Translations under genes and position numbers: made by a program
Shown: positions 1 through 64,000 of the stretch, piece after piece
Position numbering within the stretch: the first letter of the stretch is position 1
Layout of the letters: each line of letters starts with the position of its first letter
Notes under the pieces: generated by a model
Told to the model about the DNA's origin: nothing
The model's input: only the letters and a program-made list of their open reading frames with translations
Databases searched by the model: none
From: Escherichia coli
GTDB taxonomy: Bacteria > Pseudomonadota > Gammaproteobacteria > Enterobacterales > Enterobacteriaceae
Strand: one strand, 5' to 3'
NCBI RefSeq assembly: GCF_003018255.1
Contig: NZ_CP027440.1
Length of the DNA stretch: 64,000 bases

Positions 1-296
1 GCTGCCTGCTAATCGTCGATCTAAAAGTGGGCAAATTCAGCTATAGCGATGCCGGACAGATGAATATGTATCTCAACTACGCCAAAGAGCACTGGACACT
101 ACCGGATGAAAATCCGCCCATCGGTCTGGTTCTCTGTGCAGAGAAAGGAGCCGGCGAAGCGCATTATGCACTGGCTGGTTTGCCTAACACCGTTCTGGCG
201 AGTGAATATAAGATGCAACTACCTGATGAAAAACGACTCGCGGATGAACTCGTTCGAACACAGGCGGTGTTAGAGGAAGGCTATAGACGCCGTTAA
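1..296 (+). CDS. yhcG: 3' fragment of YhcG-like protein (DUF1016 / PDDEXK nuclease-like family); 5' end lies outside the window
   Basis: Track ORF 27..296 is open to the window edge; C-terminal sequence recognised as E. coli YhcG; sits immediately upstream of yhcH-nan as in K-12. Confidence 0.6.
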   Translation, partial: CLLIVDLKVGKFSYSDAGQMNMYLNYAKEHWTLPDENPPIGLVLCAEKGAGEAHYALAGLPNTVLASEYKMQLPDEKRLADELVRTQAVLEEGYRRR

Positions 297-355
297 TTTC
301 AGCGGTTTCGAATTCTCCAGACACTGTCTGGAGAATCTTTAAAACGAACTAAGTT

Positions 356-1688
<1,333 letters not shown>

Positions 1689-1692
<4 letters not shown>

Positions 1693-2378
1693 AGCACCGC
1701 CTTTTTCATCGCTGTGTTGTACCACTGACAAATGTGTTCAAGACGCGTAATGGCAGAACCGACCGTCACCGCCCACGCGCCGTGGCGCATCGCATCTGCC
1801 GCCTGAGCAGGCGTGTTGTAACGCCCTTCGGCAATCACCCGACATCCGGCGTCGCTCAACGTTTTCACCAGCGCCAGATCCGGCTCTTCTGGCGTTTCAG
1901 GCGTGGTATAGCCAGAAAGCGTAGTGCCAATAATTTCGGCTCCCAGCTTTTGGCATGCCAGGCCGTCTTCCGGCGTTGAGCAGTCGGTCATCGCCAGTAA
2001 ACCGTGATGGTGAATACGTGCCAGCAGCGTTTCAACAGGCACCGGACGCGGTCGGTCGGTGCCGTCAATGGCGATAATGTCCGCGCCCGCCTGCGCCAGC
2101 GCATCAACATCTTCAATATAGGCCGTGATGCGTACCGGAGAATCCTCCAGATCGCGTTTCACAATCCCGATAATTGGCACGCTCACCACCGCACGCGTGG
2201 CTTGCAGATTTGCCACACCTTCAATGCGAATGGCAACCGCGCCCGCCTGTTCTGCCGCTAATGCCATGGCGGCGACGATTTCGGGTTTATCGAGCGGGCT
2301 GTCCGGAACCGGCTGGCAGGAGACAATCAGGCCACCGTTAGCAGCGATTTTTTGATCCAGTTGTGCAAGTAACGACAT
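1689..2378 (-). CDS. nanE: N-acetylmannosamine-6-phosphate 2-epimerase
   Basis: Trimmed to [12 protein letters not shown]... (229 aa); matches E. coli NanE. Confidence 0.9.
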
Positions 2379-2425
2379 ACATCTTCCCTTAGCGAAAGGC
2401 CCGGTACAGAGACCGGGCAACAGGA

Positions 2426-3916
2426 TTAACTTTTGGTTTTGACTAAATCGTTTTTGGCGCGGCCAAATGGCACGGCACCGCTAAATGGTTTGCCGTCGAT
2501 AGCGTCATGAGTACGCAATGCTTCCGGGCGCAGCCAACGCTGAACGCGGGAAGGCATATCCAGACCAATCAGCAGGATCACCACAAATGTCAGACTGAAC
2601 GAGAGCGATGCCAGCGCAGTACCCAGATCCAGACGTTGAGCGATCAACGCGCCGATGATTGGGGCCAGTGCACCGCCCAATGCGCCGACGTTGTAGGTAA
2701 AGCCCAGGCCCGCTGCACGCTGGTCGGTATCGAAATAACCGCCAATCAGTTTCGGTAAGATCCCGGCGATCCCTTGTCCAAGCATTTGCTGGAAGAACAG
2801 TAACAGACCGAGCACCCAGACGTTTGCGCCGCCAATCGCAAATACCGGAATAATCAGCAGCTGCGAGGCCAGCAGACTACAAACGTACGCTTTGCGGGTT
2901 CCCAGCCAGTCACCGAGGAAGCCACCGACGCAGCACCCCACCGCCGCGCCAAAGCCACTAAAGAACAGCACATTGGCGACAGTATGCGGGTCATAAGCCA
3001 GATCGGTTTTCAGATACGTTGGCAGCAGCGCCTGAATCGGCCATGAGTAGAGGAAAGCAAACAACACGACCACCATCAGCATTACGCCCGTTGGCCAGCG
3101 TTTGCCCGTACTCTGCACCATAAAGCTGATAAAGATTGCGGCGCATAACAGCCCGAGTACAGCGACGATTGCGGCATTTTGCAGGTTACCGGCGAAGCAG
3201 AACCACAGCGCAGTAGCCGCCGCCAGCGTCATTACGATATTGGCAATGCGATGTTCACCACGGTAAAGAATGTCTACCATCGTGCGTACTGGTGCTTTAC
3301 CCCCGTGTTTCTCTTTCCAGTCTTCCGCTTCCGGGATGTTTTTACGCAGCCAGAGAGCAAAGATGATTGGCAAAATGCCGATAAAGAACAGCGCTCTCCA
3401 GCCCCAGACCGGAACCACCAGACTATAGACCTGAGCGGCAACGACGGCCCCCACAGAGAAGCCTGAAATCAAAAAACCACTGGCTTTGTTACGCAGATGT
3501 TTTGGCCAGCTTTCAATGACATAGGTGGCGCTGGAACCGTATTCACCCGCCATCCCCATGCCGATGACCAGACGCGCGATAAACATGGTGATGTAGCCTG
3601 GCGCAAAGCCGCAGGCCAGCGTCCCGGCCGAGAAGAGAACGATGCTGGTGACCATTGCCAGACGACGCCCGTAGCGGTCACCCATAGCGCCGAGCATCAG
3701 GCCGCCGAACCAGCGAGAGATAAAGGCTGCGGAGATCAGACTTGCCGCCTGCACCGTCGTCAGCCCGAATTCACCCTGTACTTCGGTGAGTACCAGGGCG
3801 ATTAAAACGAAATCAAAACCGTCAAGCAGATATCCCAACCAGGCAGCGGAAAATGCGCGCCATTGTGCACGGTTGAGATGGCGATACCACGGGATATTCT
3901 GGGTTGTAGTACTCAT
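2426..3916 (-). CDS. nanT: Sialic acid transporter (MFS)
   Basis: Trimmed to [14 protein letters not shown]... (496 aa); matches E. coli NanT. Confidence 0.9.
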
Positions 3917-3986
3917 TGTGAGTCTCCCGCGGTGGGCGATGCCCACACGCTTTGGTATGAAAATTGTAGGGTACAGATGCGTTTAT

Positions 3987-4018
3987 TTCCCCTCACCCGG
4001 TAGGGGCGAGCGAGGGGA
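3987..4018. repeat. GC-rich imperfect palindrome TTCCCCTCACCC...GAGCGAGGGGA between nanA and nanT (copy 1 of 2)
   Basis: Inverted arms CCCCTC / GAGGGG read directly; near-identical ends to the element at 21836..21869. Confidence 0.6.
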
Positions 4019-4025
4019 AAACAAC

Positions 4026-4919
4026 TCACCCGCGCTCTTGCATCAACTGCTGGGCCAGCGCCTTCAGTTCTGGCAGATATTTTTCATCTACCGGTCCAAA
4101 CGGTTTGCGGCACAGCGGCACAGAAACGACATCCATATAATGCAGGACAGTTTTCAGGCCGCGGAATACGCCCGTTTTGATCAGTAAATCAATGACTTTG
4201 TTGCACTCAGTTTGCAGTTTCTGCGCGGTCTGGATATCGCCTTCTTTCAGCGCCTTCACGATCCCCTGATATCGCCAGCCCATGATGTTGTAAGTACTGC
4301 CGATACCACCATCAGCGCCTGCCAGCAAGCCGGAAGCGAAGATTTCGTCGTAACCGTTATAGAGCACCAGATCAGGATGTTCACGACGGATCTGTTCCAT
4401 CTGATAGAGATCGCCAGAAGTCTGTTTCAGCGCACCGACGCCAGGCAACGTAACCAGGGTGTTGATCTGATCCAGGGTCAGTTTTACCCCACTCAGGGCT
4501 GGAATGTTGTACACCACCATCGGCAAACCATCCGCCGAATCAATAATTGCCCGATAGTGATCGCAGTGTTCTTCAAAGCTGAAAGGATAGTAGAACGGCG
4601 TGACGGCGGAGACGGCATCGAAGCCATAACGTTTAGCCGATGCCGCAAGTTGTTGGCTTTCGGCGGTGCTGACGCAACCGACGTGGGCGATGAGTTTAAT
4701 CTTACCTTTCGCCTCTTCAGCGACGATTTCCAGTACCTGTTCACGCTCGGAAAGGCTTTGTACAAAGGCTTCGCCGGTAGAACCACCCACGTATAAACCG
4801 TCGATGCCCTGCTGAATATTGAACTGAACCAGGCGACGCAGACTCGCTTTATCCAGTGCTTGTTGTTGATCAAAAGGAGTCAGGAGTGCGGCCATTACGC
4901 CACGTAAATTCGTTGCCAT
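4026..4919 (-). CDS. nanA: N-acetylneuraminate lyase
   Basis: 297-aa ORF matches E. coli NanA ([16 protein letters not shown]...). Confidence 0.95.
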
Positions 4920-4954
4920 AAATACCTCTGAAGTGATGCTTATCTGATAAACGA

Positions 4955-4978
4955 TATACCTTTATACCTGTTATACCA
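4955..4978 (-). promoter_or_regulatory. NanR operator: three GGTATA repeats in the nanA promoter
   Basis: Plus strand reads TATACCtttTATACCtgtTATACC, i.e. GGTATA x3 on the nanA-sense strand; upstream of nanA start. Confidence 0.65.
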
Positions 4979-5040
4979 GATCAATTAAGCAACACCCCAT
5001 ACAGAAAGCTTATAATGCGATCTGCTTCACTAAAGTGGCA

Positions 5041-5832
5041 TTATTTCTTTTTGTTGGTGGTCTGACCGAAGGCGTGCCAGGTAGCAGAGACGCTGTTGAG
5101 ATGCGATTGCAACGCACGATCGGCTTCATCGGGATCGTGGCGGCGGATCGCGTCAACGATCGCAATATGCTGTTGATAGCTAACGTTGTTATGCTCGTGC
5201 AGAGCCTGATCAGCCACGGTTGGACGTGCGGCGATCAGCCAGTCGAGCAAGGCAACGTGGATCGCCATGAAGATTGGGTTACCGGGGATCTCCGCCAGCA
5301 CGCGGTGGAAATCAACGTCTGAACGAATGAATGCCGCGTTGTTATCCAGCGACTGACTGTTGATTTCCAGTGCTTTTGCCAGCAAATCGATTTGCTCATC
5401 GGTGGCGTGTTCAGCCGCATAGCGCACCAGGCTGGATTCAAAGAACAGACGTAATTGTTCGAAATGGGCAATCCCGCCAGGATGAGAAAGGAAATCTTTC
5501 GCCATGCCGGAAAGCTCGCCGATGATGGTGTCCGCAGAAGGACGTGAGACGCGAGCGCGTTCGCCGTTGTTTATCTGCACCAGACCTTTGCGTTTTAACG
5601 CTGCCAGCGCTTCGCGCACCGAAGGACGCCCGACGTTAAAGAACGCCATCAGTTCGCGTTCAGACGGTAATTGTTCACCTTCGCCAAATTCACGACGGCG
5701 GATCATCTGTTCCAGCTCTTCTTCCACCATTTCGGAGAGTTTTTTACGCGCCAGCGGGCGGCTGCGTAAGTTGCGGCCAATTGCAGGTGAAGAATCTTCG
5801 GTTTGCGAATCAAATGCGTTCATAAGGCCCAT
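5041..5832 (-). CDS. nanR: GntR/FadR-family transcriptional repressor of the nan regulon
   Basis: 263-aa ORF matches E. coli NanR. Confidence 0.9.
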
Positions 5833-6211
5833 TCTGTAAGGTCAGTGTGATTAACATCATCAGTGACATCCTATCACAGGATTGAAAGTAGGGGGAAATG
5901 GCGGGGTTTTCTCTTTGTGCCTCATCATTACTATAATTAACTGAATAATTAACTATTGCGAAAAATTAATGTAACGCAGATAAAAACATCCCGATTGAAT
6001 TATTCATAAGACTATTAACAAGTATTATGAATATTATGAATGTGTTCTTACAAAATAATCATAAGCGCATATTTTTTAATGAAAAATCACCTCATCTACA
6101 ATTAAAAACACGACATCCGCACCATAAATAGCCTTGCAAAAAATATAACATCATTGTTTTCAATCTGCCGTTTATGGGATTGACCATTTTCTTTTGACAC
6201 GGAGTTCAACA

Positions 6212-7579
6212 ATGTTCGGCATAATTATATCTGTCATCGTATTAATTACGATGGGCTATTTGATCCTGAAAAACTACAAACCTCAGGTGGTGCTGGCTGC
6301 CGCAGGTATCTTCCTGATGATGTGCGGTGTCTGGTTAGGGTTCGGTGGTGTGCTCGATCCCGCCAAAAGCAGCGGCTACTTGATCGTCGATATTTATAAT
6401 GAAATCCTGCGCATGCTGTCCAACCGCATTGCTGGATTGGGGCTGTCGATTATGGCAGTGGGCGGTTATGCCCGCTATATGGAGCGCATAGGGGCAAGTC
6501 GCGCGATGGTGAGCTTGTTAAGCCGCCCGTTAAAACTCATTCGCTCGCCGTATATTATTCTGTCGGCAACTTACGTCATCGGCCAAATCATGGCGCAGTT
6601 TATTACCAGCGCCTCCGGTCTGGGTATGTTGCTGATGGTCACCTTATTTCCGACGCTGGTGAGTCTGGGAGTAAGTCGTCTCTCTGCGGTGGCGGTTATC
6701 GCAACCACCATGTCCATTGAGTGGGGGATTCTGGAAACGAACTCCATTTTTGCTGCCCAGGTCGCAGGAATGAAAATTGCCACTTACTTCTTCCACTACC
6801 AGCTTCCGGTCGCCTCTTGCATCATTATCTCGGTGGCGATCTCCCACTTTTTCGTGCAATGCGCTTTCGACAAAAAAGATAAAAATATCAATCACGAACA
6901 GGCAGAGCAAAAAGCTCTCGATAATGTCCCGCCGCTCTATTACGCCATTTTACCGGTGATGCCGTTAATCCTGATGCTCGGCTCGCTGTTCCTTGCCCAC
7001 GTCGGGCTGATGCAGTCAGAACTGCATCTGGTGGTGGTGATGTTACTGAGTTTGACGGTGACGCTGTTTGTTGAGTTCTTCCGCAAGCATAACTTGCGCG
7101 AAACAATGGACGATGTGCAGGCGTTTTTTGACGGCATGGGTACGCAGTTTGCCAACGTGGTAACGCTGGTGGTCGCGGGTGAAATATTTGCGAAAGGCTT
7201 AACGACGATTGGCACTGTCGATGCGGTTATCAGGGGGGCGGAGCATTCTGGTCTGGGCGGTATTGGCGTGATGATTATTATGGCGCTGGTCATTGCCATT
7301 GGTGCCATTGTGATGGGCTCAGGCAATGCGCCGTTTATGTCATTTGCCAGTCTTATTCCGAATATCGCAGCCGGACTACATGTACCAGCGGTTGTAATGA
7401 TTATGCCGATGCATTTTGCCACGACGCTAGCGCGCGCTGTTTCGCCGATTACTGCGGTGGTGGTCGTTACGTCAGGAATTGCAGGCGTTTCGCCTTTTGC
7501 GGTAGTGAAGCGGACAGCGATCCCCATGGCAGTCGGTTTCGTGGTGAATATGATTGCCACTATCACGCTATTTTATTAA
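6212..7579 (+). CDS. dcuD: Putative anaerobic C4-dicarboxylate transporter (DcuC family)
   Basis: Trimmed to ATG at 6212 (GGAG 7 nt upstream) giving [10 protein letters not shown]...; matches E. coli DcuD. Confidence 0.85.
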
Positions 7580-7595
7580 GCGATTAAAAAGACAA

Positions 7596-7618
7596 AACAG
7601 GCCGCCAGGGCCTGTTTT
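7596..7618. terminator. Hairpin (CAGGCC/GGCCTG) flanked by A-run and T-run; likely bidirectional terminator for dcuD and sspB
   Basis: Stem-loop plus flanking runs read in sequence between convergent genes. Confidence 0.5.
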
Positions 7619-7622
7619 CATT

Positions 7623-8120
7623 TTACTTCACAACGCGTAATGCCGGTCGACCACCGCGTGGTGGCTGCGGAGGTTCATCGTCAGGATGAGTGTCATCATC
7701 GTGATCTGGCTTGTCGCCATCAATAACCGACATAACGGTTTCGTTGTCTGCCGATGCCTCTTCATCATTCATGATGCTGGCATCTTCATCGTAGGCAGCT
7801 TCAGGTTCAAACATCGTGCCTGCGCCATTTTCACGGGCGTAGATAGCCAGCACGGCAGCCAGCGGCACAGAAACCTGACGCGGAATGCCACCAAAGCGCG
7901 CGTTAAAGCGCACCTCATCATTCGCCAGTTCCAGATTGCCGACAGCTCGCGGCGCAATGTTGAGTACGATTTGCCCGTCACGCGCATATTCCATAGGAAC
8001 CTGCACGCCAGGGAGCGTCACATCCACCACCAGGTGCGGCGTGAGCTGGTTATCCAGCAACCACTCATAGAATGCACGCAGCAGATAGGGACGACGTGGT
8101 GTTAGCTGTGACAAATCCAT
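7623..8120 (-). CDS. sspB: Stringent starvation protein B (ClpXP adaptor)
   Basis: 165-aa ORF matches E. coli SspB. Confidence 0.9.
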   Translation of the reverse strand: MDLSQLTPRRPYLLRAFYEWLLDNQLTPHLVVDVTLPGVQVPMEYARDGQIVLNIAPRAVGNLELANDEVRFNARFGGIPRQVSVPLAAVLAIYARENGAGTMFEPEAAYDEDASIMNDEEASADNETVMSVIDGDKPDHDDDTHPDDEPPQPPRGGRPALRVVK

Positions 8121-8125
8121 ACAGA

Positions 8126-8764
8126 TTAACTCCGGCCCAGACGCATTTCACGTTCAGCTTCAGTTAAAGAAGCAAGGAAAGAGTCACGCTCAAAGACGCG
8201 GGTCATATAGCCTTTCAGCTCTTTCGCACCCGGGCCGCTGAACTCGATGCCCAGTTGCGGCAGACGCCACAGCAGAGGAGCAAGGTAGCAATCGACCAGG
8301 CTGAACTCATCGCTCAGGAAGTACGGCTTCTGACCGAAGACCGGCGCAATCGCCAGCAGTTCTTCGCGCAGTTGCTTACGTGCGGCATCGGCTTCAGAAG
8401 CTGAACCGTTGATGATGGTGTTCATCAGCGTGTACCAGTCTTTTTCGATGCGATGCATGTACAGACGGCTTTCACCGCGAGCTACCGGGTAAACAGGCAT
8501 CAGTGGCGGATGCGGGAAACGCTCATCCAGATATTCCATAATGATGCGAGATTCCCACAGGGTCAGCTCACGATCCACCAGGGTCGGAACGCTCTGATTC
8601 GGGTTGAGGTCAATCAGATCCTGAGGCGGATTGTCCTTTTCCACGTGTTCGATCTCGAAACTTACACCTTTCTCAGCCAGCACAATGCGGACCTGATGGC
8701 TATAGATGTCAGTAGGACCGGAAAACAGCGTCATTACCGAACGTTTGTTGGCAGCGACAGCCAT
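8126..8764 (-). CDS. sspA: Stringent starvation protein A (GST-like, RNA polymerase-associated)
   Basis: 212-aa ORF matches E. coli SspA. Confidence 0.95.
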   Translation of the reverse strand: MAVAANKRSVMTLFSGPTDIYSHQVRIVLAEKGVSFEIEHVEKDNPPQDLIDLNPNQSVPTLVDRELTLWESRIIMEYLDERFPHPPLMPVYPVARGESRLYMHRIEKDWYTLMNTIINGSASEADAARKQLREELLAIAPVFGQKPYFLSDEFSLVDCYLAPLLWRLPQLGIEFSGPGAKELKGYMTRVFERDSFLASLTEAEREMRLGRS

Positions 8765-9100
8765 GAAAACCTCCAGGTATAGTCAGAATTTTTACTGCTA
8801 CCAGCCACCAGGTGGCCAGTCAGAAGTTGTGTTACCCAGTAAGGAACGACTCTCTTTGTTCGAAAATCAAACAAAAAATGAGCAATACCCGACATTTGGG
8901 CAGAAAATTGGATGATAGTTTACCAGATTTTGCGACCTTTGTGGTGAGTCGATGCCGGAAATGGGGAAAAAGAGATGCGCTTTAGTCTGAAATAGTTGAC
9001 TTAGTCCCTTATTGGCGATGTGGTTTTTGTTTTACCTGTCTGTCAGGTGGCAGCAAAAAGCAACTTCCCATTTTTTACGCTGATGCAGATTTTAGCCATA

Positions 9101-9126
9101 AAAAAACCCGCCGAAGCGGGTTTTTT
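9101..9126 (-). terminator. Intrinsic terminator downstream of rpsI
   Basis: CCCGCttcgGCGGG hairpin followed by a T-run on the minus strand. Confidence 0.6.
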
Positions 9127-9158
9127 CGCAAATTGTTTTCTGCCGGAGCAGAAGCCAA

Positions 9159-9554
<396 letters not shown>

Positions 9555-9566
9555 CTATAATCCCGA

Positions 9567-10082
<516 letters not shown>

Positions 10083-10213
10083 CTACCCCTTCGAATAGCC
10101 TATGCCAGCACACAAAAAGTTTTGGGAAAAAAACTTTCTTGTAACGTGGGGTCGCAGGATTATAGAGAAGTCGGGGTCAAAGATCGACCCCTTTTTGTGA
10201 TTTGTGGCAGGTT

Positions 10214-11341
10214 TTAACCCGCCAAATGCTCGCGCTTCAGATACTCTTCGCTTTGCATCTCTTGCAGACGTGACAGGCAACGCTGGAACTCAAATTTCAG
10301 CCGCTCGCCCTGATAAATGTCATATAGCGGCACTTCTGCACTCACCACTAATTTGACATGGCGCTCGTAAAACTCATCCACCAGCGCAATAAAACGTCGC
10401 GCTTCGCTCTCCATCAACCGCGTCATAACTGGTACATCAAACAACATGACTGTGTGAAAGAGGCGTGAGAGCGCAATATAGTCATGCTGACTGCGGGCGT
10501 CGACGCACAGCGTAGTAAAAGAGACCGCCAGCGTCTGGTTCTCGACGCCCATTGTCGCCAGCGGCCGATGGTTGATTTCTAATGTCGGTGAATTTTCTCG
10601 TTTCGCCCCCGCCAGCGCCAACCATAGTTTATCCATTTGCGCCCGGGTTTCATCGTTGAGGGGCGAAAGCCACAGATGCGCCTGAGTGAGTGTACGCAGT
10701 CGATAATCAACACCAGCGTCCACGTTCATTACATCACAATGCTGTTTAATGGCATCGATTGCAGGCAAAAAACGCGCACGTTGTAGGCCATTTCGATAAA
10801 GTTCGTCCGGCGGAATATTTGACGTCGCTACCAGGGTAATACCGCGGGCGAACAGGGCTTTCATCAGACCGCCAAGTAGCATGGCATCGGTAATATCAGA
10901 AACAAAAAATTCGTCAAAACAGAGCACGTCAGTTTCTGCTTTAAAGCGATCGGCAATAATTTCCAGCGGATCGGTCTGCCCCTGCAAAGCAGTTAGCTCT
11001 TCATGTACCCGCAGCATAAAACGGTGAAAGTGCAGACGCTGTTTCCGCTCTCCCGGCAGGCTTTGATAGAAAAGGTCCATCAGCCAGGTTTTCCCGCGTC
11101 CTACACCGCCCCACATATATAAGCCACGCACTGGCGTATGCTTTGTGTCTTCGCGTTTACCCCACAGCTTACCGACCCGCGCCATTAGCCCACTCGTCCT
11201 GGGGGCTGGAGGCGTGCTATTGATGAGTTCCTGATAAATAATTTCCAGGCGGCTGACGGCCTCTTTTTGAACGTCGTCGGGTTGATGGCTGCCTTCATTG
11301 AGCGCCTTCAGGTATTGCGATGTTGGGGTAACGCTTTGCAT
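10214..11341 (-). CDS. zapE: Cell division ATPase ZapE (AFG1-like, formerly YhcM)
   Basis: 375-aa ORF with Walker A GVGRGKT; matches E. coli ZapE. Confidence 0.9.
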   Translation of the reverse strand: MQSVTPTSQYLKALNEGSHQPDDVQKEAVSRLEIIYQELINSTPPAPRTSGLMARVGKLWGKREDTKHTPVRGLYMWGGVGRGKTWLMDLFYQSLPGERKQRLHFHRFMLRVHEELTALQGQTDPLEIIADRFKAETDVLCFDEFFVSDITDAMLLGGLMKALFARGITLVATSNIPPDELYRNGLQRARFLPAIDAIKQHCDVMNVDAGVDYRLRTLTQAHLWLSPLNDETRAQMDKLWLALAGAKRENSPTLEINHRPLATMGVENQTLAVSFTTLCVDARSQHDYIALSRLFHTVMLFDVPVMTRLMESEARRFIALVDEFYERHVKLVVSAEVPLYDIYQGERLKFEFQRCLSRLQEMQSEEYLKREHLAG

Positions 11342-11534
11342 GATCTTATTGTTATTCCTTGAATAATCGGTGCGCCGTTGTTCACGGTTGACGAAAAAAA
11401 GGCCGTTCTACACTACGCGATATGCAGTCGGGATTCCACTTCTGTGGAATTAACGGTTATAGTGGCATAATCAGCCGCAGGCATGGAGCCTGAAGCCAAC
11501 ACCCTACGGAAACAAAAGACAACGGGAGATGTTC

Positions 11535-11933
11535 ATGACCTGGGAATATGCGCTAATTGGGTTAGTCGTCGGCATCATTATTGGTGCTGTGGCCATGCGT
11601 TTTGGTAATCGTAAACTACGCCAGCAACAGGCGTTGCAGTACGAACTGGAAAAGAATAAAGCTGAACTGGACGAGTATCGCGAAGAGCTGGTTAGCCACT
11701 TTGCCCGCAGCGCGGAATTACTGGATACCATGGCGCACGACTATCGCCAGCTGTATCAACACATGGCGAAAAGCTCCAGCAGCCTGCTGCCGGAACTGTC
11801 TGCTGAAGCAAACCCGTTCCGTAATCGTCTGGCAGAGTCTGAAGCCAGCAACGATCAGGCACCGGTGCAAATGCCTCGCGACTATTCTGAAGGCGCATCC
11901 GGCCTACTGCGTACTGGCGCGAAGCGCGACTAA
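11535..11933 (+). CDS. zapG: Inner-membrane cell-shape/division protein ZapG (formerly YhcB)
   Basis: Trimmed to ATG at 11535 (GGGAG 6 nt upstream) giving MTWEYALIGLVVG... Confidence 0.85.
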   Translation: MTWEYALIGLVVGIIIGAVAMRFGNRKLRQQQALQYELEKNKAELDEYREELVSHFARSAELLDTMAHDYRQLYQHMAKSSSSLLPELSAEANPFRNRLAESEASNDQAPVQMPRDYSEGASGLLRTGAKRD

Positions 11934-12086
11934 TTTATTTTTCGGGCGCAGCCATTGCGCCCTCCTCTTCTCTCCCTCCCCGACTATCATTTAATCTGGT
12001 GTCTCATTGTTAGCCGTCTGAAAATTCAATAACATCAAACTGTTTTGAATCTCTTTTCTTATCATTCAGGTACGAGAGTAGGAATA

Positions 12087-13454
12087 ATGAAAAAACAAAC
12101 CCAGCTGTTGAGTGCATTAGCGTTAAGTGTCGGGTTAACTCTCTCGGCGTCATTTCAGGCCGTTGCGTCGATTCCAGGCCAGGTTGCCGATCAGGCCCCT
12201 CTCCCCAGTCTGGCCCCAATGCTGGAAAAAGTGCTTCCGGCAGTGGTGAGCGTACGGGTGGAAGGAACGGCCAGTCAGGGACAGAAAATCCCGGAAGAAT
12301 TCAAAAAGTTTTTTGGTGATGATTTACCGGATCAACCGGCACAACCCTTCGAAGGTTTAGGCTCCGGTGTCATCATCAACGCCAGTAAAGGCTATGTGCT
12401 GACTAACAACCATGTGATTAATCAGGCACAGAAAATCAGTATTCAGCTCAATGATGGGCGCGAGTTTGATGCAAAACTGATTGGTAGCGATGACCAGAGC
12501 GATATCGCCCTGTTGCAAATTCAAAACCCGAGCAAATTAACGCAAATCGCTATTGCCGACTCCGATAAATTGCGCGTCGGTGATTTTGCCGTGGCGGTCG
12601 GTAACCCATTTGGCCTTGGGCAAACCGCCACCTCTGGCATTGTTTCCGCATTAGGCCGCAGTGGGTTGAATCTTGAAGGTCTGGAAAACTTTATCCAGAC
12701 AGATGCTTCCATTAACCGCGGTAACTCCGGCGGTGCACTGTTAAATCTTAACGGTGAGTTAATTGGCATCAACACGGCAATCCTTGCGCCTGGTGGCGGG
12801 AGCGTCGGGATTGGATTTGCCATCCCCAGTAATATGGCGCGAACACTGGCGCAGCAGCTTATCGACTTTGGTGAAATCAAACGCGGTCTGTTAGGCATCA
12901 AAGGCACAGAGATGAGTGCCGATATCGCCAAAGCCTTCAACCTTGACGTGCAGCGTGGCGCGTTTGTCAGCGAAGTGTTGCCAGGTTCTGGCTCGGCAAA
13001 AGCGGGCGTCAAAGCGGGCGATATTATTACCAGCCTCAACGGCAAACCGCTGAATAGCTTTGCTGAGTTGCGCTCTCGTATCGCAACCACCGAGCCGGGC
13101 ACGAAAGTGAAGCTTGGCCTGCTGCGTAACGGCAAACCACTGGAAGTAGAAGTGACGCTCGATACCAGCACCTCTTCGTCGGCCAGCGCTGAAATGATCA
13201 CGCCAGCGCTTGAAGGTGCAACGTTGAGCGATGGTCAGCTAAAAGATGGCGGCAAAGGTATTAAGATCGATGAGGTTGTCAAAGGAAGCCCAGCTGCTCA
13301 GGCAGGCTTGCAAAAAGACGATGTGATCATTGGCGTCAACCGCGATCGGGTGAACTCGATTGCTGAAATGCGTAAAGTGCTGGCGGCAAAACCGGCCATC
13401 ATCGCCCTGCAAATTGTACGCGGCAATGAAAGCATCTATCTGCTGATGCGTTAA
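12087..13454 (+). CDS. degQ: Periplasmic serine endoprotease DegQ (HtrA family, two PDZ domains)
   Basis: Trimmed to MKKQTQLLSALALS...; GNSGGAL catalytic motif. Confidence 0.9.
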   Translation: MKKQTQLLSALALSVGLTLSASFQAVASIPGQVADQAPLPSLAPMLEKVLPAVVSVRVEGTASQGQKIPEEFKKFFGDDLPDQPAQPFEGLGSGVIINASKGYVLTNNHVINQAQKISIQLNDGREFDAKLIGSDDQSDIALLQIQNPSKLTQIAIADSDKLRVGDFAVAVGNPFGLGQTATSGIVSALGRSGLNLEGLENFIQTDASINRGNSGGALLNLNGELIGINTAILAPGGGSVGIGFAIPSNMARTLAQQLIDFGEIKRGLLGIKGTEMSADIAKAFNLDVQRGAFVSEVLPGSGSAKAGVKAGDIITSLNGKPLNSFAELRSRIATTEPGTKVKLGLLRNGKPLEVEVTLDTSTSSSASAEMITPALEGATLSDGQLKDGGKGIKIDEVVKGSPAAQAGLQKDDVIIGVNRDRVNSIAEMRKVLAAKPAIIALQIVRGNESIYLLMR

Positions 13455-13543
13455 TGTCGTAAACCGGGCATCAGGCTGACGTGTGATGTCCGGTTAACTC
13501 GTGGTATGCTGCTGCCGTTCCCTTTTTTAATGACGCCTCCATC

Positions 13544-14611
13544 ATGTTTGTGAAGCTCTTACGTTCCGTTGCGATTGGATTAATTGTCGGCGCTATTCTG
13601 CTGGTTGCCATGCCTTCGCTGCGCAGCCTTAACCCGCTTTCCACTCCGCAATTTGACAGTACCGATGAGACGCCTGCCAGCTATAATCTGGCGGTTCGCC
13701 GCGCCGCGCCAGCGGTGGTTAACGTTTACAACCGTGGTTTGAACACCAACTCTCACAACCAGCTTGAGATCCGCACCCTGGGATCCGGTGTAATCATGGA
13801 TCAACGCGGTTATATCATCACCAATAAACACGTCATCAACGACGCCGATCAGATCATCGTCGCCTTACAGGATGGACGTGTTTTTGAAGCGTTACTGGTT
13901 GGCTCTGACTCTCTAACCGATCTGGCGGTGCTGAAAATTAACGCCACAGGCGGTTTACCAACGATTCCGATCAATCCACGCCGCGTACCGCACATTGGCG
14001 ATGTGGTTCTGGCGATCGGTAACCCGTACAACCTCGGGCAGACCATTACCCAGGGGATTATCAGTGCCACGGGTCGAATCGGTCTGAACCCGACCGGGCG
14101 GCAAAACTTCCTGCAAACCGATGCTTCCATTAACCACGGTAACTCTGGCGGCGCGCTGGTGAACTCGCTGGGCGAACTGATGGGCATTAACACGCTGTCG
14201 TTTGATAAGAGTAACGATGGCGAAACGCCGGAAGGTATCGGCTTTGCGATTCCTTTCCAGTTAGCGACCAAAATTATGGATAAACTGATCCGTGATGGCC
14301 GTGTGATCCGTGGCTACATTGGCATTGGTGGACGTGAGATCGCCCCATTACATGCGCAGAGTGGCGGCATGGATCAACTGCAAGGGATCGTGGTTAACGA
14401 AGTGTCGCCTGATGGCCCAGCGGCAAATGCAGGCATCCAGGTCAACGATCTGATTATCTCTGTGAATAACAAACCCGCTATTTCCGCCCTGGAGACAATG
14501 GATCAGGTCGCGGAAATTCGCCCTGGTTCGGTGATCCCGGTTGTCGTGATGCGTGACGATAAACAGTTAACATTGCAGGTCACCATTCAGGAATATCCGG
14601 CGACCAACTAA
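13544..14611 (+). CDS. degS: Serine endoprotease DegS (sigma-E stress sensor)
   Basis: 355-aa ORF matches E. coli DegS; GNSGGAL motif. Confidence 0.9.
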   Translation: MFVKLLRSVAIGLIVGAILLVAMPSLRSLNPLSTPQFDSTDETPASYNLAVRRAAPAVVNVYNRGLNTNSHNQLEIRTLGSGVIMDQRGYIITNKHVINDADQIIVALQDGRVFEALLVGSDSLTDLAVLKINATGGLPTIPINPRRVPHIGDVVLAIGNPYNLGQTITQGIISATGRIGLNPTGRQNFLQTDASINHGNSGGALVNSLGELMGINTLSFDKSNDGETPEGIGFAIPFQLATKIMDKLIRDGRVIRGYIGIGGREIAPLHAQSGGMDQLQGIVVNEVSPDGPAANAGIQVNDLIISVNNKPAISALETMDQVAEIRPGSVIPVVVMRDDKQLTLQVTIQEYPATN

Positions 14612-14625
14612 GGTCAGCGTAAAAA

Positions 14626-14657
14626 AACAAAAACCGGAGTCTGTGCTCCGGTTTTTT
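14626..14657. terminator. Bidirectional intrinsic terminator between degS and mdh
   Basis: ACCGGAG/CTCCGGT hairpin with A-run upstream and T-run downstream. Confidence 0.6.
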
Positions 14658-14673
14658 ATTATCCGCTAATCAA

Positions 14674-15687
<1,014 letters not shown>

Positions 15688-15984
15688 TTACAATGACCAC
15701 ATCTCAAGAATGTGTAGTCACGCAAGTTTAGCGTTTATGCATTTAATTGCCGTAATCAGGAACCTAACTTACGTAATTAACAGTCGCTTATGCATTAGCG
15801 CAACATTCCAACAGGTGGTGACAATATACCCTACCGTTCAGCCAAAACAACATCAATTTGATAACAATTAATTTACTTTTAAGCAGAATTTGCATGCCGT
15901 GACGCAGGCATGTTTCTCAATAACGAAATTTGATAAAATCCCGCTCTTTCATAACATTATTTCAGCCTTCTTCAGGGCTGACTG

Positions 15985-16023
15985 TTTGCATAAAAATTCA
16001 TCTGTATGCACAATAATGTTGTA
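15985..16023 (+). promoter_or_regulatory. Tandem ARG boxes (ArgR autoregulatory operator) upstream of argR
   Basis: TTTGCATAAAAATTCATC tgt ATGCACAATAATGTTGTA resembles the TGAAT-N-ATTCA ARG-box consensus. Confidence 0.5.
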
Positions 16024-16043
16024 TCAACCACCATATCGGGTGA

Positions 16044-16517
<474 letters not shown>

Positions 16518-16882
16518 TCTCTGCCCCGTCGCTTCTGGCGGCGGGGAAAATGTTGCTTTTCCCTCTCACCCCCCCTGCTTTCTCCTGCGATTAATTTAAC
16601 GAATAGTGCGTTTTATCGCGACATATCATTCACATAATGAATACATGGGTTAAAAAAAGCACATTATGCAAAATTCATTATCTAATTGAAAAGAATAGAA
16701 TTAATAATAAATAATCGTGTTTTTAATTCTTTTTTGTTATTAAAACTCACATTTTTAACACTTAGTATCAACTGAAACAGTTAGCGTGGTATTAATTAGT
16801 TCAATAATTAGTGTATACTTGATTTTGTGATATGGGTCACGAAACAAAGGCCCAGCTAAAAGATTATGTCGAGGTAAAAATC

Positions 16883-17146
16883 ATGAAAATCAAAACCACT
16901 GTTACTGCATTAAGCGTACTTTCTGTTCTCTCTTTCGGTGCATTCGCTGCCGACTCCATTGATGCTGCACAAGCACAAAATCGTGAAGCAATCGGGACCG
17001 TATCCGTAAGTGGTGTGGCGTCTTCGCCAATGGATATGCGTGAAATGCTGAACAAAAAAGCGGAAGAGAAAGGCGCAACGGCCTACCAGATTACTGAAGC
17101 TCGTAGCGGTGACACCTGGCACGCTACGGCTGAACTGTACAAATAA
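16883..17146 (+). CDS. yhcN: Periplasmic stress-induced protein YhcN (DUF1471/YdgH-BhsA family), signal peptide
   Basis: Trimmed to ATG at 16883 (GAGG upstream) giving MKIKTTVTALSVLS... Confidence 0.85.
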   Translation: MKIKTTVTALSVLSVLSFGAFAADSIDAAQAQNREAIGTVSVSGVASSPMDMREMLNKKAEEKGATAYQITEARSGDTWHATAELYK

Positions 17147-17173
17147 ACCCTCATCGTCTTGTCCGACGATATT

Positions 17174-17197
17174 GCCCCCGGTTCGGGGGCTTTTTTT
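17174..17197 (+). terminator. Intrinsic terminator after yhcN
   Basis: GCCCCCGgttCGGGGGC hairpin followed by TTTTTTT. Confidence 0.65.
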
Positions 17198-17200
17198 GCG

Positions 17201-17473
17201 CTAATGACGAACATTAAAACGCAAATGCCCTTCCAGCTCTTCCTCTGCCTCATCAAACAGCAATATTAACGCGCCAAAACGGCGACGCGTTTTCTCTCCC
17301 AGATGAACAAATTCAATCTCAAGTGGTAGCGGCAGGACATCGTTCATTAACACATCCCATAGTGAGTCGAGATCGCGTACCTTATCTTTCGCCAGACCAA
17401 AGGCTTGGCTGAAGTCGCGATAAAAATCCTCCTGACTCTCAATCTCATCAAAATCAAAGGTATAAATATTCAT
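17201..17473 (-). CDS. yhcO: Barstar-like putative RNase inhibitor
   Basis: 90-aa acidic ORF matches E. coli YhcO. Confidence 0.8.
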
Positions 17474-17564
17474 CTGTTGCCACCGTCACGTTTCACGGCG
17501 AGTTCTGCCGTTCATCGCTAAGTATAGCCATGAAAAAACCGACGCTTCGGGCGTCGGTTTTGAC

Positions 17565-19532
17565 TTAACTATCGGTCAACGCATGTTGATACTTATGGAG
17601 CATCCCCGCCAGCCGATGAACCGGTTCCGTCACCTGCGGTGGCGCTTGCCAGATGCGTAGCTTTTCCTGGTAGATTTCAAGTTCTTCCAGCAACTGGCCA
17701 AAGTACCGACGACGTTTATCATCGCTACGGGCAGATATCACATGGTCTGCTGTGCGGCGCATTTGTCGGTGAAACGCCGATAAATCCTCGTTAACCGGGA
17801 TCGGCGCATCACGCAGGCGCTGGTGCGCGATAATCATCGTCAGCGCCAGGCGAAATTTCGGCAAATCCCCTGGGAACTTATTCATCAGCAAAAACAGCTG
17901 CTGATAAAGTGCCGGGAGGTGATTCTCTTTACGACGTGCCACATTGGTAGTCATCGCGGAAACAGCGGCAGAAACAAACTGATTAAGCAGTACACGTCCA
18001 GTCCTGTCGCGCGATTTATCCCGCACCAGCAAAATAACGGTGAACGCGAGCACACAGCCGACGATTTGCCCTAATGCGCTGTCGAGAAACTGACTGAAAT
18101 GGAAAGTCATCGGGTTATCCAGCACGATAATATTTATGGTGCTGGCCAGCGCCCCCATCGAGCCCAGTCGCCGTTTCTGTACTTCTATACCGAGGAAAAA
18201 TCCCAGCACTGCCAGGCTAATACACAGCAATAACATGCTTTGTTGGGTATTAGGGATAATCACCAAAAAGTAGAGCAGCCCTAACGGCAGCGCCGCCAGC
18301 GTCCCATAGATAAAGTCGATCGCCACCATGCGTGGATTCGGCAAACGCATTGCCAGTGACGTCACGACCGCAATCATCACCATTGCACCACTGCCGGAAG
18401 TCCAGCCCGTCCACAGCCAGAAAAGCGTCCCCAGAATGCAGGAAAGTGTGGTTCGCCAGAAGTTAACCATCGCATGATGACGTTCGGCTGACTCTACTTT
18501 GACTTCCGGTTCGCCTTGCAGGATCTCTTCTTCAGTAGCGTTGATTTTTGTGTTACTGATAACGCCGCGCTTGAGAAGCTGATAACGCGTTGCCGCCGCG
18601 ACCCAGCTATAAATGGTGACAGGCGTTTCCCGTTCCCCGGTCCAGGCGATAACTCTCCGCAGGCGTTTGAGCTGCTTGTGGACGTCCTGCGCGGTTTCTA
18701 CCGGCGTGTCAAAAAATTCGCGGAAAGTATCAGTGATCAATTCCGGGCGCGTATTCTGAATAAGATAAGTTTCGCAGGATTGGGTAATCAGCGTCAGCGA
18801 TAGCGTATTGATCGCTTTTAAACGTCGATTGGCCCGCGCCCAGCGGGAAGATTCCATATTCAGGTTGCTGCGCATACCTTGTAACGCCGTGGTGCGTCGC
18901 ACCAGATCGCCCCAGGCTTTATCGACAACTTCACCATCGCCATGTTTGATACAGAGTTGCATTAATTGATATTGCGCGACCAGCAAACTTTCCAGCTCTC
19001 GATCCACTTCTTGTTTGATCGATCGCGGAGAAAAGAGCAAATCCGCCATAATCGCACACACAATACCGATAACGATCTCGCTACAACGTTCGACGGCAAA
19101 CTGCGGCGTAAGCAATGGTTCCGGCTGAATGGTGATCACAATGATCAGCGCGGTATAACCGGCCAGCCCCCACGCATACGAGTTTTCTATTCGTACCAGC
19201 GAGGATATCCAGGTACAAAAACCGGCCCAGATACAGCACACCAGAATCATCAATAATGGTGCGCGGATCATCGCAATGATGATTACCAGTCCAGCAATAC
19301 AGCCAATAAATGTGCCGATGATGCGCAAAAAGCCACGATAGCGAATAGCGCCAGAATACGGTTCACCTCCCGCAGCAAAGGCCGGACCGGCGGCAACAAT
19401 CGCCGCTGTCAGTACCGCCCAGCGTGGCGTTTCCAGCTGGAAGTGAAAGCCAACAAACAGCGCCAGTACAATGGCGGTCGCCAGTTTTACCGCAAAGCGA
19501 ATATGTTGATTAGCAATGGAGAAAATACCCAT
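17565..19532 (-). CDS. aaeB: p-Hydroxybenzoic acid efflux pump subunit AaeB
   Basis: 655-aa membrane ORF matches E. coli AaeB. Confidence 0.9.
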
Positions 19533-19537
19533 CGTGA

Positions 19538-20470
19538 TTAACCAAACTCACGCAGGCGATGGGCCATTTTACGGAAGAACGAATCCTGGCTTTCGTCGCG
19601 ATCTTGTTTGCCAGTGACCACCACTGTAGCAGTGGTGCCCGCAGGCCAGATGTTCTCTTGCTGGTTGTCGAGACGAATACGTACCGGAACACGTTGCGCC
19701 AAACGTACCCATTCAAGGTTAGAGTCGATGGTCGCCATCCCTTTGTCGTCACGCGTGCTGCTGGCGTTGGTGACCCCTGCGGCAACACTATCAACAGTCC
19801 CTTTCAGCACTTTGTTACTGCCAAGCGGCGTGATCTCCGCACGATACCCAGGGCGCACCCCTTCCAGCTTAGTTTCTTCCATATAGGCCAGTACATAGAA
19901 GGAGTTCTGTTTCACCAGCGCAACCGCCGTTGATCCTCGAGTAATAAACTCACCGGTATAGACGTTGAGGTTGGTCACCCAGCCATCTGCTGGCGCGCGG
20001 ATGACTGTACGTTCAAGATCCAGTTTTGCCAGATCACGGGTCGCCTGCGCTTTCGCTAACTGATGCAGAACCGTTTGTAGTACGTTGTTGGCCTGATCGA
20101 TCTCTTCGCGAGACATCGCCTGCACACCGAGACGGTTACGACGTCCTGCCTCCTGGCGTTTCTCCTGTGCCAGTACCTGATAATAAGCAACATCGGCTTG
20201 CGCTTCCTCAAGCGCCTTTTGATAGCGCGGCTGGTCGATGGTGAACAGTACCTGTCCTTTTTTCACCAGCTGGTTATCATGAACATTCACCTGGGTAATG
20301 AGTCCAGAAACGTCCGGCGCGATCGCAACGACGTCAGCGCTAAAGCGCGCGTCACGCGTCCACGGGGATTCGGTGTAATAGACCCAGGCATTAAAAATTG
20401 CGATGAAGGCCAGAATGACTAATACGACCGTGATGGCCGTACGGGAGAATTTTCTTATTAGTGTTTTCAC
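19538..20470 (-). CDS. aaeA: Efflux pump membrane-fusion subunit AaeA
   Basis: 310-aa ORF matches E. coli AaeA. Confidence 0.9.
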
Positions 20471-20477
20471 TTCAACC

Positions 20478-20681
20478 TCAAACGAACAGTCGCGATATCA
20501 AATAAAACAAGCAGCAATAGAGCGCGGTGTTGAACAACGCCGGATGCCAGACAAAGTCGTAGATACCTGTTGGCACAAGTACCCGGCGCACCAGCCAGAA
20601 AATCGCCAGTGATAAAAGCAATTCAAAAAATATCGGTGGGAAGGACAGCCCAAACACCACGATAACGGGAAACAGACTCAT
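20478..20681 (-). CDS. aaeX: Small membrane protein AaeX
   Basis: Trimmed to [16 protein letters not shown]... (67 aa). Confidence 0.75.
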
Positions 20682-20863
20682 GTTGACCTTGGTTGTATAG
20701 AGAGAGCAGGCGTTATTATTTTCAGCATCTGTCGCCGCAGAGAAGGGCATGGAAAGCCGGGCGAGAGCAACATTGCTGTAGATTGATATTTAATATATTA
20801 GCGTAACTGTTATGCTGTTATCTATATTATGTGATCTAAATCACTTTTAAGTCAGAGTGAATA

Positions 20864-21793
20864 ATGGAACGACTAAAACGCATGTCGGTGTTTGCCAAAG
20901 TAGTTGAATTTGGCTCTTTTACCGCCGCCGCCAGACAGCTACAGATGAGCGTTTCGTCCATCAGTCAGACGGTGTCAAAACTGGAAGATGAGTTACAGGT
21001 AAAGCTGTTAAACCGTAGTACACGCAGCATTGGCCTGACTGAAGCCGGCAGAATTTACTACCAGGGCTGCCGTCGGATGCTCCATGAAGTGCAGGATGTT
21101 CATGAGCAACTGTATGCCTTCAATAACACCCCCATCGGGACGCTGCGCATTGGCTGTTCTTCAACTATGGCACAAAATGTTCTCGCCGGGCTGACAGCAA
21201 AAATGCTGAAAGAATACCCAGGTTTGAGCGTCAATCTGGTTACCGGAATTCCTGCCCCCGACCTGATTGCCGATGGTCTGGATGTGGTGATCCGCGTCGG
21301 CGCGTTGCAGGATTCCAGCCTGTTTTCCCGCCGTCTGGGCGCGATGCCGATGGTGGTGTGCGCCGCGAAAAGCTATCTCACACAATACGGCATACCGGAA
21401 AAACCCGCCGATTTGAGTAGTCATTCATGGCTTGAATACAGCGTGCGGCCCGACAATGAATTTGAACTGATCGCACCGGAAGGGATCTCGACTCGCCTGA
21501 TCCCACAAGGAAGATTTGTGACTAATGATCCGATGACGCTGGTGCGCTGGCTGACGGCGGGTGCCGGGATCGCCTACGTGCCGCTGATGTGGGTGATCAA
21601 CGAGATCAATCGTGGGGAACTGGAGATCCTGCTGCCGCGTTATCAGTCAGATCCACGCCCGGTTTATGCGTTATATACCGAAAAAGATAAGCTGCCGCTG
21701 AAGGTACAGGTCGTGATCAACTCGCTGACGGATTATTTTGTTGAGGTCGGTAAATTGTTTCAGGAGATGCACGGGCGCGGGAAAGAGAAGTAA
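20864..21793 (+). CDS. aaeR: LysR-family activator of aaeXAB
   Basis: 309-aa ORF, divergent from aaeX; matches E. coli AaeR. Confidence 0.9.
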   Translation: MERLKRMSVFAKVVEFGSFTAAARQLQMSVSSISQTVSKLEDELQVKLLNRSTRSIGLTEAGRIYYQGCRRMLHEVQDVHEQLYAFNNTPIGTLRIGCSSTMAQNVLAGLTAKMLKEYPGLSVNLVTGIPAPDLIADGLDVVIRVGALQDSSLFSRRLGAMPMVVCAAKSYLTQYGIPEKPADLSSHSWLEYSVRPDNEFELIAPEGISTRLIPQGRFVTNDPMTLVRWLTAGAGIAYVPLMWVINEINRGELEILLPRYQSDPRPVYALYTEKDKLPLKVQVVINSLTDYFVEVGKLFQEMHGRGKEK

Positions 21794-21835
21794 TTCATAT
21801 TGTACTGTTACGTTGTACAAACCTGTGCCAACGGG

Positions 21836-21869
21836 TTCCCCTCACCCTAACCCCAGAGGAGCGAGGGGA
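21836..21869. repeat. GC-rich imperfect palindrome TTCCCCTCACCC...AGCGAGGGGA between the convergent aaeR and tldD (copy 2 of 2)
   Basis: Shares both ends (TTCCCCTCACCC and AGCGAGGGGA) with the element at 3987..4018. Confidence 0.6.
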
Positions 21870-21920
21870 CCGTTCGTGCACGTAGAAAGATTAATTATCC
21901 TTCTGAAAATACTGAAATTA

Positions 21921-23381
<1,461 letters not shown>

Positions 23382-23413
23382 TTAGTTACTGCAGTAGAGG
23401 ATTTTTTACGGCT

Positions 23414-23447
23414 GCCGGATGCGGCGTGAACGCCCTGTCCGGCCTAC
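23414..23447. repeat. REP (palindromic unit) element between yhdP and tldD
   Basis: GCCGGATGCGGCGTGAACGCCCTGTCCGGCCTAC closely matches the REP/PU consensus. Confidence 0.75.
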
Positions 23448-23521
23448 GGTTATGTTCTGGCTCGTTGGCCTTTGGCAACGATTATCCTATGAGATTGGGG
23501 CAATTACGCGCCCTCGTCAAA

Positions 23522-26500
23522 TCATTGCGCTTTTTCTTTACGCGGTTGTCGCAACACTTCGTTGATTTGCGGATCGTCCAGCGGACCCGAAATGTGATAG
23601 CGCAAAATGGAGACTTTGCTCCACAGCGGTCCCAGCACTTTACTGGCGGCAAACACTGCCGCGCCAACAATGGGGTTAACCGCAAAGGCCGCAGCCACAC
23701 CCACCGTCGCAGAAATCTCTGGTGCGACAACCGCTTCCATATTCAGGTCGCGACGTACCAGATTTACCGACCCTTTCATAGCGATGTCCGCTTCCAGGCC
23801 ATCCACCAGCGTGTCGTCGGTGTGCATAACGCCGTCTTTAATCCACGCGGTGCTGCGAATGGAGTCAAAATAGAACCCTTCGCCAAAAGTGTCTCTGAAA
23901 TCAAAACGCAGCTTACGCATCAGGGCATCTACGCTCAATAAGCGCAGCAATTGCCCGGCATGTCCGGTATTGATTTCGGTAATTTCGCCTTTACCCAGTT
24001 GAGTATGAATGATGCCATTCAACGTCGCCTCATCTGGTTGCCAGGGTGCTTTGCGCCAGTGTAAATCGTAATCCACATTAAATGACGACTGGCGTATGGG
24101 CGTCGTGACACCAAAAAATTCTGCGGCGGCATCAATTTTCTGCCCACGCAGTTTTCCTTTCAGCGAGGTGCGTTCATTCCCCGGATTGTTAACCCATTCA
24201 CCATCGGCAGTGAGCCGCGAAAAACCAGTATCAATCAGTCCATTAGTCAGCGTTAATGTATTGCCAGAAATGGTGATATCACTGTCAATGCGCCCGAATT
24301 TTTGCCCCCAGAACCAGCACTCTGCGCATCGTATTTGTGCGTCCGGCCAGCCACGGAAGCTAATGCGCTCCGTTGTCGGGAAAGGTGATGAATTCGTTGA
24401 GTCACCATGAGTTTTCGCCACGCTTGGGTTGTAATAAAGATATTTGATATTCGCCAGCCACGGCGCGTTATTACGCATCGCCAGCGTGGCGTTGATTTCA
24501 CGCCCTTGCGCCTCAACCAGGGTGCCATTTGCCGTCGGTTGCGAAACAATGCTCAGGTTATTCCATTGCTGATTTCCCAGCGACAACATAGGCGTACGTA
24601 ACGTTATGTGTTGTGGGAAACTCGCTGCACCACCGACACTCTCCGCAGCGCCTTTCTGGAACAGGGCCAGCCACTCGGCACCATTCATCGGCGGCATATT
24701 GAGTTCAACGCCACTTTGTTCCGGCAACGGCGGGAGCGTTTTACTGTCTGCCGCCCAAATAGCACGGTCGAGCGTCAGCTTTTGACCGAGCAACCAGCGG
24801 CTATTGAAATGGTTATCTGCACCAGCCTGTCCGGTTAACTCAAAGCTGTTGAGATTGCCATCAACCTTAACGTTTACCGGCAGTGGTTCACCCGCAGGTT
24901 TGGCTAACGGTGAAGGTAAGTGACTGCTCACATTCTTCAGGTCGCCGTTCAGCTCTACGTTATAGGTCGCGCCAGCATGATAAGGCAGATCAATGCCCAC
25001 TTTACCATCCCACGCCACGCTGCCACTTAATGCTTCGTTCACCGCTTCAGGCAGAACGCCGGTTTTCGCTGGTTGCCAGTTACCGTTGAGATTCACCGCG
25101 ACCTGGTAGGCTTTTGCCCCTTCTTTGGTGGAAAAATCCACGTTCAACGGCTGATTAAACCAGCTTGCTGTCAGTGGTTCACTTTGCAGATCGCCATTGA
25201 TAAAGCTGAATTTACCGCTCAAATTTTTCAGGGTGCTGTCGAGTGGTTTGATAAACAGACTGTTATTACGCAGCGTCACATCACCTTTCGCGGTTACCAG
25301 TTCGCCGTTCAGCGGGATATCAAGATGTAAGCGAGCATTCACATCGCCGTCGAGCTGGAGTTCTTGCAGGGTCGCACCCAGAGAATCTTTCAGCGGTGTC
25401 TCATCAAAGTAAGGGCCAACGGCTTTACCCGGACCTTTAATGTCAGCGTCAATCAGCAGTTTTTCTTTTGAGTAGTCAGGGATCACTGCGGTGAGATTAC
25501 TTGCGCGCACGCCGCCCAGATTAACGCCATCGGTTTTCATCCATAAACCGTCGTTAATAAAGTCCAGTTCAATATCAAGGTTAGTTAATGCAGGCCAGTC
25601 CGGCTGGAAGGCAAACTTCGCGTTGCGCAGCGGTACCAGCACTTCAAACTGACCTTCGTTGTGTTTATAGGGGAAGAGTTGCGGATTGCCACCATAAACC
25701 AGCGTCGCGTTATCCGCTTCACCGCCCTGAATCGCGCCACTTAAGTAATCAACCAGGTCTTTACCCATCAAGTTTTCCGGGAAATAGCGCCAGGCTTGTG
25801 AACCATCATCGGTACTGATGCCAGCCAGAATACCCAGCCAGGGTTCATCGTTAGCTGGTTGCAGGTAACGAAAACCGCCGCGCGCATGGACGGCTTTGGC
25901 TTTAACGTCAATATTACGCCCATCCAGCTGGAAACCTTTGTCATTGTTCAGCCAGCTTATCGTTGCCTGGCCGTCGGCGATTTCCAGTGGCGCACGGAAT
26001 ACCGTTTCGTAAGGCATCTTTGCCTGCTTCATCGACGCAGTAAGCAAACCATTTTCTACGCTGCCGGAAAGCGTCCCGGAGAAGTGTTCCGCACCCGGTA
26101 ATAATTTCCATTGCTTCCAGGCCAGATCGCTCCACGATGCCTGAAAACGGGTCTTGTCTGCCGCCTGAAGCGGGATATCCAGCGCCAGCGTGTTAATCTT
26201 GCCGCTCGGTTGTGTGGAGCGCCAAACATCACCCAGTGCAGGTGAAAGTTTCGCGGCCAGCGGGCGTATGCCCTCCAGGCCTGCCAGCTCCAGATTACTG
26301 GCGCGAATCCGGAGTTCGTCACTGCGTTTATTGTCTTTGCCGCCAACGTCCTGTTCCGGTATCCAGGCCAGCGTCAATGCTCCGCTCGGCCAGGGTTTGC
26401 CGTCCATCGTGATCCGTGTATCGGGAATAGAGAACTGCCAGCCTGGATTTTCACGCGTAATATGCGCGGTCAGATTATCCACCGACAGCGTATGCGTTTG

Positions 26501-27322
26501 CTTCTCGCCCAACCAGCTGGCACCGCCCTGTTTCAGCCAGACGTCACCGCCGGTTACATCGCCTTTGTCGATCGTCATCCAGCCTTCAAGGGAGAACTGT
26601 GCCGTTTCCAGCGCAATATTGTCCTGCATCCATTTACCGAGCCACGGCTTCAGGTCGATGTCATCCGCCTGGAGCCAGACGCGACCATTGCTTAACAACC
26701 CCTCATCATCGCGCAAATCCATGCGCACCTGCATCACGCCGTGCTGTCCGGTAAGGCTGGAGAGGCTTACCTGGCCTTCTGCACGGTGTCGACGTGGATC
26801 GTTCAGCCAGGTGAGCTGTGGGATCGCCAGCTCGGCGCGCTGACCGGATGGCGTCAGGAAACTGACTTCACTGTCGCGGAGATCGAAATGGTCGAACTGA
26901 CGAAGAAACAGATCGCTGATGTGACTGGCTTCCAGACTATCATTACCACCGCCGCTGGTGATAGGAGTGTTGGTGCGAAAGCGCAGCTGCCAGAAAGTGA
27001 GGTCGCGAAACTGCCAGCGCATATGTAACAGGCTCTGCCAGACATCCAGCGCCAGAGTAACGCGTTTAACCGAAAATTCGCCGCCATCTTTTAGTTCTGC
27101 ACGGATGTCGTGCGCTTCAAGCGTCGGACCAAAATTCTGCCAGCTGGCTGAGAGCTGACTGGCTTCTACCGGCATGCCAGTCGCGGATTCTATTTTGTTG
27201 AGGATTTCCGGACGCCAGGCGTCAAGATGCGGTAAAGCAATACGCAGGCCGCTAACCAGCAGGGCAGCGATCACAACGAGCGCGGCTCCAGTAAGCAGTA
27301 AAATCCCCGGCAATCGCCTCAC
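23522..27322 (-). CDS. yhdP: AsmA-like envelope protein YhdP (phospholipid transport to the outer membrane)
   Basis: 1266-aa ORF with N-terminal membrane anchor; matches E. coli YhdP. Confidence 0.9.
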   Translation of the reverse strand: MRRLPGILLLTGAALVVIAALLVSGLRIALPHLDAWRPEILNKIESATGMPVEASQLSASWQNFGPTLEAHDIRAELKDGGEFSVKRVTLALDVWQSLLHMRWQFRDLTFWQLRFRTNTPITSGGGNDSLEASHISDLFLRQFDHFDLRDSEVSFLTPSGQRAELAIPQLTWLNDPRRHRAEGQVSLSSLTGQHGVMQVRMDLRDDEGLLSNGRVWLQADDIDLKPWLGKWMQDNIALETAQFSLEGWMTIDKGDVTGGDVWLKQGGASWLGEKQTHTLSVDNLTAHITRENPGWQFSIPDTRITMDGKPWPSGALTLAWIPEQDVGGKDNKRSDELRIRASNLELAGLEGIRPLAAKLSPALGDVWRSTQPSGKINTLALDIPLQAADKTRFQASWSDLAWKQWKLLPGAEHFSGTLSGSVENGLLTASMKQAKMPYETVFRAPLEIADGQATISWLNNDKGFQLDGRNIDVKAKAVHARGGFRYLQPANDEPWLGILAGISTDDGSQAWRYFPENLMGKDLVDYLSGAIQGGEADNATLVYGGNPQLFPYKHNEGQFEVLVPLRNAKFAFQPDWPALTNLDIELDFINDGLWMKTDGVNLGGVRASNLTAVIPDYSKEKLLIDADIKGPGKAVGPYFDETPLKDSLGATLQELQLDGDVNARLHLDIPLNGELVTAKGDVTLRNNSLFIKPLDSTLKNLSGKFSFINGDLQSEPLTASWFNQPLNVDFSTKEGAKAYQVAVNLNGNWQPAKTGVLPEAVNEALSGSVAWDGKVGIDLPYHAGATYNVELNGDLKNVSSHLPSPLAKPAGEPLPVNVKVDGNLNSFELTGQAGADNHFNSRWLLGQKLTLDRAIWAADSKTLPPLPEQSGVELNMPPMNGAEWLALFQKGAAESVGGAASFPQHITLRTPMLSLGNQQWNNLSIVSQPTANGTLVEAQGREINATLAMRNNAPWLANIKYLYYNPSVAKTHGDSTNSSPFPTTERISFRGWPDAQIRCAECWFWGQKFGRIDSDITISGNTLTLTNGLIDTGFSRLTADGEWVNNPGNERTSLKGKLRGQKIDAAAEFFGVTTPIRQSSFNVDYDLHWRKAPWQPDEATLNGIIHTQLGKGEITEINTGHAGQLLRLLSVDALMRKLRFDFRDTFGEGFYFDSIRSTAWIKDGVMHTDDTLVDGLEADIAMKGSVNLVRRDLNMEAVVAPEISATVGVAAAFAVNPIVGAAVFAASKVLGPLWSKVSILRYHISGPLDDPQINEVLRQPRKEKAQ

Positions 27323-27389
27323 CCGTCACTCCTTGTCTGCTAAAAATGTGACTCAAAAACCCTTTGCCGGATGGCGGCCCAGCATCTGT

Positions 27390-28859
27390 TTACATCATTA
27401 CGACGTCAAACTGCTCCTGGTTATAGAGCGGTTCAATTTGTACTTTAACCTGTTTACCAACGAAAATTTCCACTTCCGCCAGCGAGTGTGACTCTTCGCC
27501 TTTCAAGGCTTCAGCTACTGCCGGAGAAGCATAGACCAGGAAACGGTCGGAATCATAAGCATGGTGTACACGAACAATCTCGCGCATGATTTCATAGCAT
27601 ACCGTTTCCACGGTTTTCACCGTTCCGCGACCGTGGCAGGTTGGGCATTCGTTACATAGTACGTGCTCAATGCTTTCGCGGGTGCGTTTACGCGTCATCT
27701 CCACCAGCCCCAGCGCCGAAAAACCATTAACGCTGGTTTTCACCCGGTCTTTGCTCAACGCCTGCTCCAGCGAGTGCAGCACGCGGCGGCGGTGATCTTC
27801 ATTATTCATATCGATGAAATCAATAATGATAATCCCGCCCAGATTACGCAACCGTAACTGGCGAGCGATAGCCTGCGTCGCTTCAATATTGGTATTGAAA
27901 ATGGTGTCGTCCAGATTGCGATGACCGACAAACGCCCCGGTATTGATGTCTACGGTGGTCATCGCTTCGGTCTGGTCGATAATCAGATAGCCACCGGATT
28001 TCAGTTCTACTTTGCGTTCCAGCGCTCGCTGAATTTCGTTTTCGACATCAAAGAGATCGAAAATCGGCTGGCGTCCGGTGTAATGCTCCAGCTTGCTGGT
28101 CATCTCGGGAATGTACTCCGAGGTAAACTCCAGCAATGCTTCGTAAGTCAGGCGTGAGTCAACGCGAATGCGGTCGAGTTCGGCGTCGGCGAAATCACGC
28201 AGAACACGCTGCGCCAGCGCCAGTTCGCCGTACAGCTGATAACGGGTCTGTGGGCGCTTTTTACGCTCCATAACTTTGGTCCAGACGCGTTTCAGATAAG
28301 CGGCATCGGAGGCCAGTTCAGCCTCGCCAACCCCTTCAGCTGCGGTACGGATGATAAACCCGCCCTGCTCGTCGCAATACTCTGCGACCACTTTTTTCAG
28401 GCGTTCACGTTCTGATTCGCTTTCAATTCGTTGGGAAACCCCAACGTGAGAAGCCCCTGGCATAAATACCAGATAGCGAGAAGGCAGCGTGATATCGGTG
28501 GTCAGGCGCGCACCCTTAGTGCCAAGTGGATCTTTCACCACCTGCACCATCAGATCTTGCCCCTGACGGACCAGCTCCGAGATGTCGCGCACCGTGAATT
28601 GCTTTTGTTCTTCACCCGCCACACATTCGGTGTGCGGCATGATGTCAGATGCATGAAGAAACGCGGCTTTATCCAGCCCAATATCTACAAAAGCCGCCTG
28701 CATACCCGGAAGTACACGACTTACACGACCCTTGTAGATATTGCCTACTATTCCGCGTCGCGCCTCACGTTCAATATGAATTTCCTGCAGAATACCGCCA
28801 TCAATATACGCCACTCGCGTTTCCGAAGGCGTTACGTTTACTAACAATTCAGCCGTCAT
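27390..28859 (-). CDS. rng: Ribonuclease G
   Basis: Trimmed to [17 protein letters not shown]... (489 aa); a start 6 codons upstream is possible. Confidence 0.9.
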
Positions 28860-29442
28860 GTTTATCCCTTTTCTCACGCAGTGCGTTAAAATTACTTAAT
28901 AATTCATACGTTTCAACCAGCGGTAAGCCGACTACGGCGTGATAGCTGCCATTTATCTTCCTGACAAAACAGCCACCCAGCCCCTGAATACCGTATGCAC
29001 CTGCTTTATCTAACGGTTCACCGCTGGCGACATAGCCCGCGATGTCTTCGTCTGTTAACGTTCTGAAAGTCACATCGGTGACCACCAGGCAATCGAGAAT
29101 GTGCTGGCTGTCGGCCAACGCCACTGCCGTCATTACCTGATGGGTCTGACCCGATAATTTGCGCAACATCTGCGCCGCATGCTCTGCGTCGCGCGGTTTC
29201 TCCAGTACTTCTCCGTTCAGGATAACGATAGTATCCGCACCCAGCACCGGGAGATCCTGCGCCGTTTGCGCGACACCCGCCTGTGCTTTCTCGCGCGCCA
29301 GACGCACAACATACTGCTGCGCGCTCTCCTGCGGCTGACGCTGCTCCTCAATGCCCGTAACAATACGTTCAAAGGTTACGCCAAGTTGCGCAAGTAACTC
29401 CTGACGACGCGGAGAACCGGAAGCTAAATACAGAGAAGTCAT
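28849..29442 (-). CDS. yhdE: Maf-family nucleoside triphosphate pyrophosphatase
   Basis: 197-aa ORF matches E. coli YhdE; 11-bp overlap with rng start. Confidence 0.9.
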
Positions 29443-29450
29443 AGAAACCT

Positions 29451-31042
<1,592 letters not shown>

Positions 31043-31107
31043 AAGTTATGCGTATTCTCGTATCAGACCAGGCAGGGTAAACAGACACTTCCCCTGCCTG
31101 CATCCGA

Positions 31108-32277
<1,170 letters not shown>

Positions 32278-32455
32278 TTACAAATCTCTGCCTGAGTCCA
32301 GAAAGGCTTAATGCATCAGCAGCATTCCTCGCCTGTTTGCAACCGCGTAAGGTCATTCATCTGCATATGTGCTGCAACAATCTGGCGAGCAGACAAGCAC
32401 ACTCCCATGAGACGCAGCGCGCGTTATTCTACGTGAAAACGGATTAAACGGCAGG

Positions 32456-34396
32456 TTAAACCGAGTATCTTTGTGAATATTTTTTCACGTTAGTATCAAG
32501 TGGCTGTGAGGACGCGAAAAAATCCCCTTGCCCACCTGTAACACCGCGCTGAATCAGGGTCTGCCACTCGCTTCGCGAACGCACGCCGGTGGCGTAAACC
32601 TGGGTGCTGGTCCCGGAGCAGGCTTCCACCAGGCTTTGAACCAGCAGCTGATTCTCCGTTCGCTTCTCAATGTTTCTGACCAGCCCCGGATGGAGCTTGA
32701 GTAACTCAACATTAAGTTCTTTGATCCAACTGGTGCTTACCAGCGTCAAACCAGCCTGGTTGACGGCTACCCGTACCCCTAAAGCATTCACTAAACGAAT
32801 AACAGGTTGTAAGCGACTGATATGTTGACCAACATCGGCCTCTGCAAGTTCAATAATTATGCGTCTTCGTTGCGATTTTTCACATTGCATTAACGTATCG
32901 CGCAGCCAACGCTGAAAACGCGGGCGAATCAGCGACTCAACGGTAACCTGAATCGCCAGATTTTCCTCTGGCCAGTAACGCAATAGTGGAATAAGACGGC
33001 TGATTAGCAGGCGGTCATACTCTTCCGATAAACCAAACTGCAAGACCATCGGCATATACTCTGCCGAGCTAACCTCTTCATTACCATCGAAGATGCGGCA
33101 CATGAGTTCACGATGATGAACCCGGCCTTCGCGAGTAACCGCCGGTTTTTGATAAAGGCGCGGGCCGCCGCGACTGAGCATTTGCTCGATAAGCGTACGC
33201 CAGCGAACATTACCGCGTCCTTTTTCAGGCAACGAGTCATCGTAAATAGCCCAGCTATTGCCGCCCTGCAATCCCGCATTACGCGTGGCAGACTCTGCAT
33301 GTTCCATTACCTGCTCGGTATCCTGACCACTACGCCAGGCACAGATACCAATGTGGATCATATCGTCGCGATCGAGCATTTTATTGTTCGGCAAGGTATC
33401 GACGGCTTTGATTAACTGACTGGCGATGCTCTCTGCCTCTTTTAACGTCCGGTGCGGTAACAGCGCAGCAAAATCACTGCGGTGGTAACGCGCCAGCAGT
33501 GCGCCAGGGTAGCGCATCATAAATGTCGATAGCAGATTCGTCAGAGAGAAGAACTGTTCTTCAACCTGGCTGTGCCCCCAGGTATCACTCAACATATTGA
33601 AATCCGGCAGACGAATCATCATCACGATCCCGTGGGTACCTACTTTCTCTTGATCTTCCAGTAACGTTGCTAACTGATTATCGAAAAAGAGTCGGTTATT
33701 GAGGCCGGTTTTCATGTCCTGGGCGGCATAAGAGCGGATCAGCGTATCAAGACGGCTGTGTTGTTCGCGTGCGTTCTGAATTTCACAAAGCAGCGTATCC
33801 AGCGCACTGCTGGTTCTGGGCGGCCATTCATAGATGGTTCCCAACACATTAGAGCCACGCTCACCGTTTAAGATACGAGTAGCCCGGGTTTCCAGCAATT
33901 CTTGCCCGGCAAGTTGCCGTTGTAACCAGCGTACCGCCAGGAAGAGCATAAGAATGATAAAGCCAATCGCCCCCGTGAGCGGCGCGGTAGTCATTAAAGA
34001 ATGGAAATAGTTGCCCATCGGATCCTGATAAACCAGACGCAGCGACATCCCCGGATGCTTTATCAACGGAACGCTCAGTTCACGAAACAGATCGTTGGTG
34101 CCAACCGGACGATAACTACCATTTCTGGCCAGGGTATAAACCTGCTTATCACCATGGAGCAGGTCTACACGAACGATATCTGCCGACATCATTAATTCGG
34201 TAATTTGTGGCCTTAATGTGCTGAAGTCATTCGACACTAGGTGGGTATCAATCGCCGTCGCCACCGCCTGAACACGATGACTAAACTTATACTGAATGGC
34301 GTTGTAGAAACTTAGCGAACAGCCCAGCAAAGTCACAAAAATTGTTAACCCGGTGAGCAGCGTGACAAAGGCCGAAAATTTCGTCGTTAATCTCAT
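32456..34396 (-). CDS. csrD: CsrD, degenerate GGDEF-EAL protein targeting CsrB/CsrC for RNase E decay
   Basis: 646-aa ORF matches E. coli CsrD. Confidence 0.9.
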   Translation of the reverse strand: MRLTTKFSAFVTLLTGLTIFVTLLGCSLSFYNAIQYKFSHRVQAVATAIDTHLVSNDFSTLRPQITELMMSADIVRVDLLHGDKQVYTLARNGSYRPVGTNDLFRELSVPLIKHPGMSLRLVYQDPMGNYFHSLMTTAPLTGAIGFIILMLFLAVRWLQRQLAGQELLETRATRILNGERGSNVLGTIYEWPPRTSSALDTLLCEIQNAREQHSRLDTLIRSYAAQDMKTGLNNRLFFDNQLATLLEDQEKVGTHGIVMMIRLPDFNMLSDTWGHSQVEEQFFSLTNLLSTFMMRYPGALLARYHRSDFAALLPHRTLKEAESIASQLIKAVDTLPNNKMLDRDDMIHIGICAWRSGQDTEQVMEHAESATRNAGLQGGNSWAIYDDSLPEKGRGNVRWRTLIEQMLSRGGPRLYQKPAVTREGRVHHRELMCRIFDGNEEVSSAEYMPMVLQFGLSEEYDRLLISRLIPLLRYWPEENLAIQVTVESLIRPRFQRWLRDTLMQCEKSQRRRIIIELAEADVGQHISRLQPVIRLVNALGVRVAVNQAGLTLVSTSWIKELNVELLKLHPGLVRNIEKRTENQLLVQSLVEACSGTSTQVYATGVRSRSEWQTLIQRGVTGGQGDFFASSQPLDTNVKKYSQRYSV

Positions 34397-34547
34397 CCTT
34401 GTGTTAACTCCGATAGTGAGGAAGCGGGCATACTAGCAAATCAGATTTATCTCGCAATTTATTGCGCTTCATCGGCTTTGCTTTTCCATTAGCGAGTATA
34501 GTCTTCAGAAATTATTTTCCAATCCATCATGCACATGAGGACCACTT

Positions 34548-35522
34548 ATGCAGGCGTTACTTTTAGAACAGCAGGACGGCAAAACTCTCGCATCAGTACA
34601 GACTCTGGACGAAAGTCGCCTGCCGGAAGGCGATGTCACGGTTGATGTTCACTGGTCGAGCCTGAACTACAAAGATGCGCTGGCGATTACCGGTAAGGGA
34701 AAAATCATCCGAAATTTTCCGATGATTCCTGGGATTGATTTTGCCGGAACTGTACGCACCAGCGAAGATCCGCGTTTTCATGCCGGTCAGGAGGTGTTAC
34801 TCACTGGCTGGGGCGTTGGTGAAAACCACTGGGGTGGGCTGGCGGAACAGGCGCGAGTGAAAGGTGACTGGCTGGTTGCCATGCCGCAAGGGCTGGACGC
34901 GCGTAAAGCAATGATTATCGGTACTGCCGGTTTTACCGCCATGCTGTGTGTGATGGCGCTGGAAGATGCCGGTGTTCGCCCGCAGGATGGGGAGGTTGTC
35001 GTGACGGGTGCCAGTGGTGGCGTCGGCAGTACCGCCGTCACGCTGCTGCATAAGTTGGGTTATCAGGTCGTTGCCGTTTCCGGTCGCGAAAGTACCCATG
35101 AATATCTGAAAAGTTTAGGTGCCAGCCGTATTCTTCCTCGCGATGAGTTTGCTGAATCCCGTCCTCTGGAAAAACAAGTCTGGGCTGGGGCAATTGACAC
35201 CGTTGGCGACAAAGTGCTGGCAAAAGTGCTGGCGCAAATGAATTACGGCGGCTGCGTGGCGGCCTGTGGTCTGGCGGGTGGTTTTACTCTGCCAACCACG
35301 GTCATGCCATTTATTCTGCGTAATGTCCGTTTGCAAGGGGTGGATTCAGTAATGACGCCACCAGCACGCCGCGCACAAGCCTGGCAGCGACTGGTCGCCG
35401 ATTTACCGGAATCATTCTATACCCAAGCGGCAAAAGAGATATCTCTGGCAGAGGCACCGAAGTTTGCCGAGGCCATCATTAATAACCAGATCCAGGGTCG
35501 CACGCTGGTGAAGGTTAACTAA
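34548..35522 (+). CDS. acuI: Acrylyl-CoA reductase (MDR/quinone oxidoreductase family, formerly YhdH)
   Basis: 324-aa ORF matches E. coli AcuI. Confidence 0.9.
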   Translation: MQALLLEQQDGKTLASVQTLDESRLPEGDVTVDVHWSSLNYKDALAITGKGKIIRNFPMIPGIDFAGTVRTSEDPRFHAGQEVLLTGWGVGENHWGGLAEQARVKGDWLVAMPQGLDARKAMIIGTAGFTAMLCVMALEDAGVRPQDGEVVVTGASGGVGSTAVTLLHKLGYQVVAVSGRESTHEYLKSLGASRILPRDEFAESRPLEKQVWAGAIDTVGDKVLAKVLAQMNYGGCVAACGLAGGFTLPTTVMPFILRNVRLQGVDSVMTPPARRAQAWQRLVADLPESFYTQAAKEISLAEAPKFAEAIINNQIQGRTLVKVN

Positions 35523-36167
35523 CCATTTAGCAGGGAATAATAAGAGAGGGAACTCATTTTGAAATCATTATTCAATCGGTTAACGGGAAAAGCGGTTAGC
35601 CGGACAGCTTTCGTCGAACATCTTGGTCATGAAGTTGTACAACATCATCCAAACTGGAAAGTCATGATTTCGACTGACCATAAATTGATGCGCATTGATG
35701 CTCCACCAAACAGCCATTATTGATACGCCTCCGTCGCCTGTTAGGTTTATGGTGTTTTGCCTTGGCGACGCTACGCTTAATCTGTTACTGATTTCTGGTA
35801 CCATGGGGGGAATAATCTGATTTTATTTGATTGCAAATTAACCACTTAAACCTATTGAATGCGGAACATTGTCAGTCGGTTAATTTTGCGTGCTTTAGCA
35901 TTCACATCTTTCCGGACGATGCAGTGAAAATTGCGTAATCCTCAGCAACCGCTGCGTAATGTCGTCTATCTTGTCGCGATCCTGGCATCCCTACATTATT
36001 TGTGGTCTGTGAAGATTATCTCATTGCAGCCCCTCATCTTCGCAGGGCTGGCTTTACAGCTTTTCACCCTACGTTATAAGAAGTTCCGTCGATGATGGCG
36101 CTAATTTCGTGAATTGTGCGGCTTGTTGCAAATTACACGGTGTTGAAGGTTATTTACATGTTAGCTG

Positions 36168-36196
36168 TTGATTATCTTCCCTGATAAGACCAGTAT
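36168..36196 (+). promoter_or_regulatory. Candidate accBC promoter (TTGATT -17- CAGTAT), about 300 nt upstream of accB
   Basis: Hexamers read in sequence; position agrees with the long accBC leader known from the literature; exact start site not verifiable here. Confidence 0.3.
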
Positions 36197-36499
36197 TTAG
36201 CTGCCAATTGCTACGAAATCGTTATAATGTGCGACCTCGTCCTCCCTGACGCAGTTTTTGCGCTGCGGAAAAGGTGACATTGGCGCAACGAAGGTATATT
36301 TTGTTTTTTGCCGGAGGATAGCAGCAGATCGCTGCACAATGTCCGTCAAGTCTAACATTGACACTCTGGGGCAAAATAGACCGGCGTCCCGGCCTGCTGG
36401 AATTTATCGCTATGCATACAGCTGTCGGGGCATACGCTTTACAGACGGCGGTGAAACGCCTGTCACAATCACACTAAACAAAGAGTACGGAACCCACTC

Positions 36500-36970
36500 A
36501 TGGATATTCGTAAGATTAAAAAACTGATCGAGCTGGTTGAAGAATCAGGCATCTCCGAACTGGAAATTTCTGAAGGCGAAGAGTCAGTACGCATTAGCCG
36601 TGCAGCTCCTGCCGCAAGTTTCCCTGTGATGCAACAAGCTTACGCTGCACCAATGATGCAGCAGCCAGCTCAATCTAACGCAGCCGCTCCGGCGACCGTT
36701 CCTTCCATGGAAGCGCCAGCAGCAGCGGAAATCAGTGGTCACATCGTACGTTCCCCGATGGTTGGTACTTTCTACCGCACCCCAAGCCCGGACGCAAAAG
36801 CGTTCATCGAAGTGGGTCAGAAAGTCAACGTGGGCGATACCCTGTGCATCGTTGAAGCCATGAAAATGATGAACCAGATCGAAGCGGACAAATCCGGTAC
36901 CGTGAAAGCAATTCTGGTCGAAAGTGGACAACCGGTAGAATTTGACGAGCCGCTGGTCGTCATCGAGTAA
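36500..36970 (+). CDS. accB: Biotin carboxyl carrier protein of acetyl-CoA carboxylase
   Basis: 156-aa ORF with biotinylation motif [10 protein letters not shown]. Confidence 0.95.
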
Positions 36971-36980
36971 CGAGGCGAAC

Positions 36981-38330
36981 ATGCTGGATAAAATTGTTAT
37001 TGCCAACCGCGGCGAGATTGCATTGCGTATTCTTCGTGCCTGTAAAGAACTGGGCATCAAGACTGTCGCTGTGCACTCCAGCGCGGATCGCGATCTAAAA
37101 CACGTATTACTGGCAGATGAAACGGTCTGTATCGGCCCTGCTCCGTCAGTAAAAAGTTATCTGAACATCCCGGCAATCATCAGCGCCGCTGAAATCACCG
37201 GCGCAGTAGCAATCCATCCGGGTTACGGCTTCCTCTCCGAGAACGCCAACTTTGCCGAGCAGGTTGAACGCTCCGGCTTTATCTTCATCGGCCCGAAAGC
37301 AGAAACCATTCGCCTGATGGGCGACAAAGTATCCGCAATCGCGGCGATGAAAAAAGCGGGCGTTCCTTGCGTACCGGGTTCTGACGGCCCGCTGGGCGAC
37401 GATATGGATAAAAACCGCGCCATTGCTAAACGCATTGGTTATCCGGTAATTATCAAAGCCTCCGGCGGCGGCGGCGGTCGCGGTATGCGCGTAGTGCGCG
37501 GCGACGCTGAACTGGCACAATCCATCTCCATGACCCGTGCGGAAGCGAAAGCTGCTTTCAGCAACGATATGGTTTACATGGAGAAATACCTGGAAAATCC
37601 TCGCCACGTCGAGATTCAGGTACTGGCTGACGGTCAGGGCAACGCTATCTATCTGGCGGAACGTGACTGCTCCATGCAGCGCCGCCACCAGAAAGTGGTC
37701 GAAGAAGCACCAGCACCGGGCATTACCCCGGAACTGCGTCGCTACATCGGCGAACGTTGCGCTAAAGCATGTGTTGATATCGGCTATCGCGGTGCGGGTA
37801 CTTTCGAGTTCCTGTTCGAAAACGGCGAGTTCTATTTCATCGAAATGAACACCCGTATTCAGGTAGAACACCCGGTTACTGAAATGATCACCGGCGTTGA
37901 CCTGATCAAAGAACAGCTGCGTATCGCTGCCGGTCAACCGCTGTCGATCAAGCAAGAAGAAGTTCACGTTCGCGGCCATGCGGTGGAATGCCGTATCAAC
38001 GCCGAAGATCCGAACACCTTCCTGCCAAGCCCGGGCAAAATCACCCGTTTCCACGCACCAGGCGGTTTTGGCGTGCGTTGGGAGTCTCATATCTACGCGG
38101 GCTACACCGTACCGCCGTACTATGACTCAATGATCGGTAAGCTGATTTGCTACGGTGAAAACCGTGACGTGGCGATTGCCCGCATGAAGAATGCGCTGCA
38201 GGAGCTGATCATCGACGGTATCAAAACCAACGTTGATCTGCAGATCCGCATCATGAATGACGAGAACTTCCAGCATGGTGGCACTAACATCCACTATCTG
38301 GAGAAAAAACTCGGTCTTCAGGAAAAATAA
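36981..38330 (+). CDS. accC: Biotin carboxylase
   Basis: Trimmed to [20 protein letters not shown]... (449 aa). Confidence 0.95.
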
Positions 38331-38346
38331 GACTGCAAAAGCGTCA

Positions 38347-38370
38347 AAAGGCCGGATTTTCCGGCCTTTT
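38347..38370 (+). terminator. Intrinsic terminator after accC
   Basis: GGCCGGAttttCCGGCC hairpin followed by TTTTTT. Confidence 0.7.
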
Positions 38371-38438
38371 TTATTACTGGGGATCGACAACCCCCATAAG
38401 GTACAATCCCCGCTTTCTTCACCCATCAGGGACAAAAA

Positions 38439-38681
38439 ATGGACACTCGTTTTGTTCAGGCCCATAAAGAGGCGCGCTGGGCGCTGGGGCTGACCCTTTT
38501 GTATCTGGCGGTATGGTTAGTAGCCGCTTACTTACCTGGCGTTGCCCCCGGTTTTACCGGTTTTCCGCGCTGGTTTGAGATGGCCTGCATCCTGACGCCG
38601 CTGCTGTTTATTGGACTGTGCTGGGCGATGGTGAAATTTATCTATCGCGATATCCCACTGGAGGATGACGATGCAGCTTGA
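38439..38681 (+). CDS. yhdT: Small membrane protein YhdT (DUF997)
   Basis: 80-aa ORF; 11-bp overlap with panF. Confidence 0.85.
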   Translation: MDTRFVQAHKEARWALGLTLLYLAVWLVAAYLPGVAPGFTGFPRWFEMACILTPLLFIGLCWAMVKFIYRDIPLEDDDAA

Positions 38682-40122
38682 AGTAATTCTACCGCTGGTC
38701 GCCTATCTGGTGGTGGTGTTCGGTATCTCTGTTTATGCGATGCGTAAACGGAGCACTGGCACCTTCCTTAATGAGTATTTCCTCGGCAGCCGCTCTATGG
38801 GCGGTATTGTGCTGGCGATGACGCTCACCGCGACCTATATCAGTGCCAGTTCGTTTATCGGCGGGCCTGGAGCTGCTTATAAATACGGCCTGGGCTGGGT
38901 ATTGCTGGCGATGATTCAGCTTCCTGCAGTCTGGCTTTCGCTCGGTATTCTCGGCAAGAAGTTCGCAATTCTTGCGCGCCGCTACAATGCGGTGACACTG
39001 AACGACATGCTGTTTGCCCGCTACCAGAGTCGTCTTTTGGTGTGGCTGGCGAGTTTGAGTTTGCTGGTCGCGTTTATTGGCGCGATGACCGTGCAGTTTA
39101 TCGGCGGCGCGCGCCTGCTGGAAACCGCGGCGGGTATTCCTTATGAAACCGGGCTGCTGATTTTCGGTATCAGCATTGCGTTGTATACCGCCTTTGGTGG
39201 CTTTCGCGCCAGCGTGCTGAACGACACTATGCAAGGGCTGGTGATGCTGATTGGCACCATTGTGCTGCTTATTGGCGTGGTACATGCCGCAGGTGGCTTA
39301 AGCAACGCAGTAGAGACGTTGCAAACCATCGATCCGCAACTGGTTACGCCACAAGGCGCTGACGATATTCTGTCGCCTGCCTTTATGACGTCGTTCTGGG
39401 TACTGGTGTGCTTTGGCGTGATTGGCCTGCCGCATACTGCGGTGCGCTGTATCTCTTATAAAGACAGCAAAGCCGTACATCGGGGGATCATCATCGGTAC
39501 GATTGTGGTCGCAATCCTGATGTTCGGTATGCACCTGGCCGGAGCGTTAGGTCGGGCGGTGATCCCCGATCTCACCGTACCGGACCTGGTGATCCCGACG
39601 TTAATGGTAAAAGTGTTGCCACCGTTTGCTGCCGGGATCTTCCTGGCTGCACCTATGGCTGCGATCATGTCGACAATTAACGCCCAACTGCTGCAAAGTT
39701 CCGCTACGATCATTAAAGATCTCTATCTGAATATCCGTCCGGATCAAATGCAAAACGAGACGCGTCTGAAGCGGATGTCGGCGGTAATTACGTTAGTTCT
39801 CGGTGCGTTGCTGCTGCTTGCCGCCTGGAAGCCGCCAGAAATGATCATCTGGCTGAATTTGCTGGCCTTCGGTGGGCTGGAAGCCGTTTTCCTGTGGCCG
39901 CTGGTACTGGGTCTTTACTGGGAACGCGCCAACGCCAAAGGCGCGCTAAGTGCGATGATTGTTGGCGGCGTACTGTATGCCGTACTCGCGACGCTGAATA
40001 TTCAGTACCTGGGCTTCCACCCTATCGTGCCCTCGTTACTACTAAGTTTGCTGGCTTTCCTGGTCGGAAACCGTTTCGGTACATCCGTCCCGCAAGCTAC
40101 CGTTTTGACTACTGATAAATAA
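38671..40122 (+). CDS. panF: Sodium/pantothenate symporter
   Basis: Trimmed to [18 protein letters not shown]... (483 aa). Confidence 0.9.
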
Positions 40123-40133
40123 AGAGTTTTGCC

Positions 40134-41015
40134 ATGCCTTGGATCCAACTGAAACTGAACACCACCGGCGCGAACGCGGAAGATCTTAGCGATGCGCTGA
40201 TGGAAGCGGGTGCCGTTTCTATCACTTTTCAGGATACCCACGATACGCCTGTGTTTGAGCCGCTGCCGGGCGAAACGCGCCTGTGGGGCGACACCGATGT
40301 GATTGGTCTGTTCGACGCTGAAACCGATATGAACGACGTGGTGGCGATTCTGGAAAACCATCCGCTGCTCGGCGCGGGCTTCGCGCATAAAATCGAACAA
40401 CTGGAAGATAAAGACTGGGAGCGCGAATGGATGGATAATTTCCACCCGATGCGCTTTGGTGAACGGCTGTGGATCTGCCCAAGCTGGCGTGATGTGCCGG
40501 ACGAAAACGCCGTCAACGTGATGTTAGATCCAGGGCTGGCGTTTGGTACGGGTACCCATCCAACTACCTCTCTGTGCCTGCAGTGGCTCGACAGCCTCGA
40601 TTTAACCGGTAAAACAGTCATCGACTTTGGCTGCGGTTCCGGCATTCTGGCTATCGCGGCGCTGAAACTGGGTGCAGCAAAAGCCATTGGTATTGATATT
40701 GATCCGCAGGCGATTCAGGCCAGCCGCGACAACGCGGAACGTAATGGCGTCTCTGACCGTCTGGAACTCTACTTACCGAAAGATCAGCCAGAAGAAATGA
40801 AAGCCGACGTGGTGGTCGCTAACATCCTTGCAGGCCCATTACGTGAACTGGCACCGTTAATCAGCGTCCTGCCAGTTTCAGGCGGTTTGCTGGGCCTTTC
40901 CGGTATTCTGGCAAGCCAGGCAGAGAGCGTTTGCGAAGCTTATGCCGACAGCTTCGCTCTGGACCCGGTCGTGGAAAAAGAAGAGTGGTGCCGCATTACC
41001 GGTCGTAAGAATTAA
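40134..41015 (+). CDS. prmA: Ribosomal protein L11 methyltransferase
   Basis: 293-aa ORF matches E. coli PrmA. Confidence 0.9.
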
Positions 41016-41276
41016 CCTTCGCATCGCCGTAGGGTGACGCAGAGCGAAGTGCGAGCGATGTCACAAAAGGCACGTTAATTTGCCGATTATTTACGCAAAT
41101 TTGCGTGCCAAAATTTTCATTCATAAAGAAAAATTGAGAACTTACTCAAATTTCTTGGAGTGTAAATTTTAGTCACTATTTTCTAATATGATGATTTTTA
41201 TGAGTAATTATCGCGCCACGCTCATTTTAAATGCAATTCTTTGATCCATCTCAGAGGATTGGTCAAAGTTTGGCCT

Positions 41277-41304
41277 TTCATCTCGTGCAAAAAATGCGTA
41301 ATAT
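41277..41304 (+). promoter_or_regulatory. dusB-fis promoter (-35 TTCATC, -10 TAATAT, GC-rich discriminator)
   Basis: Hexamers and discriminator ACGCCGCC read in sequence; A/T-rich Fis/IHF-binding region lies upstream (41100..41270). Confidence 0.55.
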
Positions 41305-41343
41305 ACGCCGCCTTGCAGTCACAGTATGGTCATTTCTTAACTC

Positions 41344-42309
41344 ATGCGCATCGGACAATATCAGCTCAGAAATCGCCTGATCGCAGCGCCCATGGCTGGC
41401 ATTACAGACAGACCTTTTCGGACGTTGTGCTACGAGATGGGAGCCGGATTGACAGTATCCGAGATGATGTCTTCTAACCCTCAGGTTTGGGAAAGCGACA
41501 AATCTCGTTTACGGATGGTGCACATTGATGAACCCGGTATTCGCACCGTGCAAATTGCTGGTAGCGATCCGAAAGAAATGGCAGATGCAGCACGTATTAA
41601 CGTGGAAAGCGGTGCCCAGATTATTGATATCAATATGGGTTGCCCGGCTAAAAAAGTGAATCGCAAGCTCGCAGGTTCAGCCCTCTTGCAGTACCCGGAT
41701 GTCGTTAAATCGATCCTTACCGAGGTCGTCAATGCAGTGGACGTTCCTGTTACCCTGAAAATTCGCACTGGCTGGGCACCGGAACACCGTAACTGCGAAG
41801 AGATTGCCCAACTGGCTGAAGACTGTGGCATTCAGGCTCTGACCATTCATGGCCGTACACGCGCCTGTTTGTTCAATGGAGAAGCTGAGTACGACAGTAT
41901 TCGGGCAGTTAAGCAGAAAGTTTCCATTCCGGTTATCGCGAATGGCGACATTACTGACCCGCTTAAAGCCAGAGCTGTGCTCGACTATACAGGGGCGGAT
42001 GCCCTGATGATAGGCCGCGCAGCTCAGGGAAGACCCTGGATCTTTCGGGAAATCCAGCATTATCTGGACACTGGGGAGTTGCTGCCCCCGCTGCCTTTGG
42101 CAGAGGTTAAGCGCTTGCTTTGCGCGCACGTTCGGGAACTGCATGACTTTTATGGTCCGGCAAAAGGGTACCGAATTGCACGTAAACACGTTTCCTGGTA
42201 TCTCCAGGAACACGCTCCAAATGACCAGTTTCGGCGCACATTCAACGCTATTGAGGATGCCAGCGAACAGCTGGAGGCGTTGGAGGCATACTTCGAAAAT
42301 TTTGCGTAA
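41344..42309 (+). CDS. dusB: tRNA-dihydrouridine synthase B
   Basis: 321-aa ORF matches E. coli DusB. Confidence 0.9.
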
Positions 42310-42334
42310 ACAGAAATAAAGAGCTGACAGAACT

Positions 42335-42631
42335 ATGTTCGAACAACGCGTAAATTCTGACGTACTGACCGTTTCTACCGTTAACTCTCAGGATCAGGTA
42401 ACCCAAAAACCCCTGCGTGACTCGGTTAAACAGGCACTGAAGAACTATTTTGCTCAACTGAATGGTCAGGATGTGAATGACCTCTATGAGCTGGTACTGG
42501 CTGAAGTAGAACAGCCCCTGTTGGACATGGTGATGCAATACACCCGTGGTAACCAGACCCGTGCTGCGCTGATGATGGGCATCAACCGTGGTACGCTGCG
42601 TAAAAAATTGAAAAAATACGGCATGAACTAA
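42335..42631 (+). CDS. fis: Nucleoid-associated protein Fis
   Basis: 98-aa ORF identical in form to E. coli Fis. Confidence 0.97.
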
Positions 42632-42655
42632 TTCAGGTTAGCTAAATGCTTGATT

Positions 42656-42692
42656 AAAAAGGCGCTACTCGGCATGGGGAAGCGCCTTTTTT
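42656..42692 (+). terminator. Intrinsic terminator after fis
   Basis: GGCGCT...AGCGCC hairpin followed by TTTTTT. Confidence 0.7.
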
Positions 42693-42716
42693 ATAGGTGT
42701 CACAAAGGGAGTGACC

Positions 42717-43601
42717 ATGAGAACAGGATGTGAACCGACCCGATTTGGTAATGAAGCAAAGACCATCATCCAGGGTGATGCATTAACCGAACTTAAAAAG
42801 ATCCCCGCCGAAAGTGTAGATCTGATCTTTGCCGACCCACCGTATAACATCGGTAAAAATTTTGATGGTCTGATCGAAGCCTGGAAAGAAGATCTGTTTA
42901 TCGACTGGCTGTTTGAAGTGATTGCAGAGTGCCACCGCGTTCTGAAAAAGCAGGGCAGCATGTACATCATGAACAGCACGGAAAACATGCCCTTTATCGA
43001 TCTCCAGTGCCGCAAGCTTTTTACCATCAAAAGTCGCATCGTCTGGTCATATGACAGTTCTGGAGTGCAGGCGAAAAAACACTACGGCTCCATGTACGAA
43101 CCCATCCTGATGATGGTGAAAGACGCAAAGAACTACACGTTCAACGGTGATGCTATTCTGGTAGAAGCCAAAACCGGATCGCAGCGCGCGTTGATCGATT
43201 ATCGCAAAAATCCTCCACAGCCTTACAATCATCAAAAAGTACCGGGTAACGTCTGGGATTTTCCGCGCGTGCGTTATTTGATGGATGAATATGAGAATCA
43301 CCCGACGCAAAAACCGGAAGCCTTACTGAAACACATTATTCTCGCCTCTTCCAACCCAGGCGATATCGTTCTCGACCCGTTTGCCGGTAGCTTTACTACC
43401 GGTGCCGTAGCCGTCGCCAGTGGGCGAAAATTCATTGGTATTGAGATCAACAGCGAGTACATCAAAATGGGGCTTCGACGGCTGGATGTCGCGTCGCATT
43501 ACTCTGCGGAAGAACTGGCGAAAGTGAAAAAAAGAAAGACCGGCAACCTGTCAAAACGAAGCAGGTTAAGCGAAGTTGACCCCGATCTCATTGCAAAGTA
43601 A
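42717..43601 (+). CDS. yhdJ: Orphan DNA adenine (N6) methyltransferase YhdJ
   Basis: Trimmed to ATG at 42717 giving MRTGCEPTRFG...; DPPY motif (FADPPYNIG). Confidence 0.9.
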   Translation: MRTGCEPTRFGNEAKTIIQGDALTELKKIPAESVDLIFADPPYNIGKNFDGLIEAWKEDLFIDWLFEVIAECHRVLKKQGSMYIMNSTENMPFIDLQCRKLFTIKSRIVWSYDSSGVQAKKHYGSMYEPILMMVKDAKNYTFNGDAILVEAKTGSQRALIDYRKNPPQPYNHQKVPGNVWDFPRVRYLMDEYENHPTQKPEALLKHIILASSNPGDIVLDPFAGSFTTGAVAVASGRKFIGIEINSEYIKMGLRRLDVASHYSAEELAKVKKRKTGNLSKRSRLSEVDPDLIAK

Positions 43602-43684
43602 AGGAAGTGTAAGCCTGGTTTTCAGATTATTCATTTCGTGTATATTTCCTGCCAGACTTGGTTAAACATGCACAGGCTCAGGTA

Positions 43685-43864
43685 ATGATTCGCAAGTATT
43701 GGTGGCTCGTCGTTTTCGCTGTCTTCGTTTTTCTGTTTGATACTTTACTGATGCAGTGGATTGAACTGCTGGCAACAGAAACAGACAAATGCCGCAATAT
43801 GAACTCAGTTAATCCACTAAAACTGGTTAACTGTGACGAACTGAATTTTCACGACAGAATGTGA
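43685..43864 (+). CDS. yhdU: Small membrane protein YhdU
   Basis: Trimmed to MIRKYWWLVVFAVFVF... (59 aa). Confidence 0.65.
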   Translation: MIRKYWWLVVFAVFVFLFDTLLMQWIELLATETDKCRNMNSVNPLKLVNCDELNFHDRM

Positions 43865-43866
43865 AT

Positions 43867-44529
43867 TTATATGACACTTAATTCATTCGTTTGATGAATT
43901 AATTTCGTTATGTTTTCATCTGGCATGAACATTCTTAATACGTTATCGACCAGAGCGGGGGCTTGTTTATAAAGATCATAACCCGCCATATTCATTAACC
44001 AGTTTTGAACAATTCCGCTGAAGGCACCATCAATAATAATCATCACAACATCTAAATCGAGATTATTTGCTATACAACCTTGTTGCTGACACGCCTGCAA
44101 TACTTCGCGGAGAGTCTGCGGATTAAAGCCCATCTTTTCGCGTATCACTCCCTCGGCCAGCATCTCATCATTAAATTCACATTTGTGATATAAGATTTTC
44201 AGCAACGCCTGCTGGCGGGGAATTTTGGCAATATATTGCAAACCGACAATCAATTTTTCACGCAATTGCTGAAACGGGTCATGCTCTAACCCAGCGGTCA
44301 AGTGATCCTGGATTAACTCCCGCAATGAAGGCTGTTGCAACCACATCTCATTAAACAGTTGAGTCTTGTTCTCGAAGTGCCAGTAGATAGCGCCACGCGT
44401 AACGTTAGCAGCGTCGGCAATGTCGTTGAGCGTCGTCTTGCTTACGCCATGCTGCGCAAACTGGGCGATGGCAGTTTCAATCAGTTCTTGCCGGGTCTTC
44501 AGGGCTTCAGCTTTGGTTCTTTTTGCCAT
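43867..44529 (-). CDS. acrS: TetR-family repressor AcrS (EnvR)
   Basis: 220-aa ORF, divergent from acrEF. Confidence 0.9.
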   Translation of the reverse strand: MAKRTKAEALKTRQELIETAIAQFAQHGVSKTTLNDIADAANVTRGAIYWHFENKTQLFNEMWLQQPSLRELIQDHLTAGLEHDPFQQLREKLIVGLQYIAKIPRQQALLKILYHKCEFNDEMLAEGVIREKMGFNPQTLREVLQACQQQGCIANNLDLDVVMIIIDGAFSGIVQNWLMNMAGYDLYKQAPALVDNVLRMFMPDENITKLIHQTNELSVI

Positions 44530-44927
44530 GATTAATTATTCAGGAAATAAATATATTCGACACAGGATGAGAAAATAGAGAAGGTTAATCTATCACCTAA
44601 TGTGTATTTATACGAGAGGCTAATATTGCGTTGCTATAAATCGTCAAATAAATGATATGTATTATTTACATAAAATACATTCACTTGGCCTATACATATT
44701 TCAATTTACGAGATTTTAATTCTACCTCTTTCATTCCGCGTCAAAACAAAACAGTAGAATATTAATCTTTTTTTGTGTTTATGTGCCTTGAGTTGCCAGT
44801 ATTCATAACTATTCCTTACATCGACGAATGATAATTTGTAGGATAGCGAACTGTATTTTTCTTTCTGCGAGTTAACGCATTGCCTTTTTGGGCAAATAAC
44901 GCGCTTTTGGTTTTTTGAGGAATAGTA

Positions 44928-46085
44928 ATGACGAAACATGCCAGGTTTTTCCTCCTGCCCTCCTTTATTCTGATCTCCGCGGCTTTAATCGCCGGTTGTA
45001 ACGATAAGGGAGAAGAGAAAGCTCACGTCGGTGAACCGCAGGTTACCGTTCATATTGTGAAAACGGCCCCGTTAGAAGTTAAGACTGAATTACCAGGCCG
45101 CACCAATGCTTACCGTATAGCCGAAGTTCGCCCACAGGTTAGCGGGATCGTACTGAATCGCAATTTCACTGAAGGCAGCGATGTGCAAGCAGGCCAGTCC
45201 CTGTACCAGATCGATCCCGCGACCTATCAGGCAAGTTATGACAGCGCGAAAGGCGAACTGGCGAAAAGTGAAGCCGCCGCCGCCATCGCGCATTTGACGG
45301 TAAAACGTTACGTTCCGCTCGTGGGTACGAAATACATCAGTCAGCAGGAGTACGACCAGGCCATTGCTGATGCTCGCCAGGCCGATGCCGCCGTGATTGC
45401 CGCAAAAGCCACAGTCGAAAGCGCTCGCATCAATCTCGCTTATACCAAAGTGACTGCGCCAATTAGCGGACGTATCGGCAAATCGACTGTGACCGAAGGC
45501 GCTCTTGTCACTAATGGGCAAACGACCGAACTGGCGACTGTCCAGCAGCTCGATCCTATCTACGTTGATGTGACCCAATCCAGCAACGATTTTATGAGGC
45601 TGAAGCAATCCGTAGAGCAAGGAAATCTGCATAAGGAAAACGCCGCCAGCAACGTAGAGTTGGTCATGGAGAACGGTCAAACCTATCCCCTGAAAGGTAC
45701 GCTGCAATTCTCCGATGTTACCGTTGATGAAAGCACCGGCTCCATAACCCTACGTGCCGTCATCCCTAACCCGCAACATACGCTTTTGCCGGGTATGTTT
45801 GTGCGCGCACGGATTGATGAAGGCGTCCAACCTGACGCCATTCTTATCCCGCAACAAGGCGTTAGCCGCACACCACGTGGTGATGCAACCGTGCTGATTG
45901 TTAACAATAAAAGCCAGGTTGAAGCGCGCCCTGTCGTTGCCAGTCAGGCGATTGGCGATAAATGGTTGATTAGCGAAGGTCTGAAATCTGGCGATCAAGT
46001 CATTGTCAGCGGCCTGCAAAAAGCGCGTCCGGGAGAGCAGGTTAAAGCCACTACCGATACCCCCGCAGATACTGCATCGAAGTAA
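44928..46085 (+). CDS. acrE: RND efflux membrane-fusion lipoprotein AcrE
   Basis: 385-aa ORF with lipobox LIAGC. Confidence 0.9.
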
Positions 46086-46096
46086 GGCAATCTGAC

Positions 46097-49000
46097 ATGG
46101 CAAACTTTTTTATTCGACGACCGACATTTGCATGGGTGCTGGCCATTATTCTGATGATGGCGGGCGCACTGGCGATCCTACAATTGCCCGTCGCCCAGTA
46201 TCCAACCATTGCGCCGCCTGCGGTTTCTGTTTCGGCAAACTATCCGGGTGCTGATGCGCAGACCGTGCAGGATACGGTGACGCAGGTTATCGAACAGAAT
46301 ATGAACGGTATCGATAACCTGATGTATATGTCCTCCACCAGCGATTCCGCCGGTAGCGTGACAATTACCCTTACTTTCCAGTCCGGGACCGATCCTGATA
46401 TCGCGCAAGTGCAGGTGCAGAACAAACTCCAGCTCGCCACGCCGTTGCTGCCGCAGGAGGTTCAGCAGCAGGGGATCAGTGTTGAAAAGTCCAGTAGCAG
46501 CTATTTGATGGTGGCGGGCTTTGTCTCTGATAACCCAGGCACCACACAGGACGATATCTCGGACTATGTGGCCTCTAACGTTAAAGATACGCTTAGCCGT
46601 CTGAATGGCGTCGGTGACGTACAGCTTTTCGGCGCACAGTATGCGATGCGTATCTGGTTGGACGCCGATCTGCTAAACAAATATAAACTGACGCCGGTTG
46701 ATGTGATTAACCAGTTGAAGGTACAGAACGATCAGATCGCTGCCGGACAGTTGGGCGGAACGCCAGCGTTACCAGGGCAACAGTTGAACGCCTCGATTAT
46801 TGCTCAGACGCGGTTAAAAAATCCGGAAGAATTCGGCAAAGTGACCCTGCGCGTAAACAGTGACGGCTCGGTGGTGCGTCTGAAAGATGTCGCACGGGTT
46901 GAACTTGGCGGTGAAAACTATAACGTTATCGCTCGCATCAACGGAAAACCGGCGGCGGGCCTGGGTATTAAGCTGGCAACCGGCGCAAATGCTCTCGATA
47001 CCGCGAAAGCCATTAAGGCAAAACTGGCGGAATTACAGCCATTCTTCCCGCAGGGAATGAAGGTTCTCTACCCTTATGACACCACGCCATTCGTCCAGCT
47101 TTCTATTCACGAAGTGGTAAAAACGCTGTTCGAAGCTATTATCCTGGTATTCCTGGTGATGTATCTGTTCTTGCAGAATATGCGAGCAACGCTGATCCCC
47201 ACCATTGCGGTACCCGTGGTGTTGTTAGGGACGTTTGCCATCCTCGCCGCTTTTGGTTACTCCATCAATACACTAACGATGTTCGGGATGGTGCTTGCCA
47301 TCGGGCTGCTCGTCGATGATGCGATAGTAGTGGTGGAGAACGTCGAGCGCGTGATGATGGAGGATAAGCTCCCGCCAAAAGAAGCGACGGAAAAATCAAT
47401 GTCGCAAATCCAGGGCGCACTGGTGGGTATCGCGATGGTGCTGTCAGCGGTATTTATTCCAATGGCATTCTTCGGCGGTTCTACTGGGGCAATTTACCGC
47501 CAGTTCTCTATCACCATCGTTTCGGCAATGGCGCTTTCTGTTCTGGTGGCATTGATTCTTACCCCAGCGTTATGTGCAACACTGCTCAAACCCGTCTCTG
47601 CTGAGCATCACGAAAATAAGGGCGGTTTCTTCGGCTGGTTTAATACCACCTTCGATCATAGCGTTAACCACTACACCAACAGCGTCGGCAAAATCCTCGG
47701 TTCCACAGGACGATATTTACTGATCTATGCACTAATTGTTGCTGGAATGGTGGTGTTGTTTTTACGTCTTCCGTCTTCCTTCTTACCTGAAGAGGATCAG
47801 GGTGTCTTTCTGACTATGATTCAGTTACCCGCTGGCGCGACGCAAGAGCGGACGCAAAAAGTGTTGGATCAAGTGACGGATTACTATCTGAAGAACGAAA
47901 AAGCGAACGTTGAAAGTGTCTTTACGGTTAACGGTTTTAGCTTCAGCGGCCAGGCACAAAACGCCGGTATGGCCTTCGTCAGTCTGAAACCGTGGGAAGA
48001 GCGTAATGGTGACGAAAACAGTGCGGAAGCGGTAATCCATCGTGCCAAAATGGAGTTGGGCAAGATCCGCGACGGTTTTGTCATTCCATTCAATATGCCA
48101 GCCATTGTTGAACTGGGCACGGCAACGGGTTTCGACTTTGAGTTAATTGATCAGGCTGGGCTGGGTCATGATGCCCTGACCCAGGCCCGTAACCAGTTGC
48201 TTGGCATGGCGGCGCAACATCCTGCCAGCTTAGTCAGCGTGCGTCCTAATGGTCTGGAAGACACCGCGCAGTTTAAACTGGAAGTTGACCAGGAAAAGGC
48301 GCAGGCATTAGGTGTTTCACTTTCTGACATCAATCAGACCATTTCAACAGCGTTGGGTGGGACTTACGTTAACGACTTCATTGACCGTGGTCGCGTAAAA
48401 AAGGTGTATGTTCAGGCGGATGCCAAATTTCGTATGCTGCCAGAAGATGTCGATAAACTTTATGTCCGTAGCGCCAATGGCGAAATGGTGCCATTCTCTG
48501 CCTTTACCACTGCACATTGGGTGTATGGTTCTCCGCGACTGGAGCGCTACAACGGTCTGCCGTCAATGGAGATTCAGGGGGAAGCCGCGCCAGGAACCAG
48601 TTCCGGCGATGCCATGGCGTTGATGGAAAACCTTGCATCACAATTACCAGCTGGTATTGGTTATGACTGGACGGGTATGTCATATCAGGAACGCTTATCG
48701 GGAAACCAGGCTCCCGCTCTGGTAGCAATTTCCTTTGTGGTTGTTTTCCTGTGCCTTGCTGCACTCTATGAAAGCTGGTCAATTCCTGTCTCGGTTATGT
48801 TGGTCGTGCCGTTAGGGATTGTCGGCGTGCTCCTGGCGGCGACACTCTTTAATCAAAAAAATGACGTCTACTTTATGGTGGGCTTGCTAACGACAATTGG
48901 CTTGTCGGCTAAAAACGCTATATTGATTGTTGAGTTCGCTAAAGATCTCATGGAGAAAGAGGGTAAAGGTGTTGTTGAAGCGACACTAATGGCAGTACGT

Positions 49001-49201
49001 ATGCGTCTGCGTCCTATCCTGATGACCTCTCTCGCCTTTATTCTCGGCGTATTACCGCTAGCTATCAGTAACGGTGCCGGCAGTGGCGCGCAGAACGCAG
49101 TGGGTATCGGGGTAATGGGCGGGATGGTTTCTGCAACGTTGCTGGCAATCTTCTTCGTGCCGGTGTTCTTTGTGGTGATCCGCCGTTGCTTTAAAGGATA
49201 A
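46097..49201 (+). CDS. acrF: RND efflux transporter AcrF
   Basis: 1034-aa ORF matches E. coli AcrF. Confidence 0.95.
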
Positions 49202-49212
49202 ATCAGAAACAT

Positions 49213-49234
49213 AAAGGCACTTTCGGGTGCCTTT
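49213..49234 (+). terminator. Intrinsic terminator after acrF
   Basis: AAAGGCACtttcgGGTGCCTTT hairpin followed by a T-rich run. Confidence 0.6.
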
Positions 49235-49453
49235 ATTATTTCCAGTGAAACCCATAAAAATTAATAAGATATTCCTCTACTCACTCTTTAAAAACTTTCT
49301 ATAGTTCCCGCTCCCTTCACTATTTTTACAATTCACATAATTTGTCATTATTCATTCCGCAAGATTTATAACCTCCAGTGATAAAATGGCATTCAGCTCG
49401 TTAATAAGAGAGTTAACTTATTAAGCGTTAGCGTTTATTACTGAGGTAACACC

Positions 49454-49675
49454 ATGAAAAGATTAATTCCTGTGGCATTGCTCACCGCATTGCTGGCGGG
49501 CTGTGCTCACGATTCGCCCTGCGTTCCGGTTTATGACGATCAGGGTCGTCTGGTTCACACCAATACCTGTATGAAAGGCACGACTCAGGATAACTGGGAA
49601 ACGGCTGGGGCTATTGCTGGCGGGGCAGCGGCTGTTGCTGGCCTGACGATGGGGATCATCGCGCTGTCGAAATAA
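49454..49675 (+). CDS. yhdV: Small lipoprotein YhdV
   Basis: 73-aa ORF with lipobox LLAGC and Gly/Ala-rich C-terminus. Confidence 0.8.
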   Translation: MKRLIPVALLTALLAGCAHDSPCVPVYDDQGRLVHTNTCMKGTTQDNWETAGAIAGGAAAVAGLTMGIIALSK

Positions 49676-50105
49676 CTGCACAGGGCGCGGAGTACCGCGC
49701 TCTGTTTAACGATACAGTATCTCTCCATAAGATAAAATATTGCTATATTCTTCTGGGTAATTCCCTCCTGATTTAGCATGTTATATCGCGTTATTTCGCT
49801 GCTTTCGAAATAACGCATCGATTTAATTTTCACACTTCCCACCAGAATTATACTCACGCTAACAATCATTATTCTGCTTAGTAAAAAACGCGTAAATATT
49901 TTGCGCCAAAATGTGGCGCATGTTTCATTTTCGCACCATTGCGGGGCGCTGTTTTTATTATTTCCTGTCTACACTCAGCTTATTGCGACGCGAAATCGTG
50001 CGCAAAAGCTGGCACTACTTTTGCTTATAAGAGGATGGCCACAGACAGGTAAAAGACGTTTCCCAAACGTCCTATAACGATAATTTTCGCCTCACAGGAA
50101 GCATT

Positions 50106-51131
50106 ATGAAAAAGATGATGATAGCCACACTGGCTGCCGCCAGCGTGCTGCTTGCCGTTGCAAATCAGGCGCATGCTGGCGCGACGCTTGATGCCGTTCA
50201 GAAAAAAGGGGTTGTGCAATGCGGGATCAGTGATGGATTACCTGGGTTCTCTTATGCCGATGCTGACGGTAAGTTTTCAGGTATTGATGTAGATGTTTGT
50301 CGTGGTGTTGCGGCAGCTGTATTTGGTGACGACACGAAAGTGAAATATACCCCGCTCACTGCAAAAGAACGCTTCACCGCTTTACAGTCAGGGGAGGTGG
50401 ATTTGCTCTCCCGTAATACGACCTGGACTTCATCTCGCGATGCCGGGATGGGAATGGCATTTACCGGCGTCACTTATTACGACGGCATTGGCTTCCTGAC
50501 GCACGATAAAGCGGGACTAAAAAGCGCGAAAGAACTGGATGGCGCTACCGTCTGTATTCAGGCGGGTACTGATACCGAACTCAACGTTGCCGATTACTTT
50601 AAGGCAAACAATATGAAGTACACACCAGTGACTTTCGATCGCTCTGACGAATCAGCGAAGGCACTGGAATCTGGTCGCTGCGATACGCTGGCCTCGGATC
50701 AATCACAACTGTATGCCCTGCGCATCAAATTAAGCAACCCGGCTGAATGGATTGTCTTACCGGAAGTTATCTCTAAAGAACCACTTGGGCCGGTAGTTCG
50801 TCGTGGCGATGATGAATGGTTCTCGATTGTACGCTGGACGCTTTTCGCCATGCTGAATGCTGAAGAGATGGGCATCAATTCCCAGAACGTCGATGAAAAA
50901 GCGGCTAATCCAGCAACACCTGATATGGCACATCTGCTGGGTAAAGAAGGCGATTACGGCAAGGATCTGAAGCTGGATAATAAATGGGCCTTTAACATCA
51001 TCAAACAGGTGGGTAACTACTCGGAAATTTTCGAGCGTAACGTAGGTTCAGAAAGCCCGCTGAAAATTAAACGTGGGCAAAATAATCTCTGGAATAACGG
51101 CGGTATTCAGTACGCGCCGCCCGTGCGTTAA
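50106..51131 (+). CDS. yhdW: Periplasmic substrate-binding protein of a putative polar amino-acid ABC transporter
   Basis: 341-aa ORF with signal peptide; matches E. coli YhdW. Confidence 0.85.
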   Translation: MKKMMIATLAAASVLLAVANQAHAGATLDAVQKKGVVQCGISDGLPGFSYADADGKFSGIDVDVCRGVAAAVFGDDTKVKYTPLTAKERFTALQSGEVDLLSRNTTWTSSRDAGMGMAFTGVTYYDGIGFLTHDKAGLKSAKELDGATVCIQAGTDTELNVADYFKANNMKYTPVTFDRSDESAKALESGRCDTLASDQSQLYALRIKLSNPAEWIVLPEVISKEPLGPVVRRGDDEWFSIVRWTLFAMLNAEEMGINSQNVDEKAANPATPDMAHLLGKEGDYGKDLKLDNKWAFNIIKQVGNYSEIFERNVGSESPLKIKRGQNNLWNNGGIQYAPPVR

Positions 51132-51198
51132 GTCGGTGTGAGGTAACGAGCGTCGCTACGGCGGCGCTCTCTTCAGCGTTATACTTTCCGAGGTTTCT

Positions 51199-52380
51199 AT
51201 GTCTCATCGCCGCTCAACCGTTAAAGGCTCACTCTCCTTTGCCAACCCTACGGTTCGCGCCTGGTTATTCCAGATCTTTGCCGTTGTTGCTGTTGTCGGA
51301 ATTGTTGGTTGGCTATTTCACAACACTGTGACGAATCTCAGTAATCGTGGCATTACTTCAGGTTTTGCCTTTCTGGATCGCGGCGCTGGCTTCGGTATTG
51401 TCCAGCATTTGATCGATTACCAGCAGGGTGATACCTACGGACGCGTTTTCATTGTTGGCTTACTCAATACGCTACTGGTTTCTGCATTGTGTATTGTATT
51501 CGCTTCTGTTCTGGGCTTCTTTATCGGTCTGGCGCGACTTTCGGATAACTGGCTGCTACGAAAGCTTTCCACAATTTATATTGAGATCTTCCGTAATATT
51601 CCGCCGCTGCTGCAAATCTTCTTCTGGTACTTTGCCGTGTTGCGCAATTTGCCCGGACCACGCCAGGCAGTGAGTGCGTTTGATCTGGCCTTTTTGAGCA
51701 ATCGTGGGCTTTATATTCCATCTCCGCAGCTGGGAGACGGATTTATTGCGTTTATCGTGACTGTTGTTATTGCTATAGCCATTTCTGTTGGACTATTCCG
51801 TTTTAATAAAACGTACCAGATAAAGACCGGACAATTGCGCCGAACCTGGCCGGTCGCCGTTATGTTGATCATAGGTTTGCCTTTACTGGCGCAATGGCTT
51901 TTTGGCGCAGCACTACACTGGGATGTTCCAGCCCTACGAGGCTTTAACTTCCGTGGCGGGATGGTTTTAATTCCTGAACTGGCAGCCTTAACGCTGGCGC
52001 TTTCGGTTTATACCTCTGCATTTATCGCCGAGATTATCCGCGCTGGGATCCAGGCAGTGCCTTATGGTCAACATGAAGCGGCACGTTCGCTGGGATTGCC
52101 CAACCCGGTTACGCTACGCCAGGTCATTATTCCCCAGGCACTGCGAGTGATTATTCCGCCGTTAACCAGCCAGTATCTCAACATCGTCAAAAACTCCTCT
52201 CTTGCCGCCGCTATTGGCTATCCCGATATGGTTTCGCTGTTTGCTGGCACCGTGCTGAACCAGACTGGGCAAGCCATCGAGACGATAGCCATGACCATGT
52301 CGGTCTATCTGATTATCAGCCTGACTATCTCGCTGCTGATGAATATCTATAACCGCCGCATCGCGATCGTTGAACGCTAA
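51199..52380 (+). CDS. yhdX: ABC transporter permease
   Basis: 393-aa membrane ORF. Confidence 0.85.
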   Translation: MSHRRSTVKGSLSFANPTVRAWLFQIFAVVAVVGIVGWLFHNTVTNLSNRGITSGFAFLDRGAGFGIVQHLIDYQQGDTYGRVFIVGLLNTLLVSALCIVFASVLGFFIGLARLSDNWLLRKLSTIYIEIFRNIPPLLQIFFWYFAVLRNLPGPRQAVSAFDLAFLSNRGLYIPSPQLGDGFIAFIVTVVIAIAISVGLFRFNKTYQIKTGQLRRTWPVAVMLIIGLPLLAQWLFGAALHWDVPALRGFNFRGGMVLIPELAALTLALSVYTSAFIAEIIRAGIQAVPYGQHEAARSLGLPNPVTLRQVIIPQALRVIIPPLTSQYLNIVKNSSLAAAIGYPDMVSLFAGTVLNQTGQAIETIAMTMSVYLIISLTISLLMNIYNRRIAIVER

Positions 52381-52389
52381 GGAGTCATG

Positions 52390-53493
52390 ATGACAAAAGT
52401 ATTGCTGTCTCATCCCCCGCGCCCGGCGAGCCATAACTCAAGCCGCGCGATGGTGTGGGTGCGAAAAAATCTGTTCTCCAGCTTGAGCAATAGCCTACTG
52501 ACTATTGGCTGCATATGGTTGATGTGGGAACTGATCCCACCGTTGCTGAACTGGGCATTTTTGCAGGCTAACTGGGTTGGCTCAACGCGTGCCGACTGCA
52601 CAAAAGCCGGTGCCTGTTGGGTCTTCATCCACGAACGATTTGGTCAGTTTATGTATGGGCTTTACCCACACGACCAACGCTGGCGAATTAACCTCGCATT
52701 ACTGATTGGGCTTGTGTCGATCGCACCAATGTTCTGGAAAATACTCCCGCATCGCGGTCGCTATATTGCGGTCTGGGCAGTGATTTACCCACTGATTGTC
52801 TGGTGGCTGATGTATGGCGGTTTTTTTGGTCTTGAGCGGGTTGAAACCCGGCAATGGGGTGGGCTGACGCTAACTTTAATTATTGCATCAGTTGGGATTG
52901 CGGGGGCGTTACCGTGGGGGATCTTACTGGCGTTAGGTCGCCGCTCCCATATGCCGATTGTGCGTATCTTATCGGTCATTTTTATCGAGTTCTGGCGCGG
53001 CGTACCGCTGATTACCGTATTGTTTATGTCTTCGGTCATGCTGCCTTTGTTTATGGCAGAAGGCACCAGTATCGACAAACTGATCCGCGCGCTGGTTGGC
53101 GTGATCCTGTTTCAGTCAGCATATGTTGCGGAAGTCGTGCGAGGCGGATTACAGGCGCTGCCTAAAGGGCAATATGAAGCGGCAGAGTCGCTGGCGTTGG
53201 GTTACTGGAAAACCCAGGGGCTGGTTATTCTGCCACAGGCGTTGAAGCTGGTGATTCCTGGGCTGGTAAATACCATCATCGCACTTTTCAAAGATACCAG
53301 CCTGGTGATCATCATCGGGTTGTTCGATCTTTTCAGTAGCGTTCAGCAGGCAACCGTTGATCCCGCCTGGTTGGGTATGTCGACGGAAGGGTATGTTTTC
53401 GCCGCACTGATCTACTGGATCTTCTGTTTCAGCATGTCACGTTATAGCCAACATCTGGAAAAACGTTTTAACACCGGGCGTACACCGCATTGA
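52390..53493 (+). CDS. yhdY: ABC transporter permease
   Basis: Start set to the second ATG (52390), which has GGAG 5 nt upstream. Confidence 0.8.
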
Positions 53494-53500
53494 GGACACT

Positions 53501-54259
53501 ATGAGCCAAATTTTACTGCAACCTGCTAACGCGATGATTACGCTGGAAAACGTCAATAAATGGTATGGGCAATTCCATGTTTTGAAAAATATAAATTTAA
53601 CCGTGCAACCGGGAGAACGGATCGTTCTGTGTGGCCCTTCTGGTTCCGGTAAATCGACAACCATTCGTTGTATTAATCATCTGGAAGAACATCAACAGGG
53701 ACGGATCGTGGTGGATGGCATCGAACTTAATGAAGATATCCGCAATATTGAGCGCGTCAGGCAGGAAGTGGGAATGGTCTTTCAGCATTTCAATCTCTTC
53801 CCTCATCTGACCGTTCTACAGAACTGTACCCTGGCACCGATTTGGGTACGCAAGATGCCTAAGAAAGAGGCTGAAGATCTGGCGTTGCATTACCTTGAGC
53901 GGGTGAGAATTGCCGAACATGCCCAGAAGTTTCCCGGACAGATTTCTGGTGGTCAGCAGCAACGCGTTGCCATTGCGCGTTCGCTGTGTATGAAGCCGAA
54001 AATTATGTTATTTGATGAGCCAACGTCGGCGCTCGATCCTGAGATGGTGAAAGAGGTGCTGGATACGATGATTGGGCTGGCGCAGTCGGGTATGACAATG
54101 CTGTGTGTAACACATGAGATGGGGTTTGCACGAACCGTCGCTGACAGGGTGATTTTTATGGATCGTGGGGAGATAGTGGAACAAGCTGCACCGGATGAGT
54201 TTTTTGCGCATCCTAAATCAGAGCGTACGAGGGCATTTTTATCGCAGGTGATCCATTAA
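53501..54259 (+). CDS. yhdZ: ABC transporter ATP-binding subunit
   Basis: 252-aa ORF with Walker [10 protein letters not shown] and signature LSGGQQQRV. Confidence 0.9.
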
Positions 54260-54275
54260 TTGAATGTTAGTTCGA

Positions 54276-54306
54276 AAAGCAAAAAGGCCATCCTTTCGGA
54301 TGGCCT
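54276..54306 (-). terminator. rrnD operon terminator (also sits just downstream of yhdZ)
   Basis: AGGCCATCCgaaaGGATGGCCT hairpin followed by TTTTTGCTTTT on the minus strand. Confidence 0.55.
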
Positions 54307-54319
54307 TTCGCTTGATTTG

Positions 54320-54439
54320 ATGTCTGGCAGTTCCCTACTCTCGCATGGGGAGACCCCACACTACCATCGGCGCTACGGCGTTTCACTTCTGAGTTCGGCA
54401 TGGGGTCAGGTGGGACCACCGCGCTACTGCCGCCAGACA
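54320..54439 (-). rRNA. rrfF: 5S rRNA, distal copy of rrnD
   Basis: 120-nt reverse-complement match to E. coli 5S rRNA. Confidence 0.9.
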
Positions 54440-54476
54440 AATTCTTTTCTAATCTGCCGAACTTTAACCTAAAAAG

Positions 54477-54552
54477 TGGTGCTGATACCCAGAGTCGAAC
54501 TGGGGACCTCACCCTTACCAAGGGTGCGCTCTACCAACTGAGCCATATCAGC
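54477..54552 (-). tRNA. thrV: tRNA-Thr (anticodon GGU)
   Basis: 76-nt reverse-complement match to E. coli tRNA-Thr; CCA end present. Confidence 0.9.
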
Positions 54553-54564
54553 ACGCTAAATTTG

Positions 54565-54684
54565 ATGCCTGGCAGTTCCCTACTCTCGCATGGGGAGACC
54601 CCACACTACCATCGGCGCTACGGCGTTTCACTTCTGAGTTCGGCATGGGGTCAGGTGGGACCACCGCGCTAAGGCCGCCAGGCA
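54565..54684 (-). rRNA. rrfD: 5S rRNA, proximal copy of rrnD
   Basis: 120-nt reverse-complement match to E. coli 5S rRNA. Confidence 0.9.
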
Positions 54685-54781
54685 AATTCTGTTTTATCAA
54701 CACGTCTCGTTATGACATGTCGATTTAATCTGTATCAGGCTGAAAATCTTCTCTCATCCGCCAAAACATCTTCGGCGTTGT

Positions 54782-57686
<2,905 letters not shown>

Positions 57687-57860
57687 TCACAACCCGAAGA
57701 TGTTTCACTTCAGAGTTGCGAAAATTTGAGAGACTCACGAACAACTTTCGTTGTTCAGTGTTTCAATTTTCAGCTTGATCCAGATTTTTAAAGAGCAAAA
57801 CTTCGCAGTGAACCTTTGCAGGTACACTCTGAAGTATTTTTTATTTAATCACTACAGAGA

Positions 57861-57936
57861 TGGTGGAGCTATGCGGGATCGAACCGCAGACCTCCTGCGT
57901 GCAAAGCAGGCGCTCTCCCAGCTGAGCTATAGCCCC
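57861..57936 (-). tRNA. alaU: tRNA-Ala (anticodon UGC), spacer tRNA
   Basis: 76-nt reverse-complement match to E. coli tRNA-Ala. Confidence 0.9.
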
Positions 57937-57978
57937 ATAACATGTAGTTAAAACCTCTTCAAATTTGCCGTGCAAATT

Positions 57979-58055
<77 letters not shown>

Positions 58056-58123
58056 GTAGAGGTTTTACTGCTCATTTTCATCAGACAATCTGTGTGAGCA
58101 CTGCAAAGTACGCTTCTTTAAGG

Positions 58124-59665
<1,542 letters not shown>

Positions 59666-59789
59666 AAAAGTTTGATGCTCAAAGAATTAAACTTCGTAAT
59701 GAATTACGTGTTCACTCTTGAGACTTGGTATTCATTTTTCGTCTTGCGACGTTAAGAATCCGTACCTTCGAGTGCCCACACAGATTGTC

Positions 59790-59809
59790 TGATAAATTGT
59801 TAAAGAGCA
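59790..59809 (-). promoter_or_regulatory. rrn leader boxA antitermination element
   Basis: Reverse complement reads TGCTCTTTAACAATTTATCA. Confidence 0.65.
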
Positions 59810-59849
59810 GTTGCGACGCGGCTTTCAGCTCACTGTCGCGAGGTGGCGT

Positions 59850-59877
59850 ATATTACGCTTTCCTCTTTCAGAGTCAA
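59850..59877 (-). promoter_or_regulatory. rrnD P2 promoter (-35 TTGACT, -10 TAATAT)
   Basis: Hexamers read on the minus strand upstream of boxA. Confidence 0.55.
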
Positions 59878-59957
59878 CCCCGAATTTCAGGATTTTTTCT
59901 CTTTGTTGTTACGACCATCTTGTGAAGTGTTTCACGTTGTCGTCTCAACGGAGGCGC

Positions 59958-59985
59958 ATTATAGGGATCCCAATTTTTTGCACAA
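59958..59985 (-). promoter_or_regulatory. rrnD P1 promoter (-35 TTGTGC, -10 TATAAT, GC-rich discriminator)
   Basis: Hexamers read on the minus strand; A/T-rich UP-element-like tract lies just upstream (59986..60010). Confidence 0.55.
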
Positions 59986-60137
59986 GTACTTTTTTGATCT
60001 TTTTTTCTGTTTGTTGCTTTTTCACCCTTTTTGCTGCATTCGCACACAAAACGGTGCTTTTTTGCATGCTAAAAGACTTGCACAAGGCCAATAATGCACC
60101 CAAAGTCATTAGTAAATCATTTATTGTTGAGGTGAGT

Positions 60138-60692
60138 ATGTCTGATGTTTTACGCCCATACCGCGATCTTTTTCCACAAATCGGCCAGCGCGTAATGATC
60201 GACGATAGCAGCGTCGTGATTGGTGACGTTCGTCTGGCTGATGATGTGGGGATCTGGCCGCTCGTTGTGATTCGTGGAGATGTACATTATGTACAGATCG
60301 GAGCACGCACCAATATCCAGGATGGCAGTATGTTGCATGTCACTCATAAATCCTCGTACAACCCAGATGGCAACCCATTAACCATTGGCGAAGATGTCAC
60401 TGTTGGTCACAAGGTGATGCTCCACGGCTGCACCATTGGCAATCGAGTTTTGGTTGGGATGGGCTCAATTTTACTTGATGGCGCAATAGTAGAAGATGAT
60501 GTGATGATTGGTGCGGGTAGCCTGGTCCCACAAAATAAACGGCTGGAGAGCGGATATCTGTATCTCGGTAGCCCCGTCAAACAGATCCGCCCGTTAAGTG
60601 ATGAAGAGAAGGCTGGGTTACGCTATTCCGCGAAGAATTACGTGAAATGGAAGGACGAATATCTGGATCAGGGTAACCAGACCCAACCTTGA
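60138..60692 (+). CDS. yrdA: Gamma-carbonic-anhydrase-like hexapeptide-repeat protein YrdA
   Basis: Trimmed to ATG at 60138 giving MSDVLRPYRDLFPQIG... (184 aa). Confidence 0.85.
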   Translation: MSDVLRPYRDLFPQIGQRVMIDDSSVVIGDVRLADDVGIWPLVVIRGDVHYVQIGARTNIQDGSMLHVTHKSSYNPDGNPLTIGEDVTVGHKVMLHGCTIGNRVLVGMGSILLDGAIVEDDVMIGAGSLVPQNKRLESGYLYLGSPVKQIRPLSDEEKAGLRYSAKNYVKWKDEYLDQGNQTQP

Positions 60693-60925
60693 TCATCTTC
60701 ACTTTGTTCCTGAATTAAGTTTTCCGCTTCTTCTTCCAGGTCCCAGCGATGCTGACGAAAACTCGCTAACCACTGTTCTGGCGTATCTCCAGTAAAGCGA
60801 TACGCCAGACTCTCGCCAGAGATCGCACATGTCAGTTGCATACCATTCACGAGAGCGGGAAAACATACACATCTTTTATTCTCGTCCCACTCTTCCCTAT
60901 CCGGAAACTGGATGGCCTGATTCAC
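60668..60925 (-). CDS. yrdB: DUF1488-family protein YrdB
   Basis: 85-aa ORF; 3' end overlaps yrdA by 25 bp. Confidence 0.8.
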
Positions 60926-61740
60926 GCTGACAATTCCTGTTGCAATAGTTTGATGACCGGTTCTACATCAGGCAGAACGCCATGCCAAAGAAGGAAGGCA
61001 TGAGCCGCCTGTGCCACCAGCATTCCTAAACCATCAGCATTACGCTTTGAGCCTCGCTGCTCACACCATGCCAGAAAAGGAGTTTTTCCTTTCTGATAGA
61101 ACATGTCATAGCAATAAATGCCTGGATGAATAAGCGATGACGGGATCGCCGGAATATCACCACTGATGCCACTGGATGTTGCATTAATAATGAGATCAAA
61201 CTCATGACCTTCCAGTTCGTCCATACCCAACGCCTGAATACTGCCAGTGTGCGCAAACAATTTAGCCAACTCTTCCGCGCGGGATACCGTCCGATTAGTG
61301 ATTGTCACCGCACAGTCCAGGGAAAGAAGTGGCAGTAGTACGCCGCGAGAAGCTCCACCAGCGCCGATGAGCAGAATACGTAAACCAGGACGGATAAAAG
61401 ACAGACGTTCCAGATCGCTTAACAAACCTATACCATCGGTATTGTCACCCAGCAGGCGTCCATCTTCTAACCGCTTGAGGGTATTAACAGCACCAGCCAA
61501 CGCTGCCCGTTCAGTAAGCTCATCCGCTCTGGCAAAAGCCTCTTCTTTAAAAGGTACCGTCACATTCGCACCTTTACCACCAGCACTAAAGAAAGCGTTC
61601 AGTGTGTTGATGAAATCATTGATGGGTGCCAACACGCGCCCATAGGGATGTTCAATATTCAGTTGCTGAGCAAATTGCTGATGAATGAATGGCGATTTGC
61701 TGTGGGCTATCGGATTACCAAAAACAGCATAGGTTTCCAT
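60922..61740 (-). CDS. aroE: Shikimate dehydrogenase
   Basis: Trimmed to [17 protein letters not shown]... (272 aa). Confidence 0.9.
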
Positions 61741-61744
61741 TATG

Positions 61745-62317
61745 TTACCCCTGTCGAAACAGTTCACCCGTCAGGGCATCGCGGATTTCTGAAGGATTTA
61801 AACGCCCCCCCGTTTCACCAGGCACAACCGGGAACGCCGCGCCAAATTGTGCGCGAACTTCGTCTACTGTTCGACAAGGTGGCAATCCACTCAAGTTGGC
61901 ACTGGTAGAAACCAGCGGTTTACCATAAGCCTGGCACAAAGCAACCACCAACGGATGGTCGGTGACTCGTACAGCAAGCGAATCAAAGCGGCCCGTCAAC
62001 CAGCGCGGTGTTGTCGCAGGCGCGGGAAAGACAAAGGTGACAGGACCTGGCCAGCGGGAAAAAATGGTTTCACGCTGCGCATCAGTCAGCATGGTGTCAT
62101 CAATATAGGGTTTAAGCTGCTCGTAATTTGCCGCGATTAAAATCAGCCCCTTATCAACCGGACGCTGTTTTAACTCCAACAGTCGCATCACTGCTGTTTC
62201 GCTATCAGGATCGCACCCGACACCGAAAACGGCTTCCGTTGGATAGGCGATGACACGTTTTTCATTGAGGACATCTATCGCAGCTGCGATAGCGTCTCCT
62301 TGCAGGTTATTATTCAC
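61745..62317 (-). CDS. tsaC: L-threonylcarbamoyladenylate synthase TsaC (formerly YrdC)
   Basis: Start set to GTG at 62317, giving 190 aa and aligning with the known N-terminus. Confidence 0.8.
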
Positions 62318-62321
62318 GTTA

Positions 62322-62864
62322 TTATTCCGCCGAAACCGGCTTTCCACATTGTTTACTGGCACAAAAGTGTTTTACACCCTGCGCGGTTTTCTTTTCGATG
62401 AGTAGCGGATAATGACACTCAGGGCATTCTCCAGCTATGGGTTTGAAGTTAATGGCAAATTGACACTCCGGGTAGCGATCACAGGAGTGAAATGTTTTGC
62501 CATAACGGGAACGGCGCTGGACCAGATGGCCCGTCCGACATTGGGGACAGGTAATTGCTGTTTCGTCCGGTTTATCGATAAGTTCGGTATGTTCGCATTC
62601 AGGGTAGTTACTGCAACCAATAAACATACCAAAGCGTCCCTGGCGTAATACCAGATTTGCGCCACATGCAGGGCAAACCTGCCCCTCCAGAACTTTGACA
62701 ATATGTCCATCCGCTGAAGATTTCAGAGGACGGACGTAGTCACACGCCGGATACTGTGAGCATCCAAGAAACGGACCGTGTTTCCCGGATCGAATAACCA
62801 GTTCAGCCCCGCACTTTGGGCAGGACTCATTATTACGCACCGTGAACAGTGCTGATTTCGCCAT
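62322..62864 (-). CDS. yrdD: Zinc-ribbon (topoisomerase DNA-binding C4-type) protein YrdD
   Basis: 180-aa ORF with repeated C-x2-C...C-x2-C motifs. Confidence 0.85.
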
Positions 62865-62892
62865 AACAACTTATGCTGAATTAAAGAAATGA

Positions 62893-63366
62893 TTAATGCA
62901 GCATACCTTCATTCACTTCAAAGAGTAATTCTTCCATTTGCTGGTACGCATTTTCGCAGCCCGGAATATTGAACAACACCATCAGGATTACCCATTTCAG
63001 GTCTTCCAGGTCGAACTCTGCGGTATCCAGCGCGAGCACTCGCTCTATCACCATTTCACGGGTTTCAAGGTTAAGCACCTGAATTTGCTCAAGGAAAAGC
63101 AGAAAACCACGACAGCTGGCATCCAGCCTTTCACACTCTTCAGGGGTATAAATACGCATGGAGAGTGGATCAGAGGCCAGTTGCATCGGTTCTGCCAGTC
63201 CTTCCTGATAATCCGCAAGCTTTTCCAGCCAAAGCAGGGCATTGTAGATATCTTCTCGATCAAATCCTGCGTCGGTAAGATCCTGTTCAAGTTTGTCTTG
63301 ATCCACACGCAACTCAGCTTCTGTGTGAATATAGGTTTCAAACAAATACATTAGTACGTCGAACAT
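62893..63366 (-). CDS. smg: Smg (DUF494) protein
   Basis: 157-aa acidic ORF matches E. coli Smg. Confidence 0.85.
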
Positions 63367-64000
63367 GGCATGCCCTCCTCAATCGGACATAGCCGCCGGG
63401 TACAGCTGCGATCCATCCTGCTAACTCCAGTTCGAGTAGTTGAGTTACTACCTCTGGCACAGGTTGGCCGGCACGTTCAGCGACGACGTCAACAGGTGTT
63501 ACCTCATCTCCTACGTTAGCCAGGAGCTCAGGAAATGGCAATGCCACGTCTTCCTGATCTGGTGAATAAAATGAATTTTCAGGGGCGTCTGGCAACCAGT
63601 GCAATCCAAATTGCAAGTTTTCCAGAATTTCTTCCGGTTCCGTCACAAGAATCGCACCTTGTTTTATTAACCAGTGAGGCCCTTCGCTTCCCGGATTCCC
63701 TAATGGACCCGGCAAGGCAAAAACTTCACGCCCCTGCTCAAGCGCACAACGTGCTGTCACCAGCGAACCACTGCGCAAAGCCGCTTCCACCACCAGTACA
63801 CCTTTACTTAGACCACTGATAATGCGATTTCTTCGTGGGAAATTGTAAGCAAGGGGTGGAACATCGAGGGGAAATTCCGAGACAAGAGCACCACCATGTT
63901 CAAGCAAACTGGTAGCCAGTCGGGCATGGCGACGCGGATGAATGGTATTAAGTCCATTCCCCAATACAGCAATGCTGACGCCATTTACCTGTAAGGCCGC
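63338..64000 (-). CDS. dprA: DNA-processing protein DprA (Smf), C-terminal part; 5' end lies beyond the window
   Basis: Frame is open to the window edge; C-terminal sequence matches E. coli Smf; overlaps smg start. Confidence 0.8.

What the first reader, a model, noticed from the sequence alone, without database searches (positions are those of the whole stretch)
1..296. Nuclease-fold gene fragment at the window edge, abutting the nan operon
Only the C-terminal roughly 98 codons of a YhcG-family protein (DUF1016, predicted PDDEXK-type nuclease fold) are visible. Proteins of this family sometimes occur in defence or mobile contexts, but nothing can be concluded from the fragment, and the flanking sequence lies outside the window.
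Basis: inference. Interest (0 to 1): 0.2.

Follow-up and report, generated by a model that had tools for sequence, protein, structure and literature searches.

The report
Tail end of yhcG nuclease gene
Window 1-296 is the last 97 codons of yhcG, a known but uncharacterised E. coli gene for a predicted DNA-cutting enzyme that lies between housekeeping genes; this is ordinary, except that the whole gene family carries a small DNA palindrome inside its coding sequence, and one extra copy lies just after the gene in the window.

Summary

I also found something I saw described nowhere. DUF1016 genes across bacteria and archaea carry an in-frame, almost perfect 25-27-nt palindrome in the linker. It is present in 77 of 87 genes, the arms covary, and synonymous shuffling destroys it. 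E. coli has 1-4 tandem copies plus one after the stop codon (window 312-336). Several structural-variant breakpoints at this locus lie at the copies. The function of the palindrome is unknown.

The parts
3..296 (+). 3' end of yhcG: codons 279-375 of 375 plus the TAA stop. This is the C-terminal half of the PD-(D/E)xK (YhcG_C) domain.
   Evidence: Translation. Pfam PF06250 at E 2.6e-23. RefSeq annotation of strains identical over window 1-900. Full-length gene at L001:11169-12296.
18..26 (+). Codons D284-L285-K286, the (D/E)xK part of the catalytic motif, on strand beta-3 of the model.
   Evidence: K286 is invariant and D284 is conserved in at least 90% of the 86-sequence alignment A4. The model has a strand at 279-286. 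The family motif E-D-E(I/L/V)K is described in PMC1189080.
57..71 (+). Codons Q297-Y301 (GQMNMY), a conserved helix motif that follows the catalytic strand.
   Evidence: Y301 is invariant and Q297 is conserved in at least 90% of A4. The model has a helix at 292-309.
312..336 (.). Extragenic copy of the yhcG family palindrome: attctccagac-ACT-gtctggagaat, with 11-bp arms and a 3-nt centre. It lies in the 59-nt spacer between the convergent genes yhcG and nanQ. It is in frame with yhcG and would encode ILQTLSGE if the stop codon were read through.
   Evidence: Sequence. It is the only exact CAGAC-N3-GTCTG in the 64-kb window. RNA fold z-score -4.5. It has the same architecture as the three in-gene copies at L001 11470-11576. 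The read-through allele P0023 translates it. The consensus scan does not call it an intrinsic terminator.

Best explanation
Shown: window 3-296 is the 3' end of E. coli yhcG. The full protein (375 aa) has three parts: an alpha-helical N-terminal DUF1016_N domain, a disordered linker at about residues 97-124, and a C-terminal PD-(D/E)xK nuclease domain. The active-site set E245 / D269 / D284-x-K286 is complete. The gene is an old resident of the gltBD-nan interval in Enterobacteriaceae. It is under purifying selection but is dispensable.

Inferred: YhcG is a Mg2+-dependent DNA endonuclease of the NucS / restriction-enzyme type. It probably acts as a dimer. The helical N-terminal part would supply DNA recognition and the C-terminal domain would cut. 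Its relatives are embedded in restriction-modification operons, so the most likely role is a stand-alone or back-up nuclease against foreign or aberrant DNA, retained here as a chromosomal singleton.

Shown: the gene family carries an in-frame, almost purely Watson-Crick palindrome in the linker codons, of the form ATT-N4-A-S-R-C-A-N-T-G-Y-S-T-N4-AAT. E. coli adds tandem copies and one copy just after the stop codon, inside the window.

Inferred, at roughly 35-40%: this palindrome is a DNA-level cis element tied to the nuclease itself, either a binding or autoregulatory site or a structure-forming site. As a side effect it makes the locus prone to rearrangement.

For: Palindrome: it is present in 56 of 80 diverse genes by a strict criterion and in 77 of 87 by a relaxed one, and always in the same linker. 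Observed count is 70 against a mean of 6.3 in synonymous-codon shuffles. Covariation score is 0.70 against 0.16 in shuffles. G.T mismatches make up about 1.6% of stem positions, and the centre triplet is symmetric in 87 of 111 cases. It is locus-specific in E. coli. Copies within one gene differ in the middle of the arms, yet each copy stays self-complementary.
Against: No biochemical activity has been reported for any DUF1016 protein in the papers I could search. The one PDC-S02 representative that was tested gave no protection against T4, T5 or T7. In this window the gene has no partner genes and no mobile or defence neighbours. Hu et al. 2009 instead link yhcG genetically to replication. 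The JNE23-011 allele has W81 where at least 90% of the family has Gly, and the window does not cover that codon, so activity of this particular allele is uncertain. For the palindrome, no experiment or computation here shows that YhcG binds it. Arm symmetry could be maintained by template-switch correction rather than by selection on pairing.
Confidence: 0.8

Rival explanations
1. YhcG is a housekeeping DNA-repair or replication-intermediate nuclease, a NucS/Hjc-like enzyme that resolves branched or mismatched DNA. On this view it is not a defence nuclease, which explains why it sits among core genes.
For: In Hu et al. 2009, deletion of yhcG is synthetically lethal with hypomorphic dnaB, dnaN and parE alleles. 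The closest solved fold is the mismatch/branch nuclease NucS. Position is conserved over long evolutionary distances and dN/dS is low.
Against: The gene is absent from 959 of 5426 complete E. coli genomes and truncated in many more, which is unusual for a repair gene. Relatives are typically inside RM operons or mobile elements. The same Hu et al. network links it to HsdMRS, McrABC and integrases.
Confidence: 0.25
2. In this strain the gene is a decaying relic with no current function. The locus is simply a rearrangement hot spot, and the ORF is intact only by recent descent.
For: Loss, IS1 disruption, replacement of the C-terminal half and island insertion are all frequent between gltD and nanQ. 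The JNE23-011 allele has W81 at a nearly invariant Gly.
Against: The ORF is intact, with all catalytic residues, in at least 3347 genomes. dN/dS is 0.15 within E. coli and 0.09 between Salmonella and Citrobacter.
Confidence: 0.1
3. The palindrome acts as an RNA hairpin in the yhcG mRNA, for example in processing, stability or translational pausing, or as a protein-binding RNA like the repeats of type III toxin-antitoxin systems. The downstream copy would then be a terminator shared with nanQ.
For: The predicted RNA hairpins are strong, with z-scores of -9.1 and -4.5. The stems covary. The tandem 39-nt repeats recall the ToxI-type RNA repeats (my recollection, not a test). The downstream copy lies between convergent genes.
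Against: G.U pairs are almost absent: G.T makes up about 1.6% of stem positions and is rarer than A.C. The symmetry runs through the 'loop' down to a single central base in 87 of 111 cases, and an RNA loop would not need that. There is no T-run and no terminator call. There is no Rfam match.
Confidence: 0.2
4. The palindrome has no function. It is a quasi-palindrome kept perfect by intramolecular template switching in a linker that tolerates any peptide, and it is inherited from the family ancestor.
For: The linker is disordered and variable in length. The arms are symmetric even at positions that differ between copies in the same gene. Copy number changes easily.
Against: It persists at the same codon position in members of 36-45% protein identity across many phyla and archaea, where synonymous sites are saturated. 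Outer and inner bases are conserved: A-T at arm position 11 in 105 of 111, C-G at position 1 in 89 of 111. Palindromes are deletion-prone, so they should be lost without selection.
Confidence: 0.2

Closest known systems
E. coli K-12 YhcG (b3220), Pfam PF06250 YhcG_C + PF17761 DUF1016_N, COG4804
   Same: Same gene at the same locus. It differs from K-12 by dN 0.015 and dS 0.10, has the same two domains, the same length of 375 aa and the same three linker repeats.
   Different: The strain matching the window lacks the gltF-yhcADEF fimbrial island that separates gltD from yhcG in K-12, and it lacks the palindrome copy that follows gltD in K-12.
NucS/EndoMS (DUF91) mismatch- and branch-specific endonuclease (PDB 2vld, 5gkj)
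   Different: Only about 14% identity over 130 residues. NucS has a different N-terminal DNA-binding domain and a PCNA-binding tail. No mismatch or flap activity is known for YhcG.
PADLOC candidate defence system PDC-S02 (single-gene DUF1016) and RM-embedded DUF1016 genes
   Same: Full-length HMM match at E 9e-135. Distant members sit between the mod and res genes of a type III system and next to MmeI/Eco57I-like genes.
   Different: This copy has no RM or defence neighbours. PDC-S02 is a candidate only, and the one tested homologue did not protect against T4, T5 or T7.
parS sites lying inside parB/spo0J coding sequences (analogy only, for the palindrome)
   Different: Binding of YhcG to its palindrome is untested. 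parS has a fixed sequence, whereas here the middle of the arms varies freely but stays complementary.
REP/BIME and other dispersed bacterial palindromes; integron attC
   Same: These are also short imperfect palindromes able to form hairpins, and they are associated with rearrangement breakpoints.
   Different: The yhcG palindrome is not dispersed. There is one copy in the 64-kb window and at most 6 matching places per E. coli genome, all examined ones at this locus. It has no REP GTAG head, none of the attC consensus boxes as I recall them, and it lies inside a coding sequence in a fixed frame.

Membership tests
Pfam PF06250 YhcG_C / PF17761 DUF1016_N (YhcG family) | Score above the curated gathering threshold for both domain models | tested here: met
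   Full protein: 191.9 bits (cut-off 32.5) and 141.5 bits (cut-off 32.8). Window fragment alone: 83 bits for YhcG_C.
PD-(D/E)xK nuclease superfamily | Catalytic residues E ... D ... (D/E)xK on the alpha-beta-beta-beta-alpha-beta core | tested here: met
   E245, D269 and K286 are invariant and D284 is conserved in at least 90% of 86 sequences. They fall on helix 228-246 and strands 264-274 and 279-286 of the model. D284 and K286 are at window 18-26.
PD-(D/E)xK nuclease superfamily | Restriction-endonuclease-like fold | tested here: met
PD-(D/E)xK nuclease superfamily | Metal-dependent phosphodiester cleavage | not testable with these tools
   No biochemical report was found in the searchable library.
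PADLOC PDC-S02 (candidate anti-phage system) | Match to the PDC-S02 HMMs | tested here: met
   PDLC04807 at E 9e-135, residues 8-370.
PADLOC PDC-S02 (candidate anti-phage system) | Location in a defence island or mobile element | tested here: not met
   The neighbours are gltB and gltD upstream and nanQKETAR downstream. Synteny is conserved in Salmonella and C. koseri.
PADLOC PDC-S02 (candidate anti-phage system) | Protection against phage | not testable with these tools
   One cold-seep PDC-S02 gene was tested in E. coli B against T4, T5 and T7 and was not among the protective systems.
Dispersed repeat families (REP/BIME-like, MITE-like), considered for the palindrome | Many copies scattered over the genome | tested here: not met
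   One exact core in 64 kb. Median 2 and maximum 6 matching places per E. coli genome.
Intrinsic terminator, considered for the copy at window 312-336 | G+C-rich stem followed by a T-run | tested here: not met
   The consensus scan does not call it. The stem is followed by CTTTAAAA on the + strand and TCGAAACC on the - strand.
Any Rfam RNA family, considered for the palindrome | Covariance-model match | tested here: not met
   Only sub-threshold chance hits at E 0.4 or higher. Nothing at gathering score near the locus.

The most novel reading that the evidence does not exclude
The in-frame palindrome is an obligatory DNA-level cis element of DUF1016/YhcG nuclease genes, conserved from bacteria to archaea. 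On this reading it is the site at which the encoded dimeric nuclease binds. The purpose could be autoregulation, 'parking' of a latent nuclease, or self-marking. Alternatively it could be a hairpin- or cruciform-forming site that drives cassette exchange and rearrangement at these loci. In either case the linker peptide would be merely its translation.
Probability: 0.35. Interest if true: 0.7.

Novelty: already known. Interest (0 to 1): 0.35.

Why it matters
The fragment itself changes nothing. It is the end of an annotated E. coli gene, and its context argues against a defence island at this site.

The follow-up may matter more. DUF1016 is a very large family without a known function: 23,741 clusters at 50% identity reach E 0.001 or better. 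It is routinely counted as a candidate defence gene. A nucleic-acid element conserved inside its coding sequence gives a concrete experimental starting point, namely binding and cleavage assays and synonymous recoding. It could also explain why the gltD-nanQ interval of E. coli is so variable.

Tried and rejected
- NCBIfam gave no match.
- A sequence search of the PDB gave only chance RES-toxin hits at E about 1.
- Rfam gave no family for the hairpins.
- Tandem Repeats Finder did not report the 39-nt repeats, because the copies are too diverged.
- The pattern with a 4-nt centre was wrong and was corrected to 3 nt.
- I rejected the idea that the palindrome is a dispersed REP/MITE-type repeat, because it is locus-specific.
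- A canonical intrinsic terminator is not supported.
- The search for related loci with the very diverse alignment A2 failed for lack of a conserved stretch. The tighter alignment A3 worked.
- In the viral-contig scan for the E. coli-type palindrome, 25 of 38 contigs carry it inside DUF1016 genes or remnants. By my rough estimate, the roughly 12 stand-alone hits are about what chance hairpins would give, so there is no evidence for phage target sites.
- Pfam found nothing in the foreign ORFs that replace parts of yhcG in L002 and L010. The L002 ORF is annotated as a transposase without support from Pfam.
- The mismatch-type test (G.T against A.C) gave no sign of a strand-specific RNA structure.
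- No paper in the library links yhcG or DUF1016 to a palindrome, hairpin or inverted repeat.

Full report
**1. The observation**

The + strand is open in frame 3 from the window edge to a TAA at 294-296, giving 97 sense codons (CLLIVDLKVGKFSYSDAGQMNMY...EEGYRRR*). This fragment alone matches Pfam PF06250 (YhcG PDDEXK nuclease domain) at E 2.6e-23 over profile positions 72-156 of 157. The window is E. coli chromosome. Positions 1-900 are 100% identical to two RefSeq genomes, and 5411 of 5426 complete genomes have a match, annotated yhcG / nanQ / nanK. Downstream on the opposite strand lie nanQ (356-820), nanK, nanE, nanT, nanA and nanR.

**2. The part outside the window**

Strain JNE23-011 differs from the window at 2 of the first 12,900 positions and was fetched as L001 (window position = L001 position - 12000). 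Its yhcG is L001:11169-12296 and encodes 375 aa. Directly upstream are gltB and gltD (glutamate synthase), then yhcC and arcB. There are no partner genes and no mobile or defence genes. K-12 has the gltF-yhcADEF fimbrial cluster, with an IS5, inserted between gltD and yhcG. This strain does not.

**3. The protein**

- Pfam finds DUF1016_N at residues 19-184 (E 2.4e-41) and YhcG_C at 208-360 (E 8e-57).
- PADLOC's candidate system PDC-S02 matches at E 9e-135.
- NCBIfam has no model for it, and no solved structure is detectable by sequence.
- The family is huge: 23,741 clusters at 50% identity reach E 0.001 or better.
- In an 86-sequence alignment spanning 35-99% identity, E245, D269, K286 and Y301 are invariant, and D284 and Q297 are conserved in at least 90%. 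This is the E-D-(D/E)xK signature that Kosinski et al. described for YhcG (PMC1189080).
- D284-L-K286 is at window 18-26 and Q297-Y301 at window 57-71. The fragment therefore contains half of the active site.
- An AlphaFold2 model (mean pLDDT 78) places these residues on the canonical helix/strand/strand elements. It predicts a long helical N-terminal part and a disordered linker at about residues 97-124.

**4. Context and evolution**

The arrangement gltBD-yhcG-nanQKET is the same in Salmonella (with codBA inserted after yhcG) and in Citrobacter koseri. Orthologues of 77-82% identity exist in Kluyvera, Pseudocitrobacter and others. dN/dS is 0.15 against K-12 and 0.09 between Salmonella and Citrobacter. 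This copy is thus an old, vertically inherited gene under purifying selection.

It is nevertheless dispensable. Only 4467 of 5426 E. coli genomes have any yhcG DNA, and 3347 have at least 80% of the query. The variants I examined are:
- an N-terminal half followed by a foreign ORF (L002);
- an IS1 followed by the C-terminal half (L003);
- a 41-codon remnant behind a DUF5691/AAA/DUF5682/VWA island (L010);
- complete absence in Nissle 1917 (L009).

Distant relatives do sit in defence contexts. One lies between the methylase and the ResIII helicase-nuclease of a type III RM operon (L012). Another lies beside an MmeI/Eco57I-like gene (L013). The literature reports type I RM loci, ICEs and Tn7 cargo.

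Functional data are thin and point in two directions. Hu et al. 2009 found that yhcG deletion is synthetically lethal with dnaB, dnaN and parE hypomorphs, and linked the protein to HsdMRS, McrABC and integrases. One PDC-S02 gene tested against T4, T5 and T7 did not protect.

**5. The palindrome in E. coli**

While reading the full gene I noticed three near-perfect palindromes 39 nt (13 codons) apart in the linker: aattcGCCAGAC-agt-GTCTGGCgaatt, gaattcCGCAGAC-acc-ATCTGCAgaattc and agatttGGCAGAC-gct-GTCTGCCaaatct. They encode IRQTVSGEL, IPQTPSAEF and IWQTLSAKS. A fourth copy follows the stop codon, at window 312-336 (attctccagac-ACT-gtctggagaat).

- The predicted hairpins are far more stable than shuffled sequence, with z-scores of -9.1 and -4.5.
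- The copies differ in the middle of the arms (cgc/gcg, tgg/cca, ctc/gag, ctg/cag) yet each stays self-complementary, while the encoded residues change.
- The element is not a dispersed repeat. There is one exact core in the 64-kb window and at most 6 matching places per E. coli genome.
- There is no Rfam family and no terminator call.
- E. coli alleles have 1 to 4 copies, giving proteins of 349, 362, 375 and 382 aa.
- A read-through allele (391 aa) translates the downstream copy in frame as ILQTLSGES.

**6. The palindrome is family-wide**

Salmonella and C. koseri each have one copy at the same codons, with different but complementary arms. Four distant members (36-59% identity) have it too, for example aattgtgcaccc-ACT-gggcgcacaatt, encoding IVHPLGAQF, and attccctacac-AGT-gtgtagagaat, encoding IPYTVCRES.

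A scan of one genome per species returned 80 diverse loci from many bacterial phyla and from archaea. The results on these loci were as follows.
- 56 of 80 genes have a palindrome with a 3-nt centre, at least 9 pairs and at most 1 mismatch. Nearly all lie 230-450 nt into the gene. Density is 0.83 per kb inside the gene against 0.12 per kb in the flanks.
- Shuffling synonymous codons within each gene leaves a mean of 6.3 palindromes (maximum 17) against 70 observed. The protein sequence therefore does not explain the palindrome.
- With a criterion of at least 9 of 11 pairs, 77 of 87 genes carry 111 copies in the linker.
- 103 of the 111 copies are in the same reading frame, starting at an Ile codon ATT and ending in xAA-T.
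- The outer A-T/T-A pairs and the inner C-A-N-T-G are conserved. The four middle pairs vary freely but stay complementary.
- G.T mismatches are 19 and A.C mismatches are 35 of about 1221 stem positions.
- The centre triplet is itself symmetric in 87 of 111 cases.
- On a 77-sequence alignment the covariation score is 0.70 against 0.16 in shuffles, with 249 double-change cells against 73. These sequences were picked for being palindromic, so the fraction of genes carrying the element and the shuffle control are the less biased statistics.
- In viral contigs, 25 of 38 exact matches to the E. coli-type pattern lie in DUF1016 genes or their remnants. By my rough estimate, the rest are compatible with chance hairpins.

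**7. What the palindrome might be**

The near absence of wobble pairs, and symmetry running down to a single central base, argue for a DNA-level element rather than an mRNA hairpin. Complementarity at positions that differ between copies of one gene argues for intrastrand pairing (hairpin or cruciform), or for continual template-switch correction, rather than simple reading by a dimeric protein. The only constant companion of the element across all contexts is the DUF1016 gene itself. That makes the encoded nuclease, or universal host machinery, the likeliest partner.

A few members have extra copies at gene borders. One is 20 nt upstream of the start codon (L057), two are further upstream (L019, L023), and one is just after the stop codon (L074), as in E. 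coli.

In E. coli several independent rearrangements have an end at a copy:
- The Nissle deletion leaves a single palindrome whose left flank is the K-12 gltD-side flank and whose right flank resembles the K-12 nanQ-side flank.
- The L002 replacement starts right after the third copy.
- The IS1 in L003 abuts a copy on each side.
- In K-12 the fimbrial island begins next to a copy that follows gltD.

This suggests fragility, but I did not test it against a null model. I rate a functional cis element tied to the nuclease at about 0.35-0.4, an RNA role at about 0.2, and a non-functional palindrome that maintains itself at about 0.2.

**8. Verdict**

The finding as given is correct and ordinary. 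It is the 3' end of the annotated, uncharacterised gene yhcG, with an intact active site, in a housekeeping neighbourhood.

The conserved in-frame palindrome is described in no paper I could search. One copy of it lies at window 312-336. It is the only feature here that a specialist might find surprising, and it raises my score modestly.

Noticed in passing
window 312-336; L001 11470-11576; L016-L095 (linker of each DUF1016 gene): A family-wide, in-frame palindrome with arms of about 11 bp and almost purely Watson-Crick pairing sits in the linker codons of DUF1016/YhcG genes across bacteria and archaea. E. coli has 1-4 tandem copies 39 nt apart plus a copy after the stop codon. I found no description of it in the searchable literature.
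   Followed up: yes
L004 941-953 (K-12, just after gltD); L009 5001-5026 (Nissle 1917); L002 4568-4590; L003 3212-3240 and 4004-4016: The gltD-nanQ interval is a hot spot of structural variation in E. coli, and several breakpoints lie at palindrome copies. Nissle 1917 has only 67 nt between gltD and nanQ, with one palindrome whose flanks match those of the two outer K-12 copies. 5371 of 5426 genomes keep at least one match to the 36-nt palindrome query, although only 4467 keep any yhcG DNA.
   Followed up: partly
L109 4686-4864 and 6008-6186 (IMG/VR contig 2534681820_000001): Two 179-nt direct repeats each contain two palindromes plus a short DUF1016 remnant (..NFYEIEA..). They flank a two-gene cassette (176 aa and 126 aa) near a tyrosine integrase, which looks like a cassette inserted into or duplicated with a decayed DUF1016 linker.
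   Followed up: partly
L001 11409-11411 (codon 81 of yhcG, outside the window): The allele of the near-identical strain JNE23-011 has Trp where at least 90% of the family, and other E. coli, have Gly (KRGFS changed to KRWFS). This may impair the protein. It is unknown whether the window's own strain shares the change.
   Followed up: no
L010 1-4959 (strain 23CRST013, upstream of the yhcG remnant): A different island (DUF5691, an ATP-binding protein, DUF5682 and a VWA-domain protein) lies upstream of a 41-codon yhcG_N remnant in this strain. Two ORFs without Pfam matches lie between the remnant and nanQ.
   Followed up: no
L002 4677-4982: A 101-aa ORF annotated 'transposase' in RefSeq replaces the C-terminal half of yhcG in about 15% of the E. 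coli rows sampled. It has no Pfam match, so the annotation is unsupported.
   Followed up: partly
window 54322-59665: A complete rRNA operon on the - strand (16S, tRNA-Ile, tRNA-Ala, 23S, 5S, tRNA-Thr and a second 5S), with an Rfam StyR-44 match at 57694-57793 just upstream of the 23S gene. This is ordinary for E. coli.
   Followed up: no
upstream of yhcG, outside the window (literature): A putative stationary-phase antisense RNA, G0-10703, is reported to overlap the yhcG 5' region by 128 bp (PMC7967276).
   Followed up: no

What the first reader, a model, noticed from the sequence alone, without database searches (positions are those of the whole stretch)
3987..4018. Intercistronic stem-loop 5 nt after the nanA stop codon, inside the nanATEK transcript
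Copy 1 of the palindrome sits between nanA and nanT on the same transcript, where a stable hairpin could act as a partial terminator or 3' exonuclease barrier. That would give nanA message a higher steady-state level than the distal nanT-nanE-nanK-yhcH genes.
Basis: partly seen in the sequence, partly recalled or inferred. Interest (0 to 1): 0.3.

Follow-up and report, generated by a model that had tools for sequence, protein, structure and literature searches.

The report
BoxC-like RNA hairpin after nanA
The stem-loop just after the E. coli nanA gene is real, looks like a cut-down copy of the known BoxC repeat, and most likely shields the nanA message from degradation at a partly Rho-dependent drop in transcript level; that is an ordinary kind of operon fine-tuning.

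Summary
The hairpin is real. It lies on the mRNA-sense (-) strand at window 3986..4020: 14 bp, a 7-nt loop, starting 5 nt after the nanA stop codon. It folds far better than shuffles (z = -6.0), and far better than the opposite strand does (z = -2.0). It is present in 5408 of 5426 complete E. coli genomes, and all 10 Escherichia alleles keep all 14 pairs.

It is not an intrinsic terminator. There is no U-tract, no terminator-like hit, and no Term-seq 3' end at the site.

It is built from the sequence blocks of the BoxC/PIT/TMECO repeat but lacks the third block. "Copy 2" (aaeR-tldD) is canonical BoxC no. 14. In other Enterobacteriaceae the same slot holds canonical BoxC arrays, REP/BIME-like palindromes or other hairpins.

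Published DirectRNA-seq (Adams 2021) puts a Rho termination region at this junction. Reads fall from 164 (nanA) to 58 (nanT), and only from 205 to 152 with bicyclomycin. The anatomy matches the protective stem-loops of Rho-dependent transcripts (Dar and Sorek 2018): a stable hairpin without U-tract, followed by a C-rich, G-poor linker.

Best reading (confidence about 0.45): the hairpin is a 3'-exonuclease barrier for nanA-only transcripts made by partial Rho termination. The main rival is a tolerated repeat relic. I rate it a new member of a known kind, of low to moderate interest.

The parts
4026..4919 (-). nanA coding sequence (N-acetylneuraminate lyase); stop codon UGA at 4028..4026
   Evidence: ORF list. 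RefSeq annotation of identical or near-identical records.
3986..4020 (-). Hairpin 1, the finding. 5' arm 4020..4007 (UUUCCCCUCGCUCG), loop 4006..4000 (CCCCUAC), 3' arm 3999..3986 (CGGGUGAGGGGAAA). It starts 5 nt after the nanA stop. It is a two-arm palindrome made of BoxC-type blocks.
   Evidence: Sequence. Fold -32 kcal/mol, z -6.0, against z -2.0 for the other strand. All 14 pairs are kept in 10 Escherichia alleles. The relaxed BoxC two-block pattern hits only here and at copy 2.
3951..3985 (-). Unstructured AU/C-rich, G-poor linker between the two hairpins (UAAACGCAUCUGUACCCUACAAUUUUCAUACCAAA). Candidate Rho loading (rut-like) and endonuclease-accessible segment.
   Evidence: Unpaired in the 131-nt fold. 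Composition of 3950..3985 is 10 C and 3 G (the G at 3950 belongs to hairpin 2). Local C/G rises to 1.4-2.1 from here into the first ~60 nt of nanT. UUCAUACCAAAG is invariant across Escherichia, Kluyvera, Pseudocitrobacter and Enterobacter sp. kpr-6. The function is inferred.
3929..3950 (-). Hairpin 2 (GCG-U-GUGGGC-AUC-GCCCAC-CGC), immediately 5' of the nanT Shine-Dalgarno sequence
   Evidence: Folds. Covariation across 27 sequences from 11 genera: 98.8% of cells paired, 4 of 6 pairs with changes on both sides, slid controls 27-51%.
3923..3928 (-). nanT Shine-Dalgarno GGGAGA; the nanT AUG is at 3916..3914
   Evidence: Sequence. GGGAG is nearly invariant in the 27-sequence alignment.
3919..3919 (-). 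Position equivalent to MG1655 3372577(-), the published peak of a Rho termination region (window-based, coarse resolution)
   Evidence: Adams 2021, Supplementary file 2. Reads -BCM: 164 upstream, 58 downstream. Reads +BCM: 205 and 152. Rho score 2.10, p 6.2e-5. Coordinates mapped through.
2426..3916 (-). nanT coding sequence (sialic acid transporter), the distal gene whose RNA level drops
21838..21867 (-). 'Copy 2' of the palindrome. This is canonical BoxC/TMECO no. 14 of MG1655 (aaeR-tldD intergenic), carrying a 6-nt internal deletion in this strain.
   Evidence: nhmmer with a profile of the 23 published TMECO copies: E = 1.7e-4. Holder 2015 Table 1. Coordinates verified on NC_000913.3.

Best explanation
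Hairpin 1 is an Escherichia-specific, two-arm relative of the BoxC (PIT/TMECO) palindromic repeat, and it acts at the RNA level. It is not itself a terminator.

Proposed mechanism. RNA polymerase transcribes through the hairpin. Downstream, on the untranslated C-rich, G-poor linker and the start of nanT, Rho stops a fraction of transcripts. PNPase and RNase II then trim those transcripts, and any endonucleolytic products, back to the base of the 14-bp stem. This leaves a nanA-only RNA capped by the hairpin. The result is more nanA message than nanT-nanE-nanK-nanQ message.

Shown: the hairpin, its bias to the mRNA strand, its conservation, its BoxC-type blocks, the lack of terminator features, and the published bicyclomycin-sensitive read drop at the junction.

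Inferred: that the hairpin is the exonuclease stop, and that the linker is where Rho loads.
For: (1) The hairpin is stable and strand-specific: z -6.0 on the mRNA strand against -2.0 on the other strand.

(2) It is present in 5408 of 5426 E. coli genomes. Among 80 Escherichia sequences there are 10 alleles. All 140 pair cells stay paired. The 4 variable stem positions are all one-sided wobble-type changes in the 5' arm, the 3' arm is invariant, and the flanks vary freely.

(3) Adams 2021, Supplementary file 2 lists a Rho termination region at MG1655 3372577(-), 3 nt before the nanT AUG. Reads are 164 and 58 without bicyclomycin and 205 and 152 with it.

(4) The anatomy matches the class defined by Dar and Sorek 2018. 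That class has a stable stem-loop, no U-tract, C>G downstream, and trimming by PNPase/RNase II. Here the tail is AAAUAAAC, there is no terminator-like hit, and the 36 nt at 3950..3985 hold 10 C and 3 G with C/G rising to 2.1.

(5) Canonical BoxC hairpins mark non-intrinsic Term-seq 3' ends 4 nt after the stem. Examples are lldD (3781065+, Rho-significant, intrinsic-terminator score 1.3) and the site downstream of ppiC (3959467-).

(6) In the 80 Enterobacteriaceae nanA-nanT gaps plus the window (81 in all), the slot right after the stop codon usually holds some stable palindrome. These are canonical BoxC (5 loci), REP/BIME-like motifs (about 49) or other hairpins. The upstream part of the gap has median fold z -2.5, and 46 of 81 have z < -2.
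Against: No curated Term-seq 3' end lies at the predicted position (about MG1655 3372640-) in LB or M63 glucose. The nan operon is repressed in those media, so this is weak negative evidence.

The Rho call rests on low read counts, 800-nt windows and one experiment. It was never validated for nan.

Only 2 of the 18 coordinate windows searched around canonical BoxC copies had a 3' end.

The within-Escherichia changes are one-sided only. With transitions alone, the chance that all 4 preserve pairing is about 0.1 (my estimate).

Trabulsiella manages with a 32-33 nt gap and no hairpin, so the hairpin is dispensable.

Palindromic repeats also accumulate in gene 3' flanks for selfish or neutral reasons.
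Confidence: 0.45

Rival explanations
1. Neutral relic. The hairpin is a decayed BoxC-type repeat that landed, or was left after an internal deletion, in a permissive intercistronic gap. It has no measurable effect on nan expression. The Rho-dependent drop would occur without it.
For: BoxC/TMECO loci are hot spots of intergenic deletion, and no function has been found for them (PMC4666352). Copy 2 in this same window carries a 6-nt deletion relative to K-12. The slot holds unrelated repeat families in different genera and nothing in Trabulsiella. There are no two-sided compensatory changes within Escherichia.
Against: The two wobble pairs make the stem good only on the mRNA strand. All four stem polymorphisms keep pairing, while the adjacent spacer and tail vary. 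Related BoxC hairpins do coincide with RNA 3' ends in vivo.
Confidence: 0.3
2. Translation-termination brake. The stem starts 5 nt after the stop codon, so the terminating ribosome must melt its base. By analogy with REP elements lying within 15 nt of a stop codon, this would stall ribosomes, trigger cleavage and trans-translation, and lower NanA output. This effect is opposite to the reader's idea. It could coexist with the barrier role.
For: The stop-to-stem distance is 5 nt, or 4 nt in the K-12 allele. The rule that REPs fewer than 16 nt from a stop codon down-regulate translation is reported in PMC12306157, citing Liang et al. 2015. In 66 of the 77 gaps that hold a strong domain (81 gaps examined), that domain starts within 15 nt of the stop, median 5 nt.
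Against: The first pairs to be opened are three weak U-A pairs; the G-C core starts 8 nt after the stop. The rule was shown for REP elements, not for this hairpin. nanA is reported to be induced up to 1000-fold and to be needed at high level (PMC3658417), which sits poorly with a built-in brake.
Confidence: 0.1
3. Intrinsic (Rho-independent) partial terminator. The hairpin itself makes RNA polymerase release a fraction of transcripts.
For: It is a G+C-rich 14-bp stem-loop in a transcribed gap, and RNA falls across the junction.
Against: There is no U-tract: the tail is AAAUAAACGC, and the U-run lies on the wrong (5') side and is paired. The consensus scan finds no terminator-like site. No Term-seq 3' end is listed. 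[quoted passage not shown] Bicyclomycin relieves about half of the drop.
Confidence: 0.04
4. DNA-level element: an intrastrand triplex, a replication or recombination hot spot, or a protein-binding palindrome, as proposed for BoxC/TMECO.
For: It shares BoxC blocks. TMECO oligonucleotides form triplexes in vitro (PMC4666352).
Against: The triplex needs three blocks and this element has two; the full consensus gives 0 matches. Triplex formation was not seen in vivo even for canonical copies. As DNA, or as + strand RNA, the palindrome has two C-A mismatches.
Confidence: 0.03

Closest known systems
Protective 3' stem-loops of Rho-dependent transcripts (Dar and Sorek 2018, NAR; PMC6061677)
   Same: Stable stem-loop with no following U-tract and no upstream A-tract. 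C-over-G bias just downstream. A bicyclomycin-sensitive read-through signal at the locus.
   Different: Those were mapped mostly at transcript ends; this one lies inside an operon between two co-transcribed genes. The defining steady-state 3' end at the stem base has not been seen for nan.
REP/BIME intercistronic elements (malE-malF-type mRNA stabilisers; BIME-associated Rho-dependent attenuation, Espeli 2001)
   Same: A palindromic repeat between co-transcribed genes, expected to block 3'-5' exonucleases, and associated with Rho-dependent attenuation. In my rough motif classification of about 49 loci, including Salmonella, Citrobacter and Enterobacter, REP/BIME-like palindromes occupy this very slot.
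   Different: The sequence is not REP: there is no GCCGGATG / CCGGC-type motif. It is a single copy of its exact form in each genome.
BoxC / PIT / TMECO repeat (Holder 2015, NAR; PMC4666352; 23 copies in MG1655)
   Same: It uses the same CCCTC(N)C and GGG(N)GAGGG blocks, in the same orientation as copy 2, which is TMECO no. 14. Its location is intergenic. Canonical BoxC elements occupy the homologous site in Pseudocitrobacter, Kluyvera and Enterobacter sp. kpr-6.
   Different: It has only two arms, so it fails the three-block consensus and cannot form the triplex. The profile match is not significant (E 3.6 in the window). It is not among the 23 listed copies. The stem pairs in a shifted register, giving 14 bp instead of about 9-10.
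Intrinsic terminators
   Same: G+C-rich stem-loop downstream of a stop codon.
   Different: No U-tract, no mapped 3' end, and Rho dependence of the drop.

Membership tests
Intrinsic (Rho-independent) terminator | G+C-rich stem-loop | tested here: met
   14 bp, of which 8 are G-C pairs.
Intrinsic (Rho-independent) terminator | Run of U immediately 3' of the stem | tested here: not met
   The tail is AAAUAAACGC. There is no terminator-like site at the hairpin on either strand.
Intrinsic (Rho-independent) terminator | RNA 3' ends at the site that do not depend on Rho | tested here: not met
   No curated Term-seq 3' end in 33725xx-33727xx. The read drop is bicyclomycin-sensitive. Caveat: the growth conditions were non-inducing.
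BoxC / PIT / TMECO repeat | Three-block consensus CCCTCNCCC-N3-6-GGGNGAGGG-N3-GGGNGAGGG | tested here: not met
   0 matches in the window. The element has one C-block region and one G-block.
BoxC / PIT / TMECO repeat | Significant match to a profile of the 23 MG1655 copies | tested here: inconclusive
   It is the second-best hit in the window, but at E = 3.6 and 4.4 bits; copy 2 scores E = 1.7e-4. The relaxed two-block pattern hits only these two sites, with 0 expected.
BoxC / PIT / TMECO repeat | Intergenic location; canonical copies at the homologous site in related genomes | tested here: met
   Canonical BoxC, single, as inverted pairs or in 5-copy arrays, lies in the nanA-nanT gap of L009, L012, L049, L011 and L025 (E 3e-10 to 4e-3). 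Their 3' flanks are homologous to that of E. coli.
REP/BIME | REP consensus palindrome (GCCGGATG...CCGGC type) | tested here: not met
   The motif is absent from the Escherichia gap but present in about 49 other genera or species at this site.
Protective stem-loop of a Rho-dependent terminator (Dar and Sorek class) | Stable stem-loop without U-tract, with C>G downstream | tested here: met
Protective stem-loop of a Rho-dependent terminator (Dar and Sorek class) | Bicyclomycin-sensitive read-through downstream | tested here: met
   Published table row: 3372577(-), Rho score 2.10, p 6.2e-5. It comes from a single experiment with low counts.
Protective stem-loop of a Rho-dependent terminator (Dar and Sorek class) | Precise steady-state 3' end just after the stem | tested here: inconclusive
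   Not in the Adams Term-seq lists, but nan is repressed in those media. Two canonical BoxC hairpins do show such ends.
Protective stem-loop of a Rho-dependent terminator (Dar and Sorek class) | Transcript extension in pnp / rnb mutants | not testable with these tools
   Needs raw RNA-seq of exonuclease mutants; the supplements of PMC6061677 are not held.
Stop-codon-proximal stem-loops that down-regulate translation (Liang 2015 rule for REPs) | Stable stem-loop within 15 nt of the stop codon | tested here: met
   5 nt in the window allele and 4 nt in K-12. The rule is as cited in PMC12306157.
Stop-codon-proximal stem-loops that down-regulate translation (Liang 2015 rule for REPs) | Ribosome stalling, mRNA cleavage, tmRNA tagging | not testable with these tools
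   No ribosome-profiling or tagging data are available here.

The most novel reading that the evidence does not exclude
The nanA-nanT gap is a conserved intra-operon Rho attenuator. Its 'protective hairpin' slot has been refilled repeatedly during enterobacterial evolution by interchangeable palindromic repeats: REP/BIME, canonical BoxC arrays, the two-arm BoxC derivative of Escherichia, and unique hairpins. Under this reading BoxC, whose function has been unknown for 30 years, would act at the RNA level as a 3'-end-defining, exonuclease-blocking cassette.
Probability: 0.2. Interest if true: 0.5.

Novelty: new member of a known kind. Interest (0 to 1): 0.3.

Why it matters
If the model holds, the hairpin helps set the ratio of the soluble lyase NanA to the membrane transporter NanT and the downstream enzymes. 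These proteins form a colonisation-relevant sialic-acid pathway.

It would also give an RNA-level role to BoxC-type repeats, whose function is unknown.

The locus could serve as a compact natural test bed. The same slot is filled by different repeat families in different genera and is empty in Trabulsiella. That would allow a test of whether dispersed palindromic repeats are interchangeable 3'-end protectors at Rho-dependent attenuators.

If instead the hairpin is a relic, the finding is ordinary.

Tried and rejected
- Rfam gathering scan of the whole window: nothing at the site, only rRNA, tRNA, 5S and StyR-44.
- MG1655 RefSeq annotation: no repeat or regulatory feature in the nanA-nanT or aaeR-tldD gaps.
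- blastn of the 47-nt hairpin against 5426 E. coli genomes: median one place per genome, so it is not a high-identity dispersed repeat.
- Literature searches for nanA/nanT with stem-loop, Rho-dependent, sialoregulon and similar terms: no paper discusses this hairpin or a nanA-nanT attenuator. One search for a BoxC review returned nothing.
- Papers or supplements not held: Kalivoda 2003, Liang 2015, and the supplements of Dar and Sorek, Conway, Melamed and RepRanger.
- Intrinsic terminator reading: rejected.
- Internal promoter for nanT in the gap: no promoter-like hit on the - strand.
- RNase III substrate: considered unlikely, because the perfect helix is only 14 bp and the outer extension overlaps translated nanA codons (inference).
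- Two-sided covariation in hairpin 1: none found within Escherichia.
- Twelve BoxC coordinate windows had no 3' ends, and the 36087 hits were unrelated coordinates.

Full report
1. THE OBSERVATION

The window is E. coli chromosome. The sialic-acid operon lies on the - strand: nanQ 356..820, nanK, nanE, nanT 2426..3916, nanA 4026..4919 and nanR 5041..5832. The nanA-nanT gap is 109 nt here and 108 nt in K-12, which has one T fewer before the stem.

Five nt after the nanA UGA the mRNA-sense strand reads UUUCCCCUCGCUCG-CCCCUAC-CGGGUGAGGGGAAA, at window 4020..3986. RNAfold gives a 14-bp stem that includes a G-U and a U-G pair. A 56-nt context folds at -32 kcal/mol, the structure takes 0.88 of the ensemble, z = -6.0, and none of 200 shuffles fold as well. 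The arm pattern occurs once in the window against 0.02 expected.

2. THE STRUCTURE IS AN RNA-STRAND FEATURE

The same stretch read as + strand RNA folds only to -20 kcal/mol, z = -2.0. The two wobble pairs become C-A mismatches on that strand. The structure is therefore good only in the sense of the nan transcript.

3. IT IS NOT AN INTRINSIC TERMINATOR

The stem is followed by AAAUAAACGC. The U-run lies on the 5' side and is part of the stem. A consensus scan finds no terminator-like site at the hairpin on either strand and no promoter-like site for nanT in the gap. Rfam has nothing there, and MG1655 carries no annotation there.

4. WHAT KIND OF SEQUENCE IT IS

Copy 2 (window 21838..21867, between the convergent genes aaeR and tldD) is canonical BoxC. 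BoxC is also called PIT or TMECO. This copy is no. 14 of the 23 listed for MG1655 by Holder et al. 2015, at 3390494..3390529. In the window's strain it carries a 6-nt internal deletion.

A profile built from the 23 published copies finds copy 2 at E = 1.7e-4. It finds the nan hairpin as the next-best hit in the window, but not significantly (E = 3.6). The full three-block consensus has no match in the window. A relaxed two-block pattern (CCCTCNC...GGGNGAGGG) matches exactly these two sites, both on the - strand, with none expected by chance.

So the nan hairpin is made of BoxC blocks: CCCCTCG/CTCGCCCC, then TACC, then GGGTGAGGGG. It lacks the third block and is not among the 23 canonical copies. 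It fails BoxC membership as defined and cannot form the proposed triplex. It is best described as a two-arm BoxC-like palindrome. It may be a deletion derivative, since deletions at BoxC loci are documented. That origin is an inference.

5. COMPARATIVE EVIDENCE

I fetched 80 nanA loci from as many species-level genomes of Enterobacteriaceae. In all of them nanT follows nanA, across gaps of 32 to 403 nt.

What fills the slot after the nanA stop:
- The Escherichia hairpin is confined to Escherichia: E. coli, E. albertii, E. whittamii and unnamed clades.
- Pseudocitrobacter (an inverted pair and a 5-copy array), Enterobacter sp. kpr-6 (an inverted pair) and Kluyvera (one copy) have canonical BoxC at the homologous position, with nhmmer E from 3e-10 to 4e-3. 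Their 3' flank (UUCAUACCAAAG, then hairpin 2, then the Shine-Dalgarno) is homologous to that of E. coli.
- About 49 loci carry REP/BIME-like palindromes. These include Salmonella, Citrobacter, Enterobacter and Lelliottia. This count comes from a permissive motif search and is approximate.
- Raoultella, Edwardsiella, Buttiauxella and others have other hairpins.
- Two Trabulsiella genomes have only 32-33 nt and no hairpin.

How structured the gaps are:
- 77 of the 81 gaps contain a domain of -10 kcal/mol or better. In 66 of those 77 it begins within 15 nt of the stop, median 5 nt.
- Against dinucleotide shuffles, the upstream part of the gap has a median z of -2.5. 46 of 81 have z < -2 and 32 of 81 have z < -3.

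This pattern fits two readings: selection for some hairpin at this position, or a permissive landing pad for palindromic repeats. It does not decide between them.

6. VARIATION WITHIN ESCHERICHIA

The 61-nt stretch is present at >=95% identity in 5408 of 5426 complete E. coli genomes. From 74 metagenomic contigs plus the genome loci I collected 80 sequences with 10 alleles.

All 14 pairs are standard in every allele (140 of 140 cells). Four pairs vary, always on the 5' arm and always by a pair-preserving change: C-G to U-G twice, G-U to A-U once, and U-G to C-G once. The 3' arm is invariant. The 4-5 nt spacer and the tail vary in length and sequence.

There are no two-sided compensations. With transitions alone, the chance that four changes all preserve pairing is roughly 0.1 (my estimate). 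This is suggestive, not proof.

7. EXPERIMENTAL DATA IN THE LITERATURE

Adams et al. 2021 (eLife; MG1655; coordinates as in NC_000913.3, checked) is the main source.
- The curated Term-seq lists, which were stored uncut, contain a 3' end inside nanA (3373531-, 45 nt into the ORF) and one inside nanR. They contain none at the nanA-nanT junction. The media were LB and M63 glucose, in which nan is repressed.
- The table of Rho termination regions has a row at 3372577(-), class "orphan", 3 nt upstream of the nanT AUG. Reads in 800-nt windows are 164 upstream and 58 downstream without bicyclomycin, and 205 and 152 with it. The Rho score is 2.10 and p = 6.2e-5.

So nanA-region RNA exceeds nanT-region RNA about 2.8-fold, and about half of the drop is relieved by inhibiting Rho. 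This row has not been discussed in any paper I could find.

8. HOW THIS FITS A KNOWN CLASS

Dar and Sorek 2018 showed that Rho-dependent transcripts end, at steady state, immediately after stable stem-loops. Those stem-loops lack a U-tract and an upstream A-tract and are followed by C>G sequence. The ends arise by PNPase/RNase II trimming back from diffuse termination sites. Only 24% of such stem-loops are annotated REPs.

The nan gap has this anatomy. Hairpin 1 is followed by an unpaired linker; the 36 nt at 3950..3985 hold 10 C and 3 G. C/G rises to 2.1 over the first codons of nanT.

For the BoxC family, earlier work found no promoter or terminator activity (Hoyne and Maher, as reported). 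I searched 18 coordinate windows around canonical BoxC copies. In two of them the Adams Term-seq lists hold 3' ends exactly 4 nt after the BoxC stem:
- lldD at 3781065(+), with a significant Rho score and an intrinsic-terminator score of 1.3.
- 3959467(-), downstream of ppiC.

The other windows had none. BoxC-type RNA hairpins can therefore define non-intrinsic 3' ends in vivo.

9. MOST LIKELY MECHANISM (confidence about 0.45)

Transcription passes the hairpin. Rho terminates a fraction of transcripts on the untranslated gap or early nanT. Exonucleases trim back to the hairpin, which caps a nanA-only RNA. NanA message thereby exceeds the distal message.

Shown: the structure, its strand bias, its conservation, the absence of terminator features, and the published bicyclomycin-sensitive drop.

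Inferred: that the hairpin is the exonuclease stop, and that the linker is the Rho loading site.

Rivals:
- A tolerated repeat relic (0.3).
- A translation-termination brake, by analogy with REPs lying fewer than 16 nt from a stop codon (0.1). This could coexist with the barrier role.
- An intrinsic terminator (0.04).
- A DNA-level role (0.03).

10. NOVELTY AND SCORE

The specific hairpin and the nanA-nanT Rho signal appear undescribed. The kind of element is well known: a protective stem-loop or repeat-derived intercistronic hairpin at a Rho-dependent attenuator. I rate it a new member of a known kind, with interest 0.3.

The most novel reading not excluded is functional turnover of interchangeable repeat "hairpin cassettes" at a conserved attenuator, which would give BoxC an RNA-level role. 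I put its probability at 0.2 and its interest, if true, at 0.5.

Noticed in passing
window 3929..3950 (- strand), just 5' of the nanT Shine-Dalgarno at 3923..3928: A second hairpin (GCG-U-GUGGGC-AUC-GCCCAC-CGC) is conserved with compensatory changes across 11 genera. 98.8% of cells are paired, 4 of 6 pairs change on both sides, and slid controls give 27-51%. It is replaced by AAAAAUCGUCGGGAGAG in the Citrobacter, Salmonella and Enterobacter lineages. Its function is unknown. It might be a 5' stabiliser of the nanT segment or a control on nanT translation.
   Followed up: partly
window 2399..2418 (- strand), nanT-nanE gap (2379..2425): A third intercistronic hairpin, GCCCGGU-CUCUGU-ACCGGGC, lies 7 nt after the nanT stop and is followed by CUUUCG. 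It is conserved in the gaps of about 45-50 nt found in many genera, and its stem sequences vary while pairing is kept. Other genera have gaps of 1-9 nt and no hairpin.
   Followed up: partly
window 21838..21867 (aaeR-tldD intergenic): Canonical BoxC/TMECO no. 14 carries a 6-nt internal deletion (one GGGTGA repeat unit) relative to K-12 MG1655. This fits the reported instability of these elements.
   Followed up: partly
window about 4874 (- strand) = MG1655 3373531, 45 nt into nanA: Published Term-seq lists a strong 3' end inside the nanA ORF, 45 nt from the start codon, with Rho score 1.79 (not significant) and intrinsic-terminator score 1.08. This suggests premature termination or processing early in nanA under non-inducing conditions.
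   Followed up: no
window about 5014 (- strand) = MG1655 3373671, nanR-nanA gap: The Rho table of Adams 2021 also lists a termination region just after nanR. Reads are 186 and 136 without bicyclomycin and 171 and 276 with it, Rho score 2.2. Read-through from nanR into nanA is therefore limited by Rho.
   Followed up: no
L012 3394..3800 (Pseudocitrobacter vendiensis nanA-nanT gap): This 403-nt gap holds five BoxC copies: one in the opposite orientation, followed by four copies in two repeats of a unit of about 146 nt. It is an unusually expanded BoxC array inside an operon.
   Followed up: no
window 54322..59665 (- strand): An rRNA operon with two 5S genes, three tRNAs and a StyR-44 Rfam hit in the 16S-23S spacer region. 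This looks ordinary for E. coli rrnD.
   Followed up: no

What the first reader, a model, noticed from the sequence alone, without database searches (positions are those of the whole stretch)
5933..6041. Direct and inverted short repeats in the AT-rich nanR-dcuD intergenic region
The 380-bp spacer is very AT-rich and contains a 10-bp direct repeat (ATAATTAACT at 5933..5942 and 5945..5954) and a perfect tandem 9-mer (TATTATGAA x2, 6023..6040) with an inverted partner (ATTCATAA, 6002..6009). dcuD is, to my knowledge, transcriptionally silent under tested conditions, so these may be operator sites for an unknown regulator or nucleoid-protein silencing sites.
Basis: partly seen in the sequence, partly recalled or inferred. 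Interest (0 to 1): 0.3.

Follow-up and report, generated by a model that had tools for sequence, protein, structure and literature searches.

The report
Short repeats in nanR–dcuD spacer
Three short repeats sit in the AT-rich DNA between the E. coli genes nanR and dcuD: two look like unconstrained copying slips, and only the 9-base tandem lies in DNA that evolution has kept, so it may help control the normally silent dcuD gene, an ordinary and modest finding.

Summary
All three repeats are at the stated coordinates in the 379-bp, 68% A+T spacer between nanR (5041-5832, -) and dcuD (6212-7579, +). Two close exact repeats this near each other are rarer than shuffles or the rest of the window predict.

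The repeats differ in kind.
- **12-bp-period pair (ATAATTAACT x2).** It lies in the half of the spacer that does not align with Citrobacter. It is perfect in only 204 of 4278 E. coli genomes. One cryptic Escherichia lineage has a single copy. It is best read as an Escherichia-specific slippage duplication without detectable constraint.
- **Inverted partner ATTCATAA.** It is also in unconserved DNA and is broken in K-12.
- **9-bp tandem (ATTATGAAT x2).** It is nearly invariant across Escherichia. It forms the left edge of a ~130-bp block kept between Escherichia and Citrobacter, which retains TGAA-N5-GAA. It sits about -42 to -60 from a position-conserved weak promoter-like site facing dcuD. 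About 28 genomes carry one copy.

No known transcription-factor consensus, RNA family, conserved RNA fold or coding signal explains it. An ArcA-box match to the 12-bp pair fails on spacing. H-NS occupancy could not be checked. About 19% of E. coli genomes (B2-type strains) lack the AT-rich spacer from about 5903 onward, together with dcuD. Interest is low.

The parts
5041..5832 (-). nanR (GntR-family sialic acid repressor), left flank
   Evidence: NCBIfam NF003011 NanR, E 7e-123; annotated nanR in matching RefSeq genomes
5868..5882 (-). Palindrome ATCCTATCACAGGAT. On the - strand it reads TGnTAGGAT, an extended -10-like site, and is the probable proximal nanR promoter (inference).
   Evidence: Most conserved 20-bp bins of the spacer (0.75-0.84 match to Citrobacter); promoter-like in 19/19 aligned sequences at the same column; a diverged homologue is still present in strains that lack the rest of the spacer
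5903..6022 (.). Unconserved half of the spacer; it holds the 12-bp-period repeat and the ATTCATAA partner
   Evidence: Match to 14 Citrobacter sequences is 0.08-0.42 per 20-bp bin, roughly composition level; 8.3 polymorphic sites per 100 bp among 7 E. coli alleles
5933..5954 (.). Direct repeat ATAATTAACT x2 at 12-bp period (unit ATAATTAACTGA, about 1.8 copies). Its reverse complement AGTTAATTAT matches the old ArcA decamer.
   Evidence: perfect allele in 204/4278 genomes; K-12 has G at 5942; exact 12-bp gap (one copy) in Escherichia sp. MOD1-EC7003, and copies 8/10 alike in E1V33 and E. whittamii; WGTTAATTAW occurs only here in 64 kb
6002..6009 (.). ATTCATAA, inverted copy of TTATGAAT
   Evidence: I1/I2; T at 6005 in K-12 breaks it; not conserved in Citrobacter
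6023..6041 (.). Perfect 9-bp tandem: TATTATGAA x2 as reported; conserved register ATTATGAAT x2 at 6024-6041
   Evidence: 9/9 unit identity in window, K-12, E1V33 and E. whittamii, 8/9 in MOD1, 4-7/9 in Citrobacter with shared T..(T)GAA; natural one-copy allele in strain Z1323HEC0399 and O145 RM9872, about 28 genomes
6023..6152 (.). Block conserved between Escherichia and Citrobacter, with invariant islands (TGAA, GAA, TG, ATCAnAA, TnnTTT, AAAAA, CCAnAA, AAAAATATAACAT). Probable dcuD/nanR control region.
   Evidence: 0.56-0.77 match per 20-bp bin. From window position 6015 (8 bp left of the tandem) to 10 bases past the dcuD ATG the stretch is 203-208 nt long in all 19 sequences. No conserved RNA fold; no Rfam hit.
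6047..6075 (+). Promoter-like site facing dcuD: -35 CTTACA (6047-6052), 17 bp, -10 TATTTT (6070-6075). It places the 9-mer tandem at about -42 to -60 (inference).
   Evidence: My own PWM scan on alignment A3: scores above threshold at the same column in 16/19 sequences. No TSS data could be obtained.
6058..6085 (-). Promoter-like site facing nanR: -35 TTTTCA (6085-6080), 16 bp, -10 TATGAT (6063-6058), back-to-back with the + site
   Evidence: scan_promoters; 18/19 sequences at the same column; ATCAnAA is invariant
6139..6151 (.). 13 consecutive invariant bases AAAAATATAACAT. The - strand reads TGTTATATT, an extended -10-like site.
   Evidence: 19/19
6212..7579 (+). dcuD (DcuC-family C4-dicarboxylate carrier), right flank
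   Evidence: NCBIfam NF007317, 1018 bits; orthologues between nanR and sspB in Citrobacter and cryptic Escherichia
5903..7595 (.). Segment (approximate ends) missing from about 19% of E. coli genomes, where nanR is followed after 107 bp by sspB
   Evidence: 1040 genomes carry the junction, 1038 of them at >=99% identity, including Nissle 1917, APEC O18 and Seattle 1946

Best explanation
The spacer is an ordinary AT-rich divergent control region in which two short tandem duplications arose by replication slippage. They have had different fates.

(1) The 12-bp-period pair at 5933-5954 and the ATTCATAA copy at 6002-6009 lie in the fast-evolving, unconstrained half of the spacer. They are most likely unconstrained by-products, not operators.

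(2) The 9-bp tandem ATTATGAAT x2 (6024-6041) is under purifying selection. It is the upstream edge of the ~130-bp block that Escherichia and Citrobacter share. The most likely mechanism is that its two TGAA(T) cores, 9 bp apart, form a two-half-site protein-binding element. It lies just upstream of a weak, position-conserved sigma-70-type promoter facing dcuD (about -42 to -60), and it overlaps a promoter-like site on the other strand. The bound protein would set whether dcuD, and possibly a distal nanR transcript, is made. The protein is unidentified.

The extreme A+T content and A-tracts make coating by H-NS-type nucleoid proteins a plausible general cause of dcuD silence.

Shown: the repeats, their population and cross-genus conservation, their copy-number variants, and the absence of RNA or coding signals. 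Inferred: promoter positions, protein binding and H-NS involvement.
For: Slippage origin:
- Both repeats are head-to-tail, and each has a natural variant that differs by exactly one unit. MOD1-EC7003 has a 12-bp gap and Z1323HEC0399 a 9-bp gap; about 28 genomes carry the one-copy 9-mer.
- The spacer holds 2 of the window's 8 close repeats.

Lack of constraint on the 12-bp pair:
- Background-level match to Citrobacter.
- Perfect in 4.8% of genomes.
- Copies 8/10 alike in E1V33 and E. whittamii.

Constraint on the 9-mer:
- One variable column in 18 across 10 Escherichia sequences, against 33 per 100 in the surrounding block. By my binomial estimate P is about 0.007, post hoc.
- TGAA and GAA are invariant in all 19 sequences.
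- The stretch from 8 bp left of the tandem (window 6015) to 10 bases past the dcuD ATG is 203-208 nt long in all 19 sequences.

DNA-level rather than RNA or protein function:
- No Rfam match.
- Alifold energy about 0, z -1.5 to -2.2.
- Codon-position entropies 0.69/0.49/0.51.

Promoter geometry: position-conserved promoter-like sites at (+)6070, (-)6058, (-)6142 and (-)5868.

AT-richness: GC 0.29, lowest 0.2% of the window, TpA density twice the window mean, six A/T tracts of >=5. Published ChIP-seq describes the H-NS motif as 5-6 nt of A/T only (PMC3064808).

dcuD silence: PMC6414658 and PMC12886548.
Against: - No transcription start, ChIP or footprint data for this spacer could be retrieved, so every promoter and binding statement is inference.
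- No known transcription-factor consensus in a 29-motif panel beats shuffled sequence. The best is an RcsAB-like 11/14 match on the tandem at P about 0.08, uncorrected.
- In Citrobacter the two units are only 4-7/9 alike, so the exact repeat may not be what selection sees. The constraint could instead be on overlapping promoter hexamers, such as the - strand CATAAT.
- Within Escherichia the 'conserved' block as a whole is nearly as variable as the unconserved half (33 vs 37 per 100).
- A whole lineage (about 19% of genomes) lives without this DNA, and a one-copy allele persists in about 28 genomes. Any function is therefore dispensable.
- The AT-rich tract is only about 300 bp, whereas H-NS tracts average 1686 bp. 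A supplement search of one H-NS ChIP paper found neither gene, but its main table was truncated in storage.
Confidence: 0.45

Rival explanations
1. All three repeats, including the 9-mer, are functionless products of slippage and low-complexity AT-rich sequence. The conservation around the 9-mer reflects overlapping core-promoter hexamers or DNA-shape constraints, not a repeat-recognising protein.
For: Copy-number variants exist for both tandems. The units are only 4-7/9 alike in Citrobacter. No transcription-factor consensus stands out. The - strand CATAAT and TTGTAA hexamers overlap the tandem. The whole region is dispensable in B2-type strains.
Against: 18 tandem columns carry a single substitution across five Escherichia lineages while the neighbouring columns change at about 33%. 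The invariant TGAA...GAA is spaced by the repeat period in two genera. Two perfect copies kept over that divergence are unlikely without selection or repeated homogenisation.
Confidence: 0.3
2. The repeats are nucleation or high-affinity sites for H-NS (or StpA, Fis, IHF or Lrp) that silence dcuD.
For: GC 0.29, high TpA density and several A/T tracts, some conserved and spaced 10-22 bp apart. dcuD is reported silent. The same IS5 insertion arose in this spacer in two independent lineages in an evolution experiment; from general knowledge, IS5 often targets H-NS-bound, curved AT-rich DNA. An Lrp SELEX-like match of 13/15 lies on the 12-bp pair.
Against: No exact IHF consensus lies in the spacer (best match 8/9). 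The best match to the Lang H-NS 10-mer is 8/10, no better than shuffles, and the Fis and Lrp matches are no better than shuffles either. Nucleoid proteins read A/T tracts and DNA shape rather than exact repeats, so nothing singles out these repeats within the tract. dcuD is not a recent acquisition, because nanR-dcuD-sspB synteny is shared with Citrobacter.
Confidence: 0.2
3. The 12-bp-period pair is an ArcA-P operator. The - strand reads AGTTAATTAT twice, matching the classical ArcA decamer [A/T]GTTAATTA[A/T], and links dcuD or nanR to redox control.
For: WGTTAATTAW occurs in the 64-kb window only at these two positions, against 0.35 expected. A putative anaerobic carrier would be a sensible ArcA target.
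Against: The spacing is 12 bp, whereas ArcA boxes have 11 bp centre-to-centre, and a 12-bp-spaced repeat at putP was not protected by ArcA-P (PMC3798270). Neither dcuD nor nanR appears in that paper's supplementary binding tables. The two matches are one duplication event, not two independent hits. K-12 and 95% of genomes have CGTTAATTAT in one copy. The 15-mer ArcA consensus scores 10/15, worse than 98% of shuffles. The site is absent from Citrobacter and single-copy in MOD1.
Confidence: 0.04
4. The 9-bp tandem encodes the start of a small upstream ORF or leader peptide (MNIMNV..., 6027-6131) that controls dcuD translationally. The 9-bp unit would be three codons.
For: An ORF opens at the same column with ATG, GTG or TTG and stays open for >=16 codons in all 19 Escherichia and Citrobacter sequences, with a recognisable consensus M-K/N-x-x-N-M/V-x-x-x-N/I-N/Y-H-N/K-x-L/I/M-F. 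The indel variants keep the frame.
Against: I saw no Shine-Dalgarno sequence upstream of either ATG on reading the sequences. Codon-position entropy is 0.69/0.49/0.51: first positions vary most, and the third position of codon 4 is invariant while positions 1-2 vary. That is the opposite of a coding pattern. Stop positions differ (16 to 34 codons). I saw no conserved terminator or attenuator on reading the leader, and alifold finds no conserved fold.
Confidence: 0.03

Closest known systems
Short tandem duplications or indels made by replication slippage in AT-rich intergenic DNA
   Same: Head-to-tail exact copies of 9 and 12 bp. Natural alleles differ by exactly one unit. The repeats are enriched in the most AT-rich tract of the window.
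   Different: There are only two copies and no sign of high-frequency switching. One of the two (the 9-mer) is kept unusually constant, which neutral slippage products are not.
Direct-repeat operators of response-regulator-type transcription factors (e.g. the ArcA box, two 10-bp elements 11 bp apart; PMC3798270)
   Same: Two identical short elements occur in tandem upstream of a promoter. The 12-bp pair matches the old ArcA decamer letter for letter. The 9-mer pair sits where an activator or repressor site would, at about -42 to -60 of a promoter-like site.
   Different: The periods are 12 and 9 bp, not 11. There is no ArcA ChIP entry. No known consensus fits the 9-mer better than chance. Binding is untested.
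H-NS-silenced, AT-rich promoter regions of cryptic genes (e.g. bgl-type silencing; general knowledge)
   Same: A reportedly silent gene lies behind a ~300-bp tract of about 71% A+T with A-tracts and many promoter-like hexamers on both strands. IS5 insertion recurs in the spacer in experimental evolution.
   Different: Occupancy is not shown. The tract is short. The locus is not recently acquired. The exact repeats play no demonstrated part.
Predicted sigma-54 promoter of dcuD listed in RegulonDB-derived sets (PMC3118216)
   Same: It concerns the same gene.
   Different: No -24/-12 element with <=2 mismatches lies in the spacer. The sigma-54 site found by ChIP-seq and assigned to dcuD lies 2253 bp upstream at window 3953-3968, between nanT and nanA. 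It is unrelated to the repeats.

Membership tests
ArcA box (ArcA-P operator) | Direct-repeat element matching the ArcA decamer or DR matrix | tested here: met
   AGTTAATTAT x2 on the - strand matches [A/T]GTTAATTA[A/T] (consensus recalled from Lynch & Lin). These are the only two matches in 64 kb. However, K-12 and 95% of genomes have one mismatch, and the 15-mer consensus scores only 10/15.
ArcA box (ArcA-P operator) | Two repeats 11 bp centre-to-centre | tested here: not met
   The spacing is 12 bp. Park et al. report the 11-bp rule and no protection of a 12-bp-spaced element (PMC3798270).
ArcA box (ArcA-P operator) | In vivo occupancy by ArcA | tested here: not met
   There is no dcuD, nanR, b3227 or b3226 entry in the 13 supplementary files of the ArcA ChIP-seq paper. 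This rests on absence from held text only.
Transcription-factor operator (any) | Conservation of the site in orthologous spacers | tested here: inconclusive
   12-bp pair and ATTCATAA: not conserved. 9-mer tandem: conserved in Escherichia, and its core TGAA-N5-GAA is invariant in Citrobacter although the units are only 4-7/9 alike.
Transcription-factor operator (any) | Match to a known factor's consensus beyond chance | tested here: not met
   29 recalled consensus motifs were compared against 300 dinucleotide shuffles. The lowest P is 0.08 (RcsAB-like), uncorrected. No NanR GGTATA repeats are present (best match 10/18).
Transcription-factor operator (any) | Demonstrated protein binding or a regulatory effect | not testable with these tools
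   This needs EMSA, footprinting, ChIP or reporter assays.
H-NS-bound silencing region | Extended A/T-rich tract with A/T-only 5-6-mers and curvature | tested here: met
   GC 0.29 over 307 bp, in the lowest 0.2% of the window; six A/T runs of >=5; TpA density 0.098 vs 0.045. The motif description comes from PMC3064808.
H-NS-bound silencing region | H-NS ChIP occupancy and derepression in an hns mutant | not testable with these tools
H-NS-bound silencing region | Recently horizontally acquired DNA (a typical but not obligatory feature) | tested here: not met
   nanR-dcuD-sspB synteny is shared with 14 Citrobacter and 3 cryptic Escherichia genomes. dcuD GC is about 0.52. There is no phage or true plasmid homology.
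Slippage-generated tandem repeat | Head-to-tail exact copies | tested here: met
Slippage-generated tandem repeat | Alleles differing by whole units among relatives | tested here: met
   A 12-bp gap in MOD1-EC7003 and a 9-bp gap in Z1323HEC0399; about 28 genomes with the one-copy junction, e.g. O145 RM9872.
Phase-variable contingency repeat | Many copies with frequent length change that toggles expression | tested here: not met
   Only 1 or 2 copies are seen. More than 99% of genomes that hold the spacer have two copies.
Sigma-54 promoter of dcuD | -24 GG / -12 GC element upstream of dcuD | tested here: not met
   The only spacer hits have 3 mismatches and none has the GG dinucleotide. The ChIP-seq site assigned to dcuD is at 3953-3968, 2253 bp away.
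Cis-regulatory RNA, sRNA or leader peptide | Rfam match, conserved fold, or coding-type substitution pattern with an SD | tested here: not met
   Rfam best hit is 20.8 bits against a gathering score of 44, and all hits are implausible families. Alifold energy is about 0. Codon-position entropies are 0.69/0.49/0.51 and there is no SD.

The most novel reading that the evidence does not exclude
The ATTATGAAT x2 tandem is the operator of a not-yet-identified regulator that decides whether the 'cryptic' carrier gene dcuD is expressed. The natural one-copy alleles (O145 RM9872 lineage) and the B2 deletion would then be regulatory variants with a physiological consequence. Finding the binding protein would reveal the condition under which dcuD is used.
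Probability: 0.15. Interest if true: 0.45.

Novelty: new member of a known kind. Interest (0 to 1): 0.18.

Why it matters
dcuD has been an orphan 'silent' transporter gene since 1999. A short, constrained element at the edge of its conserved upstream block gives a concrete handle for a pulldown or reporter experiment, and natural 2-copy, 1-copy and deletion alleles serve as ready-made controls. Beyond that, the finding is an ordinary AT-rich divergent promoter region. Two of the three repeats show no sign of function. No long-standing question is resolved by the sequence analysis alone.

Tried and rejected
- **ArcA operator.** The decamer matches, but the spacing is 12 rather than 11 bp, there is no ChIP entry, and the site is not conserved.
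- **Sigma-54 promoter in the spacer.** None is present. The published site is 2.25 kb away.
- **FNR, CRP, IHF, Fis, Fur, ArgR, Lrp, RcsAB, NanR and 20 other consensus motifs.** None beats shuffles.
- **Known RNA family or conserved RNA fold.** Nothing found.
- **Small ORF or leader peptide starting in the tandem.** The ORF is conserved as an open frame but shows no coding pattern and has no SD.
- **Remnant of a mobile element.** No phage hit. The only 'plasmid' hits are four E. coli records, three of 4.8-4.9 Mb and one of 354 kb, which I take to be chromosomal DNA filed as plasmids.
- **Recent horizontal acquisition of dcuD plus spacer.** Rejected, because synteny with Citrobacter shows that the dcuD-less state is a deletion.
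- **Literature look-ups that led nowhere.** H-NS/Fis ChIP-seq supplements were not held. The H-NS table was truncated. The TSS supplement has no entry for either gene. The operon-architecture, TF-compendium and aerobicity-paper supplements were not held. The Kalivoda NanR papers were not held.
- **FNR.** The FNR paper lists nanR only as 'repressed' in one older microarray, with no binding-site entry for either gene.
Full report
**Context.** The window is E. coli. The spacer and its flanks are 100% identical to strain 104 (NZ_CP029164) and 96.8% identical to K-12 derivatives over the spacer. The finding lies in the 379-bp spacer 5833-6211. On its left is nanR (5041-5832, - strand; NCBIfam NanR, E 7e-123). 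On its right is the DcuC-family carrier gene known in K-12 as dcuD (6212-7579, + strand). sspB and sspA follow on the - strand. Spacer GC is 0.32, and 0.29 for 5905-6211. That places it among the three most AT-rich 300-bp stretches of the 64-kb window, in the lowest 0.2%.

**Observation.**
- ATAATTAACT is at 5933-5942 and 5945-5954, at a 12-bp period.
- TATTATGAA x2 is at 6023-6040. The exact run is 10 bases at period 9, extending to 6041.
- ATTCATAA at 6002-6009 is the reverse complement of TTATGAAT inside each 9-mer.

In 2000 dinucleotide-preserving shuffles of the spacer, a close (<=30 bp) exact repeat of >=10 nt appears in 2.6%. A perfect tandem of period >=9 appears in 0.45%, and both together in 0.2%. 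In the real 64 kb there are 8 such close repeats and 2 perfect tandems, and two of the eight fall in this 0.6% of the sequence. The repeats are therefore real and exceed what composition predicts. That excess is what local slippage duplication produces, and it does not by itself indicate function.

**Variation within E. coli.**
- K-12 differs from the window at 12 of 379 positions. Three of these hit the repeats: 5942 T>G, 6005 C>T and 6023 T>C.
- The window's perfect 10-mer pair is found exactly in 204 of 4278 genomes. The other 95% carry the K-12 form, in which only ATAATTAAC is repeated.
- The 60 bp around the tandem match exactly in 394 of 4157 genomes. The K-12 form, four differences away, is in 2757.
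- In the K-12 form ATTCATAA is ATTTATAA. The tandem, however, is still perfect in the register ATTATGAAT x2.
- Strain Z1323HEC0399 has exactly one 9-bp unit. A query across that junction finds about 28 genomes with the one-copy allele, e.g. O145 str. RM9872.
- About 19% of complete genomes lack the region altogether. In 1040 genomes nanR is followed after 107 bp by sspB, and the junction is >=99% identical in 1038 of them. These include Nissle 1917, APEC O18 and 'Seattle 1946', which I recognise as phylogroup B2 strains. The missing segment runs from about 5903 to about 7595. It covers the AT-rich spacer from about 5903 onward together with dcuD. A diverged copy of the first ~70 bp upstream of nanR remains.

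**Comparison with other genera.** A scan of species-representative genomes with the DcuD protein found orthologues at 87-98% amino-acid identity. They occur in three cryptic or novel Escherichia lineages and in 14 Citrobacter genomes usable for alignment. Every locus with enough flank has nanR upstream and divergent, and sspB downstream. dcuD between nanR and sspB is therefore ancestral, and the dcuD-less E. coli state is a deletion. Aligning the 19 spacers gives a clear footprint:
- **5863-5900, next to nanR:** conserved, 0.75-0.84 match to Citrobacter per 20-bp bin.
- **5903-6022:** at background, 0.08-0.42.
- **6023-6152:** conserved in islands, 0.56-0.77.
- **6153-6172:** not conserved.
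- **6173-6211, the dcuD ribosome-binding region:** moderately conserved.

The 12-bp-period repeat and ATTCATAA lie in the background stretch. The 9-mer tandem is the first element of the conserved block. Escherichia sp. MOD1-EC7003 has a clean 12-bp gap, leaving one copy of the first repeat. In E1V33 and E. whittamii the two copies are 8/10 alike. The ATTATGAAT units, by contrast, are 9/9 identical in four Escherichia lineages and 8/9 in the fifth. In Citrobacter the homologous 18 columns hold two units that are 4-7/9 alike and share T..(T)GAA. TGAA (6028-6031), GAA (6038-6040) and TG (6043-6044) are invariant in all 19 sequences. Across the ten Escherichia sequences the block 6023-6152 varies at 33 columns per 100. 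The 18 tandem columns carry one substitution, setting aside the one-copy allele. A binomial estimate gives P of about 0.007, post hoc. From window position 6015 (8 bp left of the tandem) to 10 bases past the dcuD ATG, the stretch is 203-208 nt long in all 19 sequences.

**What the conserved block is not.**
- Rfam gives only sub-threshold, implausible hits.
- RNAalifold on either strand finds essentially no consensus structure (energies 0 to -0.9; z -1.5 to -2.2 against column shuffles).
- An ORF (6027-6131, MNIMNVFLQNNHK...) starts inside the tandem. It stays open from an ATG, GTG or TTG at the same column in all 19 sequences. I saw no Shine-Dalgarno sequence upstream of it on reading the sequences. 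Its per-codon-position entropies are 0.69/0.49/0.51, and codon 4 has an invariant third base with variable first and second bases. That is the reverse of a coding signature.
- The spacer has no phage homologue. Its only 'plasmid' hits are four E. coli records, three of 4.8-4.9 Mb and one of 354 kb, which I take to be chromosomal DNA filed as plasmids.

The constraint therefore acts on the DNA itself.

**Promoter geometry (inference).** The tool scan and my own position-weight scan on the alignment find four promoter-like sites that recur at the same alignment column.
- **(-) TGnTAGGAT at 5868-5876**, in 19/19 sequences. It lies inside the invariant palindrome ATCCTAnCACAGGAT and is probably the proximal nanR promoter. 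A TGnTACGAT version survives in the dcuD-less strains.
- **(-) TTTTCA-16-TATGAT at 6085-6058**, in 18/19.
- **(-) TGTTATATT at 6142-6150**, in 19/19, inside 13 invariant bases.
- **(+) CTTACA-17-TATTTT at 6047-6075**, in 16/19, facing dcuD.

Relative to the + site, the tandem occupies roughly -42 to -60, where activators, repressors or UP-like contacts act. On the - strand the tandem supplies CATAAT hexamers. No TSS data could be retrieved to test any of this.

**Candidate binding proteins.** On the - strand the 10-mer reads AGTTAATTAT, which matches the classical ArcA decamer. The pattern occurs nowhere else in the window. Several points argue against ArcA:
- The two hits are one duplication, not two independent matches.
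- The spacing is 12 bp, whereas ArcA boxes are 11 bp centre-to-centre, and a 12-bp-spaced element was not protected by ArcA-P (PMC3798270).
- Neither gene appears in that study's supplementary tables.
- Most E. coli genomes have a mismatch in one copy.
- The site is absent from Citrobacter.

A panel of 29 consensus motifs, recalled from the literature rather than taken from a database, was scored against 300 shuffles. Nothing stood out. The best result was an RcsAB-like 11/14 match on the tandem at P of about 0.08, uncorrected. No FNR-like match at <=2 mismatches and no exact IHF consensus lies in the AT-rich core. There is no sigma-54 element in the spacer. The published sigma-54 ChIP-seq site assigned to dcuD is the TGGTATGAAAATTGTA at window 3953-3968, 2253 bp upstream between nanT and nanA. 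That site probably explains why dcuD appears in RegulonDB-derived sigma-54 lists.

**Nucleoid proteins.** The composition fits what H-NS binds: an A/T-only 5-6-mer motif and a preference for operon-upstream DNA (PMC3064808). The tract has twice the window's TpA density and six A/T runs of >=5, several of them invariant. dcuD is described as not expressed or transcriptionally dormant. The same IS5 insertion arose in the nanR/dcuD spacer in two independent lineages of an evolution experiment selecting for nan-operon expression. These facts make H-NS-type silencing plausible.

**Verdict.** The most economical account is two slippage duplications in an AT-rich divergent control region.
- The 12-bp one, and the inverted octamer, show no constraint.
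- The 9-bp one coincides with a constrained element at the upstream edge of the conserved dcuD control block. It probably acts as a pair of TGAA(T) half-sites for an unidentified protein, or as overlapping promoter determinants.

Any such function is dispensable, as the one-copy alleles and the B2-type deletion show. The finding is a new example of a familiar kind of feature and of low general interest. Its one practical value is as a defined probe, with natural allelic controls, for the unsolved regulation of dcuD.

Noticed in passing
window ~5903-7595: About 19% of complete E. coli genomes (1040/5426; e.g. Nissle 1917, APEC O18, Seattle 1946, SF-166) lack dcuD together with the AT-rich spacer from about 5903 onward. 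In them nanR is followed after 107 bp by sspB. The junction is >=99% identical in 1038 genomes, which points to a single deletion. Synteny with Citrobacter shows that presence of dcuD is ancestral.
   Followed up: yes
window 3953-3968 (+): The sigma-54-like sequence TGGTATGAAAATTGTA lies between nanT and nanA. It equals the published sigma-54 ChIP-seq site OA06, 'dcuD, 2253 bp' (PMC4591121). It probably explains why dcuD appears in lists of sigma-54 promoters.
   Followed up: partly
window 5868-5882: The palindrome ATCCTATCACAGGAT just upstream of nanR sits in the best-conserved part of the spacer. ATCCTA and CACAGGAT are invariant in all 19 Escherichia and Citrobacter sequences, apart from one Citrobacter-variable base in ATCCTA. 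On the - strand it reads as an extended -10 (TGnTAGGAT). It could also be an operator. An FNR-like GTGATTAACATCAT (2 mismatches) lies next to it at 5847-5860 but is not conserved.
   Followed up: partly
window 6139-6151: Thirteen consecutive invariant bases, AAAAATATAACAT, form the longest invariant run in the spacer. The - strand reads TGTTATATT, an extended -10-like site. Its function is unknown.
   Followed up: partly
window 6027-6131 (+): A small ORF, MNIMNVFLQNNHK..., begins inside the 9-bp tandem. It stays open from ATG, GTG or TTG in all 19 aligned sequences, but it lacks an SD and shows a non-coding substitution pattern.
   Followed up: yes
L019 (Negativicutes MAG), L023-L037: DcuD has a 74%-identical relative in a low-GC Negativicutes metagenome bin (gene GC 0.42, no upstream homology). 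It also has 42-45% relatives in the succinate-fermenting Succiniclasticum/Acidaminococcaceae. This hints at old gene transfer and at succinate as substrate.
   Followed up: partly
window 5932-5937 (+): The window's allele (T at 5932) creates a perfect TATAAT with TTCTCT 17 bp upstream. K-12 has CATAAT. This allele is shared by about 5% of genomes.
   Followed up: no
window 16078-16096; AT-rich minima near 16590-16889 and 44512-44811: The only other perfect 9-bp tandem in the window (exact run TTAAAGCATT, period 9) lies beside another AT-rich stretch (GC about 0.36); the window's two other most AT-rich 300-bp stretches (GC 0.27 and 0.29) are listed in the coordinates. Neither was examined.
   Followed up: no
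L003 (E. coli ET846): An IS1 element abuts a 5'-truncated dcuD, and nanR and the nan operon are replaced by yhc fimbrial genes. This is a second, independent rearrangement at this locus.
   Followed up: no

What the first reader, a model, noticed from the sequence alone, without database searches (positions are those of the whole stretch)
8804..8816. Perfect 13-bp palindrome in the sspA leader
GCCACC-A-GGTGGC lies about 40 bp upstream of the sspA start codon on the template for the sspA leader. It could be an operator or a leader RNA hairpin affecting sspAB expression.
Basis: seen in the sequence. Interest (0 to 1): 0.12.

Follow-up and report, generated by a model that had tools for sequence, protein, structure and literature searches.

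The report
Conserved stem-loop in sspA mRNA leader
The 13-base palindrome upstream of E. coli sspA is the core of an RNA hairpin in the gene's 146-nt leader, kept by compensating mutations across the sampled Enterobacterales; it is a real but ordinary kind of leader element whose function has not been tested.

Summary
The palindrome GCCACCAGGTGGC is at window 8804-8816 (- strand sense, -52..-40 from the sspA ATG), as reported. A perfect 6-1-6 palindrome is not rare: 17 in the window against 17.3 expected. Comparison shows it is not chance. In 39 Enterobacteriaceae an 8-bp helix at this position is 91% paired. Five of its 8 pairs show compensatory changes, loop length and sequence vary, and there are 58 G.U cells against 2 A.C cells. 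Selection therefore acts on the sspA-sense RNA, not on a DNA operator or an antisense RNA. A hairpin at the same place is predicted in most of 42 further loci from five other families. A conserved extended -10 (TGGTAAACT, -161..-153) predicts a start at -146. Published Cappable-seq (146) and RegulonDB (149) agree, so the hairpin lies at +92..+110 of the mRNA. It is not a terminator, not an Rfam family, not a repeated element, and shows no conserved SD-sequestering pairing. The most likely role is a cis-acting structural module that sets sspA mRNA stability or translation. That role is inferred, not shown. I judge it a new member of a known kind, of modest interest.

The parts
8804..8816 (-). 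The reported 13-bp perfect palindrome. It forms the top 5 base pairs plus the 3-nt loop (CUG) of the RNA hairpin. Its centre, CCAGG, is a Dcm CCWGG site in E. coli only.
   Evidence: (I11). The centre is CCCGG in E. albertii and differs elsewhere.
8800..8820 (-). Full stem-loop on the sspA mRNA: A CUGGCCAC CUG GUGGCUGG U (-56..-36, about +91..+111 of the transcript). It has 8-9 bp including U.G and G.U pairs.
   Evidence: Folds at -12.3 kcal/mol, with arms paired at P=0.99 in the full leader. Helix 91% paired with 5/8 pairs covarying in 39 Enterobacteriaceae. 58 G.U versus 2 A.C cells.
8794..8827 (-). Possible outer extension of the hairpin (ACU.CUG ... UAG.AGU, or CUG/CAG). The pairs are almost invariant, so it is neither confirmed nor refuted.
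   Evidence: helix 1: 90% paired, little variation.
8828..8832 (-). ACACA (-68..-64), a C/A-rich single-stranded stretch just 5' of the hairpin. It coincides with the MazF-cleaved ACA reported 66 nt upstream of the sspA start.
   Evidence: Sequence. PMC5001579 Table 1.
8788..8799 (-). AGCAGUAAAAAU (-35..-24): four consecutive A-R-N triplets in the A/U-rich linker between the hairpin and the SD. It is specific to the Enterobacteriaceae lineage.
   Evidence: a run of 3 or more in 30/39 Enterobacteriaceae-like loci; other families have a run of 2 or less.
8770..8774 (-). Shine-Dalgarno GGAGG (-10..-6), within a block that is nearly invariant across the order.
8765..8910 (-). The sspA 5' UTR (146 nt). 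It is at least 99% identical in 5417 of 5425 complete E. coli genomes.
8910..8910 (-). Main transcription start (C at -146). RegulonDB gives 149, which is window 8913.
   Evidence: Predicted from the -10 spacing. EDL933 Cappable-seq distance 146 and RegulonDB 149, in PMC10469882 Table S5. The EDL933 leader is identical to the window (H23).
8917..8925 (-). Extended -10 promoter element TGGTAAACT (-161..-153) of the sspA main promoter.
   Evidence: Present upstream of sspA in most of the 80 Enterobacterales loci: the pattern scan scored 65 of the 72 it could evaluate, 59 of them with this exact 9-mer. Lies inside an invariant block.
8853..8877 (-). Upstream leader hairpin (UUUUUGUUUGA UUU UCGAACAAAGA), the apical part of a predicted 5' domain.
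   Evidence: (I3). The RNAalifold helix shows mostly one-sided changes.
8780..8780 (-). Minor start reported 16 nt upstream of the ATG, downstream of the hairpin. Its -35/spacer zone would overlap the palindrome.
   Evidence: PMC10469882 Table S5. The overlapping bases (TGGCCA) are not conserved in other genera.
9101..9126 (-). rpsI intrinsic terminator (AAAAAACCCGC TTCG GCGGGTTTTTT). It separates sspA transcription from rplM-rpsI.
   Evidence: (I1).
8126..8764 (-). sspA coding sequence (212 aa).

Best explanation
The palindrome is the apex of a conserved stem-loop in the 5' untranslated leader of the sspA-sspB mRNA. Transcription starts about 146 nt upstream of the ATG from an extended -10 promoter. 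The hairpin forms at about +92..+110. It sits between a structured 5' domain and the A/U-rich linker that precedes the Shine-Dalgarno sequence. Shown here: the position in the transcript, the conservation of pairing with compensatory changes, and selection on the sense-strand RNA. Inferred: it acts in cis and after transcription, as an autonomous, stable structural module that sets sspA mRNA lifetime and/or translation. One candidate mechanism is that it blocks 5'-to-3' access of RNase E to the A/U-rich linker. Another is that it becomes a near-5'-terminal protective hairpin after cleavage at the ACA 66 nt upstream of the start. It does not appear to gate the ribosome-binding site by direct pairing.
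For: Position in the transcript:
- TGGTAAACT is conserved at about -160 across Enterobacterales, inside an invariant block.
- Published start distances are 146 (EDL933 Cappable-seq) and 149 (RegulonDB).
- MazF cleavage is reported 66 nt upstream of the start.
- A fragment carrying 236 bp of upstream sequence complements a sspA deletion.

Structure:
- A MAFFT alignment that was not fitted to any structure gives an 8-bp helix that is 91.3% paired in 39 sequences.
- Five of the 8 pairs change on both sides. None of 500 shuffles reaches the observed values. Registers slid by 1 or 2 columns give 19-32% pairing.
- Loop length and sequence vary.

Strand:
- 58 G.U versus 2 A.C/C.A cells.
- Sense MFE -12.3 versus antisense -8.3 kcal/mol over 78 distinct sequences. 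Mean z is -1.54, against about 0 for neighbouring windows.

Breadth and context:
- A hairpin at the same place is predicted in most loci of Erwiniaceae, Pectobacteriaceae, Yersiniaceae, Hafniaceae and Budviciaceae.
- The arms are paired with P=0.99 in the full E. coli leader.
- Within Escherichia, variants keep the stem: U.G to C-G and C-G to U.G in L003; only the apical pair is lost in SI-NP020.
Against: - No experiment here or in the searchable literature links the hairpin to expression.
- In silico disruption of either arm did not change predicted SD accessibility consistently (0.23 versus 0.23 and 0.41).
- An SD-pairing helix seen in the E. coli MFE fold is only 68% kept and does not covary.
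- For the 42 more distant loci the alignment was fitted to the model, and pairing drops to 77-80%.
- The sequences are phylogenetically related, so shuffle counts and Wilcoxon p-values are not true probabilities.
- The RNase E-obstacle and 5'-terminal-hairpin ideas rest on general knowledge, not on data for sspA.
Confidence: 0.6

Rival explanations
1. The hairpin is a recognition module for a trans-acting factor, which regulates sspA translation or decay during starvation. The factor could be an RNA-binding protein such as Hfq, ProQ or CsrA, or an sRNA pairing next to the hairpin.
For: - The stem is immediately followed by four A-R-N triplets in most Enterobacteriaceae.
- It is preceded by a C/A-rich single strand. 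In E. coli, AACACAAC there matches the GcvB R1 G/U-rich region.
- The 36 nt between the hairpin and the ATG are far more conserved than an SD alone needs.
- The hairpin is autonomous and does not gate the SD in silico.
Against: - The A-R-N run is absent outside Enterobacteriaceae, although the hairpin persists there.
- The GcvB duplex energy is no better than for shuffled leaders (27% of shuffles as good), and the C/A sequence is not conserved.
- sspA does not appear in the main text of the GcvB regulon paper, and its supplementary files are not held.
- The loop sequence is not conserved and has no GGA motif.
- No literature hit links sspA to Hfq or sRNAs in E. coli.
Confidence: 0.22
2. The palindrome is a DNA operator for a dimeric transcription factor. 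It would act either as a roadblock within the leader, or on the minor promoter that fires 16 nt upstream of the ATG.
For: - It is a perfect inverted repeat in E. coli.
- A minor start at -16 is reported. That places the palindrome over the minor promoter's -35/spacer region.
Against: - Half-site sequences differ between genera while complementarity is kept.
- Arm spacing varies from 3 to at least 9 nt.
- 58 G.U pairs would be mismatches in a DNA inverted repeat.
- The site is 95-107 nt downstream of the main start.
- The TGGCCA -35-like bases are not conserved.
Confidence: 0.04
3. The region is conserved for an antisense transcript, starting from a promoter-like site on the + strand (8754-8783) and reading through the palindrome.
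For: A sigma-70-like match GCGACA-18-TATAGT lies on the + strand just before the palindrome.
Against: - One such match is at the chance level for this region (0.6 expected).
- The + strand folds much worse.
- A.C/C.A cells, which would be the G.U pairs of an antisense RNA, are almost absent (2 versus 58).
Confidence: 0.03
4. A chance palindrome with no function.
For: 6-1-6 palindromes occur at exactly the expected frequency in the window.
Against: Covariation, strand asymmetry, positional conservation across six families, and a fold-energy excess confined to this segment of the leader.
Confidence: 0.03

Closest known systems
Stabilising stem-loops in enterobacterial mRNA 5' UTRs, e.g. the ompA leader hairpins (from my own knowledge of the Belasco-lab literature; not retrieved here)
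   Same: A stable stem-loop in a long (about 130-150 nt) 5' UTR of an enterobacterial mRNA. Structure is conserved rather than sequence. It sits upstream of an A/U-rich single-stranded segment and the SD.
   Different: The protective ompA hairpin is at the extreme 5' end. The sspA hairpin is internal (+92..+110) and would be near-terminal only after cleavage at the ACA 66 nt upstream of the start. No half-life data exist for sspA.
Structural obstacles to RNase E scanning from the 5' end (general mechanism, from memory)
   Same: A stable hairpin lies directly 5' of an A/U-rich, RNase E-type single-stranded stretch (UAAAAAUUCUGA).
   Different: This is purely an analogy. No RNase E site has been mapped here.
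Inverted-repeat transcription-factor operators
   Same: A perfect inverted repeat in E. coli DNA, near a gene start.
   Different: Half-sites and spacing are not conserved. G.U-type asymmetry is present. The site is far downstream of the main start.
Intrinsic terminators and attenuators
   Same: A G+C-rich hairpin in a leader.
   Different: No U-tract follows: the stem is followed by GGUAGCAGUAAAAAUU. The terminator scan finds none here.
Hfq distal-face (A-R-N)n sites next to hairpins in mRNA leaders, as described for rpoS (from memory)
   Same: Four A-R-N triplets directly 3' of the stem in Enterobacteriaceae.
   Different: The triplet run is missing in other families that keep the hairpin. 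No Hfq binding data were found.

Membership tests
Cis-acting 5'-UTR structural element (mRNA leader stem-loop) | Lies within the transcribed leader, downstream of the start site and upstream of the start codon | tested here: met
   Conserved extended -10 at -161..-153. Published start distances are 146 and 149. MazF cleavage 66 nt upstream of the start. The hairpin spans -56..-36.
Cis-acting 5'-UTR structural element (mRNA leader stem-loop) | Base pairing conserved through compensatory changes | tested here: met
   91% of cells paired, 5/8 pairs changed on both sides, 0/500 shuffles. RNAalifold recovers the helix.
Cis-acting 5'-UTR structural element (mRNA leader stem-loop) | Pairing specific to the mRNA strand (G.U tolerated, A.C not) | tested here: met
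   58 G.U versus 2 A.C/C.A cells. Sense -12.3 versus antisense -8.3 kcal/mol.
Cis-acting 5'-UTR structural element (mRNA leader stem-loop) | Mutating the structure changes expression or mRNA stability | not testable with these tools
   Needs reporter fusions with disruptive and compensatory mutations.
Transcription-factor operator | Half-site sequence and spacing conserved in orthologous promoters | tested here: not met
   The arms differ (GGCCAC, GGCCCC, AGCCGC, GGTCGA, AGTCGC and others) and loops range from 3 to at least 9 nt.
Transcription-factor operator | Overlaps or adjoins the core promoter | tested here: inconclusive
   +95..+107 relative to the main start. It overlaps the -35/spacer zone of a minor start at -16, but those bases are not conserved.
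Intrinsic terminator / attenuator | G+C-rich stem followed by a run of U | tested here: not met
   No terminator-like site here. The 3' flank is GGUAGCAGUAAAAAUU.
Any Rfam 15 family | Covariance-model match | tested here: not met
   No hit on the leader at E<=1. The only weak hits lie on the rpsI terminator.
REP/BIME-type repeated extragenic palindromes | Multiple dispersed copies of a consensus palindrome | tested here: not met
   Single copy in 64 kb with up to 1 mismatch. The covariance model R1 finds one hit in the window.
RNA thermometer / SD-sequestering leader | Conserved pairing of the SD with an upstream anti-SD segment | tested here: not met
   The candidate helix (-64..-58 with -10..-4) is 68% paired, has no covariation, and its central pair is broken in 27/39. 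Arm mutations do not change SD accessibility consistently.
Upstream ORF / leader peptide | Conserved start codon and reading frame | tested here: not met
   The 53-aa ORF 8734-8895 starts at an ATG that is ATA in Enterobacter and some Citrobacter. Loop indels are not multiples of three.

The most novel reading that the evidence does not exclude
The whole 146-nt sspA leader is a conserved multi-domain regulatory RNA that senses or binds something. Its parts are an invariant 5' segment, a 5' domain with its own hairpin, this stem-loop, and an invariant RBS-proximal block. It could be a platform for a protein or sRNA, or a ligand-responsive leader. Such a leader would add a post-transcriptional layer to starvation control of the global regulator SspA and the ClpXP adaptor SspB.
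Probability: 0.15. Interest if true: 0.6.

Novelty: new member of a known kind. Interest (0 to 1): 0.3.

Why it matters
SspA is an RNA-polymerase-associated global regulator of stationary-phase, acid-resistance, virulence and CRISPR-adaptation phenotypes. SspB is the ClpXP adaptor for ssrA-tagged proteins. In the papers I could search, their control is described only as ppGpp-linked starvation induction. A long leader with a hairpin kept by compensatory evolution across six sampled families of Enterobacterales points to a post-transcriptional control point that the searchable literature and Rfam do not describe. It also gives precise mutations to test. It is still an ordinary class of element, and no phenotype is attached to it yet.

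Tried and rejected
- **Chance.** The frequency of 6-1-6 palindromes is exactly as expected, so the palindrome alone carries no information. The case rests on comparative data.
- **Rfam.** No family matches the leader.
- **Terminator or attenuator.** No U-tract follows the stem.
- **SD-sequestering helix** from the E. coli MFE fold. It is not conserved, and the in silico arm mutants are inconsistent.
- **uORF 8734-8895.** Its start codon and frame are not conserved.
- **GcvB targeting of AACACAAC.** A seed match exists, but the duplex energy is not better than for shuffles and the site is not conserved. sspA is not in the main text of the GcvB regulon paper, and its supplements are not held.
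- **Hfq A-R-N site.** It is lineage-specific only.
- **Dcm CCWGG centre and the NtrC-like half-sites** (the NtrC resemblance recalled from memory). Neither is conserved, and the spacing is wrong for NtrC.
- **Start-site tables.** I found no sspA entry in PMC11092163, PMC4782308, PMC4681348, PMC7132871, PMC10301672 or PMC3415461. The 1987 sspA gene paper and Thomason 2015 are not held.
- **Text search for the sequence itself.** It found only unrelated papers.
- **Not done:** I did not look beyond Enterobacterales (Vibrionales, Pasteurellales, Pseudomonadales), to spare the large protein search.

Full report
**Identity of the region.** The window is Escherichia coli. Bases 8700-9200 are 100% identical to strain 104 and match 5425 of 5426 complete E. 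coli genomes. On the - strand lie rplM, rpsI (9159-9551), sspA (8126-8764) and sspB. The rpsI-sspA spacer aligns to MG1655 without indels, so window position + 3368656 gives the NC_000913.3 coordinate.

**The observation.** GCCACCAGGTGGC is at 8804-8816, which is -40..-52 from the sspA ATG. By itself it is unremarkable. The window holds 17 perfect 6-1-6 palindromes, against 17.3 +/- 4.2 in dinucleotide shuffles. It is single-copy. No Rfam family matches the leader, and no terminator-like site is found there.

**The fold depends on the strand.**
- On the sspA-sense RNA, wobble pairs extend the stem to A-CUGGCCAC-CUG-GUGGCUGG-U (9 bp, -12.3 kcal/mol).
- The opposite strand forms only 5 bp (-6.7 kcal/mol).

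**Comparative evidence.** I fetched 80 sspA loci, each from a different species genome, spanning six families of Enterobacterales. The sequence upstream of the ATG shows a hairpin at the same relative position in nearly all of them, but with different arm and loop sequences.

A MAFFT alignment of -70..-1 from 39 Enterobacteriaceae-like loci, not fitted to any structure, gave these results:
- RNAalifold recovers the helix.
- For the 8-bp helix, 91.3% of cells are standard pairs.
- Five of 8 pairs have changes on both sides, for example A-U to G-C in 9 sequences and to C-G in 3.
- None of 500 column shuffles reaches the observed values.
- Sliding the 3' partner by 1-2 columns drops pairing to 19-32%.
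- Loops vary from 3 to at least 9 nt.

Strand test: the helix holds 224 Watson-Crick, 58 G.U and only 2 A.C/C.A cells. A DNA inverted repeat or an antisense RNA would not show this asymmetry.

Alignment-free test over 78 distinct sequences:
- The -66..-28 segment folds at a mean of -12.3 kcal/mol (mean z -1.54), against -8.3 for its reverse complement.
- Three other segments of the same size have z near 0.

A covariance model built from the Enterobacteriaceae alignment finds exactly one hit per locus in the 42 more distant loci, always just upstream of sspA. Pairing there is 77-80%. That alignment is model-fitted, and part of the score comes from the conserved RBS block.

Within Escherichia, variants keep the stem:
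- L003 has U.G to C-G and C-G to U.G.
- SI-NP020 loses only the apical pair.
- E. albertii changes only the loop.

These sequences are related, so the shuffle counts are not probabilities. Even so, the several independent pair types and the strand asymmetry make chance or DNA-level explanations unlikely.

**Is it transcribed?**
- An extended -10 motif, TGGTAAACT, sits at -161..-153 in E. coli. It is present at a similar distance in most of the 80 loci: the pattern scan scored 65 of the 72 it could evaluate, 59 of them with the exact 9-mer.
- The motif lies within a block (AAAATCTGGTAAACTATCATCCAATTTTCTGCCCAAAT) that is nearly invariant in Enterobacteriaceae.
- Normal spacing predicts a start at C-146 (window 8910).
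- Supplementary Table S5 of PMC10469882 lists start-codon-to-TSS distances for sspA. They are 149 in RegulonDB v10.5 for K-12, and 146 and 16 by Cappable-seq in EDL933.
- The EDL933 leader is identical to the window (H23).
- PMC5001579 lists a MazF-cleaved ACA 66 nt upstream of the sspA start. This matches ACACA at -68..-64, directly 5' of the hairpin.
- A fragment with 236 bp upstream of sspA complements a sspA deletion (PMC11879090).

The hairpin is therefore at about +92..+110 of a 146-nt leader.

**Anatomy of the leader.** Predicted folds of the full leader show four parts:
- a 5' domain, with closing helix UGCCCA/UGGGUA and an apical hairpin at 8853-8877;
- a C/A-rich single strand;
- the palindrome hairpin, with arms paired at P=0.99;
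- an A/U-rich linker followed by the SD GGAGG.

The leader is at least 99% identical in 5417 of 5425 E. coli genomes. The 501-nt stretch that includes the upstream spacer is 95-99% identical in 4287 genomes. Six of the 7 differences between the window and MG1655 lie upstream of the promoter.

**Mechanism.** The hairpin is not followed by a U-tract, so it is not an attenuator. An SD-pairing helix in the E. coli MFE fold is not conserved. In silico arm mutations do not change SD accessibility consistently. It therefore does not look like a thermometer or a direct RBS gate.

The best-supported reading is an autonomous cis-acting structural module of the mRNA. By analogy with known leader hairpins (my own knowledge, not tested here), it most likely affects mRNA lifetime or translation efficiency. 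It could hinder RNase E access to the A/U-rich linker. It could also become a near-terminal hairpin after cleavage at the ACA 66 nt upstream of the start: in the 41-nt fold, the outer pairing begins 3 nt after that position.

A factor-binding role is the main rival. Four A-R-N triplets follow the stem in Enterobacteriaceae, but not in other families that keep the hairpin. A GcvB R1 seed match to AACACAAC is not better than chance and is not conserved.

The operator reading is disfavoured by the non-conserved half-sites, the variable spacing, the G.U asymmetry, and the position far downstream of the main start. The minor start at -16 leaves a small residual possibility.

**Novelty.** Nothing in Rfam 15, or in the searchable literature, describes this element. 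It is a new member of a very familiar kind, a conserved 5'-UTR stem-loop. Its value is as a concrete handle on post-transcriptional control of sspAB, which these sources do not describe.

Noticed in passing
window 8903-8911; L085 (E. coli ATCC 8739, AgNO3-adapted): An IS1 element with a 9-bp target duplication of window 8903-8911 (insert about 776 bp) sits exactly at the sspA main start site (-139..-147). It separates the extended -10 from the intact leader. About 59 of 5425 complete genomes have an interruption somewhere in 8700-9200, yet none interrupts the leader itself.
   Followed up: partly
L003:284-1340 (E. coli SCPM-O-B-8794): The rpsI-sspA spacer is 1217 bp instead of 394. It holds an extra 264-aa gene with DUF695 and RraB (regulator of ribonuclease activity B) domains, in the same orientation as sspA and upstream of the intact sspA promoter.
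   Followed up: partly
window 8873-8933 (- strand): The block AAAATCTGGTAAACTATCATCCAATTTTCTGCCCAAAT, covering the -10 plus the first ~17 transcribed nt, is almost invariant in 39 Enterobacteriaceae. That is more than a -10 element needs. The transcribed part (CAAUUUUCUGCCCAAAU) may pair with a conserved UGGGU(A/G) at -74..-69 to close a 5' domain. This was not tested for covariation.
   Followed up: partly
window 8926-9100: The spacer between the rpsI terminator and the sspA promoter is about 80 bp longer in E. coli and E. albertii (intergenic 394 bp) than in other genera (about 300-340 bp). It carries most of the within-species polymorphism.
   Followed up: no
window 8780: A second Cappable-seq start, 16 nt upstream of the sspA ATG, is reported in EDL933. 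It would give a transcript with the SD but without the hairpin. Candidate -10 is TAAAAA(T) at -30..-24.
   Followed up: no
window 8754-8783 (+ strand): A sigma-70-like match (GCGACA-18-TATAGT) points antisense into the sspA leader. It is at the chance level for the region.
   Followed up: no
L001 (strain 104 annotation): Locus tag RS07380 is missing between sspA (RS07385) and rpsI (RS07375). This suggests that a feature once called in the spacer was later dropped.
   Followed up: no
window 8734-8895 (- strand): A 53-aa ORF runs through the leader and hairpin into sspA in another frame. Its start codon and frame are not conserved, so it is probably spurious.
   Followed up: yes

Follow-up and report, generated by a model that had tools for sequence, protein, structure and literature searches.

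yhcO of Escherichia coli is probably the inhibitor half of an ancestral RNase-barstar operon from which the RNase gene was deleted, the inhibitor having been domesticated with an altered target; we put the probability of this reading at roughly 0.6. YhcO is most likely a domesticated ex-inhibitor rather than a relic in decay or one member of a split pair. The gene and its fold are already known, and what is modestly new is the origin of the gene and the remodeling of its product. Positions refer to the 64,000-nucleotide stretch of E. coli DNA that was analyzed, hereafter the window.

Identity, fold and expression of yhcO

The product of yhcO matched the Pfam family Barstar (PF01337) with an E-value of 1.1e-9 and 38.6 bits (cut-off 23.4), which places it in the family. 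The gene is annotated as a 'barstar family protein' in an E. coli chromosome that is 100% identical over the 901 bp compared. The crystallized E. coli YhcO (PDB 2CX6) is identical to the window protein at 89 of 90 residues, and a Salmonella structure (PDB 5F4C) has 76% identity to YhcO. The AF2 model of YhcO (pLDDT 94) superimposed on 2CX6 with a TM score of 0.99 and on Bacillus amyloliquefaciens barstar (1BRS chain D) with a TM score of 0.80, an rmsd of 2.0 Å and 20% identity. Both structures and the model have the barstar alpha/beta fold of three parallel strands and four helices, and together with the PF01337 match they bear out the barstar fold that a sequence-only reading of this DNA had proposed. 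YhcO also resembles B. amyloliquefaciens barstar in length, in the helix-2 motif L-D-x-L-W-D, in having an equivalent of E76, and in being a cytoplasmic protein that lacks a signal peptide.

YhcO was without a match in the NCBIfam, PHROGs and PADLOC libraries, and no NCBIfam equivalog model for yhcO was found. A literature search found no paper joining 'yhcO' with 'barstar'; the papers that name yhcO give expression data only, or concern an unrelated Bacillus yhcO. According to published data, expression of yhcO depends on RpoS (PMC2907692), is induced by an acid shift (PMC2270276) and is activated by LldR (PMC10272880). yhcO is a genuine core gene that is expressed, not a spurious ORF.

A candidate promoter element, CTATACT, was located upstream of yhcO by eye and by pattern search (Table 1), and a scan for the sigma-70 consensus promoter gave no match upstream of the gene. 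The same heptamer also precedes yhcO in the other two E. coli loci, in Salmonella, in Enterobacter sp. R1(2018) and in three Klebsiella loci. About ten Yersiniaceae loci have CTATACT upstream of the RNase gene, but with different spacing, and for that reason we do not claim the yhcO promoter as the promoter of the ancestral operon.

Neighborhood of yhcO in the window

Table 1. Features of the yhcO region (positions in the window)
Feature	Position	Strand	Description
yhcN	16883-17146	+	periplasmic DUF1471 stress protein (NCBIfam stress_YhcN); convergent with yhcO
Second terminator-like hairpin	17152-17171	-	from hairpin scan
GC-rich hairpin followed by T run	17174..17190	+	terminator-like; between convergent yhcN and yhcO
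yhcO CDS	17201..17473	-	ATG start, 90 aa and TAG stop; barstar-fold protein
aaeB-yhcO spacer	17474..17564	-	91 bp; 'empty site', filled in Yersiniaceae by a secreted barnase-type RNase gene of 150-160 codons
CTATACT -10 element (context GGCTATACTTAG)	17521..17527	-	sigma-S-type, putative promoter; 47 nt upstream of yhcO ATG
GC-rich hairpin CCGACGC/GCGTCGG	17533..17561	-	A and T runs at flanks; directly after aaeB stop; read from sequence
aaeB	17565-19532	-	FUSC-family protein
aaeB, aaeA, aaeX and aaeR efflux cluster	17565..21793	- (aaeR +)	separates tldD from the RNase-barstar pair in Yersiniaceae
tldD and yhdP	21921..27322	-	synteny anchors tying yhcO to RNase-barstar pairs of other Enterobacterales

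The neighbors of yhcO are those that the sequence-only reading had named, the yhcN stress protein and the aaeB efflux subunit, and both identifications agree with domain matches and annotation. Its statement that neither neighbor encodes an RNase or toxin also held. In tblastn with six RNases, no barnase-like sequence was found in the 64-kb window (best E = 0.19, which is noise) and no RNase remnant was detectable in the aaeB-yhcO spacer, and the annotation of window positions 1-50000 contains no toxin and no secreted RNase. yhcO has no adjacent or upstream PF00545 gene with which to form a barnase-barstar pair, and it lacks the surroundings of a polymorphic-toxin immunity gene, namely a toxin cassette, an Rhs, CdiA, T6SS or PVC neighbor, or a variable region.

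Judging from its sequence, the hairpin directly downstream of aaeB is a probable aaeB terminator and would separate yhcO from the aaeXAB transcript; the automated hairpin scan did not list it, its A/T runs probably having been counted into the stem. On the other side, yhcN marks a rearrangement breakpoint, and darP and pmbA occupy its place in RNase-bearing relatives.

Synteny with RNase-barstar pairs of other Enterobacterales

A tblastn map of at least 80 genome loci and 10 others revealed a barnase-type RNase gene directly upstream of the YhcO ortholog, at the same chromosomal position, in four families. The gene order is tldD-aaeRXAB-RNase-barstar-darP in Yersiniaceae and RNase-barstar-darP in Hafniaceae. 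Morganellaceae and Budviciaceae, whose loci are missing the aae cluster, have the order tldD-RNase-barstar-darP, with tldD-RNase-barstar present in all their mapped loci. Among the 25 Yersiniaceae-type loci other than that of Hafnia psychrotolerans (L051), the RNase gene is directly upstream of the barstar gene in all, and aaeR/aaeA/aaeB are also upstream in 23. The orphan loci, which include those of E. coli, Salmonella, Enterobacter, Lelliottia, Klebsiella, Kosakonia and Erwinia mallotivora, instead have the order aaeB-yhcO-yhcN-argR-mdh and no RNase gene (15/15), so that in Enterobacteriaceae and Erwiniaceae it is precisely the RNase gene that is absent. Replacement of the RNase gene by the aae cluster was ruled out, because Yersiniaceae hold aaeRXAB and the RNase gene together.

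The RNases keep the barnase residues K27, R59, E60, E73, R83, R87, H102 and Y103 in 67-68 of 68 sequences and an N-terminal hydrophobic signal in 65 of 68, and with catalytic residues intact and signal present they look active. The barstar gene mostly starts -4 to +20 nt from the RNase stop codon. The RNase-linked barstars, such as those of Serratia marcescens (L024), Yersinia pestis (L038), Xenorhabdus (L002) and Pragia (L007), are positional orthologs of yhcO with 44-57% identity, likewise placed downstream of tldD or tldD-aaeRXAB, and they share with YhcO the acidic core and a C-terminal block containing RRFGA(L/I). Unlike yhcO, these barstars show translational coupling to a secreted barnase homolog encoded upstream, and their flanking genes are darP and pmbA in place of the yhcN and argR of the orphans.

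A tblastn search for remnants of the RNase gene (E<=10), covering every orphan locus and the full window, returned only noise, with the sole exception of Hafnia psychrotolerans. There, a 58-codon remnant keeps the signal region and 'GRRGTDRVLFASDG' without the catalytic core, and the barstar is still of the FG-N type. On the evidence of this remnant, H. psychrotolerans shows a recent and independent loss of the RNase. In two cases, the Enterobacteriaceae/Erwiniaceae orphans and H. psychrotolerans, the toxin has been lost and its inhibitor kept.

In Erwinia endophytica, one contig (L091) has yhcO in the aae locus and another (L049) has an RNase gene with its own barstar gene, and one Erwinia MAG repeats this double arrangement (yhcO on L093, RNase-barstar on L086). 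We counted the retention of yhcO in addition to a separate RNase-barstar pair as independence of yhcO from any RNase.

Phylogeny of the orphan barstars

In a neighbor-joining tree, the orphans form one clade (54 of 60 bootstraps) nested within the syntenic RNase-linked barstars, and their identity is 53% to Yersiniaceae barstars and 35% to other types. In comparisons of the groups that ignore phylogenetic kinship, identity to outgroups was lower for orphans (44% against 53%), a greater distance of the orphans that indicates acceleration on their stem branch; a profile built from outgroup RNase-linked barstars gave Yersiniaceae and Hafniaceae 114-124 bits and orphans 75-102 bits, with no overlap. 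PF01337 scores were 57.8 and 58.8 bits for two RNase-linked barstars and 39 and 31 bits for two orphans.

The binding face of YhcO

The acidic core of YhcO (D36, W39, D40 and E75) corresponds to barstar D35, W38, D39 and E76, the largest contributors to barnase binding. It is invariant in all 15 orphans and in all 70 RNase-linked sequences. The DxxxD signature has been given by Zhang et al. (2012, PMC3482391).

The rim around this core is altered. Barstar Y29, Y30, G31, N33, A36, T42, G43 and W44 are replaced in YhcO by D, K, V, D, S, M, N and D (K31, V32, D34, S37 and M43 of YhcO standing at barstar Y30, G31, N33, A36 and T42), and one residue is inserted after the W44 position. The 70 RNase-linked barstars, which range from Bacillus to Bacteroidota, have F/Y30 in 70, G31 in 69, N33 in 70 and A36 in 70, and the syntenic ones retain the rim F-G-x-N-L-D-A-L-W-D..T-G. 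Unlike these, the orphans do not have the rim F/Y30, G31, N33, A36, T42-G43; in barstar numbering, F/Y30 is changed to K/Q, G31 to V and A36 to S in 15/15, the N33 position is D or N (D in 10/15), and the T42 position is variable. The same trend is seen at the rim of the Erwiniaceae orphans. The published polar contacts of barstar with barnase include those of N33, T42 and G43 (PMC4207830, Table 1), and on the basis of this list and the alignment to barstar we propose that the changed rim residues face the RNase. This remodeling of the rim is a point beyond the sequence-only reading. From the substitution patterns we infer that the target of YhcO has been altered.

RNases of other organisms or other loci as possible targets

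Barnase-type RNases were also sought outside the yhcO locus. tblastn against 72,556 plasmids found RNase homologs only in Bacillus, Clostridium, Aerococcus, Acetoanaerobium, Tsukamurella and two 4-Mb Proteus records, and 50,697 phage records contained no RNase homolog. Blastn in distant mode with two enterobacterial RNase genes, a search at the nucleotide level, gave 0 matches in 5,426 E. coli genomes. Escherichia, Salmonella, Citrobacter and Enterobacter were not represented among the best 120 of 1,549 RNase homologs. The proposal of the sequence-only reading that yhcO protects against a toxin encoded elsewhere thus gained no support for E. coli from the genome, plasmid or phage searches.

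These searches bear on the possibility, which we consider rather unlikely, that YhcO is a standing orphan immunity protein, that is, a true inhibitor of the barnase family directed against foreign RNases, whether secreted ones from Serratia, Yersinia, Proteus and Morganella or those of T6SS, Rhs and other polymorphic toxins. Barnase-type RNases are widespread among co-habiting Enterobacterales, the strong conservation of YhcO implies that it does something, and the dominant binding residues are the invariant ones. Barstar affinity is reportedly so high, from the mutagenesis of Schreiber and Fersht, that tight binding of barnase-type RNases could survive changes in the rim. The rim replacements described above argue against such a role, as do the lack of a barnase homolog on enterobacterial plasmids (apart from the two Proteus records) or in phages and the reliance of RNase-bearing Erwinia on a separate, adjacent barstar. 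There is also no sign of an arms race, since dN/dS is low and yhcO is single-copy, fixed in position and outside any island. To our knowledge, secreted RNases do not enter the cytoplasm unaided, which we count as a further point against it.

Tox-Barnase domains are known from T2SS, T6SS, T7SS, TcdB/TcaC, MuF and PVC toxins in many phyla, including gamma-proteobacteria, and Imm-Barstar is specific to Tox-Barnase while also being linked with Ntox21 (PMC3482391), all of which would suit a standing immunity function. However, E. coli is killed by cytoplasmic barnase if no barstar is provided (PMC8403359, PMC8625414), and yhcO is always present in this species; on this indirect evidence yhcO, unlike barstar, appears to give E. 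coli no protection from barnase under laboratory conditions. This toxicity may reflect only low yhcO expression in growing cells.

It is far less probable that the pair has been split, with a cognate barnase-type RNase encoded elsewhere in the E. coli genome and YhcO serving as its dedicated inhibitor. Unlinked pairs may exist, since a Bacillus pumilus barstar locus (L089) has no adjacent RNase gene in the tblastn map. Against this stand the E. coli genome search and the best-120 set described above, and E. coli K-12 is not known to have an annotated PF00545 protein. A lone 'Klebsiella pneumoniae' RNase-barstar record (L090) was not counted as evidence of an RNase in Enterobacteriaceae, being a contig of 5 kb whose own barstar resembles the Pantoea and Erwinia types.

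Conservation and selection

The yhcO locus is present in 5425 of 5426 complete E. coli genomes, and 51 of the 90 YhcO residues are invariant over 13 Enterobacteriaceae sequences. In pairwise comparisons near saturation (dS about 1.3), dN/dS was 0.147 for orphans, 0.118 for Yersiniaceae and 0.170 for Xenorhabdus/Photorhabdus; the values within Escherichia were 0.04-0.05. That yhcO is a functionless relic, an ORF persisting by chance or by constraint from neighboring genes, would fit the description of its function as unknown in the papers that name it and its lack of an equivalog model, but is effectively refuted by these dN/dS values and invariant residues, by retention through Enterobacteriaceae and Erwiniaceae, by RpoS, acid and LldR regulation and by the absence of overlap with neighboring genes. 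The sequence-only reading had suggested a relic immunity gene; the origin implied by that term stands, given the RNase gene upstream of the syntenic orthologs, whereas decay does not, given a dN/dS of about 0.15, equal to that of barstars with a partner RNase, in an RpoS-dependent core gene.

Discussion

In the history that we favor, loss of the RNase and domestication of its inhibitor, the ancestral Enterobacterales chromosome would have carried an operon encoding a secreted barnase-type RNase and, within a few bases, its cytoplasmic barstar. A single deletion of the RNase gene would have preceded the split of Enterobacteriaceae and Erwiniaceae, a timing that is approximate because Pectobacteriaceae fall outside the sample of mapped loci. 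yhcO would have been retained and transcribed alone under sigma-S control. A burst of substitutions on the stem branch would then have been concentrated in the rim that contacts the His102/Tyr103 region of the RNase, changing F/Y30 to K, G31 to V, N33 to D or N and A36 to S (barstar numbering), relaxing T42 and inserting one residue, and purifying selection would have acted on yhcO since. YhcO may still work in the manner of barstar, fitting E75 and the acidic helix-2 face (D36 and D40, with W39) into a basic cleft that binds phosphate. The target of YhcO would be some other basic RNase-like or nucleic-acid-binding partner, not the lost cognate RNase, and YhcO would be a stationary-phase and stress-induced cytoplasmic binder. 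More tentatively, and with odds well short of even, the rim may have been reshaped for a new cellular partner, either an unrelated endogenous RNase or a basic nucleic-acid-binding protein, with YhcO acting as an RpoS-controlled inhibitor or nucleic-acid mimic in stationary-phase and acid-stressed cells.

YhcO belongs to the same superfamily as the Imm-Barstar immunity proteins (Zhang et al., 2012, PMC3482391) and would share with them the logic of an inhibitor without a toxin if yhcO were an orphan immunity gene. Unlike Imm-Barstar genes, yhcO lies away from any toxin cassette, Rhs, CdiA or T6SS locus and is a fixed core gene under purifying, not diversifying, selection. The orphan cdiI/rhsI cassettes and solo antitoxins offer another parallel, in that a protective gene outlives its toxin gene, but these are usually strain-variable, arranged in arrays and subject to fast turnover, whereas yhcO is stable over two families. 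This stability, together with the remodeled rim, suggests domestication and not stockpiling.

yhcO is a still-uncharacterized core gene of E. coli and Salmonella within the RpoS stress regulon. The history outlined here turns a 'predicted barnase inhibitor' into a testable case in which the RNase was probably lost and not moved, the loss was old and independently repeated, and the inhibitor was kept and altered at defined residues. The RNase-barstar pairs of Serratia and Yersinia, the H. psychrotolerans remnant and the Erwinia double systems provide natural controls. The practical stakes are modest under either reading of YhcO. Continued inhibition of barnase-type RNases would make yhcO a fixed orphan immunity gene of unusual age, and a new target would make YhcO a clear example of an immunity protein taken over by host physiology.

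YhcO has a barstar fold

YhcO belongs to the Barstar family by homology, as seen in the family HMM, the fold and the DxxxD/W/E core. The protein scored 38.6 bits on Pfam PF01337 (Barstar), above the 23.4-bit cut-off, and none of the NCBIfam models matched it. It is identical at 89 of 90 residues to PDB entry 2CX6, which carries the molecule name 'Hypothetical protein yhcO' under the entry title 'Crystal structure of ribonuclease inhibitor Barstar', and it shares 76% identity with Salmonella 5F4C. An AF2 model of YhcO (pLDDT 94) superposed on 2CX6 with a TM of 0.99 and on barstar from the barnase complex (1BRS chain D) with a TM of 0.80 (rmsd 2.0 Å, 20% identity). No barnase-like sequence was found within the 64-kb window. 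The sequence-only reading, which described a barstar fold with no RNase nearby, was therefore correct, and the structural comparison with barstar that it proposed is in effect answered by crystal structure 2CX6. Databases already list yhcO, place it in this family and include its structure; in the literature, we found no paper that ties yhcO to barstar or accounts for its orphan state.

Window positions 16700-17600 (901 bp) are 100% identical to an E. coli chromosome annotating yhcO as 'barstar family protein', and the gene coordinates annotated in that record agree with the window ORFs over the 50 kb compared. yhcO is flanked by the convergent yhcN on one side and by aaeB-aaeA-aaeX/aaeR, then tldD and yhdP, on the other. 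The yhcN-yhcO-aaeB' segment is found in 5425 of 5426 complete E. coli genomes, as a rule in one copy each. For yhcN, a mechanical ORF list gives a start at 16832 (104 aa), whereas RefSeq and the NCBIfam model both place it at 16883 (87 aa); the 17 additional codons (window 16832-16882) are probably untranslated.

Features of the window and of compared loci (L numbers denote individual compared genome loci)
Feature	Location	Details
yhcO ORF	window 17201-17473	minus strand; 273 bp, ATG to TAG, 90 aa
LldR-box-like cttTcGcCaGACCAaag	window 17388-17404	
Truncated YedZ (MsrQ) pseudogene	window 35708-36095	between acuI and accB; heme-binding sulfoxide reductase subunit; annotation taken from the matching RefSeq record (100% identity across 901 bp tested)
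RNase remnant	L051 7770-8000, NZ_BMFZ01000012.1	58 codons, directly upstream of barstar
Aldehyde dehydrogenase insert	L006 2506-3960; L013, L014, L015, L016, L019, L023, L025, L092, L093	~1.5 kb
DUF1471 copies	window; L012, L018, L020, L022; L091-L093	one; two; three
Double carrier Erwinia endophytica	RQVV01 contigs 54 (L091), 3 (L049)	
Double carrier Erwinia MAG	CAJYIY01 contigs 94 (L093), 98 (L086)	
Gene order	Morganellaceae, Budviciaceae	yhdP-CNhydrolase-tldD-RNase-barstar-darP
Gene order	Yersiniaceae (Serratia, Yersinia, Rahnella, Ewingella, Rouxiella, Chimaeribacter, Edaphovirga)	tldD-aaeR-aaeXAB-RNase-barstar-darP-pmbA
Gene order	Enterobacteriaceae (E. coli, Salmonella, Enterobacter, Lelliottia, Klebsiella, Kosakonia), Erwinia mallotivora	tldD-aaeR-aaeXAB-yhcO-yhcN-argR-mdh; no RNase

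Probable loss of an RNase gene at the yhcO locus

Searched exhaustively, 1.84 billion cluster representatives yielded only 111 clusters at E<=1e-3. Close homologues, with 74-100% identity, occur in Escherichia, Salmonella, Citrobacter, Leclercia, Lelliottia and relatives. Two short sequences are almost certainly enterobacterial contamination of unrelated assemblies: a 241-bp Corynebacterium lipophiloflavum scaffold (L017) encodes E. coli YhcO at 98% identity, and a 422-bp Hydrogenophaga intermedia contig (L021) encodes a protein identical to Klebsiella pneumoniae YhcO.

The nearest relatives beyond that group (41-45% identity) come from Xenorhabdus, Pragia and one further Enterobacterales contig. 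These barstars begin a few bases 3' of a PF00545 'Ribonuclease' gene, and the pairs directly follow yhdP, a CN-hydrolase gene and tldD, and so share the neighbourhood of yhcO. Synteny was mapped by scanning one genome per species, with reference proteins mapped on at least 80 loci. The Yersiniaceae arrangement, in which the barstars share 50-57% identity with YhcO, is the key intermediate; compared with it, the Enterobacteriaceae lack precisely the RNase gene and have a rearranged downstream flank. The RNases are genuine homologues of barnase: its residues K27, R59, E60, E73, R83, R87, H102 and Y103 are retained in 67-68 of 68, an N-terminal hydrophobic signal is present in 65 of 68, and the distance from RNase stop to barstar start is mostly -4 to +20 nt.

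At this locus the RNase was very probably lost, not gained, and its loss is recurrent. Orphan barstars, meaning those at the aae locus with no adjacent RNase gene, form a single clade (54 of 60 NJ bootstraps) nested within the syntenic RNase-linked barstars, and in the wider family, Bacteroidota and Firmicutes loci included, the paired state is universal among the loci mapped. Hafnia psychrotolerans (L051) represents an independent, recent loss with the inhibitor kept: tldD-aaeRXAB is followed by an RNase remnant and then by an intact barstar, still of the ordinary type. The remnant retains the signal region and the C-terminal 'GRRGTDRVLFASDG...VRVE*', with ~75 central residues (the catalytic core) and the His102 segment deleted. 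Erwiniaceae in general (Erwinia, Pantoea, Mixta, Winslowiella and Paramixta) carry the orphan type, at 65-82% identity to the E. mallotivora query and at the same aaeB-yhcO-yhcN locus. The loss is therefore older than the Enterobacteriaceae/Erwiniaceae split, as judged from sampled Enterobacteriaceae, Erwiniaceae, Yersiniaceae, Hafniaceae, Morganellaceae and Budviciaceae. A single ancient deletion may have removed the RNase gene, and it is very likely that yhcO is the remaining inhibitor of an old RNase-barstar pair.

Several other features of these loci were observed. An aldehyde dehydrogenase gene (PF00171) lies between aaeB and yhcO in Enterobacter, Lelliottia, Kosakonia and some Erwiniaceae; none lies there in Escherichia, Salmonella or Klebsiella. 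E. coli has a single DUF1471 gene adjacent to yhcO, whereas Salmonella, Klebsiella and Enterobacter carry two paralogues in tandem and Erwinia carries three. In Enterobacteriaceae bacterium LUAb1 (L009), an RNase-barstar pair adjoins MbeD/MobD-like and resolvase genes, which suggests that some Enterobacterales pairs reside on mobile elements. A 255-aa metagenomic protein (P0213) carries a barstar domain of the ordinary FG-N type at residues 173-251, fused to an unrelated 170-residue N-terminal region.

Partial remodelling of the binding face

In an alignment of 15 orphans, 70 RNase-linked relatives and barstar, YhcO D36, W39, D40 and E75 (barstar D35, W38, D39 and E76) are invariant in all sequences. 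At the columns of barstar Y30, G31, N33 and A36, linked proteins have F/Y (70/70), G (69/70), N (70/70) and A (70/70), whereas orphans have K/Q (15/15), V (15/15), D/N (D in 10/15) and S (15/15). At T42, threonine is kept by 66 of 70 linked proteins, whereas orphans vary among T, M, V and I and also have a one-residue insertion past the W44 position; Erwiniaceae orphans show the matching pattern x-[I/V]-x-D-L-D-[S/D/T/N/G]-L-W-[D/E]. In the crystal complex, barstar makes polar contacts to barnase through N33, T42, G43, W44, Y29, L34, D35, D39 and E76, and few of these are as persistent as the one from N33 N-delta to the His102 carbonyl (PMC4207830 Table 1). The YhcO binding face thus appears partly remodelled, with family-invariant residues of the rim (the columns of barstar Y30, G31, N33 and A36) replaced in a lineage-specific manner.

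When a profile was built from outgroup RNase-linked barstars alone, Yersiniaceae and Hafniaceae proteins scored 114-124 bits and orphans 75-102, with no overlap; on the Pfam model, two RNase-linked barstars reached 58 and 59 bits and two orphans 39 and 31. Orphans are more distant from outgroups than are their sister lineages (44% versus 53% identity), a gap that points to a rapid spell of substitution along the stem branch. Within Enterobacteriaceae the replaced residues are themselves conserved, V32 and S37 without exception, so the pattern resembles a move to a new optimum rather than drift. YhcO may still plug a basic cleft with its acidic face, now on a changed target, a reading that we hold tentatively, at somewhat short of even odds.

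Search for a partner RNase

YhcO could instead provide standing immunity against foreign toxins of the barnase type. Its acidic core is intact and polymorphic toxins with barnase domains are on record (PMC3482391), but the rim changes, the lack of an arms-race signature and the Erwinia double carriers make this main rival improbable. Two systems coexist in Erwinia endophytica and in one Erwinia MAG: yhcO at the aae locus and, on a different contig, an RNase with its own adjacent barstar, which is only 34-40% identical to YhcO. Retention of yhcO is therefore independent of such an RNase, and YhcO is not its dedicated inhibitor. Erwiniaceae RNase-barstar pairs occur in contexts unrelated to tldD/aae. 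The RNase-barstar locus of 'Enterobacter cancerogenus' M004 (L054) is near-identical in protein sequence and context to those of Erwinia sp. S63 (L056) and Pantoea sp. alder81 (L072), and probably reflects a misnamed strain or mixed assembly.

A cognate RNase hidden elsewhere in the genome is unlikely, and considerably more so than standing immunity. Distant-mode blastn with two enterobacterial RNase genes gave no match in 5,426 E. coli genomes, and tblastn found no RNase homologue in 50,697 phage records. Plasmid matches by tblastn (59 of 72,556 records) were from Bacillus, Clostridium, a few further non-enterobacterial genera and two Proteus; the two 4-Mb Proteus 'plasmid' records are really chromosomes. 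The best 120 of 1,549 RNase homologues came, where an organism is named, from Xenorhabdus, Photorhabdus, Yersinia, Serratia, Erwinia, Pantoea, Hafnia and Morganella, along with one 'Klebsiella pneumoniae' 5-kb contig whose RNase has its own Erwiniaceae-like barstar. Although E. coli always carries yhcO, cytoplasmic barnase kills it unless barstar is co-expressed (PMC8403359, PMC8625414); as evidence this is indirect, since yhcO may be only weakly expressed during growth.

Selection and expression of yhcO

yhcO is under purifying selection and is not a decaying relic. Pairwise Nei-Gojobori dN/dS, with dS near saturation and groups that are not phylogenetically independent, was 0.147 (IQR 0.12-0.20) for orphans, 0.118 for Yersiniaceae barstars, 0.170 for Xenorhabdus/Photorhabdus barstars and 0.04-0.05 within Escherichia; 13 Enterobacteriaceae sequences all share the same residue at 51 of 90 positions. 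Expression is also regulated: yhcO is strongly RpoS-dependent in O157:H7 (PMC2907692), is induced by acid shift (PMC2270276), and is bound and activated by LldR (PMC10272880). The earlier suggestion of a relic immunity gene thus stands as to origin, through positional orthology with RNase-linked barstars, but not as to decay, and a functionless relic is the least credible alternative of all.

Upstream of yhcO, 47 nt from the ATG and just past a hairpin that probably terminates aaeB, is a -10 element of the sigma-S type, GGCTATACTTAG; this element may be used as a sigma-S promoter. For the yhcO/aaeB region, gSELEX work reported an LldR-box-like sequence (PMC10272880) that falls inside the yhcO ORF, not in the upstream spacer.

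Implications

YhcO retains the family hallmarks, and the features of a functional barnase-barstar pair that it lacks are an adjacent RNase and a conserved rim. The combined statement, in which an old inhibitor has outlived its RNase and moved to a changed target, has in our estimate a probability of about 0.6. On these comparisons, we rate yhcO as a putative inhibitor gene that would represent an anciently orphaned, remodelled and domesticated barstar.

What the first reader, a model, noticed from the sequence alone, without database searches (positions are those of the whole stretch)
21836..21869. Unassigned GC-rich palindrome present in two copies (also at 3987..4018)
Two 32-34 bp elements share both ends exactly (TTCCCCTCACCC ... 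AGCGAGGGGA) and differ only in the centre, which suggests a dispersed repeat family distinct from the classical REP unit at 23414..23447. This copy lies between the convergent 3' ends of aaeR and tldD. A looser relative may sit downstream of argR (about 16520..16580, ...TTTTCCCTCTCACCCC...). I cannot place it in a named family (Box C, ERIC or BIME variant) from memory.
Basis: seen in the sequence. Interest (0 to 1): 0.35.

Follow-up and report, generated by a model that had tools for sequence, protein, structure and literature searches.

The report
Decayed Box C (TMECO) repeat copies
The two GC-rich palindromes are worn-down copies of Box C (also called PIT or TMECO), a repeat family already described in E. 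coli, so the finding is real but ordinary.

Summary
Both elements sit at the stated coordinates and share 12 nt and 10 nt ends, and the pattern occurs 3 times against 0 in shuffles. They are not a new family.

**aaeR-tldD copy.** In K-12 MG1655 this spacer holds a full three-block Box C/PIT/TMECO element. It is number 14 in Table 1 of Holder et al. 2015 (PMC4666352). The window strain carries an allele missing one 6-bp unit of the middle block. Across about 5,400 E. coli genomes the spacer comes in 132-, 126- and 120-bp classes. One genome has an IS inserted in the element. The C-rich half reads as a hexamer array (TTCCCC|TCACCC|TAACCC|TCTCCC), so loss of whole hexamers fits replication slippage.

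**Second copy.** It lies inside the nan operon, 6 nt after the nanA stop codon and upstream of nanT. It is fixed in E. coli. At the same position, Pseudocitrobacter has a full inverted Box C pair and E. albertii has a perfect two-block hairpin. The E. coli copy is therefore a collapsed Box C remnant.

**Other points.** The proposed argR-downstream relative is not supported. Neither copy has a terminator-like U-tract, and neither keeps the three blocks needed for the published triplex. Function is most likely none, or at most a generic mRNA hairpin. Novelty: already known.

The parts
21836..21869 (-). Decayed allele of Box C/TMECO locus no. 14 (type A, 'mm'). On the minus strand it reads TCCCCTCGCTCC-TCT-GGGG[6 bp missing]-TTA-GGGTGAGGGGAA. 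In + coordinates: block 3 = 21838-21847, loop TAA = 21848-21850, remnant of block 2 = 21851-21854, loop AGA = 21855-21857, block 1 = 21858-21868.
   Evidence: pairwise alignment to K-12 and to TMECO 16/19/22; nhmmer E=1.7e-4 over profile positions 1-36; allelic series.
21830..21874 (.). Extended hairpin. The unique flanks AACGG (21830-21834) and CCGTT (21870-21874) add 5 pairs around the repeat. These flanks are kept in all six intact allele sequences of E. coli compared (one has a single substitution).
   Evidence: fold; alignment A2.
3987..4018 (-). Collapsed Box C remnant in the nanA-nanT intercistronic spacer. On the mRNA (minus) strand it reads TTCCCCTCGCTCG-CCCCTAC-CGGGTGAGGGGAA. Block 1-like arm, type-B 'CCG' loop and block 3 are kept; the middle block is lost. 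The stem starts 6 nt after the nanA UGA.
   Evidence: fixed in 5,408 E. coli genomes; full inverted Box C pair at the same position in Pseudocitrobacter L013; perfect two-block hairpin in E. albertii L008.

Best explanation
Both elements are degenerate copies of the known enterobacterial Box C / PIT / TMECO intergenic repeat (consensus CCCTCNCCC-N3-6-GGGNGAGGG-N3-GGGNGAGGG). The aaeR-tldD copy is an allele of a published full-length locus that has lost one 6-bp unit of the middle block. The C-rich strand of the repeat is a cryptic hexamer array (TTCCCC|TCACCC|TAACCC|TCTCCC), so loss in 6-bp steps most likely comes from replication slippage. The nanA-nanT copy is an older remnant, fixed in E. 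coli. It keeps only the two outer, mutually complementary blocks, either of one type-B element or of an inverted A+B pair. What remains in each case is an imperfect hairpin that can no longer form the three-block intrastrand triplex described for the intact repeat. Shown: family identity, orthology, the allelic series, the outgroup states and the absence of a terminator-like tail. Inferred: the slippage mechanism, the direction of change (full to deleted), and the view that the remnants are neutral passengers whose only likely activity is that of a generic stable stem-loop in the tldD 3' UTR and the nanA-nanT spacer.
For: PMC4666352 Table 1 lists TMECO no. 14 at MG1655 3,390,529-3,390,494. This falls between aaeR (ends 3,390,449) and tldD (3,390,583), and the K-12 sequence shows the three blocks. 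The window allele aligns to the K-12 spacer with one 6-bp gap plus 2 substitutions in the element, and to TMECO 16/19/22 with one 6-bp gap plus 1 substitution. A profile of the 23 published TMECOs hits 21867-21838(-) at E=1.7e-4. Sixty records were taken at even steps from 5,421 E. coli records: 31 in the 126-bp class (one of them 125 bp), 21 at 132 bp, 7 at 120 bp, and 1 IS-disrupted. Sequenced alleles differ by whole hexamers. The nan copy carries the type-B CCG loop and a block 3 one G shorter than consensus. Pseudocitrobacter faecalis has a type-A TMECO that matches the consensus plus an inverted type-B copy with one mismatch, at the same position after the nanA stop and with homologous flanks. 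E. albertii has CCCTCACCCG-CCCCCTAC-CGGGTGAGGG there. E. cloacae carries an inverted Box C pair in its tldD-aaeR spacer. BLAST of the K-12 element finds a median of 18 places per E. coli genome, almost all chromosomal, which agrees with 23 TMECOs in K-12. Holder et al. already describe degenerated TMECOs and collapse of inverted pairs into hairpins, which they call the 'palindrome effect'.
Against: Neither window copy matches the strict three-block consensus. The nan copy alone is not significant against the profile (E=3.6), so its membership rests on the loop and block motifs and on one outgroup genus. The full-length K-12 and O157 alleles have loop AAA, whereas all shortened alleles have AGA. 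The sampled full-length alleles are therefore not the direct parents, and gene conversion between copies cannot be excluded. The nan copy is invariant in the 6 E. coli sequences compared (window, K-12 and 4 fetched records) and is length-stable in 5,408 genomes. That is unlike the unstable tldD locus and could mean it is under selection.
Confidence: 0.88

Rival explanations
1. A previously undescribed dispersed palindromic repeat family, separate from REP, Box C and ERIC.
For: The two copies share exact ends and fail the strict TMECO pattern. No Rfam family covers them.
Against: The K-12 orthologue of one copy is a published TMECO. An allelic series connects the full and deleted forms. There is a profile hit at E=1.7e-4. 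A full Box C pair sits at the orthologous nan site in Pseudocitrobacter. Part of the 'exact' shared end is a lineage-specific SNP.
Confidence: 0.02
2. The aaeR-tldD hairpin is a bidirectional intrinsic transcription terminator for the two convergent genes.
For: It lies 42 nt after the aaeR stop and about 47 nt after the tldD stop. It forms a stable stem on both strands (-24.2 and -28.5 kcal/mol). No other terminator-like site was found in the spacer.
Against: There is no U-run after the stem on either strand. PIT/Box C elements showed no promoter or terminator activity in the study of Hoyne & Maher 2002, as summarised in PMC4666352. The population tolerates 132/126/120-bp alleles and an IS insertion.
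Confidence: 0.05
3. The nanA-nanT remnant has been co-opted as an intercistronic RNA element. Possible actions: a 3'-exonuclease barrier that stabilises the nanA segment (as REP does in malE-malF), or a hairpin close enough to the stop codon to disturb termination and lower NanA (as reported for REP within 15 nt of a stop codon; Liang, Rudd & Deutscher 2015, recalled from memory, not retrieved here).
For: It is on the mRNA strand and the stem starts 6 nt after the UGA. The hairpin is strong and well defined (-28 kcal/mol, z -5.2, ensemble frequency 0.58). It is fixed and length-stable in 5,408 genomes. E. albertii keeps the stem, with A/C where E. coli has G/U, so pairing is retained as G.U on the mRNA strand.
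Against: The G.U asymmetry is inherited from the family consensus: block 1 of the 'mm' types carries G opposite the T of block 3. Most transitions in a C/A-rich arm give wobble pairs anyway. Citrobacter, Enterobacter sp. and RIT691 carry REP-like or unrelated sequence at this position, so no specific element is required. No paper mentioning such an element was found.
Confidence: 0.15
4. Chance similarity of two unrelated GC-rich hairpins.
For: Short C-rich words are common: 1-mismatch matches to CCCCTCACCC occur 5 times against 2.4 expected.
Against: The two-ended pattern has 0 occurrences in 100 shuffles. Both copies carry family-specific loops, TTA and CCG.
Confidence: 0.01

Closest known systems
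Box C = PIT (potential intrastrand triplex) element = TMECO (Bergler 1992; Hoyne et al. 2000; Holder et al. 2015, PMC4666352)
   Same: Block sequences CCCTCGC.. and GGGTGAGGGG. Type-A TTA or type-B CCG second loop. Strictly intergenic location. The orthologous K-12 site is listed as TMECO no. 14. The decay modes (mutated TMECO, collapse of inverted pairs to a hairpin) are those the authors report.
   Different: The window copies lack the middle G block, fail the three-block consensus, and by sequence cannot form the purine-motif triplex. They are remnants, not intact members.
REP / BIME elements
   Same: Short GC-rich imperfect palindromes in 3' UTRs and intercistronic spacers. In Citrobacter the same two spacers hold REP-like units instead.
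   Different: No GCCGGATG...CCGGC type arms. A true REP sits at window 23414-23447 and is unrelated in sequence.
ERIC / IRU
   Same: An enterobacterial intergenic imperfect palindrome.
   Different: ERIC/IRU is listed at 127 bp typical length, whereas these are 32-34 bp and derive from a 36-bp Box C core. No alignment to an ERIC consensus was run.

Membership tests
Box C / PIT / TMECO | Three-block pattern CCCTCNCCC-N3-6-GGGNGAGGG-N3-GGGNGAGGG | tested here: not met
   0 matches in the window. The K-12, O157, E. cloacae and Pseudocitrobacter sequences at the same spacers do match. The window copies keep blocks 1 and 3 only.
Box C / PIT / TMECO | Orthology of the site with a catalogued family member | tested here: met
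   aaeR-tldD copy: TMECO no. 14 at MG1655 3,390,494-3,390,529, with flanks identical apart from one SNP. nan copy: not in the K-12 list of 23, but a type-A TMECO matching the consensus plus an inverted type-B copy with one mismatch sit at the same position in Pseudocitrobacter L013.
Box C / PIT / TMECO | Sequence similarity to a profile of the 23 K-12 members | tested here: inconclusive
   nhmmer gives E=1.7e-4 over the full profile for the tldD copy, but E=3.6 for the nan copy.
Box C / PIT / TMECO | Second loop of type A (TTA) or type B (CCG) | tested here: met
   The tldD copy has TTA and the nan copy has CCG next to GGGTGAGGGG.
Box C / PIT / TMECO | Intergenic, chromosomal, multi-copy in E. 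coli | tested here: met
   Both copies are intergenic. The K-12 element finds a median of 18 places per genome; 67 of 93,635 places are on plasmids.
Box C / PIT / TMECO | Ability of the G-rich strand to form an intrastrand purine-motif triplex | not testable with these tools
   By sequence the third strand is missing, so a triplex is not expected. CD/NMR or chemical probing would be needed.
REP / BIME | REP consensus arms (GCCGGATG...CATCCGGC-like imperfect palindrome; consensus recalled from established literature) | tested here: not met
   Direct reading against the REP at 23414-23447 shows no shared arms.
ERIC / IRU | Imperfect palindrome of typical length 127 bp with a conserved central inverted repeat | not tested
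   No ERIC consensus was aligned. Length (32-34 bp against 127 bp) and the proven Box C origin make membership implausible.
Intrinsic (Rho-independent) terminator | GC-rich stem followed by a U-run | tested here: not met
   No terminator-like site on either strand at either locus.

The most novel reading that the evidence does not exclude
The collapsed Box C hairpin 6 nt downstream of the nanA stop codon has been domesticated as an intercistronic RNA element that sets the NanA:NanT expression ratio, by mRNA-segment stabilisation or by interference with termination. This would give a Box C derivative its first demonstrated function.
Probability: 0.12. Interest if true: 0.3.

Novelty: already known. 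Interest (0 to 1): 0.1.

Why it matters
It matters little for discovery: the family, its degenerate forms and its instability are already published. The case is useful as an annotation lesson. Current RefSeq K-12 annotation shows no repeat feature at either site, and strict three-block pattern searches miss two-block remnants. The aaeR-tldD spacer also gives a clean natural example of Box C decay in 6-bp steps, with 132/126/120-bp alleles at roughly 35/52/12 % in a spread sample of 60 records. That supports a slippage mechanism for the 'genomic instability' previously attributed to these repeats.

Tried and rejected
- **Rfam:** a gathering-threshold scan of the whole window found only rRNA, tRNA and StyR-44, and nothing at either site.
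- **MAFFT alignment with published TMECOs:** alignment A1 of the short elements mis-registered the blocks because of end gaps. I replaced it with pairwise global alignments and a profile search.
- **Genome-contig scan:** It returned E. albertii, Citrobacter, Enterobacter and Pseudocitrobacter among others, but no Salmonella or E. fergusonii.
- **argR-downstream candidate:** rejected. It has no G-rich partner, no profile hit, and no Box C at that place in 14 other species.
- **Terminator hypothesis:** rejected for lack of a U-tract.
- **Literature:** a search for a described nanA-nanT stem-loop found nothing relevant. The REP-near-stop-codon paper could not be retrieved, so it is cited from memory only.
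- **G.U asymmetry:** I considered whether wobble pairing on the minus strand proves RNA-level selection. I rejected this as evidence because the G is part of the family's 'mm' consensus.

Full report
**1. The observation**

The window is E. coli chromosome, running from the nan operon through argR and aaeR/tldD to an rrn operon.

- Positions 21836-21869 (+) read TTCCCCTCACCCTAACCCCAGAGGAGCGAGGGGA.
- Positions 3987-4018 (+) read TTCCCCTCACCCGGTAGGGGCGAGCGAGGGGA.
- The 12-nt left end and the 10-nt right end are identical in the two copies.
- The two-ended pattern TTCCCCTC-N12-22-GAGGGGA occurs at these two sites only, and in none of 100 dinucleotide-preserving shuffles.
- Both fold into strong hairpins. 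The minus strand folds better (-28.5 and -28.0 kcal/mol) than the plus strand (-24.2 and -19.7), because two positions pair as G.U only on the minus strand.

The first copy lies between the convergent 3' ends of aaeR (stop at 21793) and tldD (21921-23366, minus). It lies between the nanA stop (4026-4028, minus) and the nanT start (3914-3916, minus). The stem begins 6 nt after the UGA.

**2. What it is: the aaeR-tldD copy**

A literature search for Box C led to Holder et al. 2015, NAR 43:10126 (PMC4666352). That paper equates three names: Box C (Bergler 1992), the PIT elements of Hoyne and Maher, and 'TMECO'. It gives the consensus CCCTCNCCC-N3-6-GGGNGAGGG-N3-GGGNGAGGG.

Its Table 1 lists 23 copies in MG1655. 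Number 14 is CCCTCGCCCCTTTGGGGTGAGGGTTAGGGTGAGGGG at 3,390,529-3,390,494, antisense. That position is inside the aaeR-tldD spacer: aaeR ends at 3,390,449 and tldD at 3,390,583. The K-12 sequence shows the intact three blocks.

A global alignment of the K-12 and window spacers is collinear, with one SNP in the flanks. Within the element it shows one 6-bp gap and two substitutions. Against TMECO nos. 16, 19 and 22 the window element differs by the same 6-bp gap and a single C>T. A profile HMM built from the 23 published copies hits 21867-21838(-) over its full length at E=1.7e-4. No canonical three-block element exists anywhere in the window.

**3. Population picture at aaeR-tldD**

The 126-bp spacer was searched against 5,426 complete E. 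coli genomes and matched 5,421 records. Sixty records taken at even steps down the ranking fell into these classes:

| Class | Rows of 60 | Comment |
|---|---|---|
| 126 bp | 31 (one is 125 bp) | window-like |
| 132 bp | 21 | K-12/O157-like, full element |
| 120 bp | 7 | two units lost |
| disrupted | 1 | IS insertion |

The identity bands agree with this: 49.5% of records are at 95% identity or above, and 50.5% fall at 90-95%.

I fetched representatives and aligned them. On the plus strand the C-rich half reads as a hexamer array:

- O157 (132 bp): TTCCCC|TCACCC|TAACCC|TCTCCC|CAAAGGGGCGAGGGGA.
- K-12 (132 bp): same, but TCACCC as the fourth unit.
- WCHEC96200 and the window (126 bp): the fourth unit is missing.
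- ECL27977 (126 bp): the second unit is missing instead.
- Rb-23 and 81009 (120 bp): both the second and fourth units are missing.
- An E2348/69 derivative: an IS4-like ISEc13 is inserted in the element.

Whole-hexamer losses between CCC runs are what replication slippage would produce. That mechanism is inferred, not shown.

The window allele carries an extra G>A (GGAGCGAGGGGA where WCHEC96200 has GGGGCGAGGGGA). The 'exact' 10-nt right end shared with the nan copy is therefore partly a lineage-specific coincidence. The exact 54-bp window allele is present at 99% identity or above in 1,426 of 5,440 matching records.

**4. What it is: the nanA-nanT copy**

This copy is the same in K-12 apart from one T in the flanking T-run. 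It is present in 5,408 of 5,426 genomes, always at 95% identity or above and at 130-131 bp over a 131-bp query. Four of the lower-identity records were fetched, and their differences lie outside the hairpin.

On the mRNA strand it reads TTCCCCTCGCTCG-CCCCTAC-CGGGTGAGGGGAA. That gives a block-1-like arm, the type-B CCG loop and block 3, with no middle block. Alone it is not significant against the profile (E=3.6), so I looked at outgroups.

One DegQ-centred scan of the species-representative genomes with 10-kb flanks covered all three sites of interest. The results at the nan site were:

- **Pseudocitrobacter faecalis (L013):** the spacer begins, a few nucleotides after the nanA stop, with a type-A TMECO matching the consensus on the opposite strand. 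This is followed by an inverted type-B copy with one mismatch on the mRNA strand, and then by flanks homologous to E. coli (AAACGCATC..., CATACCAAAGCG-GTGGGCAT...).
- **E. albertii (L008):** has the perfect two-block hairpin CCCTCACCCG-CCCCCTAC-CGGGTGAGGG.

The Escherichia element is therefore a collapsed Box C. It derives either from the outer blocks of an inverted A+B pair or from a type-B copy that lost its middle block. Holder et al. describe exactly this as the 'palindrome effect' and 'degenerated TMECO'. Citrobacter, Enterobacter sp. Bisph1 and RIT691 carry REP-like or unrelated sequence at that position.

In the tldD-aaeR spacer, E. cloacae has an inverted Box C pair and the Citrobacter species have REP units.

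**5. The third candidate**

The tract downstream of argR (about 16559-16575) is a C/T-rich run that follows the argR terminator hairpin.

- It has no G-rich partner.
- It matches the C block only at the 1-mismatch level, where chance gives 2.4 hits and 5 are seen.
- The profile does not hit it.
- None of 14 other species has a Box C there.

It is not a family member.

**6. How it works**

- **Published work on intact elements.** Isolated G-rich strands form a stable triplex in vitro. No triplex was detected in vivo. No promoter or terminator activity was found, and the elements are associated with local sequence variability.
- **The window copies.** They lack the third block, so only a hairpin remains. 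Neither has a U-run after the stem on either strand, so they are not intrinsic terminators.
- **The G.U asymmetry.** Better pairing on the minus strand is inherited from the family's 'mm' consensus, where block 1 is CCCTCGCCC and block 3 is GGGTGAGGG. It is not evidence of RNA-level selection here.
- **Best reading.** These are neutral, decaying repeat remnants. The tolerance of 132/126/120-bp and IS-disrupted alleles at tldD supports this.
- **A possible exception.** The nan copy is fixed and length-stable, lies on the mRNA strand 6 nt after a stop codon, and sits in a highly structured spacer (-57.7 kcal/mol, z -5.2). A generic hairpin role, either as an exonuclease barrier or through interference with termination as reported for REPs, cannot be excluded. 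Nothing supports it directly, and I found no paper describing such an element.

**7. Comparison and novelty**

The tldD copy is a decayed allele of a catalogued Box C/TMECO locus. The nan copy is a Box C remnant by motif content and by the state of the orthologous site in an outgroup. Both fail the strict three-block definition and so are remnants rather than intact members. They are unrelated to the REP at 23414-23447 and far too short for ERIC, whose typical length is 127 bp. The family, its degeneration and its instability are published. This is already known, and interest is low.

Noticed in passing
window 3932-3946 (minus strand is the mRNA): A second small hairpin, GUGGGCAUCGCCCAC, lies just 5' of the nanT ribosome-binding site (GGGAGA). 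Its stem is conserved in E. albertii and Pseudocitrobacter while the loop varies (AUC / AUU / AUAA). It might affect nanT translation initiation or be a protein site.
   Followed up: partly
L004 (NZ_LT903847.1, E2348/69 derivative), aligned to window 21794-21920: An IS4-like ISEc13 element is inserted inside the Box C remnant of the aaeR-tldD spacer and replaces the aaeR-proximal part of the spacer.
   Followed up: partly
L008 20395-21365 (E. albertii): Downstream of aaeR there is at least 970 bp of unrelated sequence, and no tldD 3' end within the locus. The aaeR-tldD junction is therefore rearranged or carries an insertion in this species.
   Followed up: no
L009, L075, L013 (Citrobacter spp., Pseudocitrobacter), aaeR-tldD and nanA-nanT spacers: The same two spacers that hold Box C remnants in E. 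coli hold REP-like units (GCCGGATG.../...CCGGCCTAC) in Citrobacter and other genera. These 3'-end spacers seem to be recurrent landing sites for different palindromic repeat families.
   Followed up: partly
window 23414-23447: A classical REP unit (GCCGGATGCGGCGTGAACGCCCTGTCCGGCCTAC) lies between tldD and yhdP. The RefSeq K-12 feature table returned for this stretch shows no repeat features at all.
   Followed up: no
window 54322-59665 (minus): An rrn operon with two 5S genes separated by a tRNA, two spacer tRNAs, and an Rfam StyR-44 match at 57694-57793 next to the 23S 5' end.
   Followed up: no
window 4013-4022 versus L001 7672-7680: The T-run between the nanA stop and the hairpin differs by one T between the window strain (GTTGTTTT) and K-12 (GTTGTTT). 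Most rows of the spread sample of E. coli genomes that are not 100% identical to the window span 130 bp rather than 131, consistent with the shorter form.
   Followed up: partly
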